From NCBI GenBank assembly GCA_038882955.1, contig JAVZNC010000003.1, positions 1-64,000 of the forward strand: a stretch of 64,000 bases of DNA, read 5' to 3'. The DNA comes from Candidatus Bathyarchaeia archaeon. Lineage in GTDB: Archaea > Thermoproteota > Bathyarchaeia > Bathyarchaeales > Bathycorpusculaceae. The position numbers and the translations under genes are program-made. The notes beneath the pieces were generated by a model. The model saw nothing but the letters and a program-made list of their open reading frames with translations. It ran no database searches and was not told where the DNA came from. Position 1 is the stretch's first letter; the number at the start of each line of letters is the position of its first letter. Positions 1-64,000 of this stretch are shown here, in pieces.

Positions 1-1
1 A

Positions 2-112
2 GAGTATGTTGCCAGTTTAACAGAAGAGGAACCGACAAAAATCATAAATGTTCTGAAAAATGACGGCTTGCTCTTCGATGTAGGCAAACCCGGAAAAATC
101 GGAGCAAAATAG
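2..112 (+). CDS. 3' end of a gene entering from the left edge; resembles a C-terminal winged-helix
   Basis: Open frame EYVASLTEEEPTKIINVLKNDGLLFDVGKPGKIGAK ending TAG at 110-112, 2 nt before the integrase ATG. Confidence 0.5.
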   Translation, partial: EYVASLTEEEPTKIINVLKNDGLLFDVGKPGKIGAK

Positions 113-114
113 CA

Positions 115-1320
115 ATGGTTGTGGCTCCCGCTTGCCCCTCATGCGGTTCAAACCGCCTCTATAAAGACGGCTTACGCTATTTAAGCGACGGCTCAAGCGT
201 CCAGCGGTGGCTTTGCAGAAACTGCGGTTACCGCTTCACAGATCCTAAGCATAAAGCCAAAACCGGATGGAGGAATCTTCCATCCGGCTTAAATTTGCCT
301 TCTGGCTTATTCTATTCCTGCCAAGGGAACAATGACCCAGATAGGCGAGAACCCACCGCTAGAAAGGCGGCGTTAACCTTGGCCACAGTAGAAAACAATA
401 CGAAAAGTGGGCAAGCGGGAGCCGCAGCAACAAATCAGATGGACGCCCATGGCAAAATCATTGAGCTCCTCTGGTGGATGAAAAGACAGAATTACGCAGA
501 ATCAACAATAGTTACTCGCGTTAGAGTGCTTAAGGTCTTAGTGAAACGTGGCGCCGATCTCTTTGACCCAGAATCTATCAAACACGTAATCGCTCAGCAG
601 AAGTGGAGCGAAGGAAGAAAAGCCAATGCAATAAAAGCCTACACAACTTTCCTAAAGATGGTTGGTGGAAAATGGCAGCCGCCCATATGCAAAGATGTTA
701 GAAAAATTCCCTTTATTCCTCTTGAACGCGAAATAGACGATTTAATAGTCGGCTGCAATCAGTATATCGCCACCTTTCTCAGAGTAGCTAAAGAAACAGG
801 TGCCAGAGCAGGTGAAATCTACAACCTTAAATGGATTGATGTAGACTTTGAAAGACAAACTATACGCATAACCGCTGAGAAAAACAGCAACCCTAGAATC
901 TTCAAAATGTCCAACATGCTTATAGCAATGCTTCAGAAGCTACCAAAAGAAAGAGATTACATATTCCATCACTACAGAACACTTAATCACTTGCGGAGGA
1001 GCTTTCAGAGATACCGCAAAAAGATCGCCTTTAAGCTTGGAAATCCAAGAATCCTACAAATAACAATTCACACACTGCGACACTGGAAAGCCACTATGGA
1101 ATATGCCAAAACAAAAGACATACTCCATACGATGCAAGTTTTAGGACACAAGAACATCAAGAACACGTTGGTCTACACGCAGCTGGCCCAAAACTTGGGA
1201 GAAGAGGAGTATATCTGCAGAGTAGCAAAAACGCCAAGCGCGGTGCAGGAGCTCATTGAAGCGGGCTTTGAATATGTATGCCAAAAAGACGATTTAACCT
1301 TCTTTCGTAAAAGAAAGTGA
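115..1320 (+). CDS. Tyrosine recombinase/integrase with N-terminal Zn ribbon
   Basis: Catalytic motifs TGARAGE, HTLRH, LGH, LVY; N-terminal CPSC..KDG..QRWLCRNC; ends 54 nt from the tRNA-Phe 3' end. Confidence 0.93.
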   Translation: MVVAPACPSCGSNRLYKDGLRYLSDGSSVQRWLCRNCGYRFTDPKHKAKTGWRNLPSGLNLPSGLFYSCQGNNDPDRREPTARKAALTLATVENNTKSGQAGAAATNQMDAHGKIIELLWWMKRQNYAESTIVTRVRVLKVLVKRGADLFDPESIKHVIAQQKWSEGRKANAIKAYTTFLKMVGGKWQPPICKDVRKIPFIPLEREIDDLIVGCNQYIATFLRVAKETGARAGEIYNLKWIDVDFERQTIRITAEKNSNPRIFKMSNMLIAMLQKLPKERDYIFHHYRTLNHLRRSFQRYRKKIAFKLGNPRILQITIHTLRHWKATMEYAKTKDILHTMQVLGHKNIKNTLVYTQLAQNLGEEEYICRVAKTPSAVQELIEAGFEYVCQKDDLTFFRKRK

Positions 1321-1322
1321 AC

Positions 1323-1356
1323 TGTCGCAGGTTTGTCTAAAGTGTCGCGGGTCTGT
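1323..1356 (+). repeat. Imperfect 14-bp direct repeat with 20-bp period
   Basis: TGTCGCAGGTTTGT (1323-1336) and TGTCGCGGGTCTGT (1343-1356), 12/14 identical. Confidence 0.6.
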
Positions 1357-1374
1357 GCCAAAAGTCCATGGAAG

Positions 1375-1448
1375 TGCCGAGGGCCGGGTTTGAACCGGCG
1401 ACAACCCGGTCTTCAGCCGGGCGCTCTCCCAGGCTGAGCTACCTCGGC
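1375..1448 (-). tRNA. tRNA-Phe(GAA), intronless
   Basis: Reverse complement GCCGAGGTAGCTCAGCCTGGGAGAGCG..CTGAAGA..GGTTCAAACCCGGCCCTCGGCA forms a cloverleaf. Confidence 0.97.
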
Positions 1449-1617
1449 TTTGTTAATTGAAAAGAGTTGTTGTTTGCTTTTAAGTTTTCTGAATTAAATT
1501 TTTGGGTTTGTAAATGTTGGATTCGGAATCGCATTTTTGGATACATCGGAGTGGGAAACATCTCTTAAAAACTTTGATGGAAATGTTAGGTTTAGGGAGT
1601 TTAAAAGAGGTTTAGAA

Positions 1618-1779
1618 ATGAAAGTTAAGAGGGCTGTTATAACTGTGGAACTTGTTCCGGAAAGTCTATCAGAGGATAACAAGAAAATTGTCAGCGAGCT
1701 GGTTAGCTGGTTTCGGGAAGAGAACGCTTTGATTCCATGGATTAAAAGTGTCAAAGAAGTCGTAGTCAAGGATTGTTAG
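1618..1779 (+). CDS. Small hypothetical protein (~53 aa)
   Basis: GAGG upstream of ATG 1618; MKVKRAVITVELVPES..IPWIKSVKEVVVKDC. Confidence 0.55.
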   Translation: MKVKRAVITVELVPESLSEDNKKIVSELVSWFREENALIPWIKSVKEVVVKDC

Positions 1780-1898
1780 ATGAAATGAAGCAGAAACCTA
1801 GCTAAAACGTAGCCTATGAAGGATGACTCTAGAAAACAAACGACAATCAGGGCTCTTTCAATTTTTCTTTGTTCACGCAAAACCACTTCGTCTTCCAT
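1776..1898 (-). CDS. Small (~40 aa) predicted single-TM protein
   Basis: MEDEVVLREQRKIERALIVVCFLESSFIGYVLARFLLHFI; AAGGGA upstream. Confidence 0.4.
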   Translation of the reverse strand: MEDEVVLREQRKIERALIVVCFLESSFIGYVLARFLLHFI

Positions 1899-2003
1899 CT
1901 GTAAACATCCCTTTTCCGCACTTTTTACAAGATTTATAGAGAAAGACTTTATGAAGCAAAAATAAATATCTAAAATCATAAGTAGCAATCTGCAGAAAAC
2001 TAT

Positions 2004-2077
2004 GGGCCCGTAGTCTAGCTGGTTAGGACGTCGCCCTCACGCGGCGAAGGTCGCCGGTTCAAATCCGGCCGGGCCCA
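2004..2077 (+). tRNA. tRNA-Val(CAC), intronless
   Basis: GGGCCCGTAGTCTAGCTGGTTAGGACG..CTCACGC..GGTTCAAATCCGGCCGGGCCCA. Confidence 0.97.
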
Positions 2078-2084
2078 TTATAGG

Positions 2085-2564
2085 CTAGTGTTTTAGTTTT
2101 TTGGCTAGGTTTGCGACTCTCTTTCCGAGGGTTTTGCATGATTCAAGTTCGTTTTTGTTTGGTTTTTCTACGGCCGCGGCGCCGTAGTGTTTGTTGTCTG
2201 CTCTTCCCTGTATTATCATTCCGTGGACTAGCATTGCTTGCAGTATGGATATAAGCGTTGTTTCTGCGCCTGTTGCTGTTCCACCAGAGCTTGTGAAGGC
2301 TGCACCGACTTTGCCTTCAAGTTTTCCGTGGATTTTGACTGATTCGTCGATGAGCGCTTTTATTTTTGCTGACATCTGCCCATAATATGTTGGTGAACCA
2401 ATTATTATTCCATCTGCTTCTAACAGATCGTCGAGGCTTGTCTGTTCAATCCTTTTAACGGTAACTTCAACGCCGTCTACTTGTTTTGCTCCTTCAGCAA
2501 CCGCAAACGCCATTTTCTCGGTGTTTCCGGTTCGCGAGTCATAAATAACCAAGACTTTTGTCAT
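2085..2564 (-). CDS. WrbA-like flavodoxin / NAD(P)H:quinone oxidoreductase
   Basis: IYDSRTGNTEKMA, GSPTYYG, GKVGAAFTSSG motifs. Confidence 0.9.
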   Translation of the reverse strand: MTKVLVIYDSRTGNTEKMAFAVAEGAKQVDGVEVTVKRIEQTSLDDLLEADGIIIGSPTYYGQMSAKIKALIDESVKIHGKLEGKVGAAFTSSGGTATGAETTLISILQAMLVHGMIIQGRADNKHYGAAAVEKPNKNELESCKTLGKRVANLAKKLKH

Positions 2565-2679
2565 GCGCTGGTCCTTCAAAATTATATAGTGTCACAGTTT
2601 CAGTTTTAACTTTAACTTTATCAGTTAACTAGAGGAGTTGAATAGAAGATTTTTCCACAAAATATAAGTGTGCAGAAAA

Positions 2680-2780
2680 ATAAATTTCGTGAGGAGAATG
2701 GTGGACTAGGCTCGAAGGGAGAAAGGAGAGAAGGGAGGAAAAATTGTTTCTCTCTCCACCATCCTCCTCACACATTCTTC
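2680..2780 (-). ncRNA. Putative structured small RNA (17-bp terminal stem)
   Basis: Arms 2689-2705 and 2755-2771 pair fully on the minus strand (one G-U); TTTAAA about 25 nt upstream; T-rich tract downstream. Confidence 0.5.
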
Positions 2781-2783
2781 ATT

Positions 2784-2815
2784 ATGCACGTGCATGTTAG
2801 ATTTAAACCTTTCTT
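2784..2815 (-). promoter_or_regulatory. BRE/TATA-like promoter with a perfect 12-bp palindrome
   Basis: Minus-strand AAAGAAAGGTTTAAAT followed by ATGCACGTGCAT (2784-2795). Confidence 0.45.
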
Positions 2816-2850
2816 TGAATTTCAATTACAACTTTCTTAAAAATAAGCCT

Positions 2851-3654
2851 TCAGTGGCTTTGGATTGTTGCTTGCCATATTTCTTTTTTAAATTTTTCCG
2901 TTTCCATGAAGAATGTTCTTATTGGTTTGGCGTTTACTATTAGCCACCAGTTTTTGCGTTTTATAGATTCTTCAGGTTTCTCCCACGTATTAATCATTTC
3001 GATTTTGATGTTTGGCGCAACTTCTTCTACCAGCCTCTTTATTCTAACCGCGAATGGGTAGCCAAACTGACAGATTGGTGTATAAAAAATTATGGCTTTG
3101 TTCTTGTCTTCGGTTAATGGTTCATACTCGCCTATTGACGTGGTTGGTTCGTATCTGCCTTCAATTGGAAGGTACATTGCTCCGCCTTCTGGTGTTTGCA
3201 GAAATCCGTTTTTCCTATAGAATTCTGTCATTTGTAGGAATTCGCCTGTGTTGAATGCTTTTGCTAGAATGAATTTGCATGGCTTATTGCCTAAGCAAGT
3301 GCTCCTATTCTTTGCGTCGTGGATGACGCTTTTCAAGAGTTTGGTGCCTATTCCAAGTTTTTGCGCTTCTGGTGTTGGGTTGTAAATGCAGTTTATCACA
3401 AGCACGTTTTCACGCCTATGCGGCTTGGTTGCATCCACCTCTTCTGGATAATAAAGTATTTGAGCCGCTGGCTTGCCGTTGTGGTAGGCTATTTTTGCGC
3501 ATGAACCATGCTTTGCCAGCATTTCACGGAGCCAACGCTTCTTGAGTGCAACTCCTTCCTTGTGGATTGGGTCACCGAGCCTTTTCGAAGAGCAGACGTG
3601 TATGAGGTCGTCTATGTTTGATTCTTGAAGGTTTTCGATTTTTATGTTGCACAT
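2851..3654 (-). CDS. GNAT acetyltransferase with YoaP-like C-terminal domain
   Basis: Motif A QKLGIGTKLL, FYRKNGF; C-terminal FYTPICQF..IVNAKPI. Confidence 0.75.
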   Translation of the reverse strand: MCNIKIENLQESNIDDLIHVCSSKRLGDPIHKEGVALKKRWLREMLAKHGSCAKIAYHNGKPAAQILYYPEEVDATKPHRRENVLVINCIYNPTPEAQKLGIGTKLLKSVIHDAKNRSTCLGNKPCKFILAKAFNTGEFLQMTEFYRKNGFLQTPEGGAMYLPIEGRYEPTTSIGEYEPLTEDKNKAIIFYTPICQFGYPFAVRIKRLVEEVAPNIKIEMINTWEKPEESIKRKNWWLIVNAKPIRTFFMETEKFKKEIWQATIQSH

Positions 3655-3666
3655 TTTTAAGCCACT

Positions 3667-4230
3667 TTAGTTTTTGGCGAATTGCCTTATAATTTCGCCA
3701 GCAGTCAATAACTTTGTGTTGTAAACGTACTCCAGATACTTTAAGCCTTGTTCGTGGTCTTCCTGCGTGAAAGCTTCGACGCAGTCCTTTGCCACTATTA
3801 TCTTGTATCCTCTGAAGAAGGCGTCCGCCGCGGTGTGCCTAACACAGATGTTTGTGTGTAATCCGCATAGGACTACTGTTTTTACGCCTTCGCCCTCGTA
3901 TAGGCTTCTAAGAAGCGGGTCTAAACCAGTTTCGTAAAAGCCGCTGTAGGTTCGCTTTTCAACAACATAATCCTTTTTTGTGGGCTTCAATTCGGGTATG
4001 ACTTCCGCGCCTTTTGTGCCTTTTATGGCGTGTTTTCCCCATCTGTGGACAACTTCGGCGTCTTGCGGATAATGCGCGTCATTGCTGTAGATTACTGGCA
4101 CGCCGTGTTCGCGGGCTGCCTCAGCAAGCCTTTTGATGTTTGGTATTATATGTTTGGCGCGTTCGCATTTCAAGTCTCCAGTAACAAAATCGTTAAGCAT
4201 ATCAATTATAATTATTGCCATTTTCTCCAA
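3667..4230 (-). CDS. Isochorismatase-family cysteine hydrolase
   Basis: IIIDMLNDF, EKRTYSGF, GLHTNICV (D-K-C triad). Confidence 0.92.
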   Translation of the reverse strand: MEKMAIIIIDMLNDFVTGDLKCERAKHIIPNIKRLAEAAREHGVPVIYSNDAHYPQDAEVVHRWGKHAIKGTKGAEVIPELKPTKKDYVVEKRTYSGFYETGLDPLLRSLYEGEGVKTVVLCGLHTNICVRHTAADAFFRGYKIIVAKDCVEAFTQEDHEQGLKYLEYVYNTKLLTAGEIIRQFAKN

Positions 4231-4301
4231 TGAATCAATCCTCCGTCTGGAATGGTAAATATACTAAACTGGTCTATTTAGTTTGTCCTTTGTCTGGAAC
4301 A

Positions 4302-5525
4302 TCAAATTTCTAGGAAGATTTCTGTTTTTACGAGGTTGCTGCATCCCCTTTTGGTGACTTCCACCGTGTCCTCTATTCTAACACCGCCAAGTTTCGGGTC
4401 GTACAGTCCAGGCTCTACTGTTACAACGTTATGTTCTTCTAGGGCGAATTTGTAGAACTCGCTTAGGCTTGGTCCCTCATGCACTTGTAAGCCAACTCCA
4501 TGTCCAAGTCCATGCGTGAAGCCCTTTGTTACTTGTTTTCCGCCTCTTGTTGTGGTGTATCCAGCCTTTTCCAGAACATCGCAGCATATGTTGTAGGGTT
4601 CGCTTCCAAGGACCCCTGCCCTTATAGCATCAATCGAGGCGTTTCTTGCTTCAAGCACCGCCTCAAACATTTTCTTTATTTCTTTTGGTGCTTTTCCCTT
4701 AACGACAGTTCTTGTCATGTCCGTGTAGTAGCGTTTTCTGATGCTTTGTGGGTAAATGTCCAAAATTATGGGCTGGTTTGCCATCAGTTCGTCTTCTGGA
4801 CTGCCAGAATAGTGCGGGTCTGCACCTTTTGGTCCACATGCGATTATAGGGTCTTCTGATGCGCATCCATCGTCCAGAAACTCGTGTCCAAGCATGGCTT
4901 TTACTTTGCCGACAGTTAAGACTTCTTTTCTTCCGTTAATCCTTATGACGAGCCTTCCTTTTTCGTCAATGTCGGCGTCCGCAATTAGGTCAATAACCTT
5001 TCTTGCTGCTTTGTCGACGATTGCTTGCACTTCTTTTATTGCTTGTATTTCATCTGGCTCCTTCGTCTCTCTTGCCTTTTCAACCACATCGAACATGGGC
5101 GTTATGGTTAAGCCTTCCTTTCTTAGCGTATCCGCGATTATTGCTGGAAAGTTTGATGGTACGCAGATTTTTATGCCTTTGCCTAACTCCTTTTTCGCTA
5201 TATTTGCCAAGAAGTTTAACGTGCCAATTTTTGGGTCTGGCGCCGCTTTGATTATATCATAGAGATTATAGTCCATGTATGAGCGTACATCTTTAATTAT
5301 TGACTCCTTTTTTGCCCGCGAGTATTCCATCTGGCTCACTATCAGTATAGGTTCTTCGCCAACCTTTTTGAGGTATATGAATGGGTCTGGAGCCAAAAAC
5401 TTCGTTAAATAGTACATGTTTGCCTCTTTCACGCTTTCTGAGTAGAGGAAAATTGCCTCGGCGCCCTTATCTGCAAGTATTTTATCAACATCTTTTCTCA
5501 AGGATTTGCGACACTCCTTTATCAT
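4302..5525 (-). CDS. Xaa-Pro aminopeptidase (M24)
   Basis: DMTRT, HGLGHGVGLQVHEGP, VTVEPGLY, GGVRIED. Confidence 0.93.
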   Translation of the reverse strand: MIKECRKSLRKDVDKILADKGAEAIFLYSESVKEANMYYLTKFLAPDPFIYLKKVGEEPILIVSQMEYSRAKKESIIKDVRSYMDYNLYDIIKAAPDPKIGTLNFLANIAKKELGKGIKICVPSNFPAIIADTLRKEGLTITPMFDVVEKARETKEPDEIQAIKEVQAIVDKAARKVIDLIADADIDEKGRLVIRINGRKEVLTVGKVKAMLGHEFLDDGCASEDPIIACGPKGADPHYSGSPEDELMANQPIILDIYPQSIRKRYYTDMTRTVVKGKAPKEIKKMFEAVLEARNASIDAIRAGVLGSEPYNICCDVLEKAGYTTTRGGKQVTKGFTHGLGHGVGLQVHEGPSLSEFYKFALEEHNVVTVEPGLYDPKLGGVRIEDTVEVTKRGCSNLVKTEIFLEI

Positions 5526-5576
5526 ACGTTTTGTGTGGAACCTTCATTTATGCGTTAAATTAAAATAAGTTTTTGC

Positions 5577-5867
5577 TTATCCGCCGCTTACAATTGGCAG
5601 CAAAACAACGTGGTCTCCGTTTTTGAGTTTTGTCTCTATGCCCTTCAACTGGTTCAGCAAGTAACCGTTCACCGTGACGATGTAGTTTGACTTTACATCT
5701 GTGCCCATCCTTTCATAAATCGCCTTTTTGAAGGCTTCTCCATACTTTTCGGAAAGCGCCATAAGCAAGTCGGCAACTGAAGAACCGTCGCTTATTTCTA
5801 TTTCCTCTTCTCTCATAGAGCCAATTACGTTTTTTATGTGCCCCACATATTCGACCTTGACCTTCAC
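5577..5867 (-). CDS. MoaD/ThiS-family ubiquitin-like protein (SAMP-like)
   Basis: Beta-grasp size; VNG..L..GD.V.LLPIVSGG with C-terminal GG. Confidence 0.9.
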   Translation of the reverse strand: MKVKVEYVGHIKNVIGSMREEEIEISDGSSVADLLMALSEKYGEAFKKAIYERMGTDVKSNYIVTVNGYLLNQLKGIETKLKNGDHVVLLPIVSGG

Positions 5868-5982
5868 TGGCTGGCACCTTGTCTTTTCTAATTATAACTT
5901 GGATTTGGTTTCTATTTATCCGTTTAGTTTCTGACAATTCTTTTATTACGCATATGCTCTTCTTGTCTTTGGGTGCCTTGAA

Positions 5983-7662
5983 GTGTTTGACTCAAAAAAG
6001 CTTTGGGAGATTAAAAAATGTAAGGAGAAATGGGAGAAAACAACATTGGCGCAAAGTTTTGGAAAGCTACCCGAAAGGGGCGAGTTTTCCACAAGCTCCG
6101 AGATTCCAGTTGCGCGCGTTTACACTCCAGTTGACGTTGCCAAGTTTGATTATCTGCGTGATTTGGGGTTTCCAGGCGAGTATCCGTTTACGCGTGGCGT
6201 TTATCCAACCATGTATAGGGCGAGATTTTGGACTATGAGGCAGTATGCTGGATTTGGAACCGCCGAGCAGACGAACAAGCGTTTTAAGTATTTGCTTGAG
6301 CATGGACAGACCGGCTTAAGCGTGGCTTTTGATTTTCCAACGCAAGTTGGCTATGACTGTGACCATCCAATGGCTGCTGGAGAAGTTGGAAAAGTAGGCG
6401 TAAGCGCAAGCACACTCCGCGACATGGAGATACTTTTCGACGGCATACCGCTCGACAAGGTTACAACTTCCATGACTATTAACGCGCCTGCAACCGTGCT
6501 GCTTGCCATGTATATTGCCGTTGGACAAGAGCAGGGCGTTGACCAAGCTGATTTGGGCGGAACGGTTCAGAATGATATTTTGAAGGAGTATGTTGCAAGG
6601 GGCATGTATATTTTCCCACCTAAGCCTTCCATGAGGCTTGTTACAGACATTTTTGAATACTGTTCCAAGCATATGCCAAAGTGGAACACTATAAGCATAA
6701 GTGGCTACCACATACGCGAGGCAGGAGCAACCGCTGTTCAAGAAATTGCATTTACACTTGCGAACGCTATTGCTTATGTTCAAGCGGCGGTTGATAGGGG
6801 TTTAGACCTTGACCAGTTTGCGGGTAGGCTCTCCTTCTTTTTCGCGGCGCACAACAACTTTTTTGAGGAAATAGCCAAGTTCCGCGCGGCACGAAGGCTC
6901 TGGGCAAAAATAATGCGTGAGCGTTTTAAGGCTAAAAACCCAGCTTCTTGGATGCTTCGTTTTCACACGCAAACTTCGGGTGTTTCCTTAACAGCCCAGC
7001 AGCCATACAACAACATTGTACGCGTTGCACTTCAAGCGCTTGCCGCGGTTCTTGGCGGAACACAGTCTTTGCACACGAACTCTTTCGATGAGGCTTATGC
7101 TTTGCCAAGCGAACAAGCCGTCACAATTGCACTTAGAACGCAGCAAATAATCGCCTACGAGAGCGGAGTGGTTGACACTGTTGACCCGTTGGCTGGCTCC
7201 TATTATGTTGAATATTTAACGAACGAGATTGAGGAGAGAGCCCTAAAGTATATTGAGGAGATTGACGCCATGGGCGGGGCTGTTGCCGCCATCGAAAAAG
7301 GCTTTATGCAAAGGGAAATTGTCGAAAGCGCCTACCGATTCCAGAAGGAGGTTGAATCCAAAAAGCGGATAATCGTAGGCGTCAACGAGTTCATAAGCGA
7401 GGAGGAAACGCCTATAAAAATTTTGCAGATAAACCCAGAAATTGAAAAAACCCTTGTTGAACGCCTTAAAAGGCTGAAAAAGCAGAGGAACAAAGCGCAG
7501 GTAGAAGAGGCTTTAGGTAAACTTCGAAGAGCCGCCGAACGTGAAGATGAAAACCTTATGCCCTACATACTTCAAGCTGTTAAGGCGTATGCCACCTTGG
7601 GCGAGATATGCGACGCGCTTCGGGAGGTGTTCGGTGAATACAAGCCTTCGACTATATTCTAG
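5983..7662 (+). CDS. Methylmalonyl-CoA mutase, large (substrate-binding) subunit
   Basis: [47 protein letters not shown]; no DxHxxG B12-binding domain. Confidence 0.95.
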
Positions 7663-8216
7663 TTAATTATGAATAGCGGTTCGCCCTCGCTTACAGATGA
7701 ACCTTCAGAAACAAGGACTTCGCGAACCGTTCCAGCCTTTGGCGCTGCAATTTCGTTCTCCATTTTCATGGCTTCAAGTATGCACAATATTTGACCAGTC
7801 TTGACCGAATCGCCCTTTTTCACCTTTACCGAAAGAATTTTTCCAGTCATGGGCGCAACTACAGCACCTTCAGCGACTTGCCTCGTTGCAGTTGACATTT
7901 TTGTCGGTGCAAGTTGTGAGGGCACGAAAGCTGCTAGTTCTGGCTTTTTAACAGGAGTTTTCACTTCAACCTTGAATGTGGCTCCTTCCACCTTAATCTG
8001 CATCAGTTTGTCCTTGTCAGCTTTTGGCAGTTCAACATCATAGTTTTTGCCGTTAACACTAATTTTGAAACTTTTTTCAAATTCCAGTTTTTCGTTTGAC
8101 AGTTCCGCGCTTACTGATTTGCCATCAACTTTTATAGTGAATACCTTTTCTCCGCTTCTTGTCAGTTCAATTTTTTTAGGTTTGCCGTCAACAAAAACTT
8201 CATATGTTGGCATCAT
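7659..8216 (-). CDS. Biotin carboxyl carrier protein (1.3S/MmdC-like) with repeated N-terminus
   Basis: [15 protein letters not shown] biotinylation motif; TGATG overlap with the upstream gene. Confidence 0.93.
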
Positions 8217-9760
8217 CAAACACCATGTTCAATTAGGTTTCGCCTTCCAACAAGTATCCATGGCGACGAAACGCCTCTCGCCCTTCTTGGGATTAACGCT
8301 TTCATCTTACTTGTGCTCACCATGTATGTTGCTATTGCCGCTGAAATCGCGGCAATTTCTTCAAGTTCTGCTACGCGCTCTGGTGGAATCCCGGTTTTCG
8401 CCTCTTCCTTTTTCACTTTTCTCTTTTTGAAGAATTCCATGGCTACTTGCGGGAAAAGCACGTATGTCAGCTTGTCCTCTTCACTTTCGATGTATGGTTT
8501 AACATCCTCTGGAATCTTATCCAAGGCTGGTTTAAGAAGGTCTGCTGGACGGCAAGTTATCGGCTTCTCGTCGCCAATGATTTTCCTTCTAACTTTCGGG
8601 TCTATGGGCGCTGGCGGCTTCCCATAAAAGCCCTTGACATAATCCCTTATTTCCTTTGGCACTATGCTATAGCGCTCGCCAGACAAAACATTGAAAACGG
8701 CTTGTATACCAACAAGCTGGCTTGTCGGCGTAACAAGCGGCGGATAACCCAACTCCTTTCGCACCCTTGGCACTTCCTCCAAAACTTCCTTCAATCGATG
8801 AAGCGCGTTCTGCTCCTTCAACTGCTCAAGAAGATTCGAAAACATTCCGCCTGGTATTTGATGAACGATTATTGAGGCGTCAACTCTCTCCGCCTTAGGG
8901 TCTATGAGCCTCAAAGGGTCGTAGTACTTTTCGCGGATTTCCCTAAAGTACTCACTTATCTCGTAGAGCAGTTGCATATCCAAGCCTGGGTCGTACGGCG
9001 TATCCTTCAAAGCTGCAACAATCGACTCTACTGGCGGTTGTGAAGTGCCCCATGCCAATGGCGAAAATGCTGCGTCAATTATGTCAACTCCAGCGTCGCA
9101 TGCGCGAAGATAGGTCATCATAACCATTCCGCTTGTGCTGTGCGAATGTAAGTGCACTGGCAAGCCCACCTCTTTTTTAAGGGCGCGTATTAGCTCGTAG
9201 GCTGGCTGTGGCGCAAGCATTCCAGCCATGTCCTTTATGCATATTGAATCACATTCGAGTTCTGCCAGTTTCTTGGCAACTTTCACGTAATACTCTATCG
9301 TGTGGACTGGACTTATCGTATAGCATATCGTGCCCTGCGCATGTTTGCCTACCTTCTTGATTGTTTTTATAGCTCTTTCCATGTTCCTAACATCGTTTAA
9401 CGCGTCGAAAATGCGGAATACGTCTATGCCGTTTTCCGCCGCCTTCTCAACAAACTTTATGACGACATCGTCTGGATAATTTCGGTAACCAACAACATTT
9501 TGTCCACGAAGAAGCATTTGGAGAGGCGTCCTCTTCACATGCCGTTTTAATATGCGAATTCTTTCCCACGGGTCTTCACCCAAATAGCGTATGCAAACAT
9601 CAAAAGTCGCGCCTCCCCACATCTCAAGCGAGAAAAATCCAACCCTATCCATTTTCTCTGCTATCGCCGCCATAGTGTCTGTGCGCATCCTCGTAGCCAT
9701 CAGAGACTGATGTGCATCTCTGAACGTGGTGTCTGTGATTTTAACCGGTTTCGAAGCCAT
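8216..9760 (-). CDS. Pyruvate/oxaloacetate carboxyltransferase (transcarboxylase 5S / PycB / OadA family) without biotin domain
   Basis: DTTFRDAHQS, EMWGGATFD, IKDMAG, HSH, LVTPTSQ. Confidence 0.93.
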   Translation of the reverse strand: MASKPVKITDTTFRDAHQSLMATRMRTDTMAAIAEKMDRVGFFSLEMWGGATFDVCIRYLGEDPWERIRILKRHVKRTPLQMLLRGQNVVGYRNYPDDVVIKFVEKAAENGIDVFRIFDALNDVRNMERAIKTIKKVGKHAQGTICYTISPVHTIEYYVKVAKKLAELECDSICIKDMAGMLAPQPAYELIRALKKEVGLPVHLHSHSTSGMVMMTYLRACDAGVDIIDAAFSPLAWGTSQPPVESIVAALKDTPYDPGLDMQLLYEISEYFREIREKYYDPLRLIDPKAERVDASIIVHQIPGGMFSNLLEQLKEQNALHRLKEVLEEVPRVRKELGYPPLVTPTSQLVGIQAVFNVLSGERYSIVPKEIRDYVKGFYGKPPAPIDPKVRRKIIGDEKPITCRPADLLKPALDKIPEDVKPYIESEEDKLTYVLFPQVAMEFFKKRKVKKEEAKTGIPPERVAELEEIAAISAAIATYMVSTSKMKALIPRRARGVSSPWILVGRRNLIEHGV

Positions 9761-9891
9761 AAATTGCCTAGCCCCTCTAGATATTTTGGAGTTTAAAGAA
9801 TAGTTAAGCTACTATTAATCTGTGATGGCAAGTTTAAGCCCCTTTTATAGATTGTTTTGAGCGCTTTTCCCCTAAGCCCCATTTAAAGAAC

Positions 9892-11460
9892 TTACAATGG
9901 TATGTTTCCATGTTTTCTTGCTGGTCTTGGCTCGCGTTTTGTCGCCAAACTCTCAAGTGCACTTATCAGTTTTGGTCTTGTTTCGGCTGGTTCTATAACC
10001 TCGTCTATGTAGCCCTTCTGAGCCGCAACATATGGGTTCGCAAATTTTCTTCTGTACTCGCTCACAAGTTCCATGCGCTTTTTCTGCGGGTCTTCCGCCT
10101 CAGAAATTTCTTTGCGAAAGATTATGTTTATTGCGCCTTGCGGTCCCATAACCGCGATTTCAGCTGTTGGCCAAGCATAGTTTATGTCCGCGCCAGAATG
10201 CTTCGAACCCATTACGTCGTATGCTCCTCCATAAGCCTTCCGCAGAATAACCGTGATTTTTGGAACAGTAGCCTCGCAGTACGCATACAAGAGCTTTGAG
10301 CCGTGCCTTATTATTCCGCCGTGCTCCTGTTCTGTGCCTGGCAAGAAGCCTGGGACATCAACGAATGTTATTATTGGTATGTTGAAGCAGTCGCAGAACC
10401 TTATAAACCGTCCAGCTTTCATGCTGCTGTTTATGTCTAAGGCTCCAGCATAATGCATGGGCTGGTTTGCAACTATGCCGACAACTTTGCCGTTTAGGCG
10501 TGCAAAGCCTATAACTATGTTTTGCGCCCACAACTGCTGAATCTCGAAGAACTCGCCGTTGTCCACAACGCTGTGTATAGCGTCTTTCACGTCGTAGGGC
10601 TTGTCTGGATCATCTGGGAGAACTTTTGTCAAAGCCTCGTCTGTGCGGTTCGGGTCGTCGGTAGGCTCAACCTCAGGCGGGTCTTCCAAATAATTGTTTG
10701 GCAAATAACTCAAAAGCTTCTTAATTATTTGTATGCAGTTTTCCTCATCCTTCGCTATGAAGTGGGCAACACCACTTTTTGTGGAATGCACCATCGCCCC
10801 GCCCAAATCTTCAAAACTAACCTCCTGTCCCAATGCGGCTTTAACCACGTCTGGACCAGTAATGAACATGTGGCTTGTCTTGTCAACCATTACAATGAAG
10901 TCAGTCAATGCTGGCGAGTAGACAGCTCCACCAGCGCACGGTCCCATTATGGCGCTTATCTGCGGAATCACGCCAGACGCTATCACGTTTCTGAAGAATA
11001 TGTCGCCGTAACCAGCAAGACTTGCCACGCCTTCTTGTATCCGTGCTCCGCCACTGTCGTTTAAGCCTATGACCGGCGCGCCAGTTTTTAGCGCTAAATC
11101 CATGAGCTTGCAAACCTTTTTGGCGAACATTTCGCCGAGCGAACCGCCGAAAACCGTGAAGTCTTGGCTAAAAACGTAAACAAGTCGCCCATCAATCGTG
11201 CCGTAACCCGTTATGACGCCGTCGCCTAGAAACTTCTTTTCAGCCATGCCGAATTCGGTGCATTGGTGAACAACAAAACGGTCAAGCTCATTAAAACTTC
11301 CAGCGTCCAACAACAATTCAATACGTTCACGAGCAGTCAACTTGCCCTTCGCATGCTGCTCCTCAATGCGTTTTTTTCCGCCGCCAAGCATCGCCTGCTC
11401 ATTCAACTCGCGTAAACGCCTAATCTTCTCCTCAACACTGGACTCTCCAGCCAAAGACAT
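9892..11460 (-). CDS. Acyl-CoA carboxyltransferase (12S / MmdA / PccB family)
   Basis: [53 protein letters not shown]. Confidence 0.95.
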
Positions 11461-11532
11461 ACACAACACCCTAAACGAGACACTAGTGAGTACAACAAAT
11501 ATTTAGAACCTATGGAAAAACAAGCAAAATTT

Positions 11533-11610
11533 TGGTGCGGTCGCCGGGATTTGAACCCGGGTCGTCAGCGTGGCAGGCTGATGTCCTAGACCAGGCTAGA
11601 CTACGACCGC
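11533..11610 (-). tRNA. tRNA-Gly(GCC) with encoded CCA
   Basis: Reverse complement GCGGTCGTAGTCTAGCCTGG..CTGCCAC..GGTTCAAATCCCGGCGACCGCACCA. Confidence 0.97.
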
Positions 11611-11667
11611 TTTTTGCTGAATGAGAATTTGCGACGGCTCTTATTTTTCTTTTCCTTAGGCTGGTGT

Positions 11668-12081
11668 TTAACTATGAATGTGGTCCAGAGCGTTTTCTAG
11701 CTCTTCGATTTTTCTGATGATTATGTCTGAATGCGTTATTATCCATGGGCTTGGGTTTTTTATTTTACATATGCATATGGTTTTCTTTTCCTTCTGGTTT
11801 GCATAGAAAAGTTCCATGCACGTTCCAGCTGAAAGTTTCGGCATGTAAGCAACCAAAACATCACATTTTTCAATGTCTTCTAAATCTCTCTTGATAAAGT
11901 CTGCTGCGGGCACTTTATCCCACCACCCAAACTCTGAACCTTTGTAGATTATTTTTTCTCTTTCCCAAGGGTCAACAACATCATAGCCACATTGTATGCA
12001 AATTTCGCGGATAACTTTTCTGTAGTTCTGCTTTGTTTCCATGCCTTGGATTGGACCTGAAATGAAAACTTTGCCCTTCAT
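11668..12081 (-). CDS. Nucleoside 2-deoxyribosyltransferase-like protein
   Basis: VFISGPI, D..DIEKCDVLVA, SAGTCMELFYA. Confidence 0.8.
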   Translation of the reverse strand: MKGKVFISGPIQGMETKQNYRKVIREICIQCGYDVVDPWEREKIIYKGSEFGWWDKVPAADFIKRDLEDIEKCDVLVAYMPKLSAGTCMELFYANQKEKKTICICKIKNPSPWIITHSDIIIRKIEELENALDHIHS

Positions 12082-12209
12082 GTTCTAGCCACGCAAAGAT
12101 TGCGGTGGATCCGCTATTAAATTTTATTTACTCATCAAGGGAAAAGCATTAAAAACAAGCTGATCATCCTAGCTTTTCTATAAGCCAATTTGAGAATGGA
12201 GCGCATAAT

Positions 12210-13457
12210 TTGGGACTTGTTGACCCAGCAGTCGCGATAGTAATTGCGTTTGCCCTACTTGTAATTCTGCTTTATAAACGCGTGAATTTGGGGATAACCC
12301 TAAACTTAACAGCCATAACCTTGGCGCTGCTTGCCCTCGAATGGACAAGAATACCCGTAGTGTTTTATGAGGCAAGCATCAAACCCGAAACGGTTTCAGT
12401 TGTTATCGCAACCTTTGGGATAATGCTGTTAAGCCAGCTTTACAATGAAACTGGAATCATTGACGAACTCAGCGAAAGCATAAGCAGATTAATCAACAAT
12501 CCAAAGATAGTGTTGGGGCTTGTGCCAGCGGTTATAGGACTTTTGCCTGTTGCTGGTGGAGCCCTGATGTCGGCGCCACTTGTTGATGTTGAGGCTGAAA
12601 AGCTTAAGTTGAAGCCTCAAAGGAAAGCATATATAAACTTGTGGTTTAGGCACACGATTTTTCCAGTTTACCCTTTAAGTCCGCCAATAATCACGACTGC
12701 TATGCTTACTGGCGTGGCGATTCCACTCATCATTTTGCGTCAAATTCCAGCAGTTCTTGTAATGATAATAGTTGGCTATGTAATCGGCTTTTGGAAGATA
12801 AAAAATCCGGAAAATAAAGAAGTGGAAGGCGAAAAAAGTCCGAATTCAAATTTTAAAACCTTTTTGTTGTCTTTTAGTCCAATTTTGGCAACAATTGTCT
12901 TCGCCATAGCCCTAAGTGTAACGGGAATCGAGTTTTTTACGCAGGGGCGCGATGTTGTAATTGCTGTTTTCGTAGGAATTGCAGTGTTAATTGTACTCTC
13001 AAGAATGCGTTTTACAACATTTGCCAAGCCATTCAAAAGCTGGGGGATTTATGGCATAACCCTCGCAGCCTACGGCGCCTTCCTATTGAGGGATGTTATG
13101 ATTTCTCCAGAAATTAGCCAGCTTTTCTCTCAAATAGTTACAAACGGCAGCAACTCATACGTTGGCACAATTCTCTTAGCAACGCTTCCGGCAGTTTTGG
13201 GGGTTCTCACGGGCTCACCAGTCAGCGGAATCGCCATAAGCATTCCAATACTTTGTGGGGCTTCATCAATAGCCGCAAACACGGCAGCATTAATTTACAT
13301 AAGCGCATATTTGGGATACACGATAGCGCCAACGCACCTATGCTTCACGTTCACAGCAGACTACTTCAAATGTCATCTAGGAAAAATGTACAAGTATGTA
13401 ATTCCATCCTTCATACCAACATTTCTAACGGCTCTACTAGTTTACTCTCTGCTCTAA
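12210..13457 (+). CDS. DUF401-like polytopic membrane protein (putative transporter)
   Basis: About 10-12 TM segments; IGLLPVAGGALMSAP, NLWFRH, PTHLC. Confidence 0.8.
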   Translation: MGLVDPAVAIVIAFALLVILLYKRVNLGITLNLTAITLALLALEWTRIPVVFYEASIKPETVSVVIATFGIMLLSQLYNETGIIDELSESISRLINNPKIVLGLVPAVIGLLPVAGGALMSAPLVDVEAEKLKLKPQRKAYINLWFRHTIFPVYPLSPPIITTAMLTGVAIPLIILRQIPAVLVMIIVGYVIGFWKIKNPENKEVEGEKSPNSNFKTFLLSFSPILATIVFAIALSVTGIEFFTQGRDVVIAVFVGIAVLIVLSRMRFTTFAKPFKSWGIYGITLAAYGAFLLRDVMISPEISQLFSQIVTNGSNSYVGTILLATLPAVLGVLTGSPVSGIAISIPILCGASSIAANTAALIYISAYLGYTIAPTHLCFTFTADYFKCHLGKMYKYVIPSFIPTFLTALLVYSLL

Positions 13458-13481
13458 TGCAATGAAAAATGCTGTTTTTCG

Positions 13482-14933
13482 CTATGTCTGTTTTTGCCAT
13501 TTTTCTTGTAGAAATCTTGGAATTTCCGAGGAATCTCTTGGTCCTACTAGGACTTGCCATCCGCTTAATTCTTCTATTTCTCCGCTTAGGCGCGCTGCCT
13601 TTCCAGGGATTATCAGTTTTCTGTGCTTAACTTTGTTTTCTATTCCAGAGGTTTTTATGGCTTCGGCTACTTTTTCTGCTGTGAGTTTGCGTCCGGCTAC
13701 TGCGCTGTCGACGGCTATGCCTTCTGTGTCCACGACGAGCAAGTAGGCGTTTACTTTTGCGTTTTCAATGTCCGATGCTACCGTGTAATATGTTAATGCG
13801 AAGTTTGTTGTGAACATTACTGGCGAGTTCTCGTCTGGAGTGCCGAACACTTTTAGTCCTGGCTCTACGGCTACTGGCTTGCGTGGGTCTGTGTAGATGT
13901 TCTGTCGCAGTATAACATTTGGCAGCAATGCCCAGCCGTCGACGCTGTGCATTATTAAGATGTCGGCGAAACGCACTATAAGCATACCAGCCAAGCATGC
14001 CTCTTTCCACTTGGCAACCTCTTCTGGGGCTTCGCCTTTTCCTATCCAAGCTGTCATGGGCACGCCAATCAGTGGAAAGCCTAAAACCTCGTCTCCCCGT
14101 TTACACGCAGCTCTGCGAAGCATTGTGAAGTTATTTAGGGTTCCAGCTAAGCCTTCTTCTGGGAAGGTGCCAGGGTCAAGGACAAGGTCGCTGACACCAT
14201 ATTCAATTAGCGTTTTCGCTAGAGACTTTAACATTTTAAGGTTGTTTGGCGCGAAAACGGTTAATGGACAATTGTAGGCGAGTGCAAGTTCAGCCATCTC
14301 CTGCCAGTTTTCTGTCGTCGCCGCGTACAATAGTGGACGCGCTTTTGGAACAGCTTCCAACCCAGCTTTTAGAATGCTTGGGTTCAGTGAGCACAGTATT
14401 AGTGGAAGGGTTGTGTTTTCGGCGACTTTTCTGACTGTTTCCTTGAACTTTTCTGGGTCATTTGACGTTGAGCGTACGGCTATCATGTCAAGCTTTAACA
14501 TCTGCCCGATGTATTCAAACTTGAACTGTTCAGTCTTTTTTATGCGGCTCAGCATTTCCTCTTCAGTCATCTCGTCTGTCACGTCTATGGCGATTGCTGT
14601 TGGGTTAAAGTATGTAAATTCGTGGCGGTACATGACAAGTTTGCCGCCGACTTTGATGGCGCAGTCTCCAACGCCGATAACAACCTCTTTTATTGCTGGC
14701 TTGAGCATATCCTTTAGTTGGTTGTAGGCTTTCTCGAACTCCTTAGCCAAGAGCGGAGAACATTTCTCTATTGGGACTTCACGGTTGACAAGTTTCGTGG
14801 CGAAAGCCATGCAGTTTTCTTCGCCGCACTCTTTGCAGTTTGTACGTGGCAAAAGTTTGTAAACGTCTATTGGGCTTAACTCTCTTATTCCAACTTTTCC
14901 TTTGGCTTCTCTTTCGCTCATAACGCTATCCAC
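13482..14933 (-). CDS. cdhE: Acetyl-CoA decarbonylase/synthase gamma subunit (corrinoid Fe-S large)
   Basis: LPRTNCKECGEENCMAFA, NIYTDPRKP, TTNFALTY, VGPRDSS. Confidence 0.96.
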   Translation of the reverse strand: MDSVMSEREAKGKVGIRELSPIDVYKLLPRTNCKECGEENCMAFATKLVNREVPIEKCSPLLAKEFEKAYNQLKDMLKPAIKEVVIGVGDCAIKVGGKLVMYRHEFTYFNPTAIAIDVTDEMTEEEMLSRIKKTEQFKFEYIGQMLKLDMIAVRSTSNDPEKFKETVRKVAENTTLPLILCSLNPSILKAGLEAVPKARPLLYAATTENWQEMAELALAYNCPLTVFAPNNLKMLKSLAKTLIEYGVSDLVLDPGTFPEEGLAGTLNNFTMLRRAACKRGDEVLGFPLIGVPMTAWIGKGEAPEEVAKWKEACLAGMLIVRFADILIMHSVDGWALLPNVILRQNIYTDPRKPVAVEPGLKVFGTPDENSPVMFTTNFALTYYTVASDIENAKVNAYLLVVDTEGIAVDSAVAGRKLTAEKVAEAIKTSGIENKVKHRKLIIPGKAARLSGEIEELSGWQVLVGPRDSSEIPRFLQEKWQKQT

Positions 14934-14934
14934 C

Positions 14935-16155
14935 TTAAACTTTCATTGAAACCCATTCAACAAGCCTCTCGGCGTTTCCAACGTTGCCGCCCAGAAGCTG
15001 CTCTATAACGTTCTTAATCGTTTTTACAGCGGCTGGATGCATCATCATGAAAAGGTCAACGCCAGCCAGAAGAAGCGTTGATGCTGTTAGGACTTCCCAC
15101 AGTGGACCGCGCAGTTCGCGTGGTTCCCATTCAGGTGCCATTTCAAGCCAAGCTTCGCGGGCTGCCCAGGCGTTTGTTGTTCCAGAGGACATTGGATGCG
15201 CTAGTTCAGGGTCTCCCATAAGTGCTGCCAGTCTGGCTCGTTCCATGTTTGTGAAGGCGTAATCCAAACCGTAGCCAAGAGCGGCTGTTGTTAAGTCCAT
15301 AACTATGTCTTCTTTTGGTAGGAAATCGTAGAGTATGCGGTTTAATTCTCTTGCAAGGTTCAAATCCATTGGCGTAAACGACAAGGCTACGTGCCCATGC
15401 TTTTTTATGAATTTTGCGCACCTTTCAACGTCCATGTCCCGCGTTATCGAACTTATTAGGAAGCGTTCTCCAGCGAATGCTTCGGCAACAGCCTCAAAAA
15501 CGTCTGCATCCTTCTTCGGGTCTCCACAGCCTCCAATTATTAGCGGCACATCCACTGCCTGCGCAACTTCCTCAACTGTTTTGACAGCCTCTTTTGGCGT
15601 GGCATCCTTAACAAGCGGGTCTATGCTTATCAAGTGCACAGTTAAGAGGTCAGCCCCAAATTTTTCAACAGCAAGCTTCGCCCAAGCAGCGGGATCCTCT
15701 ATAACATCCTTCACATGCGTTTTAACAGCCTTTGGCAGTGGAACCTTCATGTCGAAAACGTCAACCGCGATCACTGGAGGATGAGGCATGGGTTTTTCAA
15801 AAGTGTAGAAGGCTGGGGTTGTCTCGCCTCCGATGACTATTGATTTGCCGCGGGTTCCTCCCTCGCTTTTTGTGGCTCCAAGCTTAACCTCAACAACCTT
15901 TCCTGGATAGGTTTCAACTGGCGGCACAAACTCCATTTCAATTATTTTTGTGGGTTTAGCCTTTAACGGCGGAGCAACCTTTGGCGGCGCAACAACTGGC
16001 GCGGCTACAGCGCTTGGTTGTATCCAAAGCTCTAAATCGCCGACTTCCATCTCGAAGTCTTCCAGTTCAATCTCTTGAAGCTTTGCCAGAAGTTCAAGCA
16101 GCCGCGAATTCAACTTTAAGCCTAAAGTTTGCTCTTTTTTCTCGTTTTTTGTCAA
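14935..16155 (-). CDS. cdhD: ACDS delta subunit (corrinoid Fe-S small)
   Basis: GATKSEGGTR, DPAAWAK, ALGYGLDY, NAWAAREAW, MMHP. Confidence 0.95.
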   Translation of the reverse strand: MTKNEKKEQTLGLKLNSRLLELLAKLQEIELEDFEMEVGDLELWIQPSAVAAPVVAPPKVAPPLKAKPTKIIEMEFVPPVETYPGKVVEVKLGATKSEGGTRGKSIVIGGETTPAFYTFEKPMPHPPVIAVDVFDMKVPLPKAVKTHVKDVIEDPAAWAKLAVEKFGADLLTVHLISIDPLVKDATPKEAVKTVEEVAQAVDVPLIIGGCGDPKKDADVFEAVAEAFAGERFLISSITRDMDVERCAKFIKKHGHVALSFTPMDLNLARELNRILYDFLPKEDIVMDLTTAALGYGLDYAFTNMERARLAALMGDPELAHPMSSGTTNAWAAREAWLEMAPEWEPRELRGPLWEVLTASTLLLAGVDLFMMMHPAAVKTIKNVIEQLLGGNVGNAERLVEWVSMKV

Positions 16156-16162
16156 ATCCCTT

Positions 16163-17569
16163 TCACCTTTTCTCGGCTTTTTCGCTTTTTAGCGAGCGGA
16201 TAATCACTTTTTTGGCGTAGATTTTCGCGTCTTTCAGGATTATTTTGAAACCTCCAGCAGTTATCGGCAAGGTTGTAGCGGTAATTACTGGAGCTGTTGG
16301 CATCTCCTCTCTTGTCTCTGCTGGTGCTGCCTCCTCTACTGCAACGCCTACCTCTTCTTTCCAGCGCTCAACAACTGGATGGTTGCGTTCTTTGAGAAAT
16401 GCCTTTAACTCGTCAATTGTTTTCGCGTCTTCTTCTGTGGCGATTTTGTCGACAAGCTCTGCTGGAATGAAGTTTTTCACTCTTTCCTTAACCTCTTTTG
16501 GAAGCCAAACAACGCGGCTCCATCCGCCGTCTGCCTGCAAAAACTTCGGAGAGCGCATGTACTCAATTGATATTCCATGGAAACCGTCAACTTGGCGTCC
16601 ACCAGCAGTTGAGTCCGCAAGCGTTGAGAAAGCTAAACCGTTTACGGCTACATCCCTATAACCCCTATGCACGATGCCGAAACCGTCAACTTCTGGAATA
16701 TAAAAGGCTACAGCCTCGAAGCATCCGCATGACGTGTGCGGATAACCAAACGCAGTGTAAAGCCAAACTCGCGTGATTTCGCCAAGAGACTTCTTCTTAA
16801 CAGCCTCGTTCACGCCAGAAAACTCGCCCTTAACAGGGTCCAACATCTCGCCCTTCTCAATTGTGAAAACTGGTCCTTTGGGGTCTATACTTGCAGCTGC
16901 CCTTCCGTCAAACCAGCTTATGGCGCCGCAGTTCGAGTACCTTTGCGGTGTTATTACACAAACGTGTGTTGGCGCGAAGGATTGGCATAAGATGCATCCG
17001 TAAAACTTGTCAACCTCCTCATCCTTCAAGCCTCTAGCCCTAGCATCCCTTGCTTCATAGATTTTTAATGCTTCTTCGTAGAGCGGTTTCACTTTGGCGG
17101 GGTCTGTTATGAATGTTACTTGCATTTTCTCGATTATTGGCAGTTCGCTTTTGAAAAGCCTATGTAGGACTTTTCCGATGAACTGGAAGGAGTTTAAGCC
17201 CTTCTGGAAGGATTTTTTGCTCAGTCTAAGCCAAATGTCATAGCGCTGGTTTAGGTGCATAAATCCTTCAATGAAGTTGCAGTACTCGTGTATGCGCCTC
17301 TCAATTACGCCTTCAAGTTCAGGTTCAAGCTGTGCGCCAGCAACTTCGATGAGTATTCCAAACGGGTAGCTTTTGCCTTCCTCCATATCCTTCAAGTCTG
17401 GTCCTATTATGGTTACTTTTCCATCTTCGACTTCTTCTGGCTTCTTCACCCGCGCTAACTCAAATTTTTCTTTTATGTCTGGTCCGCCAAGTTCAACGTG
17501 CATGTCGTTTCTGCGTATTCTTTCGCCTTCGTAGATTACGCCTACGTCTACGGGTATGTCTTCAAACAT
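16163..17569 (-). CDS. cdhC: ACDS beta subunit (acetyl-CoA synthase)
   Basis: YEGERIR, GCILCQSFAPTHVC, PHTSCGCFE (A-cluster ligands). Confidence 0.97.
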   Translation of the reverse strand: MFEDIPVDVGVIYEGERIRRNDMHVELGGPDIKEKFELARVKKPEEVEDGKVTIIGPDLKDMEEGKSYPFGILIEVAGAQLEPELEGVIERRIHEYCNFIEGFMHLNQRYDIWLRLSKKSFQKGLNSFQFIGKVLHRLFKSELPIIEKMQVTFITDPAKVKPLYEEALKIYEARDARARGLKDEEVDKFYGCILCQSFAPTHVCVITPQRYSNCGAISWFDGRAAASIDPKGPVFTIEKGEMLDPVKGEFSGVNEAVKKKSLGEITRVWLYTAFGYPHTSCGCFEAVAFYIPEVDGFGIVHRGYRDVAVNGLAFSTLADSTAGGRQVDGFHGISIEYMRSPKFLQADGGWSRVVWLPKEVKERVKNFIPAELVDKIATEEDAKTIDELKAFLKERNHPVVERWKEEVGVAVEEAAPAETREEMPTAPVITATTLPITAGGFKIILKDAKIYAKKVIIRSLKSEKAEKR

Positions 17570-17579
17570 TGACACTTTC

Positions 17580-18122
17580 TCATTTGCCTCCTTCAACTTT
17601 TTCAATTATAACTTTAAGGTTTTCAAACCAATCTTTGAGGGAAATGTTCGGGAAAGACCAGTTGGCATTTGGCTGGTAAACATTATCCAAAGTTACAGTT
17701 TTAACGTGCGGCGCAAAATGTTTCAAGCCGTTAAGAATTGTCCACTCCATGTAGTAGGGAAGACCCAAAAACAAAGCTAAATCGTAAGGTCCATTACCGT
17801 CAAGTCCAGTCCACGTGGAATCCGTAAGCCTATTCCCAATGTCCACGGCGGGCATCCACCCCTCTGGCTTGTAGCCTCTGCCTAAAAATTCGCTTACGGT
17901 GTGGGCTGTCGCCACAACTGGAATTTTGGCTTTCCTCGCCAACTCAATGACAAAATCGATCAGCTTCTCATCTTCAAAGGCTATTTCAGCGGCTTTATGC
18001 CCAACTATCAAGATTGGGCGTTTAGCCTTTTTTATCATGGCAGCAGCAACATCAGGCTTTGTTATAACCATAGCCTTTTTGGGTCCGGGAATTTCTGCGG
18101 TTTGCCAAGGTTCAGCAGCCAT
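17580..18122 (-). CDS. cdhB: ACDS epsilon subunit
   Basis: PWQTAEIPGP, KRPILIVG, WTGLDGNGPYDL, YQPNANWS; operon position. Confidence 0.93.
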   Translation of the reverse strand: MAAEPWQTAEIPGPKKAMVITKPDVAAAMIKKAKRPILIVGHKAAEIAFEDEKLIDFVIELARKAKIPVVATAHTVSEFLGRGYKPEGWMPAVDIGNRLTDSTWTGLDGNGPYDLALFLGLPYYMEWTILNGLKHFAPHVKTVTLDNVYQPNANWSFPNISLKDWFENLKVIIEKVEGGK

Positions 18123-18128
18123 ACACGT

Positions 18129-20477
18129 TCACTCCTTTCTTTTCCTAATTAACCGCGGCAAAAGTGTTGGGTCTGGGATGACTGTTTCCTTCCATCCTTT
18201 TTCTTCGAGAATCCTTATTATTTCGTCTTTCATGGTTACTGGTATGTCCGCAATTGTCCTCACGAATAGGTGAATGTCTTTTGGCATTGTTCCGTATAGC
18301 CTTTTATGCAAGTCTATGTAATGCGTAAGTTTTATGGCGCGTCCCTTCGTTGTATCGTTGGGACGCATACAAAGTTTAGCTATCATGACAATGGCTTCTT
18401 CCTTTGTTTCAGCCGCATAAAAGAGGTGTTCCGGAGCTGGCCCAACATACACTTTCTCGCCCGTTCGGGCGTCGTAAACGTACCAGTCTTCTTCGCGGTC
18501 AGCCCTTCCCAAGAGCATGCGCCTATACTTTGTGCCGTGTGGACCGACAACAACTGGCACGCCTAAACGCCAGAAACCGCTTGCGATTGAGGCGGCTTTT
18601 TGGGAGTAGGCGCCCCAAGCAACGCCGACAGCGCCCACACGGTTAAGTATGTAGTCGGCTATTTCCTCGTAGTTGGCGCGTAAATTCCTTTTTGCGAATA
18701 TGTTTGCGATTTTTATGGCTGCCCCAGCGATATGCGCGTTTGAGACGCATGAACCCACGTTAACGAGACCGCCAGCCGCGAACTCGCCGGTGAACACTTC
18801 GTAGGGCGTTTTTCCCTCTTCGTCCTTGTACATTCCAGCTGACATTGCGGCGCAGCCAGAAGTAACTACTATGTAGCGTCTGTTTGCGAATTCTCGGCAT
18901 ATTTCGGCTACTTCCAATCCGCCTTTTGGGTAGTTGGCGCATCCAACAACAGCTATCACGCCTGGGATTTCGCCGAGAACTATTGGACTGCCAACGTTCC
19001 GAATTTCCACGTCTTGGATTGCGCCTCTCCCAGCCCTTATCTTGTAGGTTTCCTCTTTCAGCTTCTTCTCCCCAGCCTTAACGATGAAACTGTGAATTGG
19101 TAAATCGACTGGGCAAGCGTGTTCGCATCTTCCACAACCAACACAGAAATCATATAATTCCGCAAGTTCTGTTAGGCTTCCCTGCGCCGCTGCCTTCATA
19201 GCCTTTGGAATTTCAAGGTCTTGCGGACAAGCTCTTCTGCAGTCGCTGCATTGCCTACACTCTTTTGCTCTTCGCAAGACTTCGTCGACTTCTGGTATGA
19301 CCTTAAACTTTTTCCGCAACGAAGCAACTTTCAAAGCGACTTTGACTGCTACCTCACCAACCTTTTCTGGGTCGAGGATTAAAACGCCTGAAGCCTTCCC
19401 GCTTACAAGGTCTTCCACAATCTGGTCTGCTGGGTCGTTTGTGCGGTTGGGCAGACCCATACAATTCTTTTCTGAAGCGACTATGACTGGAGCCTTAATC
19501 CTTTGAGCCTCGTAGAAAGAGTCTATTCTAATGCACTGTTCGTCGAGCACAACAACATCTGGAACACCGCTTCTTATAAAACGCAACTGCCACGAAATTG
19601 GGCCGACGATTTTTCCACGTGTATAATAACGCGTTGTGTCATGCGCAGTGCAGCATAACCCGCAAACTTCAATTTCTCCGTCGAGACCATTATCCTTGAT
19701 ATAATCGATTATTCCGACAGAGGGAACAACATTATGCCCGATACATAGGATTACTGGTTTTTCAATGTTTATTGTTCCAAAACCCAAATTCACAAGCGGT
19801 GCGTCTGGGTCAGCCTTCGGAAAACCGTAAGCAGCTATTTGGGCTATGTCTGCAACTTCCATTCCAACGTGGTCAACCATTCCAGCGTGAAAGACCTTTG
19901 ACTCAAAGTCCAAATTGTGTCCTTCTTGTCCAGTGTGGGCGACAGAAAGTAGGTGGGTAATTTGTGTTTCAACATAGTCCAAAATCTCTTCTAAATCGCC
20001 TAGTGTTTCGGGTTTTATTCCGCAGACAAGCCTCGTCACTGGAGCCTCAACTTTAACGTTTAGTCCGCCAACATCTAACGGGTAGTTGCGCCCATACTTT
20101 TCAATTAAATGCTCAACCAAGTGACGTGCATGTCCAGTGTGCGTGGCTGCACCGATACAGCATGCGAGAAGCACGATGCGGGATTGTTGTCCGGCCATGT
20201 CTATGCCGCATGCCCCACGCTTGTTTCCAGTTAGGTCACACTTGCCGAACGTGCATAAACAGCATAAATCGCAGAAGGGCATGTAAAATGGCTTGTAGCG
20301 CTGAAGAAGCTTCATGTCCCACTCTCTCAAAGTCGTAAGCGAAGGAAAAGGCGTCGGTCCCATCGGTTCAGCCCATTTTTCTTCGAGGAGTTTGCCGATG
20401 GAGATTTCGAGGTTTTTTATTGTGCCAACATCGGTTTTCAGTTCGTCAACCTTAACACGTATGCCTTTTCTGTTCAA
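18129..20477 (-). CDS. cdhA: ACDS alpha subunit (Ni-CO dehydrogenase)
   Basis: CDLCCLCTFGKC, GLCCTAHD, two CxxCxxCxxxCP motifs, GSCVSN; TTG start with GGTGAGG. Confidence 0.97.
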   Translation of the reverse strand: MNRKGIRVKVDELKTDVGTIKNLEISIGKLLEEKWAEPMGPTPFPSLTTLREWDMKLLQRYKPFYMPFCDLCCLCTFGKCDLTGNKRGACGIDMAGQQSRIVLLACCIGAATHTGHARHLVEHLIEKYGRNYPLDVGGLNVKVEAPVTRLVCGIKPETLGDLEEILDYVETQITHLLSVAHTGQEGHNLDFESKVFHAGMVDHVGMEVADIAQIAAYGFPKADPDAPLVNLGFGTINIEKPVILCIGHNVVPSVGIIDYIKDNGLDGEIEVCGLCCTAHDTTRYYTRGKIVGPISWQLRFIRSGVPDVVVLDEQCIRIDSFYEAQRIKAPVIVASEKNCMGLPNRTNDPADQIVEDLVSGKASGVLILDPEKVGEVAVKVALKVASLRKKFKVIPEVDEVLRRAKECRQCSDCRRACPQDLEIPKAMKAAAQGSLTELAELYDFCVGCGRCEHACPVDLPIHSFIVKAGEKKLKEETYKIRAGRGAIQDVEIRNVGSPIVLGEIPGVIAVVGCANYPKGGLEVAEICREFANRRYIVVTSGCAAMSAGMYKDEEGKTPYEVFTGEFAAGGLVNVGSCVSNAHIAGAAIKIANIFAKRNLRANYEEIADYILNRVGAVGVAWGAYSQKAASIASGFWRLGVPVVVGPHGTKYRRMLLGRADREEDWYVYDARTGEKVYVGPAPEHLFYAAETKEEAIVMIAKLCMRPNDTTKGRAIKLTHYIDLHKRLYGTMPKDIHLFVRTIADIPVTMKDEIIRILEEKGWKETVIPDPTLLPRLIRKRKE

Positions 20478-20585
20478 GCCTCACCAACCCAAAAAGGTTC
20501 AGAAAATGTAAGTTTCGTGATGTATTATTTTAAGCTTTTCTAGAATCATTTTCTATCAAATTTGCGTTAAATATAATTCAAGTGG

Positions 20586-21365
20586 TTAAGGTTGCCTTAA
20601 ATATCCAGCTTTTTCCATCAAGCGCCAAACAGAAACATACGCTGGAGAATCATGCGGCAAATCCAAGAGAGATTTTCCAGACAAGACGTATTCCTCAAGT
20701 GTTTCGTCATACGCGATTTTTCCTAGATAATCAAACTTCAAGGCTTCCAAATCGAGTTTTTCTGGAACCCTAAAGCCTCCAACGACATAGAAGTTTTTAA
20801 ACTCTATCTTGACTTCTTTTACTATTCGGTATGCACGTTCAATGTGAAGAAACGCCTTCTTAGAGGGGTCAATTATGTCAAAAATGTCATCAACCTTTGA
20901 GGTTATCCTCCTATTTAGGTGTTCAAGACCAGCAGGCGAATCAATAAGCACATACCTATAATTTTTTGTCAAAGATTCTAAAGCGCCTTTCAACGCCGCG
21001 TTTGGTAGACAATAGCACCCCTCAACCCACTTTGTTCCAAGAGCTATAAAATCGAAAAATTTTCCCTCATGCATGCCGCAAGCCCAAATCTTGTTTTCTA
21101 TTCTCTGTGTCGGCGGAACACCAACCGTTGTGCCGCCTTCTTCAAGGAAAGTTTCAACAAGAAGTTCGGAAATCGTCTTTTTCCCCTCTTCCTTTAGGTC
21201 TACGCCAACCATCTCGCCTAGGTTCTGGTCTGGGTCAGCGTCGACAAGTAAAAGCGGAGTGTCGCCAACTTCAATGAAGTACTTTGTCATCAACGCCACA
21301 AAACTTGTTTTTCCAGTTCCGCCTCGACCTATTGTAACGACTATCTTCATTTTGTTTACGCTCAT
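20586..21365 (-). CDS. cooC: CooC/AcsF-family Ni-insertion ATPase
   Basis: GRGGTGKT, DADPD, EGCYC, DSPAGLEHLNR. Confidence 0.88.
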   Translation of the reverse strand: MSVNKMKIVVTIGRGGTGKTSFVALMTKYFIEVGDTPLLLVDADPDQNLGEMVGVDLKEEGKKTISELLVETFLEEGGTTVGVPPTQRIENKIWACGMHEGKFFDFIALGTKWVEGCYCLPNAALKGALESLTKNYRYVLIDSPAGLEHLNRRITSKVDDIFDIIDPSKKAFLHIERAYRIVKEVKIEFKNFYVVGGFRVPEKLDLEALKFDYLGKIAYDETLEEYVLSGKSLLDLPHDSPAYVSVWRLMEKAGYLRQP

Positions 21366-21570
21366 TTTCTATAGAGCACTGTATAAGTCGCTAGTTTTAA
21401 ATGAATGTACACTTTTATCTGTTTTGGTATAGAAAAGAGGAAAGTTTCCACGTTGCTTTAGTAGAGCAAAATCGATTTACCAATACGAACTGATGAATTA
21501 CGATAGTGTCATTTTCTTTAGCCTATGTTTAAATTTAAATTTAAGAGGCGCAAAAAGCGAACAATGGAGG

Positions 21571-22137
21571 ATGGACGTCGTGAATGAAACTATTAGAACC
21601 ATCAAGAATAGGAGAAGTATTAGGAAGTTTAAAGCTTACCAAATACCCGACGAGATTTTAAGCGAGATATTAGAGTGCGCCGTCTTCGCGCCTAACGCTA
21701 GAAACCAGCAGAAGTGGCATTTCACAGTGATACAGAACAAAAGCGTTCTAGCCAGGATGGTAAGCCTGTTAAGGGAAAATATGCTGAATTCTGGAATAGA
21801 ATTTTTGATTGATAGAGCAAAAGATTCAAACTTTGATCCATTCGGCAGTGCCCCCACACTAATCCTTGTTACAGCTGATAAGTCTGCTCGGTTTGTCGAA
21901 TTTGATTGCGCTACAGCTGCAGAAAATATTATGATTGCCGCTGAATCCTTGGGATTGGGCTCGCATGTAATGGCGATGACCGAACTGATTTTTGCGTCGG
22001 AAAAGGGAAAGGAACTCAAAAGGGAATTGGGGGTTCCAGAGGAATATGAACACATGTGCACAATAGCCCTAGGCTATAAAGATGAAAATCCGCCACCAAA
22101 GCCGAGAAGAAAAGACGTAATCAACTACATAAAATAG
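21571..22137 (+). CDS. Nitroreductase family protein
   Basis: RRSIRKF, APNARNQQKW, AAESLGLGS, IALGY. Confidence 0.92.
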   Translation: MDVVNETIRTIKNRRSIRKFKAYQIPDEILSEILECAVFAPNARNQQKWHFTVIQNKSVLARMVSLLRENMLNSGIEFLIDRAKDSNFDPFGSAPTLILVTADKSARFVEFDCATAAENIMIAAESLGLGSHVMAMTELIFASEKGKELKRELGVPEEYEHMCTIALGYKDENPPPKPRRKDVINYIK

Positions 22138-22213
22138 TTCTTTAATTTGACACGTGTAGGATTTGAAGTGCCTTAAATTTTTATGCCATTTTGCGTGGTT
22201 ATTGGTCGCTTTT

Positions 22214-23152
22214 TTAGAGGATTAGCTGAATCATTATTAGGGCTATTATGAGTATTGGCAGTGTTTTAAGCGCTTTTTTGTTGAATTTTTGTGCTTCTTC
22301 TGTTTTCTTTGCGTCTACAAGTGTCATTATGTAAACAGACGCTGAGAGGTTGTAGAGGAAAATCGCGTATATGGCAAGCATCATTCTATCGGCTAAAGTC
22401 ATGTAGCCCACTGGAGGTATGCCGCTGAGTAGTGCCAAATGAAAAGCCGTTGCAGACATGAGGGTTGTGACGCCTAAACCTATTCTTTGAGCAAAGTTTT
22501 GAGGCGATATGGCAAAAGCAAGCAAAGATATTGTGGTTATAACAGCAATGGGCAAGACGCTTTTGATGAAAGACGAGATTACAGGACGCTTTAAAGTGAT
22601 GCTAAAAACAAATCTGGAGTAGGCTTCATCACCGTACAAATGTTCTACTACACCTACCTCAAAATCTCCAATCTCCCACCCTGCCACATTTACGTCTTCA
22701 TCAATGGTCGATGTTGGATCTGCTTCAAAAATTAAGAAAGAGCTGTTGAGGTACTTGTGTTCCAGTTCCACGGTAAGTTTGTGGGTTTCAAATGGATACT
22801 GCGAGAAATCGAAGGTTTTTATAAAATCTCCCCTAACACGGTATTCCAAATATCCAAGCGTCTCGTTTACCTTAACTTCATATTTTGTTGCGGGGACGCC
22901 GTTGACAAACTCGAATTCTCTTACTTCTTCCAGACTTATTTCAGAAGAATTGAACCAGAACCATAAATAAAAATCCACGCGATAACTGCTCGCAGCCAAA
23001 TCCACTTTTTCAATATTCACAAGCCAAACTCCAACCATAACATTTGCAGGGTTAACCGACGAATTTTCGACTCTTACATTACACGTTAAAATCGAAAAAG
23101 GCGCTAACATTACCAACAATAGGGGTAACAGCCAAACCTTCATATATGCCAC
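22214..23152 (-). CDS. Pentameric ligand-gated ion channel homolog (Cys-less, GLIC/ELIC-like)
   Basis: Signal peptide; VGVWLVNI..D..VDFYL; YPFE Pro-loop; pre-M1 KR; four TM helices with M1 LP and M2-M3 IPPVGYMTLAD. Confidence 0.88.
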   Translation of the reverse strand: MAYMKVWLLPLLLVMLAPFSILTCNVRVENSSVNPANVMVGVWLVNIEKVDLAASSYRVDFYLWFWFNSSEISLEEVREFEFVNGVPATKYEVKVNETLGYLEYRVRGDFIKTFDFSQYPFETHKLTVELEHKYLNSSFLIFEADPTSTIDEDVNVAGWEIGDFEVGVVEHLYGDEAYSRFVFSITLKRPVISSFIKSVLPIAVITTISLLAFAISPQNFAQRIGLGVTTLMSATAFHLALLSGIPPVGYMTLADRMMLAIYAIFLYNLSASVYIMTLVDAKKTEEAQKFNKKALKTLPILIIALIMIQLIL

Positions 23153-23422
23153 CCTGCAAAGCGATAGACATGTTTTGCTTCATAAACCCGTTTATGTTAT
23201 ATAAAAATTTCGAGTCCTGCAAAAATGCATTGAATCTATCATTTTGGCTCTGCAAAATTCAGAATTTTTGGCGTTGAACCCTCAATCTGTCATCACCAAG
23301 AAAGTACGATTTGCTGGAAAATCTAGAGGGGGTATCCAATTTTGCGCAGTTTCAACTTGTAAAATTGACGTTGCCATGCTGTTGGGATATTCCGAAGATG
23401 ATATGGAAGTAGCCATCCTTTA

Positions 23423-23905
23423 TCAAGTTGCCATTGTTGGCTTATATCTTGTCAAGAATTCCTTTGGTGTTGGAAATATCGCCTTAACTCGTTCTTGGCG
23501 TTTTTTTGCGTTTATGGTGTTTTCCAGCATTGTGTAGGCTCTTGGTGTGCTGAACTTTTCTGTTTCGCCGTTTTCTCTTTTACGCGTAACCTTTATGCAG
23601 TCGTCTACGATGCAGTTTATGACACAGGCGCCGCAGTATATGCAAAGTTCTTCTGTTATGCCTACTTCGCCGCTTTTCCAGTATAGAGCGTTTGTTGGAC
23701 AAGCCTTAATGCAGAGTTTGCATTCCACGCCTTTACATGTTCGCTTGTTTATGGATATTTTTCCTTCAACGAAAAACTCTTTAACTTCAAGTGGCGCCAA
23801 GAGTTCTTGTCTACGCTTCCTTTTCGCCTTTTCAGCAGTTTCGATTAAGGCTTTGAATATGTCAATGTCTTGCGCCTTGCCAGTTTTTCCTTGCATTTGT
23901 TTCAT
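23423..23905 (-). CDS. 2x[4Fe-4S] ferredoxin-domain protein
   Basis: CKGVECKLCIKACP and CIYCGACVINC. Confidence 0.85.
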   Translation of the reverse strand: MKQMQGKTGKAQDIDIFKALIETAEKAKRKRRQELLAPLEVKEFFVEGKISINKRTCKGVECKLCIKACPTNALYWKSGEVGITEELCIYCGACVINCIVDDCIKVTRKRENGETEKFSTPRAYTMLENTINAKKRQERVKAIFPTPKEFLTRYKPTMAT

Positions 23906-24062
23906 CTTTAGGTTAAATATGCAGTTAAGGAAGGTATAATCTATAACGGTCACGGATTATAATTATTTACTCAAAATAAAGGCGCAAGATTCGCTTTGGC
24001 TGGTGAAAGGGCGAAACCTATAACTTGGTTAAGCTCAACTTATTGTTCTTAGGTGAAAGTAA

Positions 24063-24248
24063 ATGTGCGAATTTACAGTTATCCTTGACGGAAAGACAGT
24101 TTTCAAGGATGTTGTTTACGCAAAAATGGAAAGCAACGGCATAACGCTGAAAAATGTTCTAGGCGAAACCAAAACACTCAAAGACTGCAAAATAGTAGAG
24201 GTCGACGTAAACTCAACGCGCCTAGTTCTAGCAAAAACTAAAAGCTGA
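24063..24248 (+). CDS. cooT: CooT-family Ni-binding protein
   Basis: 61 aa, MCE N-terminus, DVV..NVLGE..EVD; GGTGA SD; close to CODH operon. Confidence 0.8.
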   Translation: MCEFTVILDGKTVFKDVVYAKMESNGITLKNVLGETKTLKDCKIVEVDVNSTRLVLAKTKS

Positions 24249-25062
24249 CAAACGCCACGGCAAAGCCAGCAGCTAAACCGAAAAATATTGGAAAAGGCAG
24301 CCCTGGGAACATCCCCTTCTTCTCCACAATCTTGAAGGTTAAGAGGCAACCAGCCAAAATACCCACAATAGAGGCAATGCACGAGGTTAAGCCGAAACTT
24401 AGGAGCATGTGTCCAGAAAGCATAGAATAAAAAGTTACGTCTCCCAAACCCATCTGGATATCCTTAAAAGAGAAGCTTAAACCCTTAAGCTGTTCTAAGC
24501 CGTTGTGGGCGATTTTGCCAACTGGCCCGTGATAAACGGCGAATGCATCGTAAACTGCCAAGAAGCTTAGGATGAGCACGGTGCTGAGCGTTGGTATGGA
24601 TATTCCTAGAAAGGCGCCTAAAGCTCCGCCCAAGCCCAAAATAGCCATACTAGCCGCGGTGTTTTTATTTCCAAAAATCGCAAAATCCGCTATGAACGTT
24701 ATGAGAACAGACAATGCCAGCACCAAAGCATCCGCCTCGTAAGTTACAAATTTCGCAAAGAAAGCTGAAAGGTATATGTATGAAAAGATAAAGAAAGCAG
24801 TTGTTAAAGCGAACCCAATAATCCCGTTTATTAACCTCTGGTTTTTCCTCTTAACAAGAACGTATATTAGTCCAGCGCCAACTCCCACCAGAACAACAAA
24901 ATAGATAGCGTTGCCAACAGAGCCAACACCTTCTTCGAAAGGCGTAACCGCGTAAATCTCCAGCGGTGAAGTTAAAAGCAGAAAAGCACAGAAAACACCG
25001 AAAATCAAGCTTGCAAGAACAGGAACCAAAGTTAAAATTTTCGTTTCAAGCCTAACCTTCAA
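24238..25062 (-). CDS. Presenilin/SPP-family intramembrane aspartyl protease
   Basis: LAVYD, MGLGD, PGLP; multiple TMs. Confidence 0.9.
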   Translation of the reverse strand: MKVRLETKILTLVPVLASLIFGVFCAFLLLTSPLEIYAVTPFEEGVGSVGNAIYFVVLVGVGAGLIYVLVKRKNQRLINGIIGFALTTAFFIFSYIYLSAFFAKFVTYEADALVLALSVLITFIADFAIFGNKNTAASMAILGLGGALGAFLGISIPTLSTVLILSFLAVYDAFAVYHGPVGKIAHNGLEQLKGLSFSFKDIQMGLGDVTFYSMLSGHMLLSFGLTSCIASIVGILAGCLLTFKIVEKKGMFPGLPFPIFFGLAAGFAVAFVSF

Positions 25063-25080
25063 TTTTTCACCCGCACACAG

Positions 25081-25620
25081 TTAAAGGGTTAATCCAATTT
25101 TCATTTGGCACTTATTACAGAATAAACTTTGCTTTCTATCGGTTTCGAAAATGGAATTGGAAAAATACATGACACAAAAGGGATTGGAACAATGCGCCAA
25201 ACCAAAAGTGTGTCCCAACTCATGCACAGCTTCCTTTGTTGCACGTTCAACAAGAAGCGCCACGTTCGGCTTTTCCCCATAAAACTCGGGCTTAAGCCTA
25301 AACAACGAGATAAGCGCCGCCCTTCCAGGACATTCAGCTTCTCCAAAAACAAAATTTAACTCTGGAACGAAAAGGTCTACGCTTGTCATTCCCAAAACGC
25401 GGTCAAACACTTTCACCTTTTCCACATGGGTACGTATTTGCCTCAAAATGATGTCTGAGCGGTGTTGTCCACGCACTTTATCATAAGCTTCGCTTGGAAC
25501 AGACAAAATTTCTCTTATTAATGTGCATTTTGACTTTGGAAAGGCTATTCTCAAGTTTTCAATGACTCTATCTACGACTTCACTGTCAACTTCGCCAACA
25601 CGTAATATCCCAATTTTCAT
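25081..25620 (-). CDS. amzA: Archaemetzincin Zn protease
   Basis: LNFVFGEA, HELGHTFGLAHC..CVMYFSNS..D.K..FC..C. Confidence 0.93.
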   Translation of the reverse strand: MKIGILRVGEVDSEVVDRVIENLRIAFPKSKCTLIREILSVPSEAYDKVRGQHRSDIILRQIRTHVEKVKVFDRVLGMTSVDLFVPELNFVFGEAECPGRAALISLFRLKPEFYGEKPNVALLVERATKEAVHELGHTFGLAHCSNPFCVMYFSNSIFETDRKQSLFCNKCQMKIGLTL

Positions 25621-25628
25621 ATTCTCAC

Positions 25629-26885
25629 TTAAACCTCAAAAACGTCGCCAGTCCTCGGGGCAACGGTTTCCAACCCAAGTTCGCTTCTAATCCATTTAGC
25701 GAAAAGTTCGCAGTTTCCCTCCGCGCCATGAACCACATAGATTTTTGGTTTTCCACCAAGACTTTTCACAGTCTCTTTGAGTTGGCTTGCCCCACAATGA
25801 GATGAAAAATCAAAATGCTCAACTCTCGCCTTGACCTTCCGCATTTTCCCATCAATCAAACATACGCCCTTTTCTAAAAGCTCCCTGCCAGGGGTTCCAG
25901 GAATCTGATAGCTGACAAGAAAAATTGCGTTCTGAGATTTTTTGCCAACTTTCGAAGTGTAGAAAACGGCTGGACCGCCTTTAAGCATGCCCGCTGGCGC
26001 GATTATAACGCCGGGCGTTTTTGTTGCTTTTCTTCGGTCTCTCCATCCTTCAACCCAGTCAGCAGCGTGCATAGCGTCAACAAAGAGTTTCGGGTCTCTC
26101 AAGAACTCCTTATAAGTCATCATTATTTTGCTTGCTTCCCGCGCCATCCCATCAATCGTTACAGAATATTCAAAATGATGTGCCGCTAGGACGCATGCAA
26201 TTTCTTGCGACCTGCCAACGCCGAATGCTGGAACAAGCACTGTTCCTCCTCTCTCGACAATGTCTGTTACTTCCTCCACAAATCTTCTCTCTAATTCCAG
26301 TCTTTCCGGGTGATCTTCATTTGCGTATGTGCTTTCAATTATTACGGCGTCCAAATCATCATAATCCATTTTTGCTCCTTCTAGAAGCCTCGTGTCTATG
26401 GTGTTGAAGTCTCCAGTGTAAAGGAGCCTTTTCCCATCGGCTTCTATTAGTATTTGTGCGCTTCCAGGCGTGTGCCCAGCATTTAATAGCTGAATTTTCA
26501 TGTCTCCTATTTCCTCTTCAACCCCAAAATCTAGGTGCCTGTTGCTTCTCATCATTGACCTTAACTCAAGATATTCATATGGCAAATAGTAGCTTGAAAG
26601 GTGTATGAAATCTGAAATTAGGAGTTGGGTTAGTTCTAGGTTCAGCTTGTTAGTGTATAGGGGTTTTTTGCCGTGGATATAAAATATTGGAACTGCTCCG
26701 GAATGGTCTAGGTGGCTGTGCGTCAAAATTATTGCGTCCACTTCCTTTGGAGGTATATGCATTGGAAAGCCTGGTTCATGGTTCAGCATTACTCCGCAGT
26801 CCAGCAAGACCTGTTTCTTTTCGGTTTTCACTGCTATGGCTATTCTGCCAACTTCGTGTGTTCCGCCCAGAAATCTAATCTGCAA
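25629..26885 (-). CDS. Beta-CASP metallo-beta-lactamase ribonuclease (aCPSF2-like)
   Basis: THSHLDH, AGHTPGS, YTGD, ESTYA, GRSQE, FSSH, VHG. Confidence 0.92.
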   Translation of the reverse strand: MQIRFLGGTHEVGRIAIAVKTEKKQVLLDCGVMLNHEPGFPMHIPPKEVDAIILTHSHLDHSGAVPIFYIHGKKPLYTNKLNLELTQLLISDFIHLSSYYLPYEYLELRSMMRSNRHLDFGVEEEIGDMKIQLLNAGHTPGSAQILIEADGKRLLYTGDFNTIDTRLLEGAKMDYDDLDAVIIESTYANEDHPERLELERRFVEEVTDIVERGGTVLVPAFGVGRSQEIACVLAAHHFEYSVTIDGMAREASKIMMTYKEFLRDPKLFVDAMHAADWVEGWRDRRKATKTPGVIIAPAGMLKGGPAVFYTSKVGKKSQNAIFLVSYQIPGTPGRELLEKGVCLIDGKMRKVKARVEHFDFSSHCGASQLKETVKSLGGKPKIYVVHGAEGNCELFAKWIRSELGLETVAPRTGDVFEV

Positions 26886-26938
26886 CCATACTCATCCTTT
26901 TCACTTTGACTAACGCACTAATCATGCATATTTCTCTT

Positions 26939-27547
26939 TTAAAAATGTATTGACCTTCCAGTTGAAGAAGAAGCCCTCACATGCCCGCTTTTAATCGCCT
27001 TCAAAATCTCGTCAACATCAAGTGTGGCTTGAACCTCTGTGTAGGCAGTCCACAACTCCTCAACCGAATGCGCATCGCTTCCAGCAACACCAGGCAAACC
27101 CATCGTCTTAGCCAAGTTTTCAGCCAATTTATTCAAGTTTGGCGAGGAGGCGCCGTTCAAAACTTCTATGGCGTCAACAGGGTATCTTTTGGCTGAATCG
27201 CCTAGACCATAAGCCCTGTATGGATGGGCGACAACCACTAAACCGCCATTCTGCCTTGCAAAGTCAATAACTTCCATAACAGTCCAAGGTTTGGGCAGAA
27301 ACTCTTCAACGCCTAAAACTATTAGGTCTCCTTCGGCTGTGGCTATTTCAACGCCTGGAATTATTAGGATGTCTCTGTATGCCCTTGCTGATTCGCGAAC
27401 TTTATGGTATCCATCAACCGTGTTGTGGTCTGTTATGGCTATAGCCTTTATAAATGGATGTGCATAAAGCTTTTCAACTATTGTTCTTGGATGAATTGAG
27501 GCGTCAAATGAATAGTTTGTGTGAACGTGCAAGTCAGCCGCTATCAA
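26939..27547 (-). CDS. PHP-domain phosphoesterase
   Basis: DLHVHT, AITDHN, AHP, GSDAH. Confidence 0.92.
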   Translation of the reverse strand: MIAADLHVHTNYSFDASIHPRTIVEKLYAHPFIKAIAITDHNTVDGYHKVRESARAYRDILIIPGVEIATAEGDLIVLGVEEFLPKPWTVMEVIDFARQNGGLVVVAHPYRAYGLGDSAKRYPVDAIEVLNGASSPNLNKLAENLAKTMGLPGVAGSDAHSVEELWTAYTEVQATLDVDEILKAIKSGHVRASSSTGRSIHF

Positions 27548-29168
27548 TCTTTTCCACCCGGTTCACCAATACTTCTTTAAGCCACGCTACAACTGCTTTG
27601 TCTCGCCTTTTCTTTGCGTCAAAATTCTTAAACCTAACCTTCCTTTCAAGGCAAACTTTTCTGCAGACGCTTAAAACGGTTTTATCCCAATTTTCCTCGT
27701 CGTTGAAGAGCAAAACCGCCTCATAGCTCATGCGTCTTATGTACTCTCCAACTTGGCTTGCCACGTACTCTCTTGTTTCCTTGTCTGGCGGAAAAACTGT
27801 TTCGTGCTGTGAAAGCGGATAAACTTCATCAAGCTCTATTGGGATGACGCCGAAGGGAGCAGCATAGACACAAACGTGAATTTTATCAATGCCATGCTTA
27901 AAGTTGTTTGCGATGAGTTTCAGCGTCTCTTTCACTTCTTCAGCTTTGTGAAATGGTTTTGTCTGGGTCATGGGTAAAAGCAGAAGAACTCTTACCCCTT
28001 CTGGTTTTGAGTAGCGTTCCGCCATGCGCATCCTATGTCTAACAACTTCTGGTCTCGAAAGCTCCAATGAACTGTAGAAAAATAGTCCGCTTTTCTTCAC
28101 TGTTGGCGCTTGTTTCTCGATAAACGTTTCATAAAGCCTCAATTTTTTGATTGCTTGCAGAAGGAATGGGTGTCCATGCGCCCTCATCTCCAAATGTTCC
28201 CAAAGTCTGCCATCACGTATGGCTTGTTTTATGCGTTTAAGTTCCGAAAGGCAAACGTAAAGGTTGTGTTCGGCAAGGAACGCTTCTCTTTCCTTTTTTG
28301 GTTCTTCCAAGATTTCCTTTGGCGTTCTTGCGGAGCATTTTGGGCATGTGCACGGGAAATATTCGAGTTCGTTAAGCTTCCATGTGCCCGCTTCCGTCAT
28401 GTAACGGTTTTCTCTGGCGTATATGGCGTATGCAGCCGAATCGAAAAGGTCGCATCCAAGCGCAACAGCCAACGAGAACATCATTGGATGCCCAGCACCG
28501 AACAGGTGAAGAGGCTTATTGATAGGCAAATTCATTTTCGCCGTCATAATCATGTCCACAAGAACGTCAAAGCGATAGCGCTCCATAACTTCTGTTGGGC
28601 TTCCTAAAGCGTAAATATCGAATGGAAGCCTGCTCATCTTAATGGCTGATTCAGCCACAAGCCTCAAATATTTTCCACCTTGAACTGGTCCGACCCAAAG
28701 AATGTCTTCGCGAGTTCTAAGCTTGAAAAGTTCTTTCGCCCTCTGCAGCGTCTCTTTCACGGTTCTTTCTGCACTTTTTTCTGAAACTTTCCAGCCTGTT
28801 GGCAAGTCAAGTATTGTGGCGATGTCGGTGCCGATGCGCTCTTGATATTCAACAATTTCCTTTGGAGTTGCTTTTATGTCTCCATAAACTAGGATTTGGT
28901 AGGCGCCAGAATCCGTCATTATGACGCCTTCATAGCCTAGAAATTTGTGCAGTCCCTCTTCTGCTGGTTTGTTCTGGAAGCGCTTTTGGAGTATGTAGGC
29001 GTTTGTTATTAGGGCTTCAAAGCCCATTTCCCTAATTTTCCGTGGAGGTATCGGCTGTACAACTGGGTTTATCACTGGAAAAAGCAGCGGCGTCTCAACT
29101 GTGCCGCTTTTAGTTTTTAGTTTTCCAATCTTCGCAAGTAAATCCTTCTCTTTAACCTCGAAAGCCAT
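27534..29168 (-). CDS. tgtA: Archaeosine tRNA-guanine(15) transglycosylase
   Basis: MTDSGAYQ, GPVQGG, HLFGAGHP, DLFDSAAY, CTCPKC..HNL; no PUA domain evident. Confidence 0.93.
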   Translation of the reverse strand: MAFEVKEKDLLAKIGKLKTKSGTVETPLLFPVINPVVQPIPPRKIREMGFEALITNAYILQKRFQNKPAEEGLHKFLGYEGVIMTDSGAYQILVYGDIKATPKEIVEYQERIGTDIATILDLPTGWKVSEKSAERTVKETLQRAKELFKLRTREDILWVGPVQGGKYLRLVAESAIKMSRLPFDIYALGSPTEVMERYRFDVLVDMIMTAKMNLPINKPLHLFGAGHPMMFSLAVALGCDLFDSAAYAIYARENRYMTEAGTWKLNELEYFPCTCPKCSARTPKEILEEPKKEREAFLAEHNLYVCLSELKRIKQAIRDGRLWEHLEMRAHGHPFLLQAIKKLRLYETFIEKQAPTVKKSGLFFYSSLELSRPEVVRHRMRMAERYSKPEGVRVLLLLPMTQTKPFHKAEEVKETLKLIANNFKHGIDKIHVCVYAAPFGVIPIELDEVYPLSQHETVFPPDKETREYVASQVGEYIRRMSYEAVLLFNDEENWDKTVLSVCRKVCLERKVRFKNFDAKKRRDKAVVAWLKEVLVNRVEKIDSG

Positions 29169-29247
29169 AACGCGTAACCTTAAACAGAATCAGCTAAACA
29201 CACTTATATCGCATTTTCTTTAAATCACCCTAAACGCGCTCTGGAAA

Positions 29248-30009
29248 GTGCCAAGCATGGTCTGCAACATACAAATCCACGAAAAGCCAAAGCTAAATGA
29301 CCCAATCTTAATTGAGGGTCTGCCAGGAATAGGATTCGTAGCGAACATCACCGCATTACACTTGATACATGAGTTGAAGGCTAAACTCTTCGCTGAAGTT
29401 GTCTCCGACGCCTTCCAAGACTTGGCTGTAACAACAGAGACTGGTGGAGCACGCTCGCCAATAAATGAGCTATATTGCTTTAAGAGGGATGATGGCGGAC
29501 GCGACCTAATAATTTGGTATGGCAACACCCAAGCCTTAACAACCTTTGGACAGTATGAGCTTTGCGGGCGTGTTCTAGACCTTGCGCAAGAGCTTGGCTG
29601 TCGCTTAATCATCACGTTGGGCGGCTTCAAAATCGAAGAGGCAAAGGCGACACCCCAAGTTTATTGCGCAGCCACTGACGCTGAAACTTTGAATGCAGTG
29701 TTAAATTTAGGCGTCAAAACCATGGTTGGTCAGATATTTGGCGTCGCTGGGATTCTAATAGGCTTAGGAGGGCTTAGGGGGCTTAGGGGCTTTTCGCTTT
29801 TGGTTGAAACTTTGGGAACTTACCCGGATGCTAATGCCACACGTTACGCATTATCCGTGCTGAATAGTTTTCTTAAATTGAATGTTGACATGTCAAGGCT
29901 GGATTTTGCTGCAGAGAAAACCCAGAAAATACTTGAATCTTTCGGCATAATCCGAACAATCAAGGAAGAACGCAAGAAGGAAGAGCAACCGTTCCGCTGG
30001 TTCGTCTAA
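29248..30009 (+). CDS. PAC2-family proteasome assembly chaperone
   Basis: LIEGLPGIGFVA, ITLGG, LLVET..PD. Confidence 0.9.
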   Translation: MPSMVCNIQIHEKPKLNDPILIEGLPGIGFVANITALHLIHELKAKLFAEVVSDAFQDLAVTTETGGARSPINELYCFKRDDGGRDLIIWYGNTQALTTFGQYELCGRVLDLAQELGCRLIITLGGFKIEEAKATPQVYCAATDAETLNAVLNLGVKTMVGQIFGVAGILIGLGGLRGLRGFSLLVETLGTYPDANATRYALSVLNSFLKLNVDMSRLDFAAEKTQKILESFGIIRTIKEERKKEEQPFRWFV

Positions 30010-32132
30010 TCCCGAGTTTCATAAAAGCTTCTTACTTCATCAATTATTCTTTCTAAGCTCGCGTGCGGCTTCATCTCTTCTCTCCAATCTCTTGGAAGCT
30101 TTCTTCGAAAATTTCCAGCTGCACGACCGTCCATAATAACGATTACTCCCTTATCTTCTGGGCTTCGTATGAGTCTTCCAGCAGACTGCGCCAAGGCATT
30201 TAAACATGGTATGTCATTTGCGTATTCCATGGCTTTTTCTCCAAATTTTTCCGTGAAATACTTGTAAAGCGCCTCTTGTAGCTCTGTCTTTTTCGGATAT
30301 GGTAATCCGACAATAACAACGGCTGAGAGCATGCTTCGCCCTTCCATGGTCATGTCGACGCCCTCGCTTATTTTGCCTCTAGCCACCCCGAAAACAGCGC
30401 ATCTACTGTTTTCTCTCAAAAAACTTAGCACATCCAGAATCCTTGTCCGCTTTTCCTCAGCCATAACTGGGAAATCAAACTTTGCGATTTTTAGAATTTC
30501 TCGCATTACCTCGTAGGATGGGAAGTAAACAGCTATGTTTCCATCAGCCTCCGCGATTATACGCGTCAAATGCGCCGCAATTCTTCTCCACTGCTCTTCG
30601 TTGCGTTCTTCAAACTTTGTCGTAACCGTCCTGTCCACTATTATAAGCCTATTTTCAGATGGAAATGGGCTTGGAAGCTCAAGGGTTTCGCAGCGGCTTC
30701 TCTCTAATCCCAAAACGTCCATGTAATAGTCCATGTGCCACAATGTTCCAGACATAAGTATTGCTGAACGCAAATCGTTAATCACGTCCGCAGCTAAGGC
30801 TGGGTCGAGACATTTAACGCCTAATCTAACGCGTTTCCTTCCGTTTCTTACGCTTTCAACTTTCACGTACCTCACATAACTGGAGCCAGTAACGCTTACA
30901 AAGTCTGATAGAAAGTCTGCGCATCTGGACGTGTATGAGACTGGGTCTCTGCCCATTTCTGCCCTTTTTAAGCGGACGGTTTCGCCAGCATCTGCAAGTT
31001 CGGAGATAATCTCTAAAAGTCTGTTGGCGTTTACATCCAAGCCCTTAAGCAGAGCATTAATGAACCCTTCTCTTTCAATAACGTGTTCAACGTCAAGTCC
31101 ATAATCTCTGTACACTCTTTTCCCAAGCTGCATCATAACCTTGCGCAGCACCTCAAGAAGTCCATAATCTTCTAAACCGAAGTATGCAATTTCCCTTTGC
31201 GCCCTCATCACGGAAGTTGTGGATAACTCGTCGGACATCAAGCCAGCAGCATAATATGGTAGGCCGTGCGCTTCGTCGAATACGCAGTTTATTTTTTCGG
31301 TTTTTATTCCAGCCCTACCGAGAATTGAGCCTCTTATGGCGTCAACGAGTATGTAGTTGTAATTGCCGATGATTATGTCCGCATATCTTGTTAAAATCTT
31401 CGTAACCTCGTATGGGCAAAGTTCCTCATCTCTACAAATGTTGTAAACCTCTTCTGGAAGTTGCGGTCCAACGTTTTTTATTTTGGCGACAATGTTTTGG
31501 GCTAGCCAGCTTGGCTTCCAAGCGCTATAAACTCTGTCGTAAAATTTGCAAGTTTTCCCGAAGACACCGCTCTTTAGTCCCTTACAGTAATGTAGAAAGT
31601 CGCGGTAGCCGATGTCCTTAAGCTTGTGATTCTCAAGCGCATGCGGGCACATTTCCTTTTTGCTTTTAAAAATCGATGCTACGAGGCTTATGTTGCGTTT
31701 TTCTTTTATGCCCTTGAGTTCTCTACAATAGATTTCAAGCTGATTCTTCGTTCTTGTTAGGGTGAGAAGTCTTCCAACAGAGTCATTTACACTTTTAGCC
31801 ATGAGAAAGGCTGTTAAAACGGAGATTGACTTTCCAGTTCCGCATGGTGAAGAAAGCAAACCTATCTTTCCATTTTTGAAAATGTTGAAGGCAAATTTTA
31901 TCGCATTAAGCTGGAAAGGGCGAAAATCTGGATATGGAAAGATTTCCCTAACAAAACCTTCAAAATCGGTGGCGCTTCTCTTTTCAGGAGCTACTTCTAA
32001 AGCCCTTTTTAGCAGCGTTCCACACTTCGTGCAGAAGTGACTCCTCTGATATTCTTCAATCGAGTATTTTTCGCCGCACCTTCGACAGATGAATATCGCT
32101 TCGACCATGACAATCATTCTTTGCCTTTGCAC
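30006..32132 (-). CDS. xpd: XPD/Rad3 Fe-S DNA helicase with extra N-terminal Zn ribbon
   Basis: PCGTGKS, four Fe-S Cys, DEAH, SGT, FPSY, SEGVD, QSAGRLIR; true start may be near 32117. Confidence 0.9.
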   Translation of the reverse strand: MQRQRMIVMVEAIFICRRCGEKYSIEEYQRSHFCTKCGTLLKRALEVAPEKRSATDFEGFVREIFPYPDFRPFQLNAIKFAFNIFKNGKIGLLSSPCGTGKSISVLTAFLMAKSVNDSVGRLLTLTRTKNQLEIYCRELKGIKEKRNISLVASIFKSKKEMCPHALENHKLKDIGYRDFLHYCKGLKSGVFGKTCKFYDRVYSAWKPSWLAQNIVAKIKNVGPQLPEEVYNICRDEELCPYEVTKILTRYADIIIGNYNYILVDAIRGSILGRAGIKTEKINCVFDEAHGLPYYAAGLMSDELSTTSVMRAQREIAYFGLEDYGLLEVLRKVMMQLGKRVYRDYGLDVEHVIEREGFINALLKGLDVNANRLLEIISELADAGETVRLKRAEMGRDPVSYTSRCADFLSDFVSVTGSSYVRYVKVESVRNGRKRVRLGVKCLDPALAADVINDLRSAILMSGTLWHMDYYMDVLGLERSRCETLELPSPFPSENRLIIVDRTVTTKFEERNEEQWRRIAAHLTRIIAEADGNIAVYFPSYEVMREILKIAKFDFPVMAEEKRTRILDVLSFLRENSRCAVFGVARGKISEGVDMTMEGRSMLSAVVIVGLPYPKKTELQEALYKYFTEKFGEKAMEYANDIPCLNALAQSAGRLIRSPEDKGVIVIMDGRAAGNFRRKLPRDWREEMKPHASLERIIDEVRSFYETRD

Positions 32133-32171
32133 TTAAACGAGAAAAGAGAAGATGAAGCGGCATTTAAATTG

Positions 32172-32597
32172 TTACTGTCCTTTTATTTCGCTGACAAACT
32201 GCTCGTAAACCTTCTGTACACGCTCCGCGGCTGGACCAGAACCCTCCACAACGCCTTTTTCTGTTACTTTAACCTTGTCCATAACCCAGATGAACCCCTT
32301 ATCTTCATAAAGCTTAACCATTGTTGGAAAAACCTTTTCAAGACGATCAGCCAAAGCGCGTAGATCAAATGGCTTTTCTACGCTTAGTATTTGGGCAACC
32401 ACGCTTCCGTTTAGGAAAACTCTGTGCAGAACTTTTCCCTCTTCATCTTTCGCTTCAGCCAAGACAAGGCTCAAGTTATCGGGGTTAATCCCTATCAAAG
32501 TTCCATTGTAAGTCTTGCCAGTTGTTGTTGAAACAATTACCGTCCTATCCACAAGTGCCGCTACTTCCGTGAAGAACTTTCTCTGCGCCACAGACAA
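32172..32597 (-). CDS. Lsm/Sm protein with C-terminal domain (SmAP3-like)
   Basis: Sm fold (GKTYNGTL..NLSLVL..FLNG) plus C-terminal LEKVFP..VKV..GV..G. Confidence 0.85.
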   Translation of the reverse strand: MSVAQRKFFTEVAALVDRTVIVSTTTGKTYNGTLIGINPDNLSLVLAEAKDEEGKVLHRVFLNGSVVAQILSVEKPFDLRALADRLEKVFPTMVKLYEDKGFIWVMDKVKVTEKGVVEGSGPAAERVQKVYEQFVSEIKGQ

Positions 32598-32665
32598 TAC
32601 TTTAACCTCCTTTACACTACGAAATTGCTGAACAACTATTTAGAATTTAACAAATAAACAATGCG

Positions 32666-33940
32666 TTAGACTGGTCTTCTTTCAACATCTTGCTTTGCAA
32701 GCGCAATAGTGTTTGAGGGCAAATCCCTACTAACTGTCAAGTTTGGACCAACCCAAGTGTTTACGCCCACTTTCACGCCGGGCATGAAAAGTGCGTTTAT
32801 TCCAGTCTTAACGTTGTCGCCTAAAATTGCCCCAAGCTTCCTTCGCCCAGTATCAACAACCTCTCCCTTAACCATCATTTTAACGGTTTCTCCGTCAAGC
32901 CTATAATTCGCCGTTATTGTGCCAGCGCCCAAATTGCAGTTCTCACCAATTATACTATCCCCAACATAAGATAAGTGACCGATGTGCACGCCATCCATTA
33001 TAATACTGTTTTTTATTTCGCAAGCATTCCCTACACGAACACTTTTACCGATACTCGTGTAGGGGCGAACGTAACAGTTAGGCCCTACGTCGCTTCTCTC
33101 ATCGATAAAAGCTGGACCCTCAATGTATGCACCTGAGCGTACACGTGCACTTTCAGCTACTGTTACTGGGCCTATAAGATGCGCGCCTTCTTCAATGTTT
33201 CCCAAAACCTTGTGTTTCATACGCGTTAAAGCCCAACAGTTCGCTTCAAGCAGGTCCCAAGGTCTTCCTATGTCCATCCATTCTTCCTTTTGAATTTTTG
33301 CCCCAAGCACGTTCTTTTTTTCTTTAAGCAAAAGCGAGATTGCGTCTGTTATTTCCCACTCGCCCCTAACAGAGGCTGACGTTTCCCTTACCTTTTCAAA
33401 GATTTCGGTTGAAAATACGTATATTCCAGCATTAGCCAAATCTGTCGATACTTCGCCTCTTTTTGGCTTTTCAATGAGCTTCTTCACTTTGCCTTCATCA
33501 TCTAGCTCTACCATGCCATAGTTTTCGGGGCTTTCAACTGGAACAACGGCCATCACAGCAGAAACCCTTTCCTTCTCATATGCATTAAGAACTTTGCTTA
33601 TGGCTTTTTTGGAGAAGAGCAAATCGCCATAAACTAGTAGAAAATCCTCTTCCACGTACGGTTCAGCGACGCTTACCGCGTTACCAGTTCCAAGCACCGC
33701 CTTTTGTTCTGCATATTCAATTTTTAATCCAAAATTTTTTCCGTCGCCAAAGTATTCGCGGATAACATTTCCCATATAATGGGTGACAATTAAAACTTCG
33801 TTTATTCCAGAAGCTTTAACAGCATTTAAGCAATGTTCGAGTAGTGGTTTTCCGCCAACCTTTATCATGTGTTTCGGTCTTGTCAATGTTATTGGCTGAA
33901 GTCTAACACCTTCTCCAGCGGCTAGAACAACTGCCTTCAT
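32666..33940 (-). CDS. glmU: GlmU-like sugar-1-phosphate nucleotidyltransferase/acetyltransferase
   Basis: LAAGEGVRL..PK; hexapeptide repeats; HLSYVGDS, GAGTITAN. Confidence 0.9.
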   Translation of the reverse strand: MKAVVLAAGEGVRLQPITLTRPKHMIKVGGKPLLEHCLNAVKASGINEVLIVTHYMGNVIREYFGDGKNFGLKIEYAEQKAVLGTGNAVSVAEPYVEEDFLLVYGDLLFSKKAISKVLNAYEKERVSAVMAVVPVESPENYGMVELDDEGKVKKLIEKPKRGEVSTDLANAGIYVFSTEIFEKVRETSASVRGEWEITDAISLLLKEKKNVLGAKIQKEEWMDIGRPWDLLEANCWALTRMKHKVLGNIEEGAHLIGPVTVAESARVRSGAYIEGPAFIDERSDVGPNCYVRPYTSIGKSVRVGNACEIKNSIIMDGVHIGHLSYVGDSIIGENCNLGAGTITANYRLDGETVKMMVKGEVVDTGRRKLGAILGDNVKTGINALFMPGVKVGVNTWVGPNLTVSRDLPSNTIALAKQDVERRPV

Positions 33941-35313
33941 TTCCTCATCCCAGCAATTAACTTCTTAATGGCTACGACGCCCCTCTTCATTATCTCCTTT
34001 GTATGCTTTAACGATTTACCCTCCACAGTCAACCTTATGAGGGGTTCGGTGCCGGAAGCCCTAACCAAAATCCATCCTTCAGGAAGAGTTAGGCGGACAC
34101 CATCAACTGTGGATAATTCCCTGCACTCTGGAAATGCTGTCTTTAAATGCTTAATTGCTTTTGCAACAACTGCATATTTCACTTCGTTTTTACAGGCAAC
34201 ATTTTCTCTGGCAACAGCGTATTTTGGCACTTTAGCAACAAAATCCGATAAGTTCTTGTTTGAATCTTCCAAAGCCTTCAGAAGCAGCGCAGAAGACAAA
34301 ATCCCATCTGGACAGTAATGAAATTCCGGGTGTATCCATGCCCCGCATGGCTCCCCACCAAAAACAGCCTTATATCGCTTTATTGCCTCCGCGATGTATA
34401 TGTCGCCAACCCTTGTCCTAACAACCCTTCCACCAGCCGCCTGAACCACATCATCAAAGCACATTGAAGCCTCAACGTTAGTTACAACAGCACCGCCACC
34501 ATTTTTCTTCACAACATACGCGGCATAAGCTGCCAAAACACGGTCAAAATCCACAAAATAACCCTTCTCGTCAACAAAGGCCACCCTATCACCATCACCA
34601 TCATAGGCTATGCCAAAATCCGCCTTTAATTCGCGGACAATGTTTGCAAAAGGCTTTAGGGATTCGGCGTCCGGCTCTGGGCTTCTCGCTGGGAAGAACC
34701 CGTCTGGCTGCGCGTTTATCGCAGTTACCTTACAGCCTAAAACCTTAAAGAATGCTGGTGCGAGACTGTATGTTGCTCCGCATCCAGCATCAACAACCGC
34801 ATGCCACTTCCTTCGTAGTTTTATAGCTCTACATAACGCTTCCATGTAACTTTTGCTTTCGTCAATGTCCACGATTTTGCCAATTTTTTGCCAATCAGCA
34901 AAGTTGAAACTTTCTTTTCTAATTAGCTTTTCAATCTCGTCTTGTTTCTTTTCGGCGTATGCGGCGCTGTCCTTATCGAAGATTTTTATGCCATTATATT
35001 GGGGCGGGTTATGCGACGCTGTTATCATAACTCCAACATCAGCCTTCAACTTCGCTGTCAGATAGGCTAGCGCTGGGGTTGGCAAAACACCCAAGCGGTA
35101 GGCATTTGCGCCTCCAGCCGAAATTCCAGAAACCATCGCATTTTCAAGCATAACCCCAGAAACTCTCGTGTCTCTTGCCACAAGCACTTTTCTTGCTTTG
35201 CTAAATGTTGCAATTGCCAAGCCAACTTTGACCGCCAGCGTCGGCGTTAGATCAGCGTTGGCTATTCCTCGGATTCCAGAACTGCCGAACAACTTCGCCT
35301 CCACAGTTTTCAC
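33937..35313 (-). CDS. glmM: Phosphoglucosamine mutase / phosphohexomutase
   Basis: FGSSGIRG, TASHNP, DGDGDR, GGE, RASGTEP. Confidence 0.9.
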   Translation of the reverse strand: MKTVEAKLFGSSGIRGIANADLTPTLAVKVGLAIATFSKARKVLVARDTRVSGVMLENAMVSGISAGGANAYRLGVLPTPALAYLTAKLKADVGVMITASHNPPQYNGIKIFDKDSAAYAEKKQDEIEKLIRKESFNFADWQKIGKIVDIDESKSYMEALCRAIKLRRKWHAVVDAGCGATYSLAPAFFKVLGCKVTAINAQPDGFFPARSPEPDAESLKPFANIVRELKADFGIAYDGDGDRVAFVDEKGYFVDFDRVLAAYAAYVVKKNGGGAVVTNVEASMCFDDVVQAAGGRVVRTRVGDIYIAEAIKRYKAVFGGEPCGAWIHPEFHYCPDGILSSALLLKALEDSNKNLSDFVAKVPKYAVARENVACKNEVKYAVVAKAIKHLKTAFPECRELSTVDGVRLTLPEGWILVRASGTEPLIRLTVEGKSLKHTKEIMKRGVVAIKKLIAGMRK

Positions 35314-35356
35314 CTAAACAGCTCTTTATGGTTAAAATTGGAATTTCCTTAAATAG

Positions 35357-36475
35357 TTATGCAGTGAAACCGCAGTTAACACTCTTTTTGAATTTTTCAC
35401 AGAACCTCAAAAGCTGCTTCCTCGTCGGGTGTCTTCCATCAACGTTTGAAATGTAGTACGCAGCAACAGCATTAGCCAACGTCAACCGAGCTTCATCTGA
35501 AAGGTTAGAGGCGTAACCCAAAATGTTACCTGCATTCCAAGCGTCACCAGCACCCGTAGCCCTTAAAACTTTAACCTTGAAGGCTGGAACGGCAACCATT
35601 TCCTTATTCGCAAACGTGGCTGAAAATAGCGTGGTGTGCAAGTTCACCTTAGCCGAAATCTTTGACGCCAAAATTTTCGCGGATTTTCTGGCTAGCTCTT
35701 CGATTGCCAAACGCCTTTTTGCGCTTTTCACTAGTTCGCTGGCTACTTGCTCTGCATAACAAATCGCCTCATTCTCGTTGACACTTAATATGTCCAAGTC
35801 TCTGCTTTGCAAGACCCTTTTTACAAGTTGTGGAATCTTCTCCCTGTTTGGTGTTGGATCTGCAGTGTCATAGTAGGTTTTGCCCTTGCCACGTTTCTTA
35901 ACATAGCGGAAAATTTTTTCTGCAAGTTCTGTTCCAAAGCGTCTAGTTCCCGCCCAGTTGAAAACGCACACGTAGTCTGCTTCTTTAATTGCATTAAAAT
36001 CCTCTTCGTCTAATTGTTGTGGACTGAAATCGGCTAGCGATCCCAAATCCCTAATCATAATATTGGCTTTGCCTCTTTCAGTCTTAAATTCAAGGGCCGT
36101 TGTCATTGATGGTTTTTCGCATATTTTTATGTGTGACAAGTCAACGTTAAGCCGCTTGAAGTGGAATTTTAGAAGGAATGCTCCAAGCTTGCTTGTACAA
36201 ATTATTGGTGTAACCCGCGCGCCTAGGCTTGCTAGGGCTGATGCCGTGTTTGCGGCGTTTCCGCCTCTAAACTCCGCTTGTCCAATGTTGTCTATGCTCC
36301 CGCCCTTCCTCTTCATAACAGCCTCAACTTCTATCGAAAACTCTTTCAAGTCTTGTTCTAGGTAGATTAGGCGGTCTAGGAAAAAGTCTGGCATAACAAC
36401 CACGTTTAGCCCGTTGAAGTCTTTTTTAAGGCATTCCACAACTTCTTCAATGGCTTCAGCGCGCATTTCGCTCAC
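35357..36475 (-). CDS. PfkB-family carbohydrate kinase
   Basis: GGNAANTA, NENE, TGAGDAWNAG. Confidence 0.88.
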   Translation of the reverse strand: MSEMRAEAIEEVVECLKKDFNGLNVVVMPDFFLDRLIYLEQDLKEFSIEVEAVMKRKGGSIDNIGQAEFRGGNAANTASALASLGARVTPIICTSKLGAFLLKFHFKRLNVDLSHIKICEKPSMTTALEFKTERGKANIMIRDLGSLADFSPQQLDEEDFNAIKEADYVCVFNWAGTRRFGTELAEKIFRYVKKRGKGKTYYDTADPTPNREKIPQLVKRVLQSRDLDILSVNENEAICYAEQVASELVKSAKRRLAIEELARKSAKILASKISAKVNLHTTLFSATFANKEMVAVPAFKVKVLRATGAGDAWNAGNILGYASNLSDEARLTLANAVAAYYISNVDGRHPTRKQLLRFCEKFKKSVNCGFTA

Positions 36476-36559
36476 TGCTAGTGATAATGGATGCTAAGCG
36501 TAAATAACGCTTATTAGAAAAATAACGAGATATGCGTATTTCACCGGCATATCACAAAA

Positions 36560-37312
36560 ATGTTTATTGAGAGGAAAACCTTGCTGTCCAAAAGAGTGTT
36601 CCTAACAGCCTTCGTAGTTATCGGGTTTGCAATGAAAATCCTAGCAGAGTTTGTGCACGAAGTTCTTGGGCATTCCCTTTTCGTCGTACTATTTGGTGGC
36701 GAAATAACAAACTTGTACATAAGCATTTTATGGCCATACGAGTTCTCCTATGTTTTCTGGAACTTGCCAAATGCTACACCAATGCAACTTTCGTGGATTT
36801 TTGCAAGTGGAATAATTGTCTGTTTAATTGTTTCTTTTTTGATTCAACCCTTCCTAATACTTAAAGGAAGAGTTTGGTTTCATTTTGAAATTGCGCTTTT
36901 CTGGCTTGCTTTCTGGACTCTTTTGAATTCTTCTGGTTATCTTCTGATTGGCGGCTTGACGCCGTTCGGCGATGTAAGGGAGCTTATTGAAATGGGAGTT
37001 TTGTCGGGCATTTCCTCTGCACTTTTCGGGCTTGTAGTTTTTGCCATTGGTTTTGCACTGTTGTCTGCAGTTCTTCGCAGGATATTGTTTGAGGTTTTTT
37101 CTGTGGAGAGGGTGAAGCTGGGTGTTGCTGTTTTTTGGCTTATAATCCCATTTTTGGTTGCTATTATGACTTTTAGTCCCGAGAGAAATCTGAATTTTGC
37201 TTATTTGCCTTTGGCTTTCATTCCAGCTTTAACATCATTTCTTATGGAACGTTTCATTTTCGCCTCAAAGAACAAAGTCGATGCATGTCCAGATTATGTC
37301 GCCGACAAATAA
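36560..37312 (+). CDS. M50-like membrane metalloprotease
   Basis: VHEVLGH, ASG, PFGD; about 7 TMs. Confidence 0.6.
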   Translation: MFIERKTLLSKRVFLTAFVVIGFAMKILAEFVHEVLGHSLFVVLFGGEITNLYISILWPYEFSYVFWNLPNATPMQLSWIFASGIIVCLIVSFLIQPFLILKGRVWFHFEIALFWLAFWTLLNSSGYLLIGGLTPFGDVRELIEMGVLSGISSALFGLVVFAIGFALLSAVLRRILFEVFSVERVKLGVAVFWLIIPFLVAIMTFSPERNLNFAYLPLAFIPALTSFLMERFIFASKNKVDACPDYVADK

Positions 37313-38074
37313 GCCTATTATCAAGCCGGCTGTGATGAAAATTAACATTGGCAATCCTGGCGTGGCCCAAACAGTGCTTTGAATTTTTCCAGAATTGGCG
37401 GCTCTTTCTAGTCTTTCTATTATGGCGTTTCTTTCTTCATCCTTTGGTATTACCACGAGTTTTCGCTTAAAACCTTCAGCGTTTTCTTCGATGTCTTCCA
37501 TTGGATATAGGTGCCATTTTTCCTTGAGTTTTTGGATTGGCATTTTGTAACTTGTTATTAGGATGAGGATTTTCTTTCCGGTGGATTCGCCTTTAAACTC
37601 TTCGAAGAGTTCTTTGCCGCTTTTTTTGTGCCATGCAATGTTGTAGAGGAGTATATAGATTGCTGTGGCTGCCGCTAACAGAACCGAGTTGCTGAAAACG
37701 GTTAGTGGGAAAAAGGTTCGCGCAATCGGCGAGATTTCCTTAAAAAGTGGTGTAAAAATGTTTTCTGGGTAGAATGGTAGCGCAAGCGCTAGGCACATGA
37801 GAGCTTTTGCATCTGCGCCTCCAAAACCTCCAGCGTAAAAGAGTATTATGGCGAGGGCTGCTGTTAAGCCAAATGATAAACCGTAAAATTGTAGTGCTTG
37901 AAGATTCTTATAAATAATTAGTTCGGTGATGGTTAACGCGAATGCTAGCGGCGCATATAACATCCAGACAGTGTTGCTTACTTCCCGTGTTTTGTAGTCG
38001 CTCCATGAGGCATAGAATAGGAAAAGTAAGCTTATTGTTGTTCTTGCTAGGATGAGCAATACTTGAGCTTGCAC
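37265..38074 (-). CDS. A24 prepilin/prearchaellin peptidase (PibD/FlaK-like)
   Basis: SWSDYKTREV, FGGADAK, VWATPGLPM. Confidence 0.93.
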   Translation of the reverse strand: MQAQVLLILARTTISLLFLFYASWSDYKTREVSNTVWMLYAPLAFALTITELIIYKNLQALQFYGLSFGLTAALAIILFYAGGFGGADAKALMCLALALPFYPENIFTPLFKEISPIARTFFPLTVFSNSVLLAAATAIYILLYNIAWHKKSGKELFEEFKGESTGKKILILITSYKMPIQKLKEKWHLYPMEDIEENAEGFKRKLVVIPKDEERNAIIERLERAANSGKIQSTVWATPGLPMLIFITAGLIIGLFVGDIIWTCIDFVL

Positions 38075-38185
38075 AATGAAACACCGTCAATTATTGAGTG
38101 TGTTGACGCGATTTCCTATTTAATTGTTGATATTTAGCTCTAAAAACATTAATGACTAGTTTGAAAACAAAATAATTTTAGAATT

Positions 38186-38641
38186 TTAAGAAGCTGGCGC
38201 TTGTTCACTCCACGGAGGATCGCTTAATATGTGTCCTGTTGTGAATACCACTTTGAAGTAATATGTTGTTCCAGGTGTCCAATCATAGTTTATCGTTACC
38301 GTTTCTATTGAACCAGCGCCTACCGTTATTGGCATTGATTGAACTGGAGTTTGTTCTACCAAATTTCCTGGAGTTAGTCCGCAGTAAATTTTTGATATTT
38401 GAGTGTCTGAAGTTCCTCTGTTGCCTATGTCAATGTCTATTTTCTTTGCGCCTCCTTCTGTATAGAAGCGTACATTGGCTTTGTACGGTATTACGCCTGC
38501 TTGTTGTCCTGCGCTGCCCATGTATGTCATTATCCAAGCATATGTTACGACTATTGCTGCTACTGCGATTACTATTAGTAGTAGGGTTGCGAGTATGGGC
38601 GATATGGCCTTTTTAGACTTTAACATTTTTTGTTTTGGCAT
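38186..38641 (-). CDS. Type IV pilin, probable major pilin
   Basis: Class III signal KSKKA^ISPILATLLLIVIAV; GGTGA SD; own AT-rich upstream region. Confidence 0.92.
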   Translation of the reverse strand: MPKQKMLKSKKAISPILATLLLIVIAVAAIVVTYAWIMTYMGSAGQQAGVIPYKANVRFYTEGGAKKIDIDIGNRGTSDTQISKIYCGLTPGNLVEQTPVQSMPITVGAGSIETVTINYDWTPGTTYYFKVVFTTGHILSDPPWSEQAPAS

Positions 38642-38732
38642 AGCGTTTTCACCCACTTGCTGTTTAGGAAATCTAACGATTACTTATTTAACTTGTATGA
38701 ACTTGAAATCCAAATTCCAAATTAATTTAAGG

Positions 38733-41117
38733 CTAGTTTTCCGTGATCACAGTTATTATTGGCGGATACTCGACCAGAACCCATAAGCCGCTGCCATTGC
38801 TCTTGTATATCGGCGTGTAGCCTGCATCAAAAGTTACAACGGCGCCGTACCATGTTACGTCTAGAGCGTATGTAAAGTTAGCTATGGTTCCGAGGGATTT
38901 GGCTATGGGGAGCACTTCCATGATGCTTGTGGCTGTTACATTAATGGCGCCAGTAAAACTGCCAGTCATTCCCTCAAAAAAGTATAGCATTTCATTTGCT
39001 TTGTCTGTGAACATTACTCCAAATCCACTTGATGTTGATGCATCTGAAACTTGACTCCAATGGTGTTGCCAAGAAGTGGTTGAAGAATTATAGAACAACC
39101 CATACTCGTTTGAAATTACTGGATAACCGTTTAATGTGCCGTTTTCTGTTTGCAAACGGATGTAGTTACAGTAGATACTATAACGATAATTGTTGTGCGA
39201 AGCATCGGTCGGATTCGTTGGCGAGGAATAACTGTTGGTTGTATCACTATGTCCTTGGTCGGTAAAACCATCAGCGTAATAGAACCTAACGGTGTTGTCA
39301 GGTACTATCATCAAAACATATTCGGTGTTCGGAGACAAAACTGGAGGAGATGAAAAGGTGGCTGTCTGCCATTTAAGTGTTGTAGTCACTGAAACTGGAT
39401 TAGTTATCGCCACTATCTGCATATCAGTGTGTCTTACAATTAGACATTTGACGTTTGCTGTTCCACTACCTCTATCGGCGTAGAAGGATATGCTATTCGC
39501 GATTACAGCAGTGGATGGAGAAGTGAAAAGACTACCATACATGTAGTTTGCGCTAACACTTACATAACTTGAACTTATAGCGTTAGAGCCAAAGAATCCT
39601 GGCGCAGAAGCGGTTACATTTACTAGGCAAATGTCTCTTATACTTCTTTGCATGCTTGCCGCGTCTAGGAATATTAGGCGTTGCTGATAAGTGTAGTATG
39701 TGGCGTTAGCTGGCAATGTTAACACGATGTGTGTATAAACGTTTGGACAGTTGCTAATGCCGTTGGAATATTCCGATTCGCCGTGCACAACACTTCGAAC
39801 AGTGCCATTGTATATAGCATATGCCCACTCTGGATCAGTGGTGTCGTATCTGTCGTTTATGCGTAATAACTTTGACGTGCTTGTTGTGCTTCCTCTTGTT
39901 GCTGTAGCTTCGAAACCGCTAGATGCAAGCTGAATTGTCAATATTCCGTTGCTTAATGTTCTACTAGAAGGATTATCTCTAAAATAGCGGTTAGTGTATG
40001 CAAGTGATGTTTGTGTGACTGTGTCGCTTCCGTTCCACCATATTGTAACTTTTGTAACGTTTGGGTTTATTAGGAAAACTAGCATGTTTCTGTTGCTGAA
40101 CATGCTTGCATTGTTAGTCAAGCCTAACGGAATTTTGTAGTCTGAAGCCCAATCTTCTATTTGGAATGGCACTTCTTGGTTTACGCCGTTTATGGTTTGG
40201 TTTACACGCATTGCTTTCACTGGTATTGGCGGAATGGGTTTCGCCTGCGTTGTTAATTGCAAGTTTTGTCCAAGCCATCGCATTGTGCCGTTCTGCAGAA
40301 GCTCCACGACTATTGTTGCGTCCACAGCGTTCTTTAGCGGCTGGTAAAACGTTTCATTCCAATTTATTGTGCAAACGTAGCGACTAAATGATGAAGCTAC
40401 TACTACCAAGCCTCTGGGGTCTTGCACTTGCACGATGTAGGAGTATGGGTCTATTTCTGAAAGTGCGGGGTCGGTCATATTGATTAGGTATGTGCCATTT
40501 GCGTAAGCCTCTATGCTTGTATCGTATAGTGGACTTACTGGCATCCATGTGGAGTTTTCGTAAATATAACGGTAAAATTTGAAGTTGTCCTTTCCAAGGT
40601 TAATGACGGCCTCGCCTTCATCTTTTTTTACTACAACAGCAGCTTGATTGTTAGCTGTAACGTTTCCAATTTCCACCATTAGCCTGCATGAAGTGTCATA
40701 GCTTATTCCATGAATACCTAACCCATTTAGGCTATAGTTTACTTTTAGATACGCTTCGCTATAGCTCGAGTTTGTAAACCAATATGTTGTCATGTTTATG
40801 TTGTCTACATTGAATGAGGCGCCCCATTCTGGATGCATGTTTGCTATGTGGGCTAGGCCACTTTGGAAGTATCCTACCGCCAAATCCCTCGCGTAGGTGT
40901 TGTTTCCAGTAACCTGCAAAACCGAACCATAATAGCCAACAGTAAAGCCCAAAACCTGTTTTAGGGCAACAATTGTTTCATCAATTGCGTTTAATATGTA
41001 AGCTTCGTTTTGCACTGGACTGTTGCGAATAGACGAATAAGTCATTATGACGGTGGCTATGAGAATTACAGCCACAAACAATGCAGCAATAATCGTGAAC
41101 TGTCCCTTGTTGTTCAT
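38733..41117 (-). CDS. Large pilin-like/adhesin protein (~794 aa)
   Basis: MNNKG^QFTIIAALFVAV class III signal with GGAGG SD; many NxS/T sequons. Confidence 0.8.
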   Translation of the reverse strand: MNNKGQFTIIAALFVAVILIATVIMTYSSIRNSPVQNEAYILNAIDETIVALKQVLGFTVGYYGSVLQVTGNNTYARDLAVGYFQSGLAHIANMHPEWGASFNVDNINMTTYWFTNSSYSEAYLKVNYSLNGLGIHGISYDTSCRLMVEIGNVTANNQAAVVVKKDEGEAVINLGKDNFKFYRYIYENSTWMPVSPLYDTSIEAYANGTYLINMTDPALSEIDPYSYIVQVQDPRGLVVVASSFSRYVCTINWNETFYQPLKNAVDATIVVELLQNGTMRWLGQNLQLTTQAKPIPPIPVKAMRVNQTINGVNQEVPFQIEDWASDYKIPLGLTNNASMFSNRNMLVFLINPNVTKVTIWWNGSDTVTQTSLAYTNRYFRDNPSSRTLSNGILTIQLASSGFEATATRGSTTSTSKLLRINDRYDTTDPEWAYAIYNGTVRSVVHGESEYSNGISNCPNVYTHIVLTLPANATYYTYQQRLIFLDAASMQRSIRDICLVNVTASAPGFFGSNAISSSYVSVSANYMYGSLFTSPSTAVIANSISFYADRGSGTANVKCLIVRHTDMQIVAITNPVSVTTTLKWQTATFSSPPVLSPNTEYVLMIVPDNTVRFYYADGFTDQGHSDTTNSYSSPTNPTDASHNNYRYSIYCNYIRLQTENGTLNGYPVISNEYGLFYNSSTTSWQHHWSQVSDASTSSGFGVMFTDKANEMLYFFEGMTGSFTGAINVTATSIMEVLPIAKSLGTIANFTYALDVTWYGAVVTFDAGYTPIYKSNGSGLWVLVEYPPIITVITEN

Positions 41118-41118
41118 G

Positions 41119-42432
41119 TTAGATTCCTCCAGTTTGTCCAAGCTGCAAAACAACAAGCCTAGTGGCATCAGCAGCCGTATACTGCAAAGGATAAAGCCTA
41201 GGCTTATAATACGAAAGAAGCCCAAGCGCAGTCAATCGTATATCGGGAGTTCTCGTTAAACCTAAAGCGAGAAGCGAACCTTCAATTCTTGTGCCATTCC
41301 AATAGTTGTATAAAGCACCAGGGTAACATTCCTCTTTTTCATTGAATATAAGTAATCCAACCTTTAAGTTAGGGTAGGCGCTTATCTTAATCTTTTGTAT
41401 TGCCCTCGTAGACGTTTGATCAGGAGAAGGATATATTCCGTAATAATTGCAGTTATCTAAAACTTGTGATGAAAGACTGACTGTACCAACATTTCTGTAA
41501 ATATTACTAGTGTCGCTTGGATCATAGCTTGCATTGGTTAATCCTTGAAGGAATGCATACATTCCTCGCTGTGCAACCATTATCATCCCGAAAATGCCCC
41601 AATCATTTTGGCTATTGTTAAGGCTTATTGTGTTTGTAACGTAATAGAAGGGATAACCTACGATGCTCGCCCAAGTCCAATTGTAACGGCGAACTTGTTG
41701 CCCCAAGAAATAACAATAGTAAGCATAGCTATTGGTAGAATATGGTGTTGTGCAATACGCTGTTGGTATTGGTACTGCTTCTCCGAAGGTGTTTATGACT
41801 ACTGCGTTTTGTACTGTTTCGTTTTGGATTGGTGTTCCATTCAGTATTTTTGCGAGGTCTGTTGTGTTCTGCACCATTATTGTTGTTTTGAAGTATGGTG
41901 ATAGTAGGTTGTAGAGGTCTTGTGCTAGACTGTGCGCCGTATAGCCCGTAATCCACCATCCTCGGGCGTCGCTACAATTCAATATATAAAGTGTTCCTCC
42001 TCCGCCTCCACTTTCCCCAATCTTTTCTGGAATAAACTTAAAAGTAACATTCGACGAAGCAACAAGATACGAGGATGCGTCTGAACCTATACCCAAACTT
42101 TCAGCATTCGAAATCGACTTTTTAAGCGAATAAAGCTGGGTTCCGCTATCCGTCATAATCGCGTAGACTGTCAAATTATAAACTATGTTGGGAGGCAAAC
42201 ACGCAGAAAGCGCGATTTGAAGTTCGCCCCAAGCTGTGTCGTTTTCATCTAGGAAGACTATTCTGCTTAAATCATAGTTGACGTCCAAAATTTCAAGGGT
42301 TGTGGCAGCAAGCATTCTGAGGTTTTGCGGCGAAACCCGTCTTGGTACTGGAAGAACAGCGAAGAAAGAGGAAATCGTGAATGCTCCAGCAATAATAATT
42401 ATTACCAGCAGAACTTCAACCGTGCGCATCAT
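41119..42432 (-). CDS. Minor pilin-like protein
   Basis: MMRTVEVLLVIIII hydrophobic N-terminus with Glu; in pilus operon. Confidence 0.7.
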   Translation of the reverse strand: MMRTVEVLLVIIIIAGAFTISSFFAVLPVPRRVSPQNLRMLAATTLEILDVNYDLSRIVFLDENDTAWGELQIALSACLPPNIVYNLTVYAIMTDSGTQLYSLKKSISNAESLGIGSDASSYLVASSNVTFKFIPEKIGESGGGGGTLYILNCSDARGWWITGYTAHSLAQDLYNLLSPYFKTTIMVQNTTDLAKILNGTPIQNETVQNAVVINTFGEAVPIPTAYCTTPYSTNSYAYYCYFLGQQVRRYNWTWASIVGYPFYYVTNTISLNNSQNDWGIFGMIMVAQRGMYAFLQGLTNASYDPSDTSNIYRNVGTVSLSSQVLDNCNYYGIYPSPDQTSTRAIQKIKISAYPNLKVGLLIFNEKEECYPGALYNYWNGTRIEGSLLALGLTRTPDIRLTALGLLSYYKPRLYPLQYTAADATRLVVLQLGQTGGI

Positions 42433-42435
42433 TGC

Positions 42436-43683
42436 CTAACCCACCACCTGATAACCACGCAGACTCCATAACTCAAGCTTCGCTTGGTATGCAATATTGC
42501 CAACTATCACTTGGCGAATGTCAGTGGCAACCCATTCCTTTCCAGAAGAGTCCTCGCCGAAAACAATGGGAAAGGACATTGCACTTAAACCCCAAGGCAT
42601 CAGAACAGCACCATATTCATTATTGCTTTGGTATGTAACTATCAAAATCCCCGGGTTGTAAGTTGGGATTGTGATGTTAGCCCATTGTTTATCGGTTCCT
42701 TGCCCATAGACAACTTTGCCAAGTTTTCCAACAGAGTCCTCCATGTACATCTCACGTAACTTAAAATCGTCGGTTAAGAGCACGAAAGTTGCGTTGAAGA
42801 AGACGGAAGATTCTGGTGGACCATAATCATGTACGTTGTAGCTGTGTACGAGCAAAACGCGTCTATCCTCGAAACTATCGATTAGAGGAAGTACATATTC
42901 TTTGTAGCCACTTCTCCGCTGATAGTAGCCCGTTCCCACAAGTCCGCTTATGTGCGCGTAAGCAATAAATGCGTAGGCATTATCCGCAGCAACATTCTGA
43001 AAACTTACTACTGCCACACCTGCAGCATTTGTGCGGGTGGTTCCAAACGAGCTTGTGTAGGATGGATTTTTTTGACCACCTTTGTCATTGACCTTTAAGA
43101 AGCAGTAGCTTACCTCTGCATTCGCGAGCGGAAAGCCAGCGCCCATAACTTTAACATTTAGGGTTAAGGGGCTTGAAGCTCTGGTTTCTTCAATTGAAAC
43201 TGTTACAATCGGTTGTACTGAGAGCTTAAATCCAAACGTGCCATTTATTCCAAGTAATCGCGAAGCTGTAGAATAATTAATTGCTATAGTGTAAGGTACA
43301 AAAAGAAAGTTACCAAACCCCGTGCTCAAGTTGCTATACGTCACTCCTGTTCTCGGGTAAGTGAACGGAGTTCCAGTCAATGATTGTAGTCTCATGAGTG
43401 AAAATGGGCTTAGCTTATACTGTGAAAACATGGGAGACTGCCTAACTAGCGGATCTTGTAAACCAAACCCGTATGGCGTGCAGTTGCTCGTCCCCCAGTA
43501 ATCCGGAATGCCTGGGCTTAGCATCATGTTATCTAATAGGTCACTGCATTTTGTCGCCAAATACCTATGCTGCTGATATAAAACCGCTGTTTGAATTGTC
43601 TGATTGAATAGACTTATGAAGAGCAGTATGGCGCCTAGGAAAACCATGGCGGAAACCAGATGATCTATTGTTGAGCCCGTCAT
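42436..43683 (-). CDS. Minor pilin-like protein
   Basis: MTGSTIDHLVSAMVFL N-terminal hydrophobic helix; SPG.P..W motif; in pilus operon. Confidence 0.7.
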   Translation of the reverse strand: MTGSTIDHLVSAMVFLGAILLFISLFNQTIQTAVLYQQHRYLATKCSDLLDNMMLSPGIPDYWGTSNCTPYGFGLQDPLVRQSPMFSQYKLSPFSLMRLQSLTGTPFTYPRTGVTYSNLSTGFGNFLFVPYTIAINYSTASRLLGINGTFGFKLSVQPIVTVSIEETRASSPLTLNVKVMGAGFPLANAEVSYCFLKVNDKGGQKNPSYTSSFGTTRTNAAGVAVVSFQNVAADNAYAFIAYAHISGLVGTGYYQRRSGYKEYVLPLIDSFEDRRVLLVHSYNVHDYGPPESSVFFNATFVLLTDDFKLREMYMEDSVGKLGKVVYGQGTDKQWANITIPTYNPGILIVTYQSNNEYGAVLMPWGLSAMSFPIVFGEDSSGKEWVATDIRQVIVGNIAYQAKLELWSLRGYQVVG

Positions 43684-43699
43684 GGTTATCTCATCTCCA

Positions 43700-44191
43700 T
43701 CAACTCGTAAAAGAAAACCGTATCAAAGCGTCTATCCCGCTTCCAATTTTTTCAGCTCTTATTCCAGCGTTCAGCGAATTGCTTACGAAAGTGGAGTTTT
43801 GCCACTCAGCATTCTGTCCCAGAATAACAGCTGTGCGTGCGGTAATCCCAAAATTCTGCAGAGTTAACGTTATCTCCAAGATTTTGCTAGAGTTTAAGGC
43901 TGGATCCAACGTTGTTCTTAATGTTACGTTTCCGGTGTATGGAAAATTATCTATTAATGGTGGAACAGGCGACTTCAACGTGGCCGTTCCAGCCAGTATT
44001 TCCTCCTCGTTTAGGGTGAAGTACAACTGCTGTATTGCGCTTCCCAAGTGGCTTGCTGCGTCCTGAAGCGCAAGAGTTCTACGATTATCCGTCCACATGC
44101 CCATCATCCAGTTTGTAGCCAAGGGGAATAGGAAAATCTGCAAGATCAAAACTGGAACCATGATGACATATTCTATTGCTATATGCGCCAT
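43700..44191 (-). CDS. Minor pilin (TadE-like N-terminus)
   Basis: MAHIAIEYVIMVPVLIL. Confidence 0.72.
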   Translation of the reverse strand: MAHIAIEYVIMVPVLILQIFLFPLATNWMMGMWTDNRRTLALQDAASHLGSAIQQLYFTLNEEEILAGTATLKSPVPPLIDNFPYTGNVTLRTTLDPALNSSKILEITLTLQNFGITARTAVILGQNAEWQNSTFVSNSLNAGIRAEKIGSGIDALIRFSFTS

Positions 44192-44204
44192 ACAACAGTC
44201 ACCC

Positions 44205-45065
44205 CTAACCGTGCAAACCTAAATGCACAAGCACCTCCCCAAGGTAAACCTCAACAACAGACCCGTCCCGAACATCATAAACCATGGAATTCCCTTCAAA
44301 GTTGAAAAAGTCAGATGTAAAACCCAAGCCAGCATTTGAAAAAGTGACATTAACCCTAACGGTGTCAACGTTCATCTCAGCAATTCTGTAAACGTTCTGC
44401 CCGGTAATCGTTACAGACTGAGAAAAATGTGGACTTTGCCCAACCTTCAAAATCGGGAGATAAATTTTAACATAACTGGTTGTTTTTGGACCCATGGTTA
44501 CCGTTGAGTTTAAAACTCTCATTATTGGCACAGCAACTATTCTTATATAATGTCCATCGGGCATGGGCAATTTTTCAACTGTGAAAACGCGGCTGACTGG
44601 TGCCGATGTCCCTTCTAAGAGAAAGGAGTTATTCTCTGATGGAAATATCAGCTTGAAATAGTTGTTGCTTATTGAATATTTACTTGTGGGCATGTTGAAA
44701 AGTATCATGCCCGTAGAATTAGCTGTTAAAAGCTTCCACGTTGAACCCACCTTCGCTTCTATGGTATATGTAAGTGCAACATCAAATTTCAAGAAACCGT
44801 ACCTGCTCGCGTAGCGAAGCGTTTGCGTTCGTCCAATAGTCCATGCAACATCATCCACTTGAAGACCAACTGTTTGCATGAACTGCTCCATGGCGTTAAA
44901 ATCGTTTTCGGCAAGCCTAGCCTCAAGGAAATTATTTGCAAAAACCGTTGTAACAAGAAGCAAAACTATAATGACGCCTGTCAATATCACCGTTGAAATG
45001 GCTGGGCTAACCGCTCTCTTGTCTCCCACCATTCTGGAATCGAGCGGAATTCGATTTTTCTCCAT
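44205..45065 (-). CDS. Type IV pilin-like protein
   Basis: DKRA^VSPAISTVILTG class III signal. Confidence 0.85.
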   Translation of the reverse strand: MEKNRIPLDSRMVGDKRAVSPAISTVILTGVIIVLLLVTTVFANNFLEARLAENDFNAMEQFMQTVGLQVDDVAWTIGRTQTLRYASRYGFLKFDVALTYTIEAKVGSTWKLLTANSTGMILFNMPTSKYSISNNYFKLIFPSENNSFLLEGTSAPVSRVFTVEKLPMPDGHYIRIVAVPIMRVLNSTVTMGPKTTSYVKIYLPILKVGQSPHFSQSVTITGQNVYRIAEMNVDTVRVNVTFSNAGLGFTSDFFNFEGNSMVYDVRDGSVVEVYLGEVLVHLGLHG

Positions 45066-45073
45066 TTCTCCCC

Positions 45074-46792
45074 CTATCCAAATTTTATAAACATAGGCAC
45101 AAACTGCGCAGCCAAAGCAGCTACGACAGCGAGAATTGCTGCATGCTTGAATCCTGCAGCAATGGACTCCTCACTTATTTTACCTCCAACCAAACCTATC
45201 AAATAGCTATGGAAAATCGCGGAAGTGGTAAATAGAATTCTCATCTGGCTTAGGCTCGCACTCGCCTCCTCTTTCCTGCCGATTTCTGCTACGTTTATGG
45301 TGCCTGTCGTAAAGCCCAGCATAAGTGTTGTTGTTGCAACAAGCAAAATTGCAGAGAAGTATGGCATAAGTATGTATGGACGCACAGCCATCTTCTTCTC
45401 CTTCTCAACCTCCTGCGTCAGGTTGTTAAACCTAGCCAAAGACTCAATCATTGAAATTGTTCCACCGCCAACATCTATGGTCTCAACGAGCAAGTACATG
45501 ACTATCTGAGTCATCCAACTTCGCACACGCTTAACAAAGTCCATAATAACCTTTCTAACGGGCACGCCCCAAGAAAGCTCAGAACTTATCTTACGCAACT
45601 CTTTAGTAAACTCTCCGTAATCGCGTTTTGAAAGGCTCTCAATGCATTTTTCCGGCGACAAACCAGTCTTCCTAACCTCCGTCAAATCCCTCAAAAAGCT
45701 GTTAATGCCCTGTTCTATGCTAGATTTTTTTTGCGAGATCCTACTGTGCACAATTGCGGCTGGTGCTGTTGCCACGAATAGGGCTATGGCGACGGCTGTT
45801 GGTAACTCTATGATTGATTGGATTGGACTGAGGAACGGGATTTCCATGTATCCCATGAAGTTGGTCAATAGTAGGAATATTATGATGGCTATTACGCTGC
45901 AAACTCCGAAGACCTTGTATGGACGTGTTTCAACAACAGGTGTTTTAGGCTGCATTGTATGCGCTAAGTATATAAAAACAAATGAAAGCATAGGCGTAAA
46001 CAGGTATGTGTATAGAATCATTCCAGAACCCATGGACATTTCAGTTGAGTACATGGATTCTACGCTGAACAATATGTAGAAGCAGAGCGACATCAGAACC
46101 ATCACGATTATGAAAGTTTCCAGGAGCATTCCAAGCCTTTCAGCAGCCGCCTTAACGCGCATTGCTCTGGTCTTAAAAATGTCTTCAGCCTTTCTTTCAA
46201 GGAAATGTCCAATGTCTCCGCCTATAATCACTGTGGAGGCGTAGCCCGAAAGAAAATCTTTGAAGATGTCAAGTGGGTTTTTCTTGGCTGCATTTTCTAT
46301 AGCCGTTAATGGATCTATGCCGAAAATTTCCACATCTTTCATTATTTCTTTTGCTTCGCTTCTCATAGCGGGCATGAGTTCAACTTCGGCAAGTCGCTTA
46401 AAACTCGTGTATGGGGCTATGCCGCCGGAAGCCATAACGCTGATATACGCGGCTGCAAAGGGCATTTCTCTTTCAAGGTTTGCCGCTCGGTCACTTGCCT
46501 TTGACATTGGTATTAGGATGAATCCTATCATTATGTAGAATGGCATTGGAATTAGGAAAATCACCGGCAAGAAGCCGTAAAAGTACAGTATTATAAGGGA
46601 GGCTATTGAAACAGGGATTGTCAAGATTGCTAGGAAAAACATCATTGAAACGTATGTTTCTGGGTAAATCTTGATTCTAGCCCTTTCTAAATAGTCTTTA
46701 AACTCGAAGACGTTTTTCAGAAAGGATGGGGCTATCCTCCCGAACATTCGGAAGGACCATGCTTCAAGGGTTCTCAGAAGTTGCAATTGCAT
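45074..46792 (-). CDS. Pilus membrane platform protein (TadC/ArlJ/T2SSF, two repeats)
   Basis: REMPFAAAY..MASGG; FLRDLTE..KTG..ELSWG; multiple TMs. Confidence 0.92.
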   Translation of the reverse strand: MQLQLLRTLEAWSFRMFGRIAPSFLKNVFEFKDYLERARIKIYPETYVSMMFFLAILTIPVSIASLIILYFYGFLPVIFLIPMPFYIMIGFILIPMSKASDRAANLEREMPFAAAYISVMASGGIAPYTSFKRLAEVELMPAMRSEAKEIMKDVEIFGIDPLTAIENAAKKNPLDIFKDFLSGYASTVIIGGDIGHFLERKAEDIFKTRAMRVKAAAERLGMLLETFIIVMVLMSLCFYILFSVESMYSTEMSMGSGMILYTYLFTPMLSFVFIYLAHTMQPKTPVVETRPYKVFGVCSVIAIIIFLLLTNFMGYMEIPFLSPIQSIIELPTAVAIALFVATAPAAIVHSRISQKKSSIEQGINSFLRDLTEVRKTGLSPEKCIESLSKRDYGEFTKELRKISSELSWGVPVRKVIMDFVKRVRSWMTQIVMYLLVETIDVGGGTISMIESLARFNNLTQEVEKEKKMAVRPYILMPYFSAILLVATTTLMLGFTTGTINVAEIGRKEEASASLSQMRILFTTSAIFHSYLIGLVGGKISEESIAAGFKHAAILAVVAALAAQFVPMFIKFG

Positions 46793-48392
46793 GCACCTCT
46801 TCTCCAGCAACAACCTTCTCGTAGAACTGTTTCGGTCTCGCGTAGTACTCCGCAATGATTGCGGCAACATCCTTGTAGCTTCTTATGCTGCGTTCTCTCA
46901 TCCAACGCAACACGTCTTTGCGTCTATTTATTTCCTCAATAATTTCCTTCTTTGTTAAGCCCGTTTTATCCGAGATTGTGGAGAGCATTATGCTTTTGTC
47001 GAATGCTGGCAAATGACTGTCTTTTACTGGATGCCATTTGAAGACGCATTTGTAATCGTTGTAGTCTGCGATTTCATTAACGTTTATAACGCGTCTGTAC
47101 GCTTTCTTTTCTGCGCCCTTGATTAGGTGGACACGTTGAATTGACAGAACAATGTTCATTAGAGGTATGTATGCCGGCGAAATGTCCATTGGTTTTTGTG
47201 TTAAACGCTTTATCGCCGAGTCAAGGTTTTCAGCGTGCATTGTGCACATGCCGCCGTGTCCAGTAGCTAACGCTTGGAAAAGCACGTAGGCTTCTTGTCC
47301 CCTAACCTCTCCAACTACGAGTATGTCGGGTCTATGTCTCATCGACGTCTTAACAAGGTCGAAAAGCGTAACTTCGCCTACGGTGCTTCCGCCTAGTCCA
47401 TAACTCTGTCTGGCAATCAGTGAAACCCAGTTTTCATGCGGCAAGTTAAGCTCAGCGGTTTCCTCTATGGTGATTATTTTGCTTCCAGGCTTAATCAGGC
47501 ATGCCAAAGCATTAAGTGCTGTTGTTTTTCCAGCGGCTGTTCCGCCCAAAACCATTATTGAGGACCTGTGTTCCAAGCATAGCCAGAAGTAGGCAGCCAT
47601 CTCCTCCGAGAACGTGCCCAGATTTATTAGGTCTATTATCGAGTATGGGTCTTCCCTGAACTTTCTGATTGTGAATGCTGTTCCGAAGGGCGTGACTTCG
47701 CGCCTGTAACACACTGCGAGCCTATGTTTGCCTGGCAGCGAGGCGTCAACTACGGGGAAGGCTGAGCTTACGTGCTTTCCAGCCATGTGGACGAGTTTTA
47801 CGACCATGTTGTCCAGTTCTTCGTCGTTTTCAAACTCAACGTTTGTTTCTATGCTTTCGTAGTTTCTGTGCCAAACATAAACTGGCTTGTTAACACCGTC
47901 GCATGAGATATCCTCGATGTTTGGGTCTCGCATGAACGGGTCTATTCTGCCGAAGCCTACAAGGTCCCTTTCAGCGTGGTACAGAATCTTGTACCATGAG
48001 ACGTCTGGAAGCCAGCCCAAGCTTATGCGGTACTTGTCAACAATTTTTTTTGCTTCTTCCGCGAAGAACCTTCTTGGGTCAACAATTTCCTCTTTTGGAG
48101 ATTCGATTTCGGCTAGGAGAATCTCCAATATGCGGTTGTAGACGCTTCTTTCAAGCGGGTCCAATTGCAACTCGTCTAGAATGTACTTGTACTCTCCAGT
48201 TTTTGGGTTCTGTACAATCGCGGTGTGGGCGAACGGTTCATAAAGCGGATATTTCTCGACAACTTTGAACCCTCGTGGGACTGGTTTTGGTGGAGGTGGT
48301 GGCACTACTACTTGTGCGCGCTTCTTGAAGGCGAATTTTATTCGTACTTTCTTTAGTTTTGTTAGGGTTCCTTTGAGTTGTAGTTTCGGCAT
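46764..48392 (-). CDS. Pilus assembly ATPase (TadA/ArlI/VirB11 family)
   Basis: IEDISCDG, TIRKF, GGTAAGKTT, IEETAEL, RPD..VGEVRG, TGH..TMH. Confidence 0.96.
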   Translation of the reverse strand: MPKLQLKGTLTKLKKVRIKFAFKKRAQVVVPPPPPKPVPRGFKVVEKYPLYEPFAHTAIVQNPKTGEYKYILDELQLDPLERSVYNRILEILLAEIESPKEEIVDPRRFFAEEAKKIVDKYRISLGWLPDVSWYKILYHAERDLVGFGRIDPFMRDPNIEDISCDGVNKPVYVWHRNYESIETNVEFENDEELDNMVVKLVHMAGKHVSSAFPVVDASLPGKHRLAVCYRREVTPFGTAFTIRKFREDPYSIIDLINLGTFSEEMAAYFWLCLEHRSSIMVLGGTAAGKTTALNALACLIKPGSKIITIEETAELNLPHENWVSLIARQSYGLGGSTVGEVTLFDLVKTSMRHRPDILVVGEVRGQEAYVLFQALATGHGGMCTMHAENLDSAIKRLTQKPMDISPAYIPLMNIVLSIQRVHLIKGAEKKAYRRVINVNEIADYNDYKCVFKWHPVKDSHLPAFDKSIMLSTISDKTGLTKKEIIEEINRRKDVLRWMRERSIRSYKDVAAIIAEYYARPKQFYEKVVAGEEVHAIATSENP

Positions 48393-48465
48393 CGACTTTT
48401 CTCCTATTCAGTATTTGATATATGTACGGTCTATTAAATATTACGTCTTGCTAAACATGACTATT

Positions 48466-50868
48466 CTAACTTTCCTCTTCTTCCTCCGCAACTGAAACCT
48501 CAATAACCTTCAGCTTAATCAGAACCACAATGATTACAATGACAACCACTGGAATAATAATCAAAAGCCAAGTCGTCCAAGGCCATCCTTCCGCCTTCGC
48601 TGGAACAACCAAAATTATCTTTTCACTAGATGCACTTACATAACCAGCTTTAGAAACGCTCGCGGTTATCAGCACTTGTAATTCCGCTGTTGCTTGTGGA
48701 GCGGTGAAATTAAAGGTGCATGTGCCATCTGAACCAGTTAGGTTTGTAGATGAAACAAAGGCGCCAGCACTTGCTTGCATTGAGACATAAGCGCCATTAA
48801 CAAAGGATGAGTCCTCATTGCATCTAACAATCACCGTGATAAGCGCGCTCTTTTCAGATTCAACAGTTGGCGTTATTATTTCTATGTTAAACGTGTAAGG
48901 ATTAACTGTTATGGTTGCTTGGCTTTGTCCAGTGTTGTATCCGGCTTTTGTAGCGTTTGCAGTAATTGTAACATTTATTTGTTCATTAACGATGGGTGCT
49001 GTAAAGTTAAGACCCACTTCACCGTTTATGTCTGTTATGCCATACGTTGATGAGAGGTTTCCATCCGATGTTTCCAATGATACATATGCCCCTTCAACTG
49101 GACTCATGTCATATTCCATTACACGCACCGTTAGACCTAGTTGTACTCCAGAGAAGGTCTGCGAGGATTCTGGAATTATCTGAACCGCAAGTGTTCCAGG
49201 TTCCACAATTCCCGTTGCTTGCCAAACCTCAATATACTCATAATCTGAACCGTCCGCGTAATTCACTCCGTTTGTGGATGCAACAGCCAAGATTCGGATA
49301 TAGTCTTTTTCGAGATCGCCTATGAATGGAGCAGTAAAAGTCGTGTTGAAATAGCCCGCTTCGTCCGTTTGTCCAGTTGAAATGTTGAATTCCCCTCCAC
49401 CTAAAGAATACAAAGTTACAGTTGCACCTGCCACTGGAGCTGCTCCGTCTGTCACATAAACTGTTACGTTAACATTTCCTCTTTCAACAGTTGTTAAATT
49501 GCTCAATTCAAGATTGACATTTAATGGTTGAAGCGTATTTCTTACATAAATTGCAGCAGTTGTAGCTGAACTTACTGCTCCATAATCATCCACAACCCGA
49601 AGGCTCACACTGTAATTGCCTAGAGAAGCGTAATTATGGGTGAAAACTGATAGTGTTGTCCAGCCGCTGTTGCTGCCATCTCCAAAATCAACATAGTATC
49701 GAAAGACATATCCGTCCTCATCATACGAGTTCGTCGCATAGAACATGACAACGGAGTTTTGCTGAACCCAATTTTTGTCTACAAGCAGATTTGCAGTTGG
49801 AGGCGTGTTTATTTGGCTGATGGGTTTTGTTAGGTATGGTATAAAGTCGATGTCTGCACCGTTTCCGCCGACTCTATCGCCTTTTCCATATGGATTAAGT
49901 GACTCATGGTTTGGTCCGGTTGGGTCTCCCCAATAGTTGTGTTCTGCGCTGACGTTAGTGGGGTATTCAACACTTGTCTCAATGTCCATTCCGACCTCAT
50001 TGCCATATATGTCATTGTACTCTGCGATGTGGATTCCATTAGTGTATAGTGCGCCTACTTTGTTGTATGAAATTGAATTCCTGGTCAGGTATGTGCTAAC
50101 TGAAGTTGAGATGTAGAATCCTACATTGTTTGAGGAGATAGTGTTGTTAAAAATATTTATGTTTGTGTGGTTTTCTGCTTCAATTAACAGTCCATTTTGG
50201 GCGCTCGCTGAGATGATGCTTCTTGTGATGTTAACGTTTGAGACGCTCATTCCAGTTAATAGTATTCCATTGGCATTTCCAAGTAAAGTAGCATTTGCTA
50301 CTGTAACTTGTCCATCTCCTGTTACATTCATCCCATTTTTGACACAGTAACTAACAATTACGTTTTGAATGTTCAAAATGCCGTTTACTGCAGTCACACC
50401 ATTTTCCGCGTAAATTATGGAAGAATCTTGGATATTCACGTTGCCATTCTCTACCACTACAGCGTCCTTGCCATACGAAACTAAACAGTTCTTTAACGTG
50501 GATTTTTCAGCACCGTTAAAAACTATCGAATCCCAGTCGCCTACATCTTTCTGCTCCTTATTTGAAGTGAAGGCTATGGGTCTTTCAAATGTGCCAACAG
50601 CGCTTAACTTTCCAGAAACATTTAACGAAAATGGTCCACCAAACTTAACTTCAACGCCAGGCTCAATAGTCAATGTGACGCCCGGATATACAGTGACGTT
50701 GTTTGCAATTATGATTGGACTGTCCAGAAGGGTCCAGAGAGTATCCTTTGTTATGGGACCTTCCACGTAAGTGCCGTCTGCTTTACCATGTAAAATCATA
50801 AAGTTAACGTTAATTACGCTGAAAATGATTATTAGTAAAGTGGCTAAAGTTCTAATTTTGTTCTTCAT
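48466..50868 (-). CDS. Membrane-anchored surface protein: beta-helix + PKD + Ig-like repeats
   Basis: Signal peptide; TLTIEPGV..W..I.F; NYWG..GP; PKD DFGDG..H.Y...G.Y.V.L.V.D; three Ig-like repeats (TD..G...F.AP); C-terminal TM. Confidence 0.85.
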   Translation of the reverse strand: MKNKIRTLATLLIIIFSVINVNFMILHGKADGTYVEGPITKDTLWTLLDSPIIIANNVTVYPGVTLTIEPGVEVKFGGPFSLNVSGKLSAVGTFERPIAFTSNKEQKDVGDWDSIVFNGAEKSTLKNCLVSYGKDAVVVENGNVNIQDSSIIYAENGVTAVNGILNIQNVIVSYCVKNGMNVTGDGQVTVANATLLGNANGILLTGMSVSNVNITRSIISASAQNGLLIEAENHTNINIFNNTISSNNVGFYISTSVSTYLTRNSISYNKVGALYTNGIHIAEYNDIYGNEVGMDIETSVEYPTNVSAEHNYWGDPTGPNHESLNPYGKGDRVGGNGADIDFIPYLTKPISQINTPPTANLLVDKNWVQQNSVVMFYATNSYDEDGYVFRYYVDFGDGSNSGWTTLSVFTHNYASLGNYSVSLRVVDDYGAVSSATTAAIYVRNTLQPLNVNLELSNLTTVERGNVNVTVYVTDGAAPVAGATVTLYSLGGGEFNISTGQTDEAGYFNTTFTAPFIGDLEKDYIRILAVASTNGVNYADGSDYEYIEVWQATGIVEPGTLAVQIIPESSQTFSGVQLGLTVRVMEYDMSPVEGAYVSLETSDGNLSSTYGITDINGEVGLNFTAPIVNEQINVTITANATKAGYNTGQSQATITVNPYTFNIEIITPTVESEKSALITVIVRCNEDSSFVNGAYVSMQASAGAFVSSTNLTGSDGTCTFNFTAPQATAELQVLITASVSKAGYVSASSEKIILVVPAKAEGWPWTTWLLIIIPVVVIVIIVVLIKLKVIEVSVAEEEEES

Positions 50869-51044
50869 GTTAAACGCACCCATCACTGTTGATTTCACAG
50901 TATCCTCTGGTCCGTATCAGCTTAAACGTTATGAATTTGGAATAAAACTTCAGAATTCATGCGCCTAATCATGACAAAAGCTTAGTAAACGAGGAAGAAA
51001 TTTAACAAAGAGCATATGCAAACATGAAATGCGGAGGAAACTGT

Positions 51045-51818
51045 TTGAAATATTTCGCAGCCTTTGCACTTGAAGACTTTCCAATGGTAAACCCAGGAGA
51101 CAACATAGCAGAACTAATCTTCAAAACAGCGCAGAAAAACGGCCTAAAAATTGATGATGGCGATGTGATAGTTATCGCACAGAAAATTTTCTCGAAAGCA
51201 GAAAACCGTGTTATCACACTTAAAAATGTTCTCCCATCCGAAAGGGCCTTTAAAATTGCGAAGAAAACTGGCAAAAGCCCGAAGTTCGTTGAACTTGTTT
51301 TGGGAGAAACTGAAAATGTTCTGAAAGCAACCCGTGAAATTCTACTTGTAAAGGACAAGCGCGGGCTGATATGCATAAACGCTGGAATAGACAAATCAAA
51401 CGTTGAAGGAAGGGGCAAATTTGCCCTCCTTCCAGAAAACCCAGACATTTCTGCTGAAAAATGCCGCATGGAAATCAAAAAGTTGACGGAAAAAAATGTT
51501 GCAGTAATAGTATGTGATACGTACAGCCGTCCATTTAGGCGCGGTCAAGTTAACTTCGCTATAGGCTTTGCTGGAATAAAACCGTTTAAAGATTACAGGG
51601 GAAAGAAAGACCTTTTCGGCCAGACCTTAAAGGTGAAAAATGTTGCAGTCGTAGATGAGATTGCTGCAGCTGCTGAACTTCTTATGGGTCAAGCCAAAGA
51701 GGCAAGACCAGTCGTAATATTCAAGGGGCTAAAGGATTTTGTCGAGTTTTCTGAAAACTGCAGTATAAGAGAACTCCAAATTTCAAGCGAGGAAGACTTG
51801 TTTAAAGGAGCTTTATAA
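51045..51818 (+). CDS. cofE: Coenzyme F420-0:gamma-glutamyl ligase
   Basis: QKIFSKAE, NAGIDKSN, LLPENPD, DTYSRPFRRG, DEIAAAAEL. Confidence 0.93.
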   Translation: MKYFAAFALEDFPMVNPGDNIAELIFKTAQKNGLKIDDGDVIVIAQKIFSKAENRVITLKNVLPSERAFKIAKKTGKSPKFVELVLGETENVLKATREILLVKDKRGLICINAGIDKSNVEGRGKFALLPENPDISAEKCRMEIKKLTEKNVAVIVCDTYSRPFRRGQVNFAIGFAGIKPFKDYRGKKDLFGQTLKVKNVAVVDEIAAAAELLMGQAKEARPVVIFKGLKDFVEFSENCSIRELQISSEEDLFKGAL

Positions 51819-51819
51819 A

Positions 51820-52467
51820 TCAAAATCGTTGAATGAAAGGGTTTGCGCGCTTTTCATCGCCTATAGTCGTTGCAGGTCCGTGCCCAGGATAAACTACAAA
51901 GTCGTCTGGTAAAATAGCCAACTTCTCCAAAGACCCCTTCATTTCCTGTTCAGAGCCCTCTGGAAAATCAGTTCTCCCAATAGAACCCATAAACAGCGTA
52001 TCGCCCGTGAAGATTTCCCTTTCTCCAAGAAGCGATACGCTTCCGTGACTATGTCCTGGAGTGTGCATAACCCTTAAAACAACCTTTCCGAAACTCAGCA
52101 CGTCTCCATCTGATAGAAGCTTGTCGGCTGGTGGAGAAGATTTTTCGAAACCTAAAAAGTCAGCAATTCTTCTGCCAACTTCACCGAGCATGTGAGCGTC
52201 AAGTTTGTGGATCAATATTGGCACTTTAAACCTCTCCTTAACGATTCCGTTTCCGCACGTATGATCTGGATGTCCATGCGTGTTTACAATCAGTTTCAGG
52301 TTTAGGTCATTTGCCGTTATTGACCCTAAAACCTCTTCTGCTTCTGCGCTGTTGTCGAATCCAGGGTCAACAATTATGGCATCGTTTGTTTGTTCGCATG
52401 TCACCACGTAGCAGTTCGTGTAGAATTTGCCGACAACAAATGTATGTATTTTCATGGTTGTCAACAA
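51820..52467 (-). CDS. Glyoxalase II-like MBL-fold hydrolase
   Basis: THGHPDH, TPGHS, FTGDTLF..GRTD, YPGHG. Confidence 0.92.
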   Translation of the reverse strand: MLTTMKIHTFVVGKFYTNCYVVTCEQTNDAIIVDPGFDNSAEAEEVLGSITANDLNLKLIVNTHGHPDHTCGNGIVKERFKVPILIHKLDAHMLGEVGRRIADFLGFEKSSPPADKLLSDGDVLSFGKVVLRVMHTPGHSHGSVSLLGEREIFTGDTLFMGSIGRTDFPEGSEQEMKGSLEKLAILPDDFVVYPGHGPATTIGDEKRANPFIQRF

Positions 52468-52569
52468 TCTACTATCTTATAGATAAGGATACTCTTGCAC
52501 GTTTACGCTGTTACGGTAACATAAAATAGATAAGTTTCATTGATAATAATATTTTTGGAGATTGAGGAG

Positions 52570-52776
52570 TTGAGGCTTCAAGAAATTGAGAATGCGTTAA
52601 GCCGCTTCAAAGTCTGTCCAAAATGTAAGGCCATTCAAGGATTCTGGCTTGGAGTGAAATCTGATAAGGCTTATGTACAATGCAAGGGATGTGGAGCACA
52701 ATTTGAAATTTCAGAAGTTTACATGTTAGGCGAGAAAAGCGGAACGCAGAAAAGGTTCGACTTTTTGAAAAAGTAG
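52570..52776 (+). CDS. Small Zn-ribbon protein
   Basis: CPKC..GFWL..QCKGCG; GGAG upstream of TTG. Confidence 0.6.
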   Translation: MRLQEIENALSRFKVCPKCKAIQGFWLGVKSDKAYVQCKGCGAQFEISEVYMLGEKSGTQKRFDFLKK

Positions 52777-52836
52777 CCCTTTATTCGGGTTCTGAAGCCG
52801 AATAATGTTCAATTTTTGAAAGAAAATTCATAAACA

Positions 52837-55800
52837 ATGTATCCAGCACACTCCAACGAGGAGGCTTCAGTGAAAAAGCTAAACGCGCAACCACTTGTTT
52901 CAGTCATAGTACCCACATACAACTCAAGCAGAAACATTGCGCAATGTCTCAAATCAATCCGGAACCAAACCTACAAAAGAGTTGAAATATTGATAGTTGA
53001 CCGCTGTAGCAGAGATAAAACAAAAAAGATAGCAGAAGAGCTTGGGGCAAAAGTTTTTCTACTTGATGGGGAAAGAAGCGAAGCAAGAAACTATGCCGCG
53101 AAAAAGGCTCGTGGGGATTTTCTTCTATTCATCGATTCGGATATGATGTTGACCCATGAAGTGATTGAGGCTTGTGTGGACTCATGTCTACGTCAAGGCG
53201 CTGATGCGGTGATTATACCGGAAAAATATGCTGGTTATGGCTTGCTGAGCGAATTAAGGAAAAGGGAGAAAAATTCTCTATCTGCGAATAGTGAGTTAAT
53301 GGAAATTCCACGTTTCTTTAAGAAAAGCGTTTTTCTTGAGCTAGGCGGCTATGACGAAGAGCTCGTGTGCGGAGAAGATTTCGAGTTTTTTCAAAGATTC
53401 AGAAAAGAAGGCTACAAGGTTTACAGAATAAGCCAAGAGATAATTCATTTTGAAGGAAAACTAACGTTAAACAAAATTTTTTCCAAAGCCTACTATTATG
53501 GTGAGACTATCCCTGCGCTGATAAAGAAAGAACCAACCAACACGATTAAAAGATACGCAACTTTGCGCTTAATATCCGTCAAAAATGCCAAATCATACTA
53601 TGAAAATTTCAGTTCGGCAATCGGCTTTTCTGTAATGAAAATTTTTGAACTCACAGCATACTTTCTCGGAATGCTCTCTGGCATAGCGAAATCATTTTCC
53701 GAAAAATGCAAGGATGGAGTATTAAGAGGCTTTTTAGTAAAGAATAAAACCGCAATCTTGAACATCTCAATAATTGTGGCAATTGCCACGGTGATTTTCA
53801 GAAATTTCCTATTCACTGATGAATGGCCTGGGGGCGGCGATGTTCTCGGTTTTGTTTCAAGAGCCTATTTGTATGGTAAAGATTTAAGATGGCTTTTGAT
53901 GTGGCGTCCATACTCCTTCGGCTTTGTTGAAGGAATAAACTTCATGGATTTTTTTCTAATGCTTCTATACTATGTTTTTAGAAGCCCTTCATGGACGGTT
54001 AAAGTGTTCATGTTCCTATCATATATTACAGCTGGCTTCTCCATGTACATCTTTGCCTACCGCTACACAAAATCTCACGTCGCATCACTCGCAGCCTCTT
54101 TAGTTTATATCCTAAATCAATGGCTGTTTTCGCAGTTAACAGAAGCCCACGTCGACATCATCTATAGCTACGCGTTGGCGCCGCTAATCTTTATAGCATT
54201 GGATAAGGCGCTGCAAATGGGCAAGCCAAAACACGTCCTTATTCTTTCCTTAAGCCTAAGCCTTTTCATAACTAGTTTTCATCCGGAATTCATAGTTATC
54301 TACGGTGTTTTCCTAACGCTGTTCACGGTTTTCTTGATATTTTATCCAGTCGCAATGGAAACTGTAAAAACTCGCTTTTTACGCTTTTTCAAAGTTGCTT
54401 TTCCATCAGCCCTTCTCGTCTTCGTGTTTTCAGCCTTCTTCCTAATCCCCTTCATAATCAACATTAGATCACCGTATTTTCATCCTTCCTACGAATATCC
54501 GTTAGAAGACGCCTACTCATGCAGTTACCAAAACTTGTTTGATGCTTTCGTTTTAAGGGCTGTGGAAAAATGGGGCTACAACAACATTTTAGACGTGAGC
54601 ACTCAAATAGGAATAGCAGACTTCCCGTTATACAATCTTCTCTTCATCTTATTCTTAATTTCCTACTGCACACTTTTAATTCGCAGAGACCGCTATACAG
54701 TTTTCTTTGCAGTTGCAATGCTGATTTCTGTTTTTGTTGCAAAAGGTCCAAACTCGCCTTTTGGACAATTTTTCATTTGGGCATGGTTCAATATCCCACA
54801 CTTTGCAATTTTTAGAGCAGCAAACCGATGGGTTGCAATGGCTATTTTTTCTCACGCCCTTTTTACTTCACTTTTGACATATTACCTAACGGACTACGTT
54901 AAAAGTAGGAAGTACGCCAAAATAAACGAGTTCTTATTTAAAGCGAGGTTGAAAGTTGGCAATTTCTCCAGAAATAAACTTGTCGTATTCTCCTTAGATT
55001 CCTTCAACGCCTTTTTGAAGAAAGTGCATAAACTCATCCATTTCATAAGCGTAATCCTTTTGATACTAATATTTATCAGCGGTTTTCTCGCATGCTCCTT
55101 CTTTCTCTTTCAAGGCGTGCATGTTTACACTCCACCAGAGCAGTACTTGGCTCCTTACGAGTGGCTTTCACTTCAACAAGATGACTACAAAGTAGTCTCC
55201 GTGGGCAGAAGTTCATACGAGTGGCTAGTCTCGCCAGATGAATATTCTGACTTTGCCTCAAGCGCCATGCAGACTACGCTTGGCTGGGGACATGACATAG
55301 GTTTTGACAGCGTCTTCATACATGACAAACCAGTTCTTCAAGACGGAGGCTGGAACTTTAGGGCGCGAAAGTTCGTTGACCATTTAAGATTCAGACTTGC
55401 AAGGGAACATTTAACCGACAACCTTTTCAAAATTTTGGGAACATTTGCCTACAAATACATAGTGATCCCGCCATACGCGACTAATAAAACTCGAGATTTC
55501 TTCTTAAGCCAAGAAGGCTATAGGGTAATTTACAACGATACAGCGTTAATTCTTCAAAACGAGTATGCCACACCAAGGTTTTTTGCAGTAACTAATTCGA
55601 TGCTTGTTGTTGGTGGGCTGGAATCTTTTGATGCGCTCTGCAAAATTGACAATTTCCGCCTAAATGAGACTGCCTTGTTCTTTGTGCCTGCACAAGGCGA
55701 TAGCGACTCCTTTGGAATAAAATTCATAGACAATTTCCAAATGATGAGTTTCGTTAACTCAGACATCCTAGATTTAGCGCTACTCTCCTATGTTGGCGAG

Positions 55801-57450
55801 AAAAGCTTTATCCTCGCTGGGGAATATGGCGCTTCAAGCATAAATTATACAGGCTATTGGATAAAGGGTTCTTCGTGGCGAATTTTAGGCGCGTTAGTCC
55901 TTAGTGGAGATACTTTGACAACATCTGGAAAGAACAGAATTGATATCCCCTTCGAGCTAGACGAGGGTGGACAACATGACTTCTGGTTAAGAATAGGATT
56001 TGCGCCCTGCCGTGGAAAACTAAACATATACGTTGACGGAGAGCCGATTCGAGAAATCCGTGCGGAAGCCCAGTTATGGTCTAAACTTTTATGGATTAAC
56101 GTGGCAAGGCTAGAATTAGTTAAGGGAAGGCATATTGTAACGCTAGAAAATGATGGAACGGGCTACAATGACATTGACGCGATAGCCTTCATTAAGCCCT
56201 CCGAACTTGAATCAAGAATAAAAGAAATAACAAGAACACTGCAGGATTTCTCTGGACGCATCCTATGTTTTTATGAAGCAGAAAACCTTTTCCTAGACTC
56301 TTCAGGCGGTGGATGGACGTGGACTTTAAAACCAAATGTTGGGTATATGATTCGTTCAGAAAGTTATGGCTTGAATGTTGCTCCGCTTGCTTCTGCAAGT
56401 GCAAGCTCAACAGGCTGGATAGGTGATTACCAGTTTGAGGCGCGTTACGCAAACGACGACAATGCACATACAAGATGGGCTTCCGAAAGAAGCGTGCTTC
56501 CGCAATGGCTAGAGTTAAGTTGGGAAAAGCCGCAACAAATTCTTGGTGTTCGCCTATTTTTTGAAGATGCTTATGCAAAAGATTACTTGATACAAACATG
56601 GAATGGCGCGGAATGGATAACCCAAATAGAGGTAGCCAACAACAGCGCACTTGAAAGAACCCACATATTTGCAGAACCCGTGGAAACACATAAACTTAGA
56701 ATTTTAGTCACGGAGTTTTCAATTCACGATTTAGCGAGCATATGGGAAATCCAAGCCTACGCGCCTGGCGCAACTTCCTCAGCAGAGATATTAGTGCCTC
56801 GTAGTGGAAATTATATGCTTGCCACAAGGATTTCAAAAGGTCCAAGCTATGGACAATTGTATCTTTCTTTGGATGATAAAGCCTACACTATACAATGCAC
56901 TGAGCCTATAACCACTGTTGAATGGTGTGAAATTGGACCATTTTCCCTTGAAGAAGGCCAACATCAAATAAGCGTTGGCGGGTCTGGGCCTGTTGAACTT
57001 GACAGCTTCATTCTTTACTCACTCGGAAATGGAGAAGAACACCTAGCACTAGACGACTTATTCGCTCCAAAAGGTGATGGAATATCCATAACATACGAAA
57101 AGGTAAATCCATGCCTTTTCAGAGCATATATTAATGCCAATGAAGCTTTTACGCTGATTTTTTCAGACACTTACGACCCGTTATGGAAGGCGTTTATTGA
57201 CGGCGAAGCTGTTTCCCCACACCTTGCCTATTCGATTGTTAATAGTTATTTTATAAACAGGACAGGACAATTTACTATAACCATATACTTTGCTGGACAA
57301 TTCTACGCTGATATGGGCTTAATCATATCCATATCCAGTTTCATCTCGGCTTTCATAGTGGCATCTGTCTTCGCGCTGCTTTCTTATAAAAGGCTCTTTG
57401 GAAAGCGCGGTTTCTGGAGGAGGCTTGCGTTTTGGAGGAGGGCAAGTTAA
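52837..57450 (+). CDS. Fusion protein: GT2 glycosyltransferase + polytopic GT-C-like membrane domain + extracellular CBM/discoidin (F5/8C) domains + C-terminal TM
   Basis: VSVIVPTYN..FIDSD..GED; about 12-14 TMs (WPGGGD, AYILNQW, AIFRAANRW); ANDD..TRWAS..PQWLEL..AKDY.IQ; true start may be GTG 52870. Confidence 0.85.
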   Translation: MYPAHSNEEASVKKLNAQPLVSVIVPTYNSSRNIAQCLKSIRNQTYKRVEILIVDRCSRDKTKKIAEELGAKVFLLDGERSEARNYAAKKARGDFLLFIDSDMMLTHEVIEACVDSCLRQGADAVIIPEKYAGYGLLSELRKREKNSLSANSELMEIPRFFKKSVFLELGGYDEELVCGEDFEFFQRFRKEGYKVYRISQEIIHFEGKLTLNKIFSKAYYYGETIPALIKKEPTNTIKRYATLRLISVKNAKSYYENFSSAIGFSVMKIFELTAYFLGMLSGIAKSFSEKCKDGVLRGFLVKNKTAILNISIIVAIATVIFRNFLFTDEWPGGGDVLGFVSRAYLYGKDLRWLLMWRPYSFGFVEGINFMDFFLMLLYYVFRSPSWTVKVFMFLSYITAGFSMYIFAYRYTKSHVASLAASLVYILNQWLFSQLTEAHVDIIYSYALAPLIFIALDKALQMGKPKHVLILSLSLSLFITSFHPEFIVIYGVFLTLFTVFLIFYPVAMETVKTRFLRFFKVAFPSALLVFVFSAFFLIPFIINIRSPYFHPSYEYPLEDAYSCSYQNLFDAFVLRAVEKWGYNNILDVSTQIGIADFPLYNLLFILFLISYCTLLIRRDRYTVFFAVAMLISVFVAKGPNSPFGQFFIWAWFNIPHFAIFRAANRWVAMAIFSHALFTSLLTYYLTDYVKSRKYAKINEFLFKARLKVGNFSRNKLVVFSLDSFNAFLKKVHKLIHFISVILLILIFISGFLACSFFLFQGVHVYTPPEQYLAPYEWLSLQQDDYKVVSVGRSSYEWLVSPDEYSDFASSAMQTTLGWGHDIGFDSVFIHDKPVLQDGGWNFRARKFVDHLRFRLAREHLTDNLFKILGTFAYKYIVIPPYATNKTRDFFLSQEGYRVIYNDTALILQNEYATPRFFAVTNSMLVVGGLESFDALCKIDNFRLNETALFFVPAQGDSDSFGIKFIDNFQMMSFVNSDILDLALLSYVGEKSFILAGEYGASSINYTGYWIKGSSWRILGALVLSGDTLTTSGKNRIDIPFELDEGGQHDFWLRIGFAPCRGKLNIYVDGEPIREIRAEAQLWSKLLWINVARLELVKGRHIVTLENDGTGYNDIDAIAFIKPSELESRIKEITRTLQDFSGRILCFYEAENLFLDSSGGGWTWTLKPNVGYMIRSESYGLNVAPLASASASSTGWIGDYQFEARYANDDNAHTRWASERSVLPQWLELSWEKPQQILGVRLFFEDAYAKDYLIQTWNGAEWITQIEVANNSALERTHIFAEPVETHKLRILVTEFSIHDLASIWEIQAYAPGATSSAEILVPRSGNYMLATRISKGPSYGQLYLSLDDKAYTIQCTEPITTVEWCEIGPFSLEEGQHQISVGGSGPVELDSFILYSLGNGEEHLALDDLFAPKGDGISITYEKVNPCLFRAYINANEAFTLIFSDTYDPLWKAFIDGEAVSPHLAYSIVNSYFINRTGQFTITIYFAGQFYADMGLIISISSFISAFIVASVFALLSYKRLFGKRGFWRRLAFWRRAS

Positions 57451-58274
57451 AGGAATATTGGGATTATGTAGCTTTAGAGTCGAGGAACGTCGAACAGTGG
57501 CGCCGCTTAGAAAAGTGGAGGAAGGTTGCAAGAAATTGGCTTGCCGATTATGCTGATAAGAGGGCGTATGATTTCGTTCTGAAAGTCTTGGAAGATGCTA
57601 TTAGGCTGGATAAGTCTGCGAAGATCCTCGATGTTGGGTGTGGTCCTGGAAAGTGGTCGATGCTTCTGGCTAAGAGGTTTGGTTCAGTAACGGCTGTTGA
57701 CGTAAGTCCAGAAATGGTTTTGTTAGCCAAGGAAAACGCTGGGAAAAACAGCGTGTTTAATGTGAATTTCCATGTGATGGATGTTTCAAAACTGAATTTT
57801 CCATGTGGAGTTTATGACTTTGTTAATTGCGTAACAGTGCTGCAGCATATACTTGACGATGAACGTTGGCGGATGTCTATTCACGAAATAGTTAGAGTTA
57901 CAAGAACTGGCGGTTACGTGCTGCTTTTTGAAACTGCCCCCAGCATAGCCTTATTAAAACGTACACGACACCTTAAAATAAGAACTATGCAGCAGTACAT
58001 TAGCGAGTTTAAAAGCGCCGGGGCATCGCTTGTTTATTGGCGGGCTGTTGATTTATCCCTTCCCATAACACTTCTTGGATTAAGGGCTTATGCCGCGTCT
58101 TTCAACAAAAGAGTTTACTATTTCATTTCCAAGAGCAGATGGATTCCTGTTGGTCTTCTATCATTCTTGTCTTGGGTTGCAGCTTTATTAGCTGGACTTA
58201 TAGACTATCGCTTGGCGGAGACCCCGCTGAGTTTTCTTTCTTTTGGTAGAATTCTTCTTTTCAAAAAGAATTAA
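57432..58274 (+). CDS. Class I SAM-dependent methyltransferase
   Basis: ILDVGCGPG, VDVS..M, VLQH, RVTRTGG. Confidence 0.9.
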   Translation: MEEGKLKEYWDYVALESRNVEQWRRLEKWRKVARNWLADYADKRAYDFVLKVLEDAIRLDKSAKILDVGCGPGKWSMLLAKRFGSVTAVDVSPEMVLLAKENAGKNSVFNVNFHVMDVSKLNFPCGVYDFVNCVTVLQHILDDERWRMSIHEIVRVTRTGGYVLLFETAPSIALLKRTRHLKIRTMQQYISEFKSAGASLVYWRAVDLSLPITLLGLRAYAASFNKRVYYFISKSRWIPVGLLSFLSWVAALLAGLIDYRLAETPLSFLSFGRILLFKKN

Positions 58275-58347
58275 ACGCGTTTTTGTTCCAAGTCGGAAAC
58301 TGAAGTCTCCTTAAAGCTCTTTTCTTCATCACTCCAAAAACGGACAA

Positions 58348-59106
58348 GTGGCTGTGAAAATGAAGTGCTACGTAGTTCTACCATGCTTTAACGAAGAAAA
58401 AAACATTAAACAGCTTATCCACGAGATAGACGCGACACTAAAACCTCACGTTCAATACGAGATAATAGCTGTTAATGATGGAAGTCGCGACAAAACTGGA
58501 GAAGTTCTAAAGGATCTTTCAACAGAATACCCAATTAGAGTTCTCCTGCATGATACAAATATGGGTTTGGGTGCCGCCTTGAAAACTGGGCTTATTGAAG
58601 CTGCAAATTTGGCATGTGATAACGATTTTGTTGTCACCATGGATTCTGATAATACCCATAATCCTAAGCATGTTCTTGACATGTTAAACTTTGCTTTTGA
58701 CGCCGACATCATTGTTGGTTCTCGTTATGTTGATGGTGGAAAACAACTGAACGTTCCTTTGCATAGAGTGATTCTGAGCAGGGGAATCAACTTTCTAGTG
58801 AAAAGCTTGTTCTGTTTACATGTTAGGGATGCAACCAGCGGTTTTAGGTGTTTTAGGGCGCGTTTGCTTAAGGTTTTATGCAGCATCTTTAAGGATAAGC
58901 TTATTGAATCGGAGGGTTTTGTTGCTTCTTTTGAACTTTTGTTGAAAGCTGTTCGTTTTGGTGGCGTTGTCAAAGAGATTCCGATTCTCTTGGATTATGG
59001 GAAAAAGGGCGGTGTAAGCAAAATGCGGTTGCTTTCGACGGTTTTTGGCTATTTGTCCTTGATTTTTAAGTTTAGGTTTTTGAATAATTCGAAACATTTT
59101 AGGTAG
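58348..59106 (+). CDS. GT2 polyprenol-phosphate hexose synthase (DPM1-like)
   Basis: LPCFNEE, NDGSRD, TMDSD, GSRY..GG, DATSGFR, SKM. Confidence 0.9.
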   Translation: MAVKMKCYVVLPCFNEEKNIKQLIHEIDATLKPHVQYEIIAVNDGSRDKTGEVLKDLSTEYPIRVLLHDTNMGLGAALKTGLIEAANLACDNDFVVTMDSDNTHNPKHVLDMLNFAFDADIIVGSRYVDGGKQLNVPLHRVILSRGINFLVKSLFCLHVRDATSGFRCFRARLLKVLCSIFKDKLIESEGFVASFELLLKAVRFGGVVKEIPILLDYGKKGGVSKMRLLSTVFGYLSLIFKFRFLNNSKHFR

Positions 59107-59219
59107 TTTTGTTTTTTGTTTGAGTATTCATTTTGGTTTTTATTCTAAGTCTGAGTCAGAACCACTAAAAAATTTTTAATAAACGTTGACACGCTTTCAT
59201 ACATGACCCATAAAGAGGA

Positions 59220-62201
59220 ATGAAAATGGAAAGAAGAAAGAAAATACTATCAATTTTGCTAATAGCAACAATCGCAGCAACACTCCTAACAACAACAATC
59301 TTCATAAAAACAACAGAAGCCACAGATCCCTCAAGCTGGTACATGACAGTAAACGGCGTACTTGCCACAGACTATTACTCGCTATACCCATTCAAAACCG
59401 ACAAAAGCCTAAAAATAGGCTTCTCAAAGTTCGGCGAAATGATCGACAGCAGCACAAACGTTGGTTTAGAATACCGTGACAGAGACGCATTTGCACCAGC
59501 AGCCGGCTCTAGTGTCCCAACAGAAATTGCAAAGCATAAGTGGATGAGCGGTTGGCTAATCAACATAACATACATGTCAACATCTGGCATAAGAAACATT
59601 TGGGCTATGGCTCAGCACGCTGACTTGGTGACTTATGGAAACAATTGGATACGCGTCCACAGCGGATACGGCTATGAAGGCGCGTTAACCGAGGCTGATG
59701 AAGATCCTAAAGACCCTGGAAAACTAATTAGCACTGGTACAGGCCCATATAACGGTGGGAGAAAAACCAATGGTACAGCAATAACAGAAGACATAATTGT
59801 CCTTTATAATGGTCCAAGAATGTTTGTTGCACGCACTGTTACGCACATTTATGACTGGGACCCATCATGGACTGAGGATGAACCGCTCGTGGATGTTGTT
59901 TTCACGTTCATCTTCAACAAGGTTAAGAAAGAGGTTATGGTGATAAAGGACATTAAAGAAGTTACAACAAAATTCGTTTTCGGACAGTTAACAGTGCCAG
60001 GGACAGCAGAGCAAAACGCAACCGTTAATGGCGCATTAATACAGTTCAGTAACAGAGGAGAATGGGATATTGGGCCAGCAAACACCTACGACAGCTACGT
60101 GCACTTCTACAGGGCTGCAAATGTCACAGAGCTTGCTATGGGCCTATCAACAGTTTACAACGAGGATTATCACTTGAACCCAACACTATATGAGGCACCG
60201 TGGCTTGGCATATCTAGTTATGGGCTCCAGCCTAGTTCTAGCGGAACATATGATGTGGCGCAAATAGTTGCTAAGGATAGGGCCTACGTTGGTTGGGCTG
60301 CCTTCTGGCCTTCAGTTTCAAACTGGCATGTGGATGCTGGCTACCAGAACAAATGGTGGAAATCTTTGAGTTATGGTGAAGATGCTGCTGACACGGCAAT
60401 AGAGCCTTTCATGTCGCCTTACATAATTGGCGAATGGGACTTCGTATTGACGAAAACTCCCGTGGATTCTGGTGGACGCCACTTTGACAGACAGTTTAGA
60501 GGAGTAACAGTTTACGGGTTAACTGACAACTGGAACGGTGATGACGCCAAACGTTCAGGCGGAAGCAATGTTCTAGACCGCGAAGTTTTGTATCAACTTG
60601 ACGAAGTTTTCAATCCGTGGGACTTGTACAGTGCAGTGCACAAGGATACCAAGAGGTGGGTGGAATTCCACACGGTAACGGCGGCTGAATATCAAAATGC
60701 GCAAACAAATCATGTTGACTTGAACATAACATTGACTTACACGCCAGTGAAATACTCTGCAATATGGGAGGAATACTGCAGTTTCAGCGAGAGGGTCGAG
60801 TGGGGAGGCGTCCGCAGAATACCCGTTAGAGCTGCTTGGATCACCTATGACTATGAATTGTACGTTGACGAGAATGGCGTTGGCGTAATAAACATTCCAT
60901 ACAGTAAGGTTCCAGCAGCAGGCACGGTAATAAAAATCCTATACTCAACAGACACTGATTGGGAAAGAACCGAGGAACTGGTCTTTGAATTCTCTGCGGA
61001 CGGCATCAATACGTTGAGCGGCAGAGATTATGAGAATTGGACTGACCCGTTAGGCGTCGCCCACAATGTAGGCATAGATGATATTGACATTAGCGCATCC
61101 ACAGATGCCGAAGAAGATTTTGAAGAAACCTTCACGTTCACCCTGTACGGATGGGAACAAGACTTCAAAGTTTTCAAGAACAGCACCTACCTGTGCAGTT
61201 GGGACTACAGTGAAGAAATGAAACAAGAGAGTACCAACGCGAATGTAACTCTCGAGTTTCTGGATGTTCACTGGCTAATCACAGCGCCTGAAACCGAAGA
61301 TGTTCACATATGGGAATTAGGCTTTAATGCAACAGTGGAAATCACAATAAGCTACAACGCAACAGAAACAGAAATGAACATAACCGTCACCGTAACCCTA
61401 GCGCCACCAGGAGAGTATGTTCCATCAGATGTGTTATACAGTGAAAGTGTTCCAGGACGCTATGAGTGGGTTGTTGTTGGCAATCATTCACGCGCTATAG
61501 ACTCCATAGGCGCAGCAATGGTAGCGGCAGCCTTCAAGAACAAGCAGGTGGAAATCGGCAACGGCGGCTTAGACATGATGGACGTGTGGGGCACCAACGT
61601 GCCATACTTACTCTCTGACATGGGCAATACTACGTGGCGTGCTGGTGGACCCGCATGGACAGACATTTACGACAGCATTGGAAGATTAGCTTACATAGAC
61701 GACTGGTGCACACGCTATCCAGTTTCAACTTCAAACATAATCACAGTGGCCGGTCCATCCGCCAACTTGTTCAGCGAATACTTCAACGAGTTCTCGCAGG
61801 CAATACAGATTTACGGCATAACAAGCGGCAACCTAATAGACGTAATATTTGCGCCCACATGCTGGAACACAACAAAAGCCAGCAACTACCTTGGACAATG
61901 GTACTACAAGAACAGCTGGTGGAACAGCAGCATAACTGGCTACGGTATAGGCGTAATATCAACTTACAAGGACATTAACGGCACGGTGGGCTTCCTAATC
62001 CACGGCTGGAGCGGCGACGACACATACTACACTTGCAAGTGGTTCCACGAGTACGGCATATACTACATGCAACGCTTAAACCGTGGAGTAACAACGCTTG
62101 TGCTACGAATAGACTACACAGAAGACCCACATTATCCAACAGTGACGGTACTCGAACACCTCGGAACAATAAGCGAGAAAATAGAGATACATGACCCATA
62201 A
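59220..62201 (+). CDS. Large secreted glycoprotein, probable S-layer protein
   Basis: Signal peptide; many NxS/T sequons; D.IGAA.V and NIITVAGPSAN motifs; codon bias (AAC, TAC, GAC); isolated promoter and terminator. Confidence 0.65.
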   Translation: MKMERRKKILSILLIATIAATLLTTTIFIKTTEATDPSSWYMTVNGVLATDYYSLYPFKTDKSLKIGFSKFGEMIDSSTNVGLEYRDRDAFAPAAGSSVPTEIAKHKWMSGWLINITYMSTSGIRNIWAMAQHADLVTYGNNWIRVHSGYGYEGALTEADEDPKDPGKLISTGTGPYNGGRKTNGTAITEDIIVLYNGPRMFVARTVTHIYDWDPSWTEDEPLVDVVFTFIFNKVKKEVMVIKDIKEVTTKFVFGQLTVPGTAEQNATVNGALIQFSNRGEWDIGPANTYDSYVHFYRAANVTELAMGLSTVYNEDYHLNPTLYEAPWLGISSYGLQPSSSGTYDVAQIVAKDRAYVGWAAFWPSVSNWHVDAGYQNKWWKSLSYGEDAADTAIEPFMSPYIIGEWDFVLTKTPVDSGGRHFDRQFRGVTVYGLTDNWNGDDAKRSGGSNVLDREVLYQLDEVFNPWDLYSAVHKDTKRWVEFHTVTAAEYQNAQTNHVDLNITLTYTPVKYSAIWEEYCSFSERVEWGGVRRIPVRAAWITYDYELYVDENGVGVINIPYSKVPAAGTVIKILYSTDTDWERTEELVFEFSADGINTLSGRDYENWTDPLGVAHNVGIDDIDISASTDAEEDFEETFTFTLYGWEQDFKVFKNSTYLCSWDYSEEMKQESTNANVTLEFLDVHWLITAPETEDVHIWELGFNATVEITISYNATETEMNITVTVTLAPPGEYVPSDVLYSESVPGRYEWVVVGNHSRAIDSIGAAMVAAAFKNKQVEIGNGGLDMMDVWGTNVPYLLSDMGNTTWRAGGPAWTDIYDSIGRLAYIDDWCTRYPVSTSNIITVAGPSANLFSEYFNEFSQAIQIYGITSGNLIDVIFAPTCWNTTKASNYLGQWYYKNSWWNSSITGYGIGVISTYKDINGTVGFLIHGWSGDDTYYTCKWFHEYGIYYMQRLNRGVTTLVLRIDYTEDPHYPTVTVLEHLGTISEKIEIHDP

Positions 62202-62214
62202 CCGCAAATTCCCA

Positions 62215-62235
62215 ATTTTCTTTTTCCCCTTTTTA
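62215..62235 (+). terminator. Oligo-T archaeal terminator after the S-layer-like gene
   Basis: TTTTCTTTTTCCCCTTTTT shortly after the stop codon. Confidence 0.6.
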
Positions 62236-62243
62236 TAAAACTT

Positions 62244-63545
62244 CTAATGCCTTACTGCACACAACAGCCTTAATATCTCCGAGTCTCTTGATGCAACTTT
62301 CTCCCAAGAAAAGCGCGCAACATAACTCTTGGACGCCAAACTTAAACTTTCACATTCCTGAGCGTTTTTACCCAAAACTTTCAGAATCCGAGACGCTAAA
62401 CCGTCGATGTCCTTAACTGGTACAAGAAAAACGCTTTTGCACTTTCCAAAAACCTCCCTTAAAGCAGGAATATCGTAAGCCACAACTGGCAAACCGCAAG
62501 CCAAAGCCTCAGCAACGGATATACCCCAACCCTCAAAAAGACTTGGAAAAACAAACACTTTACTCTGCTTCAAAAGCTGAAAGAGTTCCACATCTGCGCA
62601 GCGTCCCCTAACAAAAACATTTTTATCCAAACCACAAAGCGCAACCGCCTCCTTAAGCGGCTCAAGCTCTAAACCGCTGCCAACAATCAAGAGTTTAGCG
62701 TCGCTTTTAACCTCAACAACCTTTTTCCAAGCCTCAAGTAAGTCGAAAATGCCCTTCTCTTTGGAGATTCTTCCAACAAAAGCTGCATCATAAATTTTTA
62801 TGTCCTTTGCGTCCTTTGAAAGCTTAACATTCTCGATCAGTTTGGCGTCCACAGCGTTTCCACTAACAAAAATTTCGGCTTTCAAAACTCCGCTGCGCCT
62901 TAAGGATTCGGCAGTAAAACTTGATACTGCAATTATGGCATTCGCCCTTCTCAGCAATATGATTGTAACATGGAAAGCAACAGCCTTAATTAGGGCAACA
63001 GCACGGCTATAGCCAACACTCCTATAACAACCGTAAAGCGAACACGCGCCTTTTCCGCCAACATTCAAAGATGGCAAGTCAATATGATGCACAACAACAC
63101 ATAACTGCCGCCTCAAAATCAAACCTAAAACGGAGCCAGCAAATAGATTTGGAAAAGTGTTATTCGGAACAAATATTATTTGAGGCTTGGCTTTTTTCGC
63201 AAGCTCTAAACCATCTACGACGGTTTTCAAAGCCCACAAAACCCAACAAAAATAGTTGCCAAGCCATCCAACGCCACTCAAACGCAAAGAAACCAAACGC
63301 CTAAAACATTTCATTTCAGAATTTGCCAACAAACTTGGCGAAGACTCCAGAATGCAAAACTTGAAAGCGTCGTTTTCGCAGAGAAGCTTCAAAGTTTCGA
63401 CAAAACGCTTTTCAGCTCCACCTATCGCTGTAACAGAAGTGCTTGGATGAAAAAACACGGCTAAAACGCGAATGCTACCTCCAGTTTTTCTAGTTAGTTC
63501 TGGCGGCGCTGCATAGCAGACTTGCTTTGGTTCTGCCTTTAACAC
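62244..63545 (-). CDS. GT4 glycosyltransferase
   Basis: GGAE, FVGRI..EKG, PSLFEGWGISVAEALACG. Confidence 0.92.
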   Translation of the reverse strand: MLKAEPKQVCYAAPPELTRKTGGSIRVLAVFFHPSTSVTAIGGAEKRFVETLKLLCENDAFKFCILESSPSLLANSEMKCFRRLVSLRLSGVGWLGNYFCWVLWALKTVVDGLELAKKAKPQIIFVPNNTFPNLFAGSVLGLILRRQLCVVVHHIDLPSLNVGGKGACSLYGCYRSVGYSRAVALIKAVAFHVTIILLRRANAIIAVSSFTAESLRRSGVLKAEIFVSGNAVDAKLIENVKLSKDAKDIKIYDAAFVGRISKEKGIFDLLEAWKKVVEVKSDAKLLIVGSGLELEPLKEAVALCGLDKNVFVRGRCADVELFQLLKQSKVFVFPSLFEGWGISVAEALACGLPVVAYDIPALREVFGKCKSVFLVPVKDIDGLASRILKVLGKNAQECESLSLASKSYVARFSWEKVASRDSEILRLLCAVRH

Positions 63546-64000
63546 GCTGCTTCCACATCATCCAACTTTTGAAGAGTTTCCTCAAGAATCTCCAAATGCC
63601 TATCACAAGCGAAGTTTTCCTCAACAAAGCTCCTGGCTGCGGCGGAAAAACCTTCCTTTCCAACATCAACTATCCTCAAAATTTTTTCAGCGAAATCCTC
63701 AACGTCGTAAGGTTTTGCCCTATAACCAGTCTTGCCATCAAAAACAGTTTCGCATGGTCCGCCGTTGTCATCCCAAACTATTGCTGGTGTTCCGCAAGCC
63801 ATAGCCTCAACTGGCCCAAGTCCAAAATCCTCTTTCGGAACAGAATAAGCGTAAACGTCAGCCGCATTATAAAGCTTAACAAGTTCATTTTGAGGTTTAA
63901 AACCCAAAAACTTCACTTTATCCTCTATGCCCAGTTTTCTGGCAATTCTCAAAAGTTTTTCAACATATTGGCTGTTCTCCCTTGAAATTTCACCCGTAAC
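63539..64000 (-). CDS. GT4 glycosyltransferase, C-terminal part (continues past right edge)
   Basis: EDFGLGPVEAMACG; frame open to the window edge. Confidence 0.88.
   Translation of the reverse strand, partial: VTGEISRENSQYVEKLLRIARKLGIEDKVKFLGFKPQNELVKLYNAADVYAYSVPKEDFGLGPVEAMACGTPAIVWDDNGGPCETVFDGKTGYRAKPYDVEDFAEKILRIVDVGKEGFSAAARSFVEENFACDRHLEILEETLQKLDDVEAAC

Follow-up and report, generated by a model that had tools for sequence, protein, structure and literature searches.

Transcarboxylase is a textbook enzyme, biochemically known from a few bacteria (the propionic-acid bacteria). Biotin is normally loaded with CO2 by an ATP-using biotin carboxylase (BC). The transcarboxylase of Propionibacterium freudenreichii subsp. 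shermanii (EC 2.1.3.1) works without a BC and has three parts, 12S, 5S and 1.3S, the last being 123 aa long with an N-terminal tether that is unstructured. A search of the literature for a transcarboxylase of Bathyarchaeia returned nothing. In Asgard archaea, propionate metabolism has been inferred from genes for methylmalonyl-CoA carboxyltransferase, BCCP, pyruvate carboxyltransferase and an associated biotin ligase (Imachi et al., 2020; PMC7015854). The initial annotation knew of no characterized archaeal transcarboxylase; archaeal cases are so far genome inference, and these Asgard gene sets had already been proposed.

We analyzed a 64,000-nucleotide stretch of a Bathyarchaeial contig (the window) from a 1.54 Mb assembly that is 95.59% complete with 6.09% contamination. 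The source organism is described as a hot-spring archaeon. Open reading frames and Pfam/NCBIfam profile searches verified the four genes reported earlier within 5983-11469: a 12S-like transferase, a 5S-like transferase lacking a biotin domain and a biotin carrier (BCCP1), all on the same strand and convergent with a gene for methylmalonyl-CoA mutase (MCM), which the cluster overlaps by 4 nt (Table 1). The archaeal CODH/ACS genes lie 2 kb from the carboxyltransferase cluster, in agreement with the distance first given for the Wood-Ljungdahl operon.

Table 1. Features of the window, with coordinates on the forward strand
Feature	Position	Strand	Remarks
MCM large subunit, catalytic barrel only	5983-7662	+	559 aa; MM_CoA_mutase E 2e-241
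BCCP1, stand-alone biotin carrier	7659-8219	-	186 aa; Biotin_lipoyl E 1.6e-23, weak N-terminal PCC_BT E 8e-6
5S-like pyruvate/oxaloacetate carboxyltransferase (split PycB)	8216-9760	-	514 aa; HMGL-like + PYC_OADA, without biotin domain
5S C-terminal tail (~residues 462-514), candidate docking element	8219-8377	-	Pattern in common with BC tails of relatives
12S-like acyl-CoA carboxyltransferase (PccB type)	9892-11469	-	525 aa; Carboxyl_trans E 1e-210
Archaeal CODH/ACS genes: CdhD, second CdhD-family protein, CdhC, CdhB, CdhA	13482-20477	-	

The cluster shares with the P. shermanii enzyme its three-part composition, the lack of BC, the link to MCM and the same expected reaction. The subunits, however, are not orthologous, and the earlier description as a Propionibacterium-type 12S+5S+1.3S set holds for composition only: the cluster combines a PccB-type transferase, a split PycB-type transferase and a BT-barrel carrier, and misses the relevant NCBIfam cut-offs. 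The 12S protein scored 876.5 bits against TIGR01117 (mmdA subfamily), under the cut-off of 998.8, and its nearest solved structures are PccB proteins (1vrg, 752 bits; 1xnv, 717; 1x0u, 703), compared with 626 bits for the P. shermanii 12S structure 1on3. It is a PccB-type hexamer-forming transferase, like those of the Thermoproteota acyl-CoA carboxylase AccC-AccB-PccB and of bacterial and human PCC. An 11-residue stretch aligns Asp418 with D422 of S. coelicolor PccB, a residue with a role in propionyl-CoA preference. Among 19 relatives, 12S identity is 76-96%.

The 5S protein likewise scored 572.4 against the transcarboxylase 5S equivalog NF008984, under the cut-off of 827, while exceeding the cut-off of 718 for PRK12331, a 465-position OadA model (729.6). 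By PDB score it is nearer the beta subunit of two-subunit pyruvate carboxylase (5ks8_C, 551 bits) and OadA (2nx9, 523) than the P. shermanii 5S (1rqb, 482). Its motifs RDAHQS, CIKDMAG and HLHSH are intact and align with the metal and carbamyl-lysine sites of 1rqb, 2nx9 and 5ks8. We built the carboxyltransferase tree proposed in the initial annotation for 5S, and found the lineage to be sister to fused PycB adjoining PycA in Thermoplasmata; the nearest non-Bathyarchaeial homologues are fused PycB proteins adjoining PycA/BC, i.e., ATP-dependent pyruvate carboxylases. Compared with PycA/PycB of methanogens and Methylobacillus flagellatus (5ks8), 5S and BCCP1 align to the PycB carboxyltransferase domain and then to residues 453-612, but here PycB is split over two genes, a BC-like tail has been acquired and PycA is absent from the genome.

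Residues ~5-87 at the N-terminus of BCCP1 form a BT-type barrel of eight strands; a disordered linker (90-115) connects it to the biotinyl domain (119-185), whose motif EAMKM (Lys152) is intact and invariant in 20 orthologues. The PCC_BT match spans profile positions 34-124 of 126. The BT domain of PCC (PF18140) is an eight-stranded barrel wrapped round a long helix with a hook; in the AF2 model of BCCP1 (mean pLDDT 72.8), residues 5-87 formed eight strands and no helix. Foldseek ranked human PCC alpha (7ybu_A) first for this model, with E 3e-13 across 186 columns. VIA-align superposed residues 1-186 on PCC alpha 556-728 with Z 14.1 (158 aligned, rmsd 10.8), and the model on 3n6r_G 554-728 with Z 13.4. 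As modeled, BCCP1 combines a BT barrel with a BCCP in the manner of the C-terminus of PCC alpha, in contrast to the shorter P. shermanii 1.3S.

The missing helical element may be supplied by the 5S tail. Unlike the P. shermanii enzyme, the cluster's 5S ends in a tail of the type found on archaeal BC, and in relatives of the cluster a BC can be present in the operon. When 15 5S tails were aligned with nine BC tails, the common pattern was EE[VI]AA[VI]S.A[IV]A, KA[LV]IP.R and S.W.LAGR. Across 20 5S orthologues, L466, E467, A470, S473, A488, S499 and W501 do not vary; the tail was not found in the fused PycB outgroups. Pfam searches gave sub-threshold matches only (OAD_gamma for the 5S tail, E 0.03; ACC_epsilon for the BC tail, E 0.099), and the 5S tail alone had no match to PCC_BT at E <= 10. 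We infer that the 5S tail and the BCCP1 barrel could together make a PCC-like BT domain docking on the 12S core.

We then searched the whole assembly for the partners that would make these transferases ATP-dependent or membrane-bound. Biotin_carb_C and Biotin_carb_N had no matches in the assembly, and had matches in 13/14 named genomes used as a control; OAD_beta, with matches in 2/14 of these, also had none. The initial claim that BC and OadB/MmdB are missing from the cluster thus extends to the whole assembly. A tblastn search of the assembly with the BC of a relative (G077) returned nothing but a 25%-identical ATP-grasp_3 protein on contig C29, which we rejected as a BC since it is without both biotin-carboxylase end domains and has unrelated neighbors. 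The absence of BC is strong, yet not absolute, because of the completeness and contamination of the assembly. The source genome also differs from AccC-AccB-PccB and PCC systems in having no second carrier (BCCP2, Biotin_lipoyl search) and in that the gene next to BCCP1 encodes a pyruvate carboxyltransferase. BCCP1 is the only BCCP of the genome, the only further Biotin_lipoyl match being GcvH, and by profile search the Carboxyl_trans (12S) and PYC_OADA (5S) genes occur in one copy each in this genome. Because the ATP-using loader of biotin is absent, the trio most likely moves CO2 directly between methylmalonyl-CoA and pyruvate. Judged from gene content, we consider it probable that the cluster encodes an ATP-independent methylmalonyl-CoA:pyruvate transcarboxylase remaining after loss of BC.

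To place this absence in context, we compared 63 Bathyarchaeial loci or genomes, 18 with BC in the locus and the other 45 searched genome-wide. The MCM gene lies downstream on the opposite strand in 51/63 loci, so the synteny that the initial annotation wished to see checked across the class is widespread. A co-conserved BC or OadB/MmdB had been named as evidence against a transcarboxylase, and the result was mixed. BC lies within the same cluster in 18/63 loci, together with BCCP2, and anywhere in the genome in 28/63; it is absent from 35/63, where the 45 genomes searched genome-wide come without a stated completeness and some are small (0.8-1.1 Mb). OadB is nearly absent: 44 of the 45 genomes without BC in the locus lack it, and 40 of the 45 have 12S. 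Both transferases occur with neither BC nor OadB in 31 genomes, including the chromosome-level OY970072.1, CP070679.1 and CP070765.1. The two closest relatives (G201 and G202) are likewise without BC. In a class sample of nine close orthologue holders, BC was found in 6/9 and OadB in 0/9; the three that have no BC (G184, G072 and G118) reach a completeness of 97-100%. The trio may have arisen as parts of ATP-dependent carboxylases, because BC persists in 28/63 relatives and is clustered with the trio in 18 of these.

Where the cluster includes BC, the protein has 503-520 aa and carries the tail, and the BCCP2 gene comes next; BCCP2 adjoins BC in 11/13 BC-containing genomes. BCCP2 tracks BC, occurring without it in only one or two BC-less genomes, and 31/35 BC-less genomes have exactly one BCCP-size match, which is BCCP1. 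BCCP1 is therefore independent of BC. In relatives, BC-BCCP2 occupies the position between epimerase and FrdA, which in the source genome is a 289-bp gap at C1:146376-146665 on an assembled contig. In the 5S tree, one marked clade holds 20 rows (19 BC-less and one without BC status), the source sequence groups with two BC-less genomes, and the BC-less label requires at least 11-16 changes.

The 12S, 5S, BCCP1 and MCM genes are under strong purifying selection without BC. In BC-less pairs, dN/dS (NG86) was 0.026-0.051 for 12S, 0.040-0.065 for 5S, 0.029-0.093 for MCM and 0.097-0.201 for BCCP1; the range was similar in three BC-containing pairs (12S/5S/MCM, 0.030-0.090; BCCP1, 0.176-0.237). Both transferases, the single BCCP, biotin ligase, epimerase and MCM are co-retained in one clade by 19 or more species that have no BC. 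These observations bear on the possibility that the transferases do not cooperate, and that each works with BCCP1 as a decarboxylase (of oxaloacetate or methylmalonyl-CoA) that is soluble and conserves no energy, or that the whole set has been decaying slowly since BC was lost. Decarboxylase use of the 5S fold does occur in the class, because distant Bathyarchaeial homologues (51-57% identity) are OadB-linked: OadB is present in 9/9 of their genomes, in 7/9 it shares a contig with the 5S homologue at a distance of a few kb, and the alpha subunit of this group carries a similar tail (L021). Decay is also possible, as frameshifts in BC and BCCP2 of one relative (G008) show. However, although the cluster's transferases belong to the same families as those of the Na+-translocating OadABG and MmdABCD, a carboxybiotin decarboxylase of the OadB/MmdB family is absent from the source genome, and was found in 0/9 close relatives and in one of 45 further relatives. 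The genes are not decaying, because dN/dS in BC-less pairs (0.03-0.2 overall) equals that of BC-containing pairs, and their co-retention with biotin ligase, epimerase and MCM also speaks against a remnant. We regard separate decarboxylases or a remnant as unlikely.

The partner genes argue for methylmalonyl-CoA as a substrate of the putative transcarboxylase. The MCM of the window carries TMRQYAGF and KEYVARGMY, whose Tyr and Arg correspond to Y89/R207 of P. shermanii, where isobutyryl-CoA mutases have Phe and Gln. The small B12 subunit that the initial annotation proposed to look for was found once (137 aa), not adjoining this MCM but on a different contig, where its neighbor is an ICM-like paralogue. 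The epimerase, also on that list, is present and directly adjoins the retained biotin ligase; in relatives, it sits in the same cluster. The genome further encodes succinyl-CoA synthetase (SCS), fumarase, Ldh/Mdh-family dehydrogenases and a Tfr-like FrdAB (thiol-type fumarate reductase). Hints for methylmalonyl-CoA and pyruvate would thus be the synteny with an MCM bearing the Tyr/Arg signature, the 12S Asp at the D422 position, and the intact 5S motifs together with EAMKM.

PccB-type transferases of Thermoproteota accept both acetyl- and propionyl-CoA. A transcarboxylase whose acyl-CoA pair is acetyl-CoA/malonyl-CoA, or whose acyl-CoA range is broad, could make malonyl-CoA from oxaloacetate without ATP and have no part in propionate metabolism, and HP/HB-cycle gene sets are reported in three Bathyarchaeial MAGs (PMC9802188). 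Against this stand the MCM synteny, the clustered epimerase of relatives, the Asp at the D422 position, and SCS, fumarate reductase and fumarase, which complete a methylmalonyl-CoA route; we find a malonyl-CoA role improbable.

BT-type domains of PCC and two-subunit pyruvate carboxylase contact BC. That the genes belong to conventional ATP-dependent carboxylases (12S of a propionyl-/acetyl-CoA carboxylase, 5S and BCCP1 of a split pyruvate carboxylase), with a BC missing from the assembly or too divergent to detect, would accord with the BT-type domain of BCCP1, the BC-BCCP2 genes in 18/63 loci, the PycB sister lineage, an assembly 95.6% complete with 6.1% contamination and the C29 protein, but is the least probable reading, given the negative profile and tblastn searches, the assembled gap at the ancestral BC-BCCP2 site, the absence of BCCP2 as well, the lack of end domains and the unrelated surroundings of the C29 protein, and the absence of BC also from the two closest relatives, three chromosome-level relatives and three MAGs 97-100% complete.

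Under the preferred reading, a transcarboxylase remaining after BC loss, the 12S-type transferase would load the BCCP1 biotin with the carboxyl group of (S)-methylmalonyl-CoA, and the 5S-type transferase would pass this group to pyruvate, reversibly giving oxaloacetate and propionyl-CoA, with BCCP1 probably serving both. ATP-independent carboxyl transfer fits as the only complete catalytic cycle that the gene content would allow. Convergent MCM with epimerase, biotin ligase, thiol-type fumarate reductase, SCS, fumarase and Ldh/Mdh would close a succinate/propionate loop, and its physiological direction may be propionate formation or propionyl-CoA oxidation. The initial proposal of ATP-independent transfer between propionyl-/methylmalonyl-CoA and pyruvate/oxaloacetate agrees with gene content and selection; it is qualified by the BC in 28/63 relatives. 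By ancestry, the enzyme would be the leftover of a modular Bathyarchaeial system, not an inheritance from bacterial transcarboxylase: a PccB-type core may have been able to bear both an ATP-using module (BC and BCCP2) and a pyruvate module (5S and BCCP1), and the source lineage, like many others, would have shed the former.

More speculatively, and with considerable doubt, biotin enzymes of Bathyarchaeia in general might be assembled from modules that plug into one PccB-type core, the ATP and pyruvate modules both docking by a tail-plus-barrel "split BT". Many lineages might then have dropped the ATP module and become transcarboxylases by subtraction, and these archaea, abundant in sediments and hot springs, might run an ATP-free loop of the Wood-Werkman type next to the Wood-Ljungdahl pathway, as unrecognized propionate producers or syntrophic consumers.

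Bathyarchaeia are among the most abundant archaea of anoxic sediments. If the transcarboxylase reading is true, they gain a succinate/propionate branch at no ATP cost, which bears on which organisms make or remove propionate in such sediments. The cluster would also offer a worked example of a change of reaction class through module loss, and a simple test system of three small genes. The functional argument from comparative genomics is unusually clean: the ATP-using partner and its carrier are lost repeatedly, and the transferases, one carrier, biotin ligase, epimerase and MCM are kept under strong selection. This would be the second archaeal phylum with a transcarboxylase-type set, and the ancestry of the set differs: its transferases are of the PccB and split PycB kinds, and its carrier has a BT domain of the PCC type. 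Relative to the Asgard gene sets (PMC7015854), it adds recurrent BC loss with the trio kept, the common tail and the BT barrel.

A PEPCK gene is present in the genome, and therefore the cell can do without the enzyme of this cluster for oxaloacetate synthesis. The biotin ligase is without the BPL_C domain that the ligases of relatives have, and a search of the source genome found no BioY. In NCBI, relatives carry the name "oxaloacetate decarboxylase subunit alpha".

The window encodes, on its minus strand, a PccB-type acyl-CoA carboxyltransferase (12S), a pyruvate/oxaloacetate carboxyltransferase (5S) and a biotin carrier (BCCP1), whose genes abut or overlap and converge with the gene for the large subunit of methylmalonyl-CoA mutase (MCM). 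Open reading frames and Pfam/NCBIfam matches bore out the initial annotation, which had described these four genes within 5983-11460 and a Wood-Ljungdahl operon 2 kb away; the archaeal CODH/ACS operon starts 2 kb beyond the carboxylase cluster. The whole genome (1.54 Mb in 31 contigs, with the window at C3:1-64000; 95.59% complete, 6.09% contamination) holds exactly one Carboxyl_trans gene, one PYC_OADA gene and two Biotin_lipoyl matches, namely BCCP1 and the glycine-cleavage H protein. Searches for biotin carboxylase (BC) returned 0 Biotin_carb_N and 0 Biotin_carb_C matches in the whole genome (as a control, BC domains were detected in 13 of 14 named genomes), and the same genome had no OAD_beta, the membrane pump subunit OadB. 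The absence of BC and OadB that the initial annotation had noted for the cluster therefore extends to the genome. With a relative's BC as the tblastn query, the sole match, encoded on contig C29, was an ATP-grasp_3 protein of 25% identity; this protein was ruled out as a hidden BC, having neither Biotin_carb_N nor Biotin_carb_C and lying among unrelated neighbors (an M42 peptidase, a PhoU-domain protein and an Mtd-like dehydrogenase).

Features of the carboxylase cluster, its surroundings and related loci (window coordinates unless a contig or locus is named)
Feature	Position	Strand	Remarks
Phage-integrase-family gene	115-1320	+	window start
ThiS/Urm1-like gene, 96 aa	5577-5867	-	adjoins mutase gene
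ThiS/Urm1-like gene of one relative	L038 (relative's locus): 11930-12220		same position; 61% identity
MCM large subunit, 559 aa	5983-7662	+	
BCCP1, 186 aa	7659-8219	-	Biotin_lipoyl E 1.6e-23; weak N-terminal PCC_BT match E 8e-6
5S-like carboxyltransferase, 514 aa	8216-9760	-	HMGL-like + PYC_OADA, no biotin domain
12S-like protein, 525 aa	9892-11469	-	Carboxyl_trans
2-deoxyribosyltransferase-like and DUF401/TIGR00529 genes	11668-13457		DUF401 gene 12210-13457
Archaeal CODH/ACS genes	13482-20477		
Locus of paralogous acyl-CoA mutase (large subunit 559 aa)	C1:56282-59881 (L003:6282-9881)		own genome
Biotin ligase, 220 aa	C1:145297-145956 (L126:2297-2956)		own genome; no BPL_C domain
FrdA + FrdB	C1:146665-149943 (L126:3665-6943)		own genome
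BC + BCCP2 of close relative G008	L036 (G008:C4): 13668-15537		both frameshifted

A genome with a single carrier and two transferases, and with neither BC nor OadB, allows just one cycle that would free biotin again, in which the carboxyl group is passed between methylmalonyl-CoA/propionyl-CoA and oxaloacetate/pyruvate. We consider it likely that the trio is a working ATP-independent methylmalonyl-CoA:pyruvate transcarboxylase. Such an enzyme might provide an electron sink by leading pyruvate towards propionyl-CoA; alternatively, flux might run from amino-acid-derived propionyl-CoA towards pyruvate, with succinyl-CoA synthetase as the step that yields ATP.

Genes for the surrounding pathway are present in the genome. 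The methylmalonyl-CoA epimerase that the initial annotation wanted accounted for was found on contig C1, adjoining the biotin ligase. Divergent from this pair is a thiol-type fumarate reductase (Frd), in which FrdB, the iron-sulfur subunit, is fused to two CCG domains and presumably resembles the thiol:fumarate reductase of methanogens; its divergent position beside the carboxylase cluster is kept in many relatives. Succinyl-CoA synthetase, a class I fumarase, an ATP-type PEPCK and three genes of the Ldh/Mdh family were also found, while archaeal PEP carboxylase was detected in 0 of 10 genomes and the BioY transporter had 0 matches in this one. The relatives' biotin ligases measure 265-271 aa and carry the BPL_C domain.

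By structure-linked searches, the 12S protein was closest to PccB (1vrg, 752 bits; 1xnv, 717; 1x0u, 703), with P. shermanii 12S at 626 bits, and the site that corresponds to D422 of S. coelicolor PccB is occupied by Asp, a residue that we take to favor propionyl-CoA. The 5S protein, with its active-site motifs intact, scored higher with the beta subunit of a two-subunit pyruvate carboxylase (5ks8, 551 bits) than with OadA (523) or 5S (482). In sequence alignments, BCCP1 matched the last 150-170 residues of both PCC alpha and PycB. Residues 5-87 of its AF2 model (pLDDT 72.8) form eight strands without any helix and are followed by a disordered linker and a biotinyl domain; Foldseek ranked PCC alpha first (E 3e-13 over all 186 columns), and VIA-align placed residues 1-186 on PCC alpha 554/556-728 (Z 13-14). 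Because the match starts at 554/556, BCCP1 would appear to begin partway into the PCC-type barrel (BT) domain and to lack its N-terminal part, which we take to be the helix and hook of the PCC structure. An ESM Atlas search with residues 1-100 gave a best score of 0.85, which is the chance level.

The C-terminal tail of 5S, in the window and in 14 other proteins, carries a conserved motif set common to nine BC tails, and seven of its residues are invariant across 20 5S orthologues. It is missing from the fused PycB outgroups and present in an OadB-linked homologue; a homologue search among proteins of 282-900 aa returned seven proteins, all of them 5S orthologues, with no fused form among them. 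In Pfam searches with isolated tails, the 5S tail reached OAD_gamma at E 0.03 and a BC tail reached ACC_epsilon at E 0.099, both below threshold, and there was no match to PCC_BT, the domain whose helix and hook the tail might supply.

The window mutase has the Tyr/Arg substrate pair, presumably the mark of true methylmalonyl-CoA mutases, as Phe/Gln would be of isobutyryl-CoA mutases. Together with the Asp of 12S, this residue pair bears on whether the trio might be a transcarboxylase using a different acyl-CoA pair, which we regard as unlikely. The window MCM lacks a dedicated small subunit. The search for one that the initial annotation had proposed led elsewhere: the sole 137-aa B12 subunit of the genome lies on C1 in the operon of an ICM-like paralogue, with MeaB and a CobA-type adenosyltransferase, adjoining thiolase/HMG-CoA-synthase-like genes. 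The paralogue is 67% identical to the window mutase and has the Phe/Gln pair. A 250-aa B12 protein on contig C2 was ruled out as the MCM small subunit; its B12-binding_2 and B12-binding domains are those of a methyltransferase-type corrinoid protein.

We then turn to relatives. The closest public contigs are Bathyarchaeial, with 5S proteins up to 93% identical. A true 5S orthologue (E < 1e-140) was present in 19 of 201 genomes of the class, the genome under study included; the remaining matches were HMGL-like paralogues (E > 1e-14). Nine genomes form a distant group, with 51-57% identity to the window 5S, OadB in 9/9 (on the 5S contig, a few kb off, in seven) and BC in 0/9; these are sodium-pump decarboxylases. 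Nine others form a close group, with 71-81% identity, OadB in 0/9 and BC in 6/9. Two close relatives, G077 and G008, carry BC within the operon itself, 4 kb upstream, the order in G077 being Frd (divergent), BC, a second carrier (BCCP2), epimerase, biotin ligase, 12S, 5S and BCCP1, with MCM convergent. The initial annotation had held that a co-conserved BC forming the complex would speak against a transcarboxylase, and the relatives bear out that objection in part.

Of 80 related loci retrieved, 64 fell within the Bathyarchaeial clade of the 5S tree. One, L074 (DASPTR010000174.1), was left out: it is a 6-kb contig filed under the bacterium Candidatus Acidoferrum with a 5S-BCCP1-MCM block of 78-81% identity nested within the clade, and is probably mis-binned. 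The synteny check proposed in the initial annotation, made by tblastn over the other 63 loci, showed BCCP1 directly after 5S in 58, MCM downstream on the opposite strand in 51 and 12S upstream of 5S in 44. BC and BCCP2 were in the locus in 18 of the 63, 12 in the G077 order and six rearranged. The search was then widened to the full genomes from which the other 45 loci come, which carry no stated completeness and some of which are small: BC was present in 10 and absent from 35, OadB was present in one and 12S in 40. Thirty-one genomes have 12S and 5S without BC and without OadB, three of them chromosome-level (OY970072.1, CP070679.1 and CP070765.1). In CP070679.1 (L097), an apparent 5S decay was ruled out, since a stretch of N interrupts the gene in the sequence record. 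The BC-less genome G242 (that of locus L101) carries, besides the 5S-BCCP1-MCM block, a separate contig (C48) with OadB and a dedicated BCCP; it is either a genome with both systems or a mixed bin.

A Biotin_lipoyl search over 52 genomes separated the two carriers. An extra BCCP-size gene adjoins BC in 11 of 13 BC+ genomes, which likewise have a single 12S, and exactly one BCCP-size match, BCCP1, was found in 31 of 35 BC-less genomes, usually accompanied by an E2-like lipoyl protein of ~375 aa. The four exceptions were two small assemblies with none, one with a second BCCP-like match at a contig edge, and the OadB-bearing genome, whose second BCCP adjoins OadB. BCCP2 therefore goes with BC, and BCCP1 with 5S. 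Were BCCP1 dependent on BC, it would be expected to be lost together with BC; instead, it is kept.

NCBI names the relatives' 5S proteins 'oxaloacetate decarboxylase subunit alpha'. The trio could be imagined as uncoupled decarboxylases or a decaying remnant. We compared dN/dS (Nei-Gojobori) in unsaturated BC-less pairs with that in three BC+ pairs: 0.026-0.051 versus 0.030-0.076 for 12S, 0.040-0.065 versus 0.064-0.087 for 5S, 0.029-0.093 versus 0.044-0.090 for MCM, and 0.097-0.201 versus 0.176-0.237 for BCCP1. These values show that selection was not relaxed following BC loss. Throughout a large clade devoid of BC, the trio is kept together with biotin ligase, epimerase, MCM and Frd, and purifying selection is strong, which supports the predicted working enzyme; we hold uncoupled or decaying genes to be improbable. 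Still less probable is a BC that is present and unassembled: the BC-less genomes of stated quality are 95.6% (the genome under study), 100%, 100% and 97% complete, and where relatives have BC-BCCP2 the assembled contig has a 289-bp gap between FrdA and epimerase.

The carboxyltransferase tree suggested in the initial annotation was built for 5S (92 rows, IQ-TREE quick search, LG+G4, fused PycB rows trimmed to the CT domain), and the Bathyarchaeial rows formed a single clade (support 99). The sister group consists of fused PycB from Thermoplasmata, with PycA encoded alongside, and Bacillota PycB-PycA pairs are more distant. Most of the basal branches within the Bathyarchaeial clade are BC+. Of the 20 rows in one starred clade, 19 are BC-less and one is untested, and the window 5S clusters with two BC-less genomes. 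On this gene tree, in which some MAGs are incomplete and four row pairs each represent one genome entered twice, BC-less status requires 16 changes, and starred branches force at least 11 of these. In G008, BC and BCCP2 are both frameshifted beside intact 12S, 5S, BCCP1 and MCM, which looks like BC loss in progress; a local assembly error is possible.

The likeness to the Propionibacterium transcarboxylase lies in the same way of working, as predicted here from the genes. The trio falls outside the subunit families of that enzyme, missing the NCBIfam cut-offs, and is of other ancestry and other carrier architecture. Transcarboxylase gene sets were inferred earlier for Asgard archaea by Imachi et al. 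(2020; PMC7015854). A literature search of main texts, covering few subscription journals, found no paper in which a transcarboxylase, or the carboxylases described here, is linked to Bathyarchaeia or Bathyarchaeota. HP/HB-cycle gene sets were reported for three Bathyarchaeial MAGs in another study (PMC9802188), which may concern BC+ lineages.

The sequencing data that carry the locus are hot-spring metagenome contigs, with no RNA dataset among those listed. The stretch that separates the CODH/ACS operon from the carboxylase cluster contains genes for a nucleoside 2-deoxyribosyltransferase-like protein and for a membrane protein of the DUF401/TIGR00529 type, neither with a counterpart in the seven relatives' loci compared; on that ground, the DUF401 protein was ruled out as a replacement pump subunit. 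On the far side of the mutase gene is the ThiS/Urm1-like gene. The phage-integrase-family gene, downstream of which come genes for flavodoxin, GNAT, isochorismatase and M24 peptidase, might mark the border of an integrated element.
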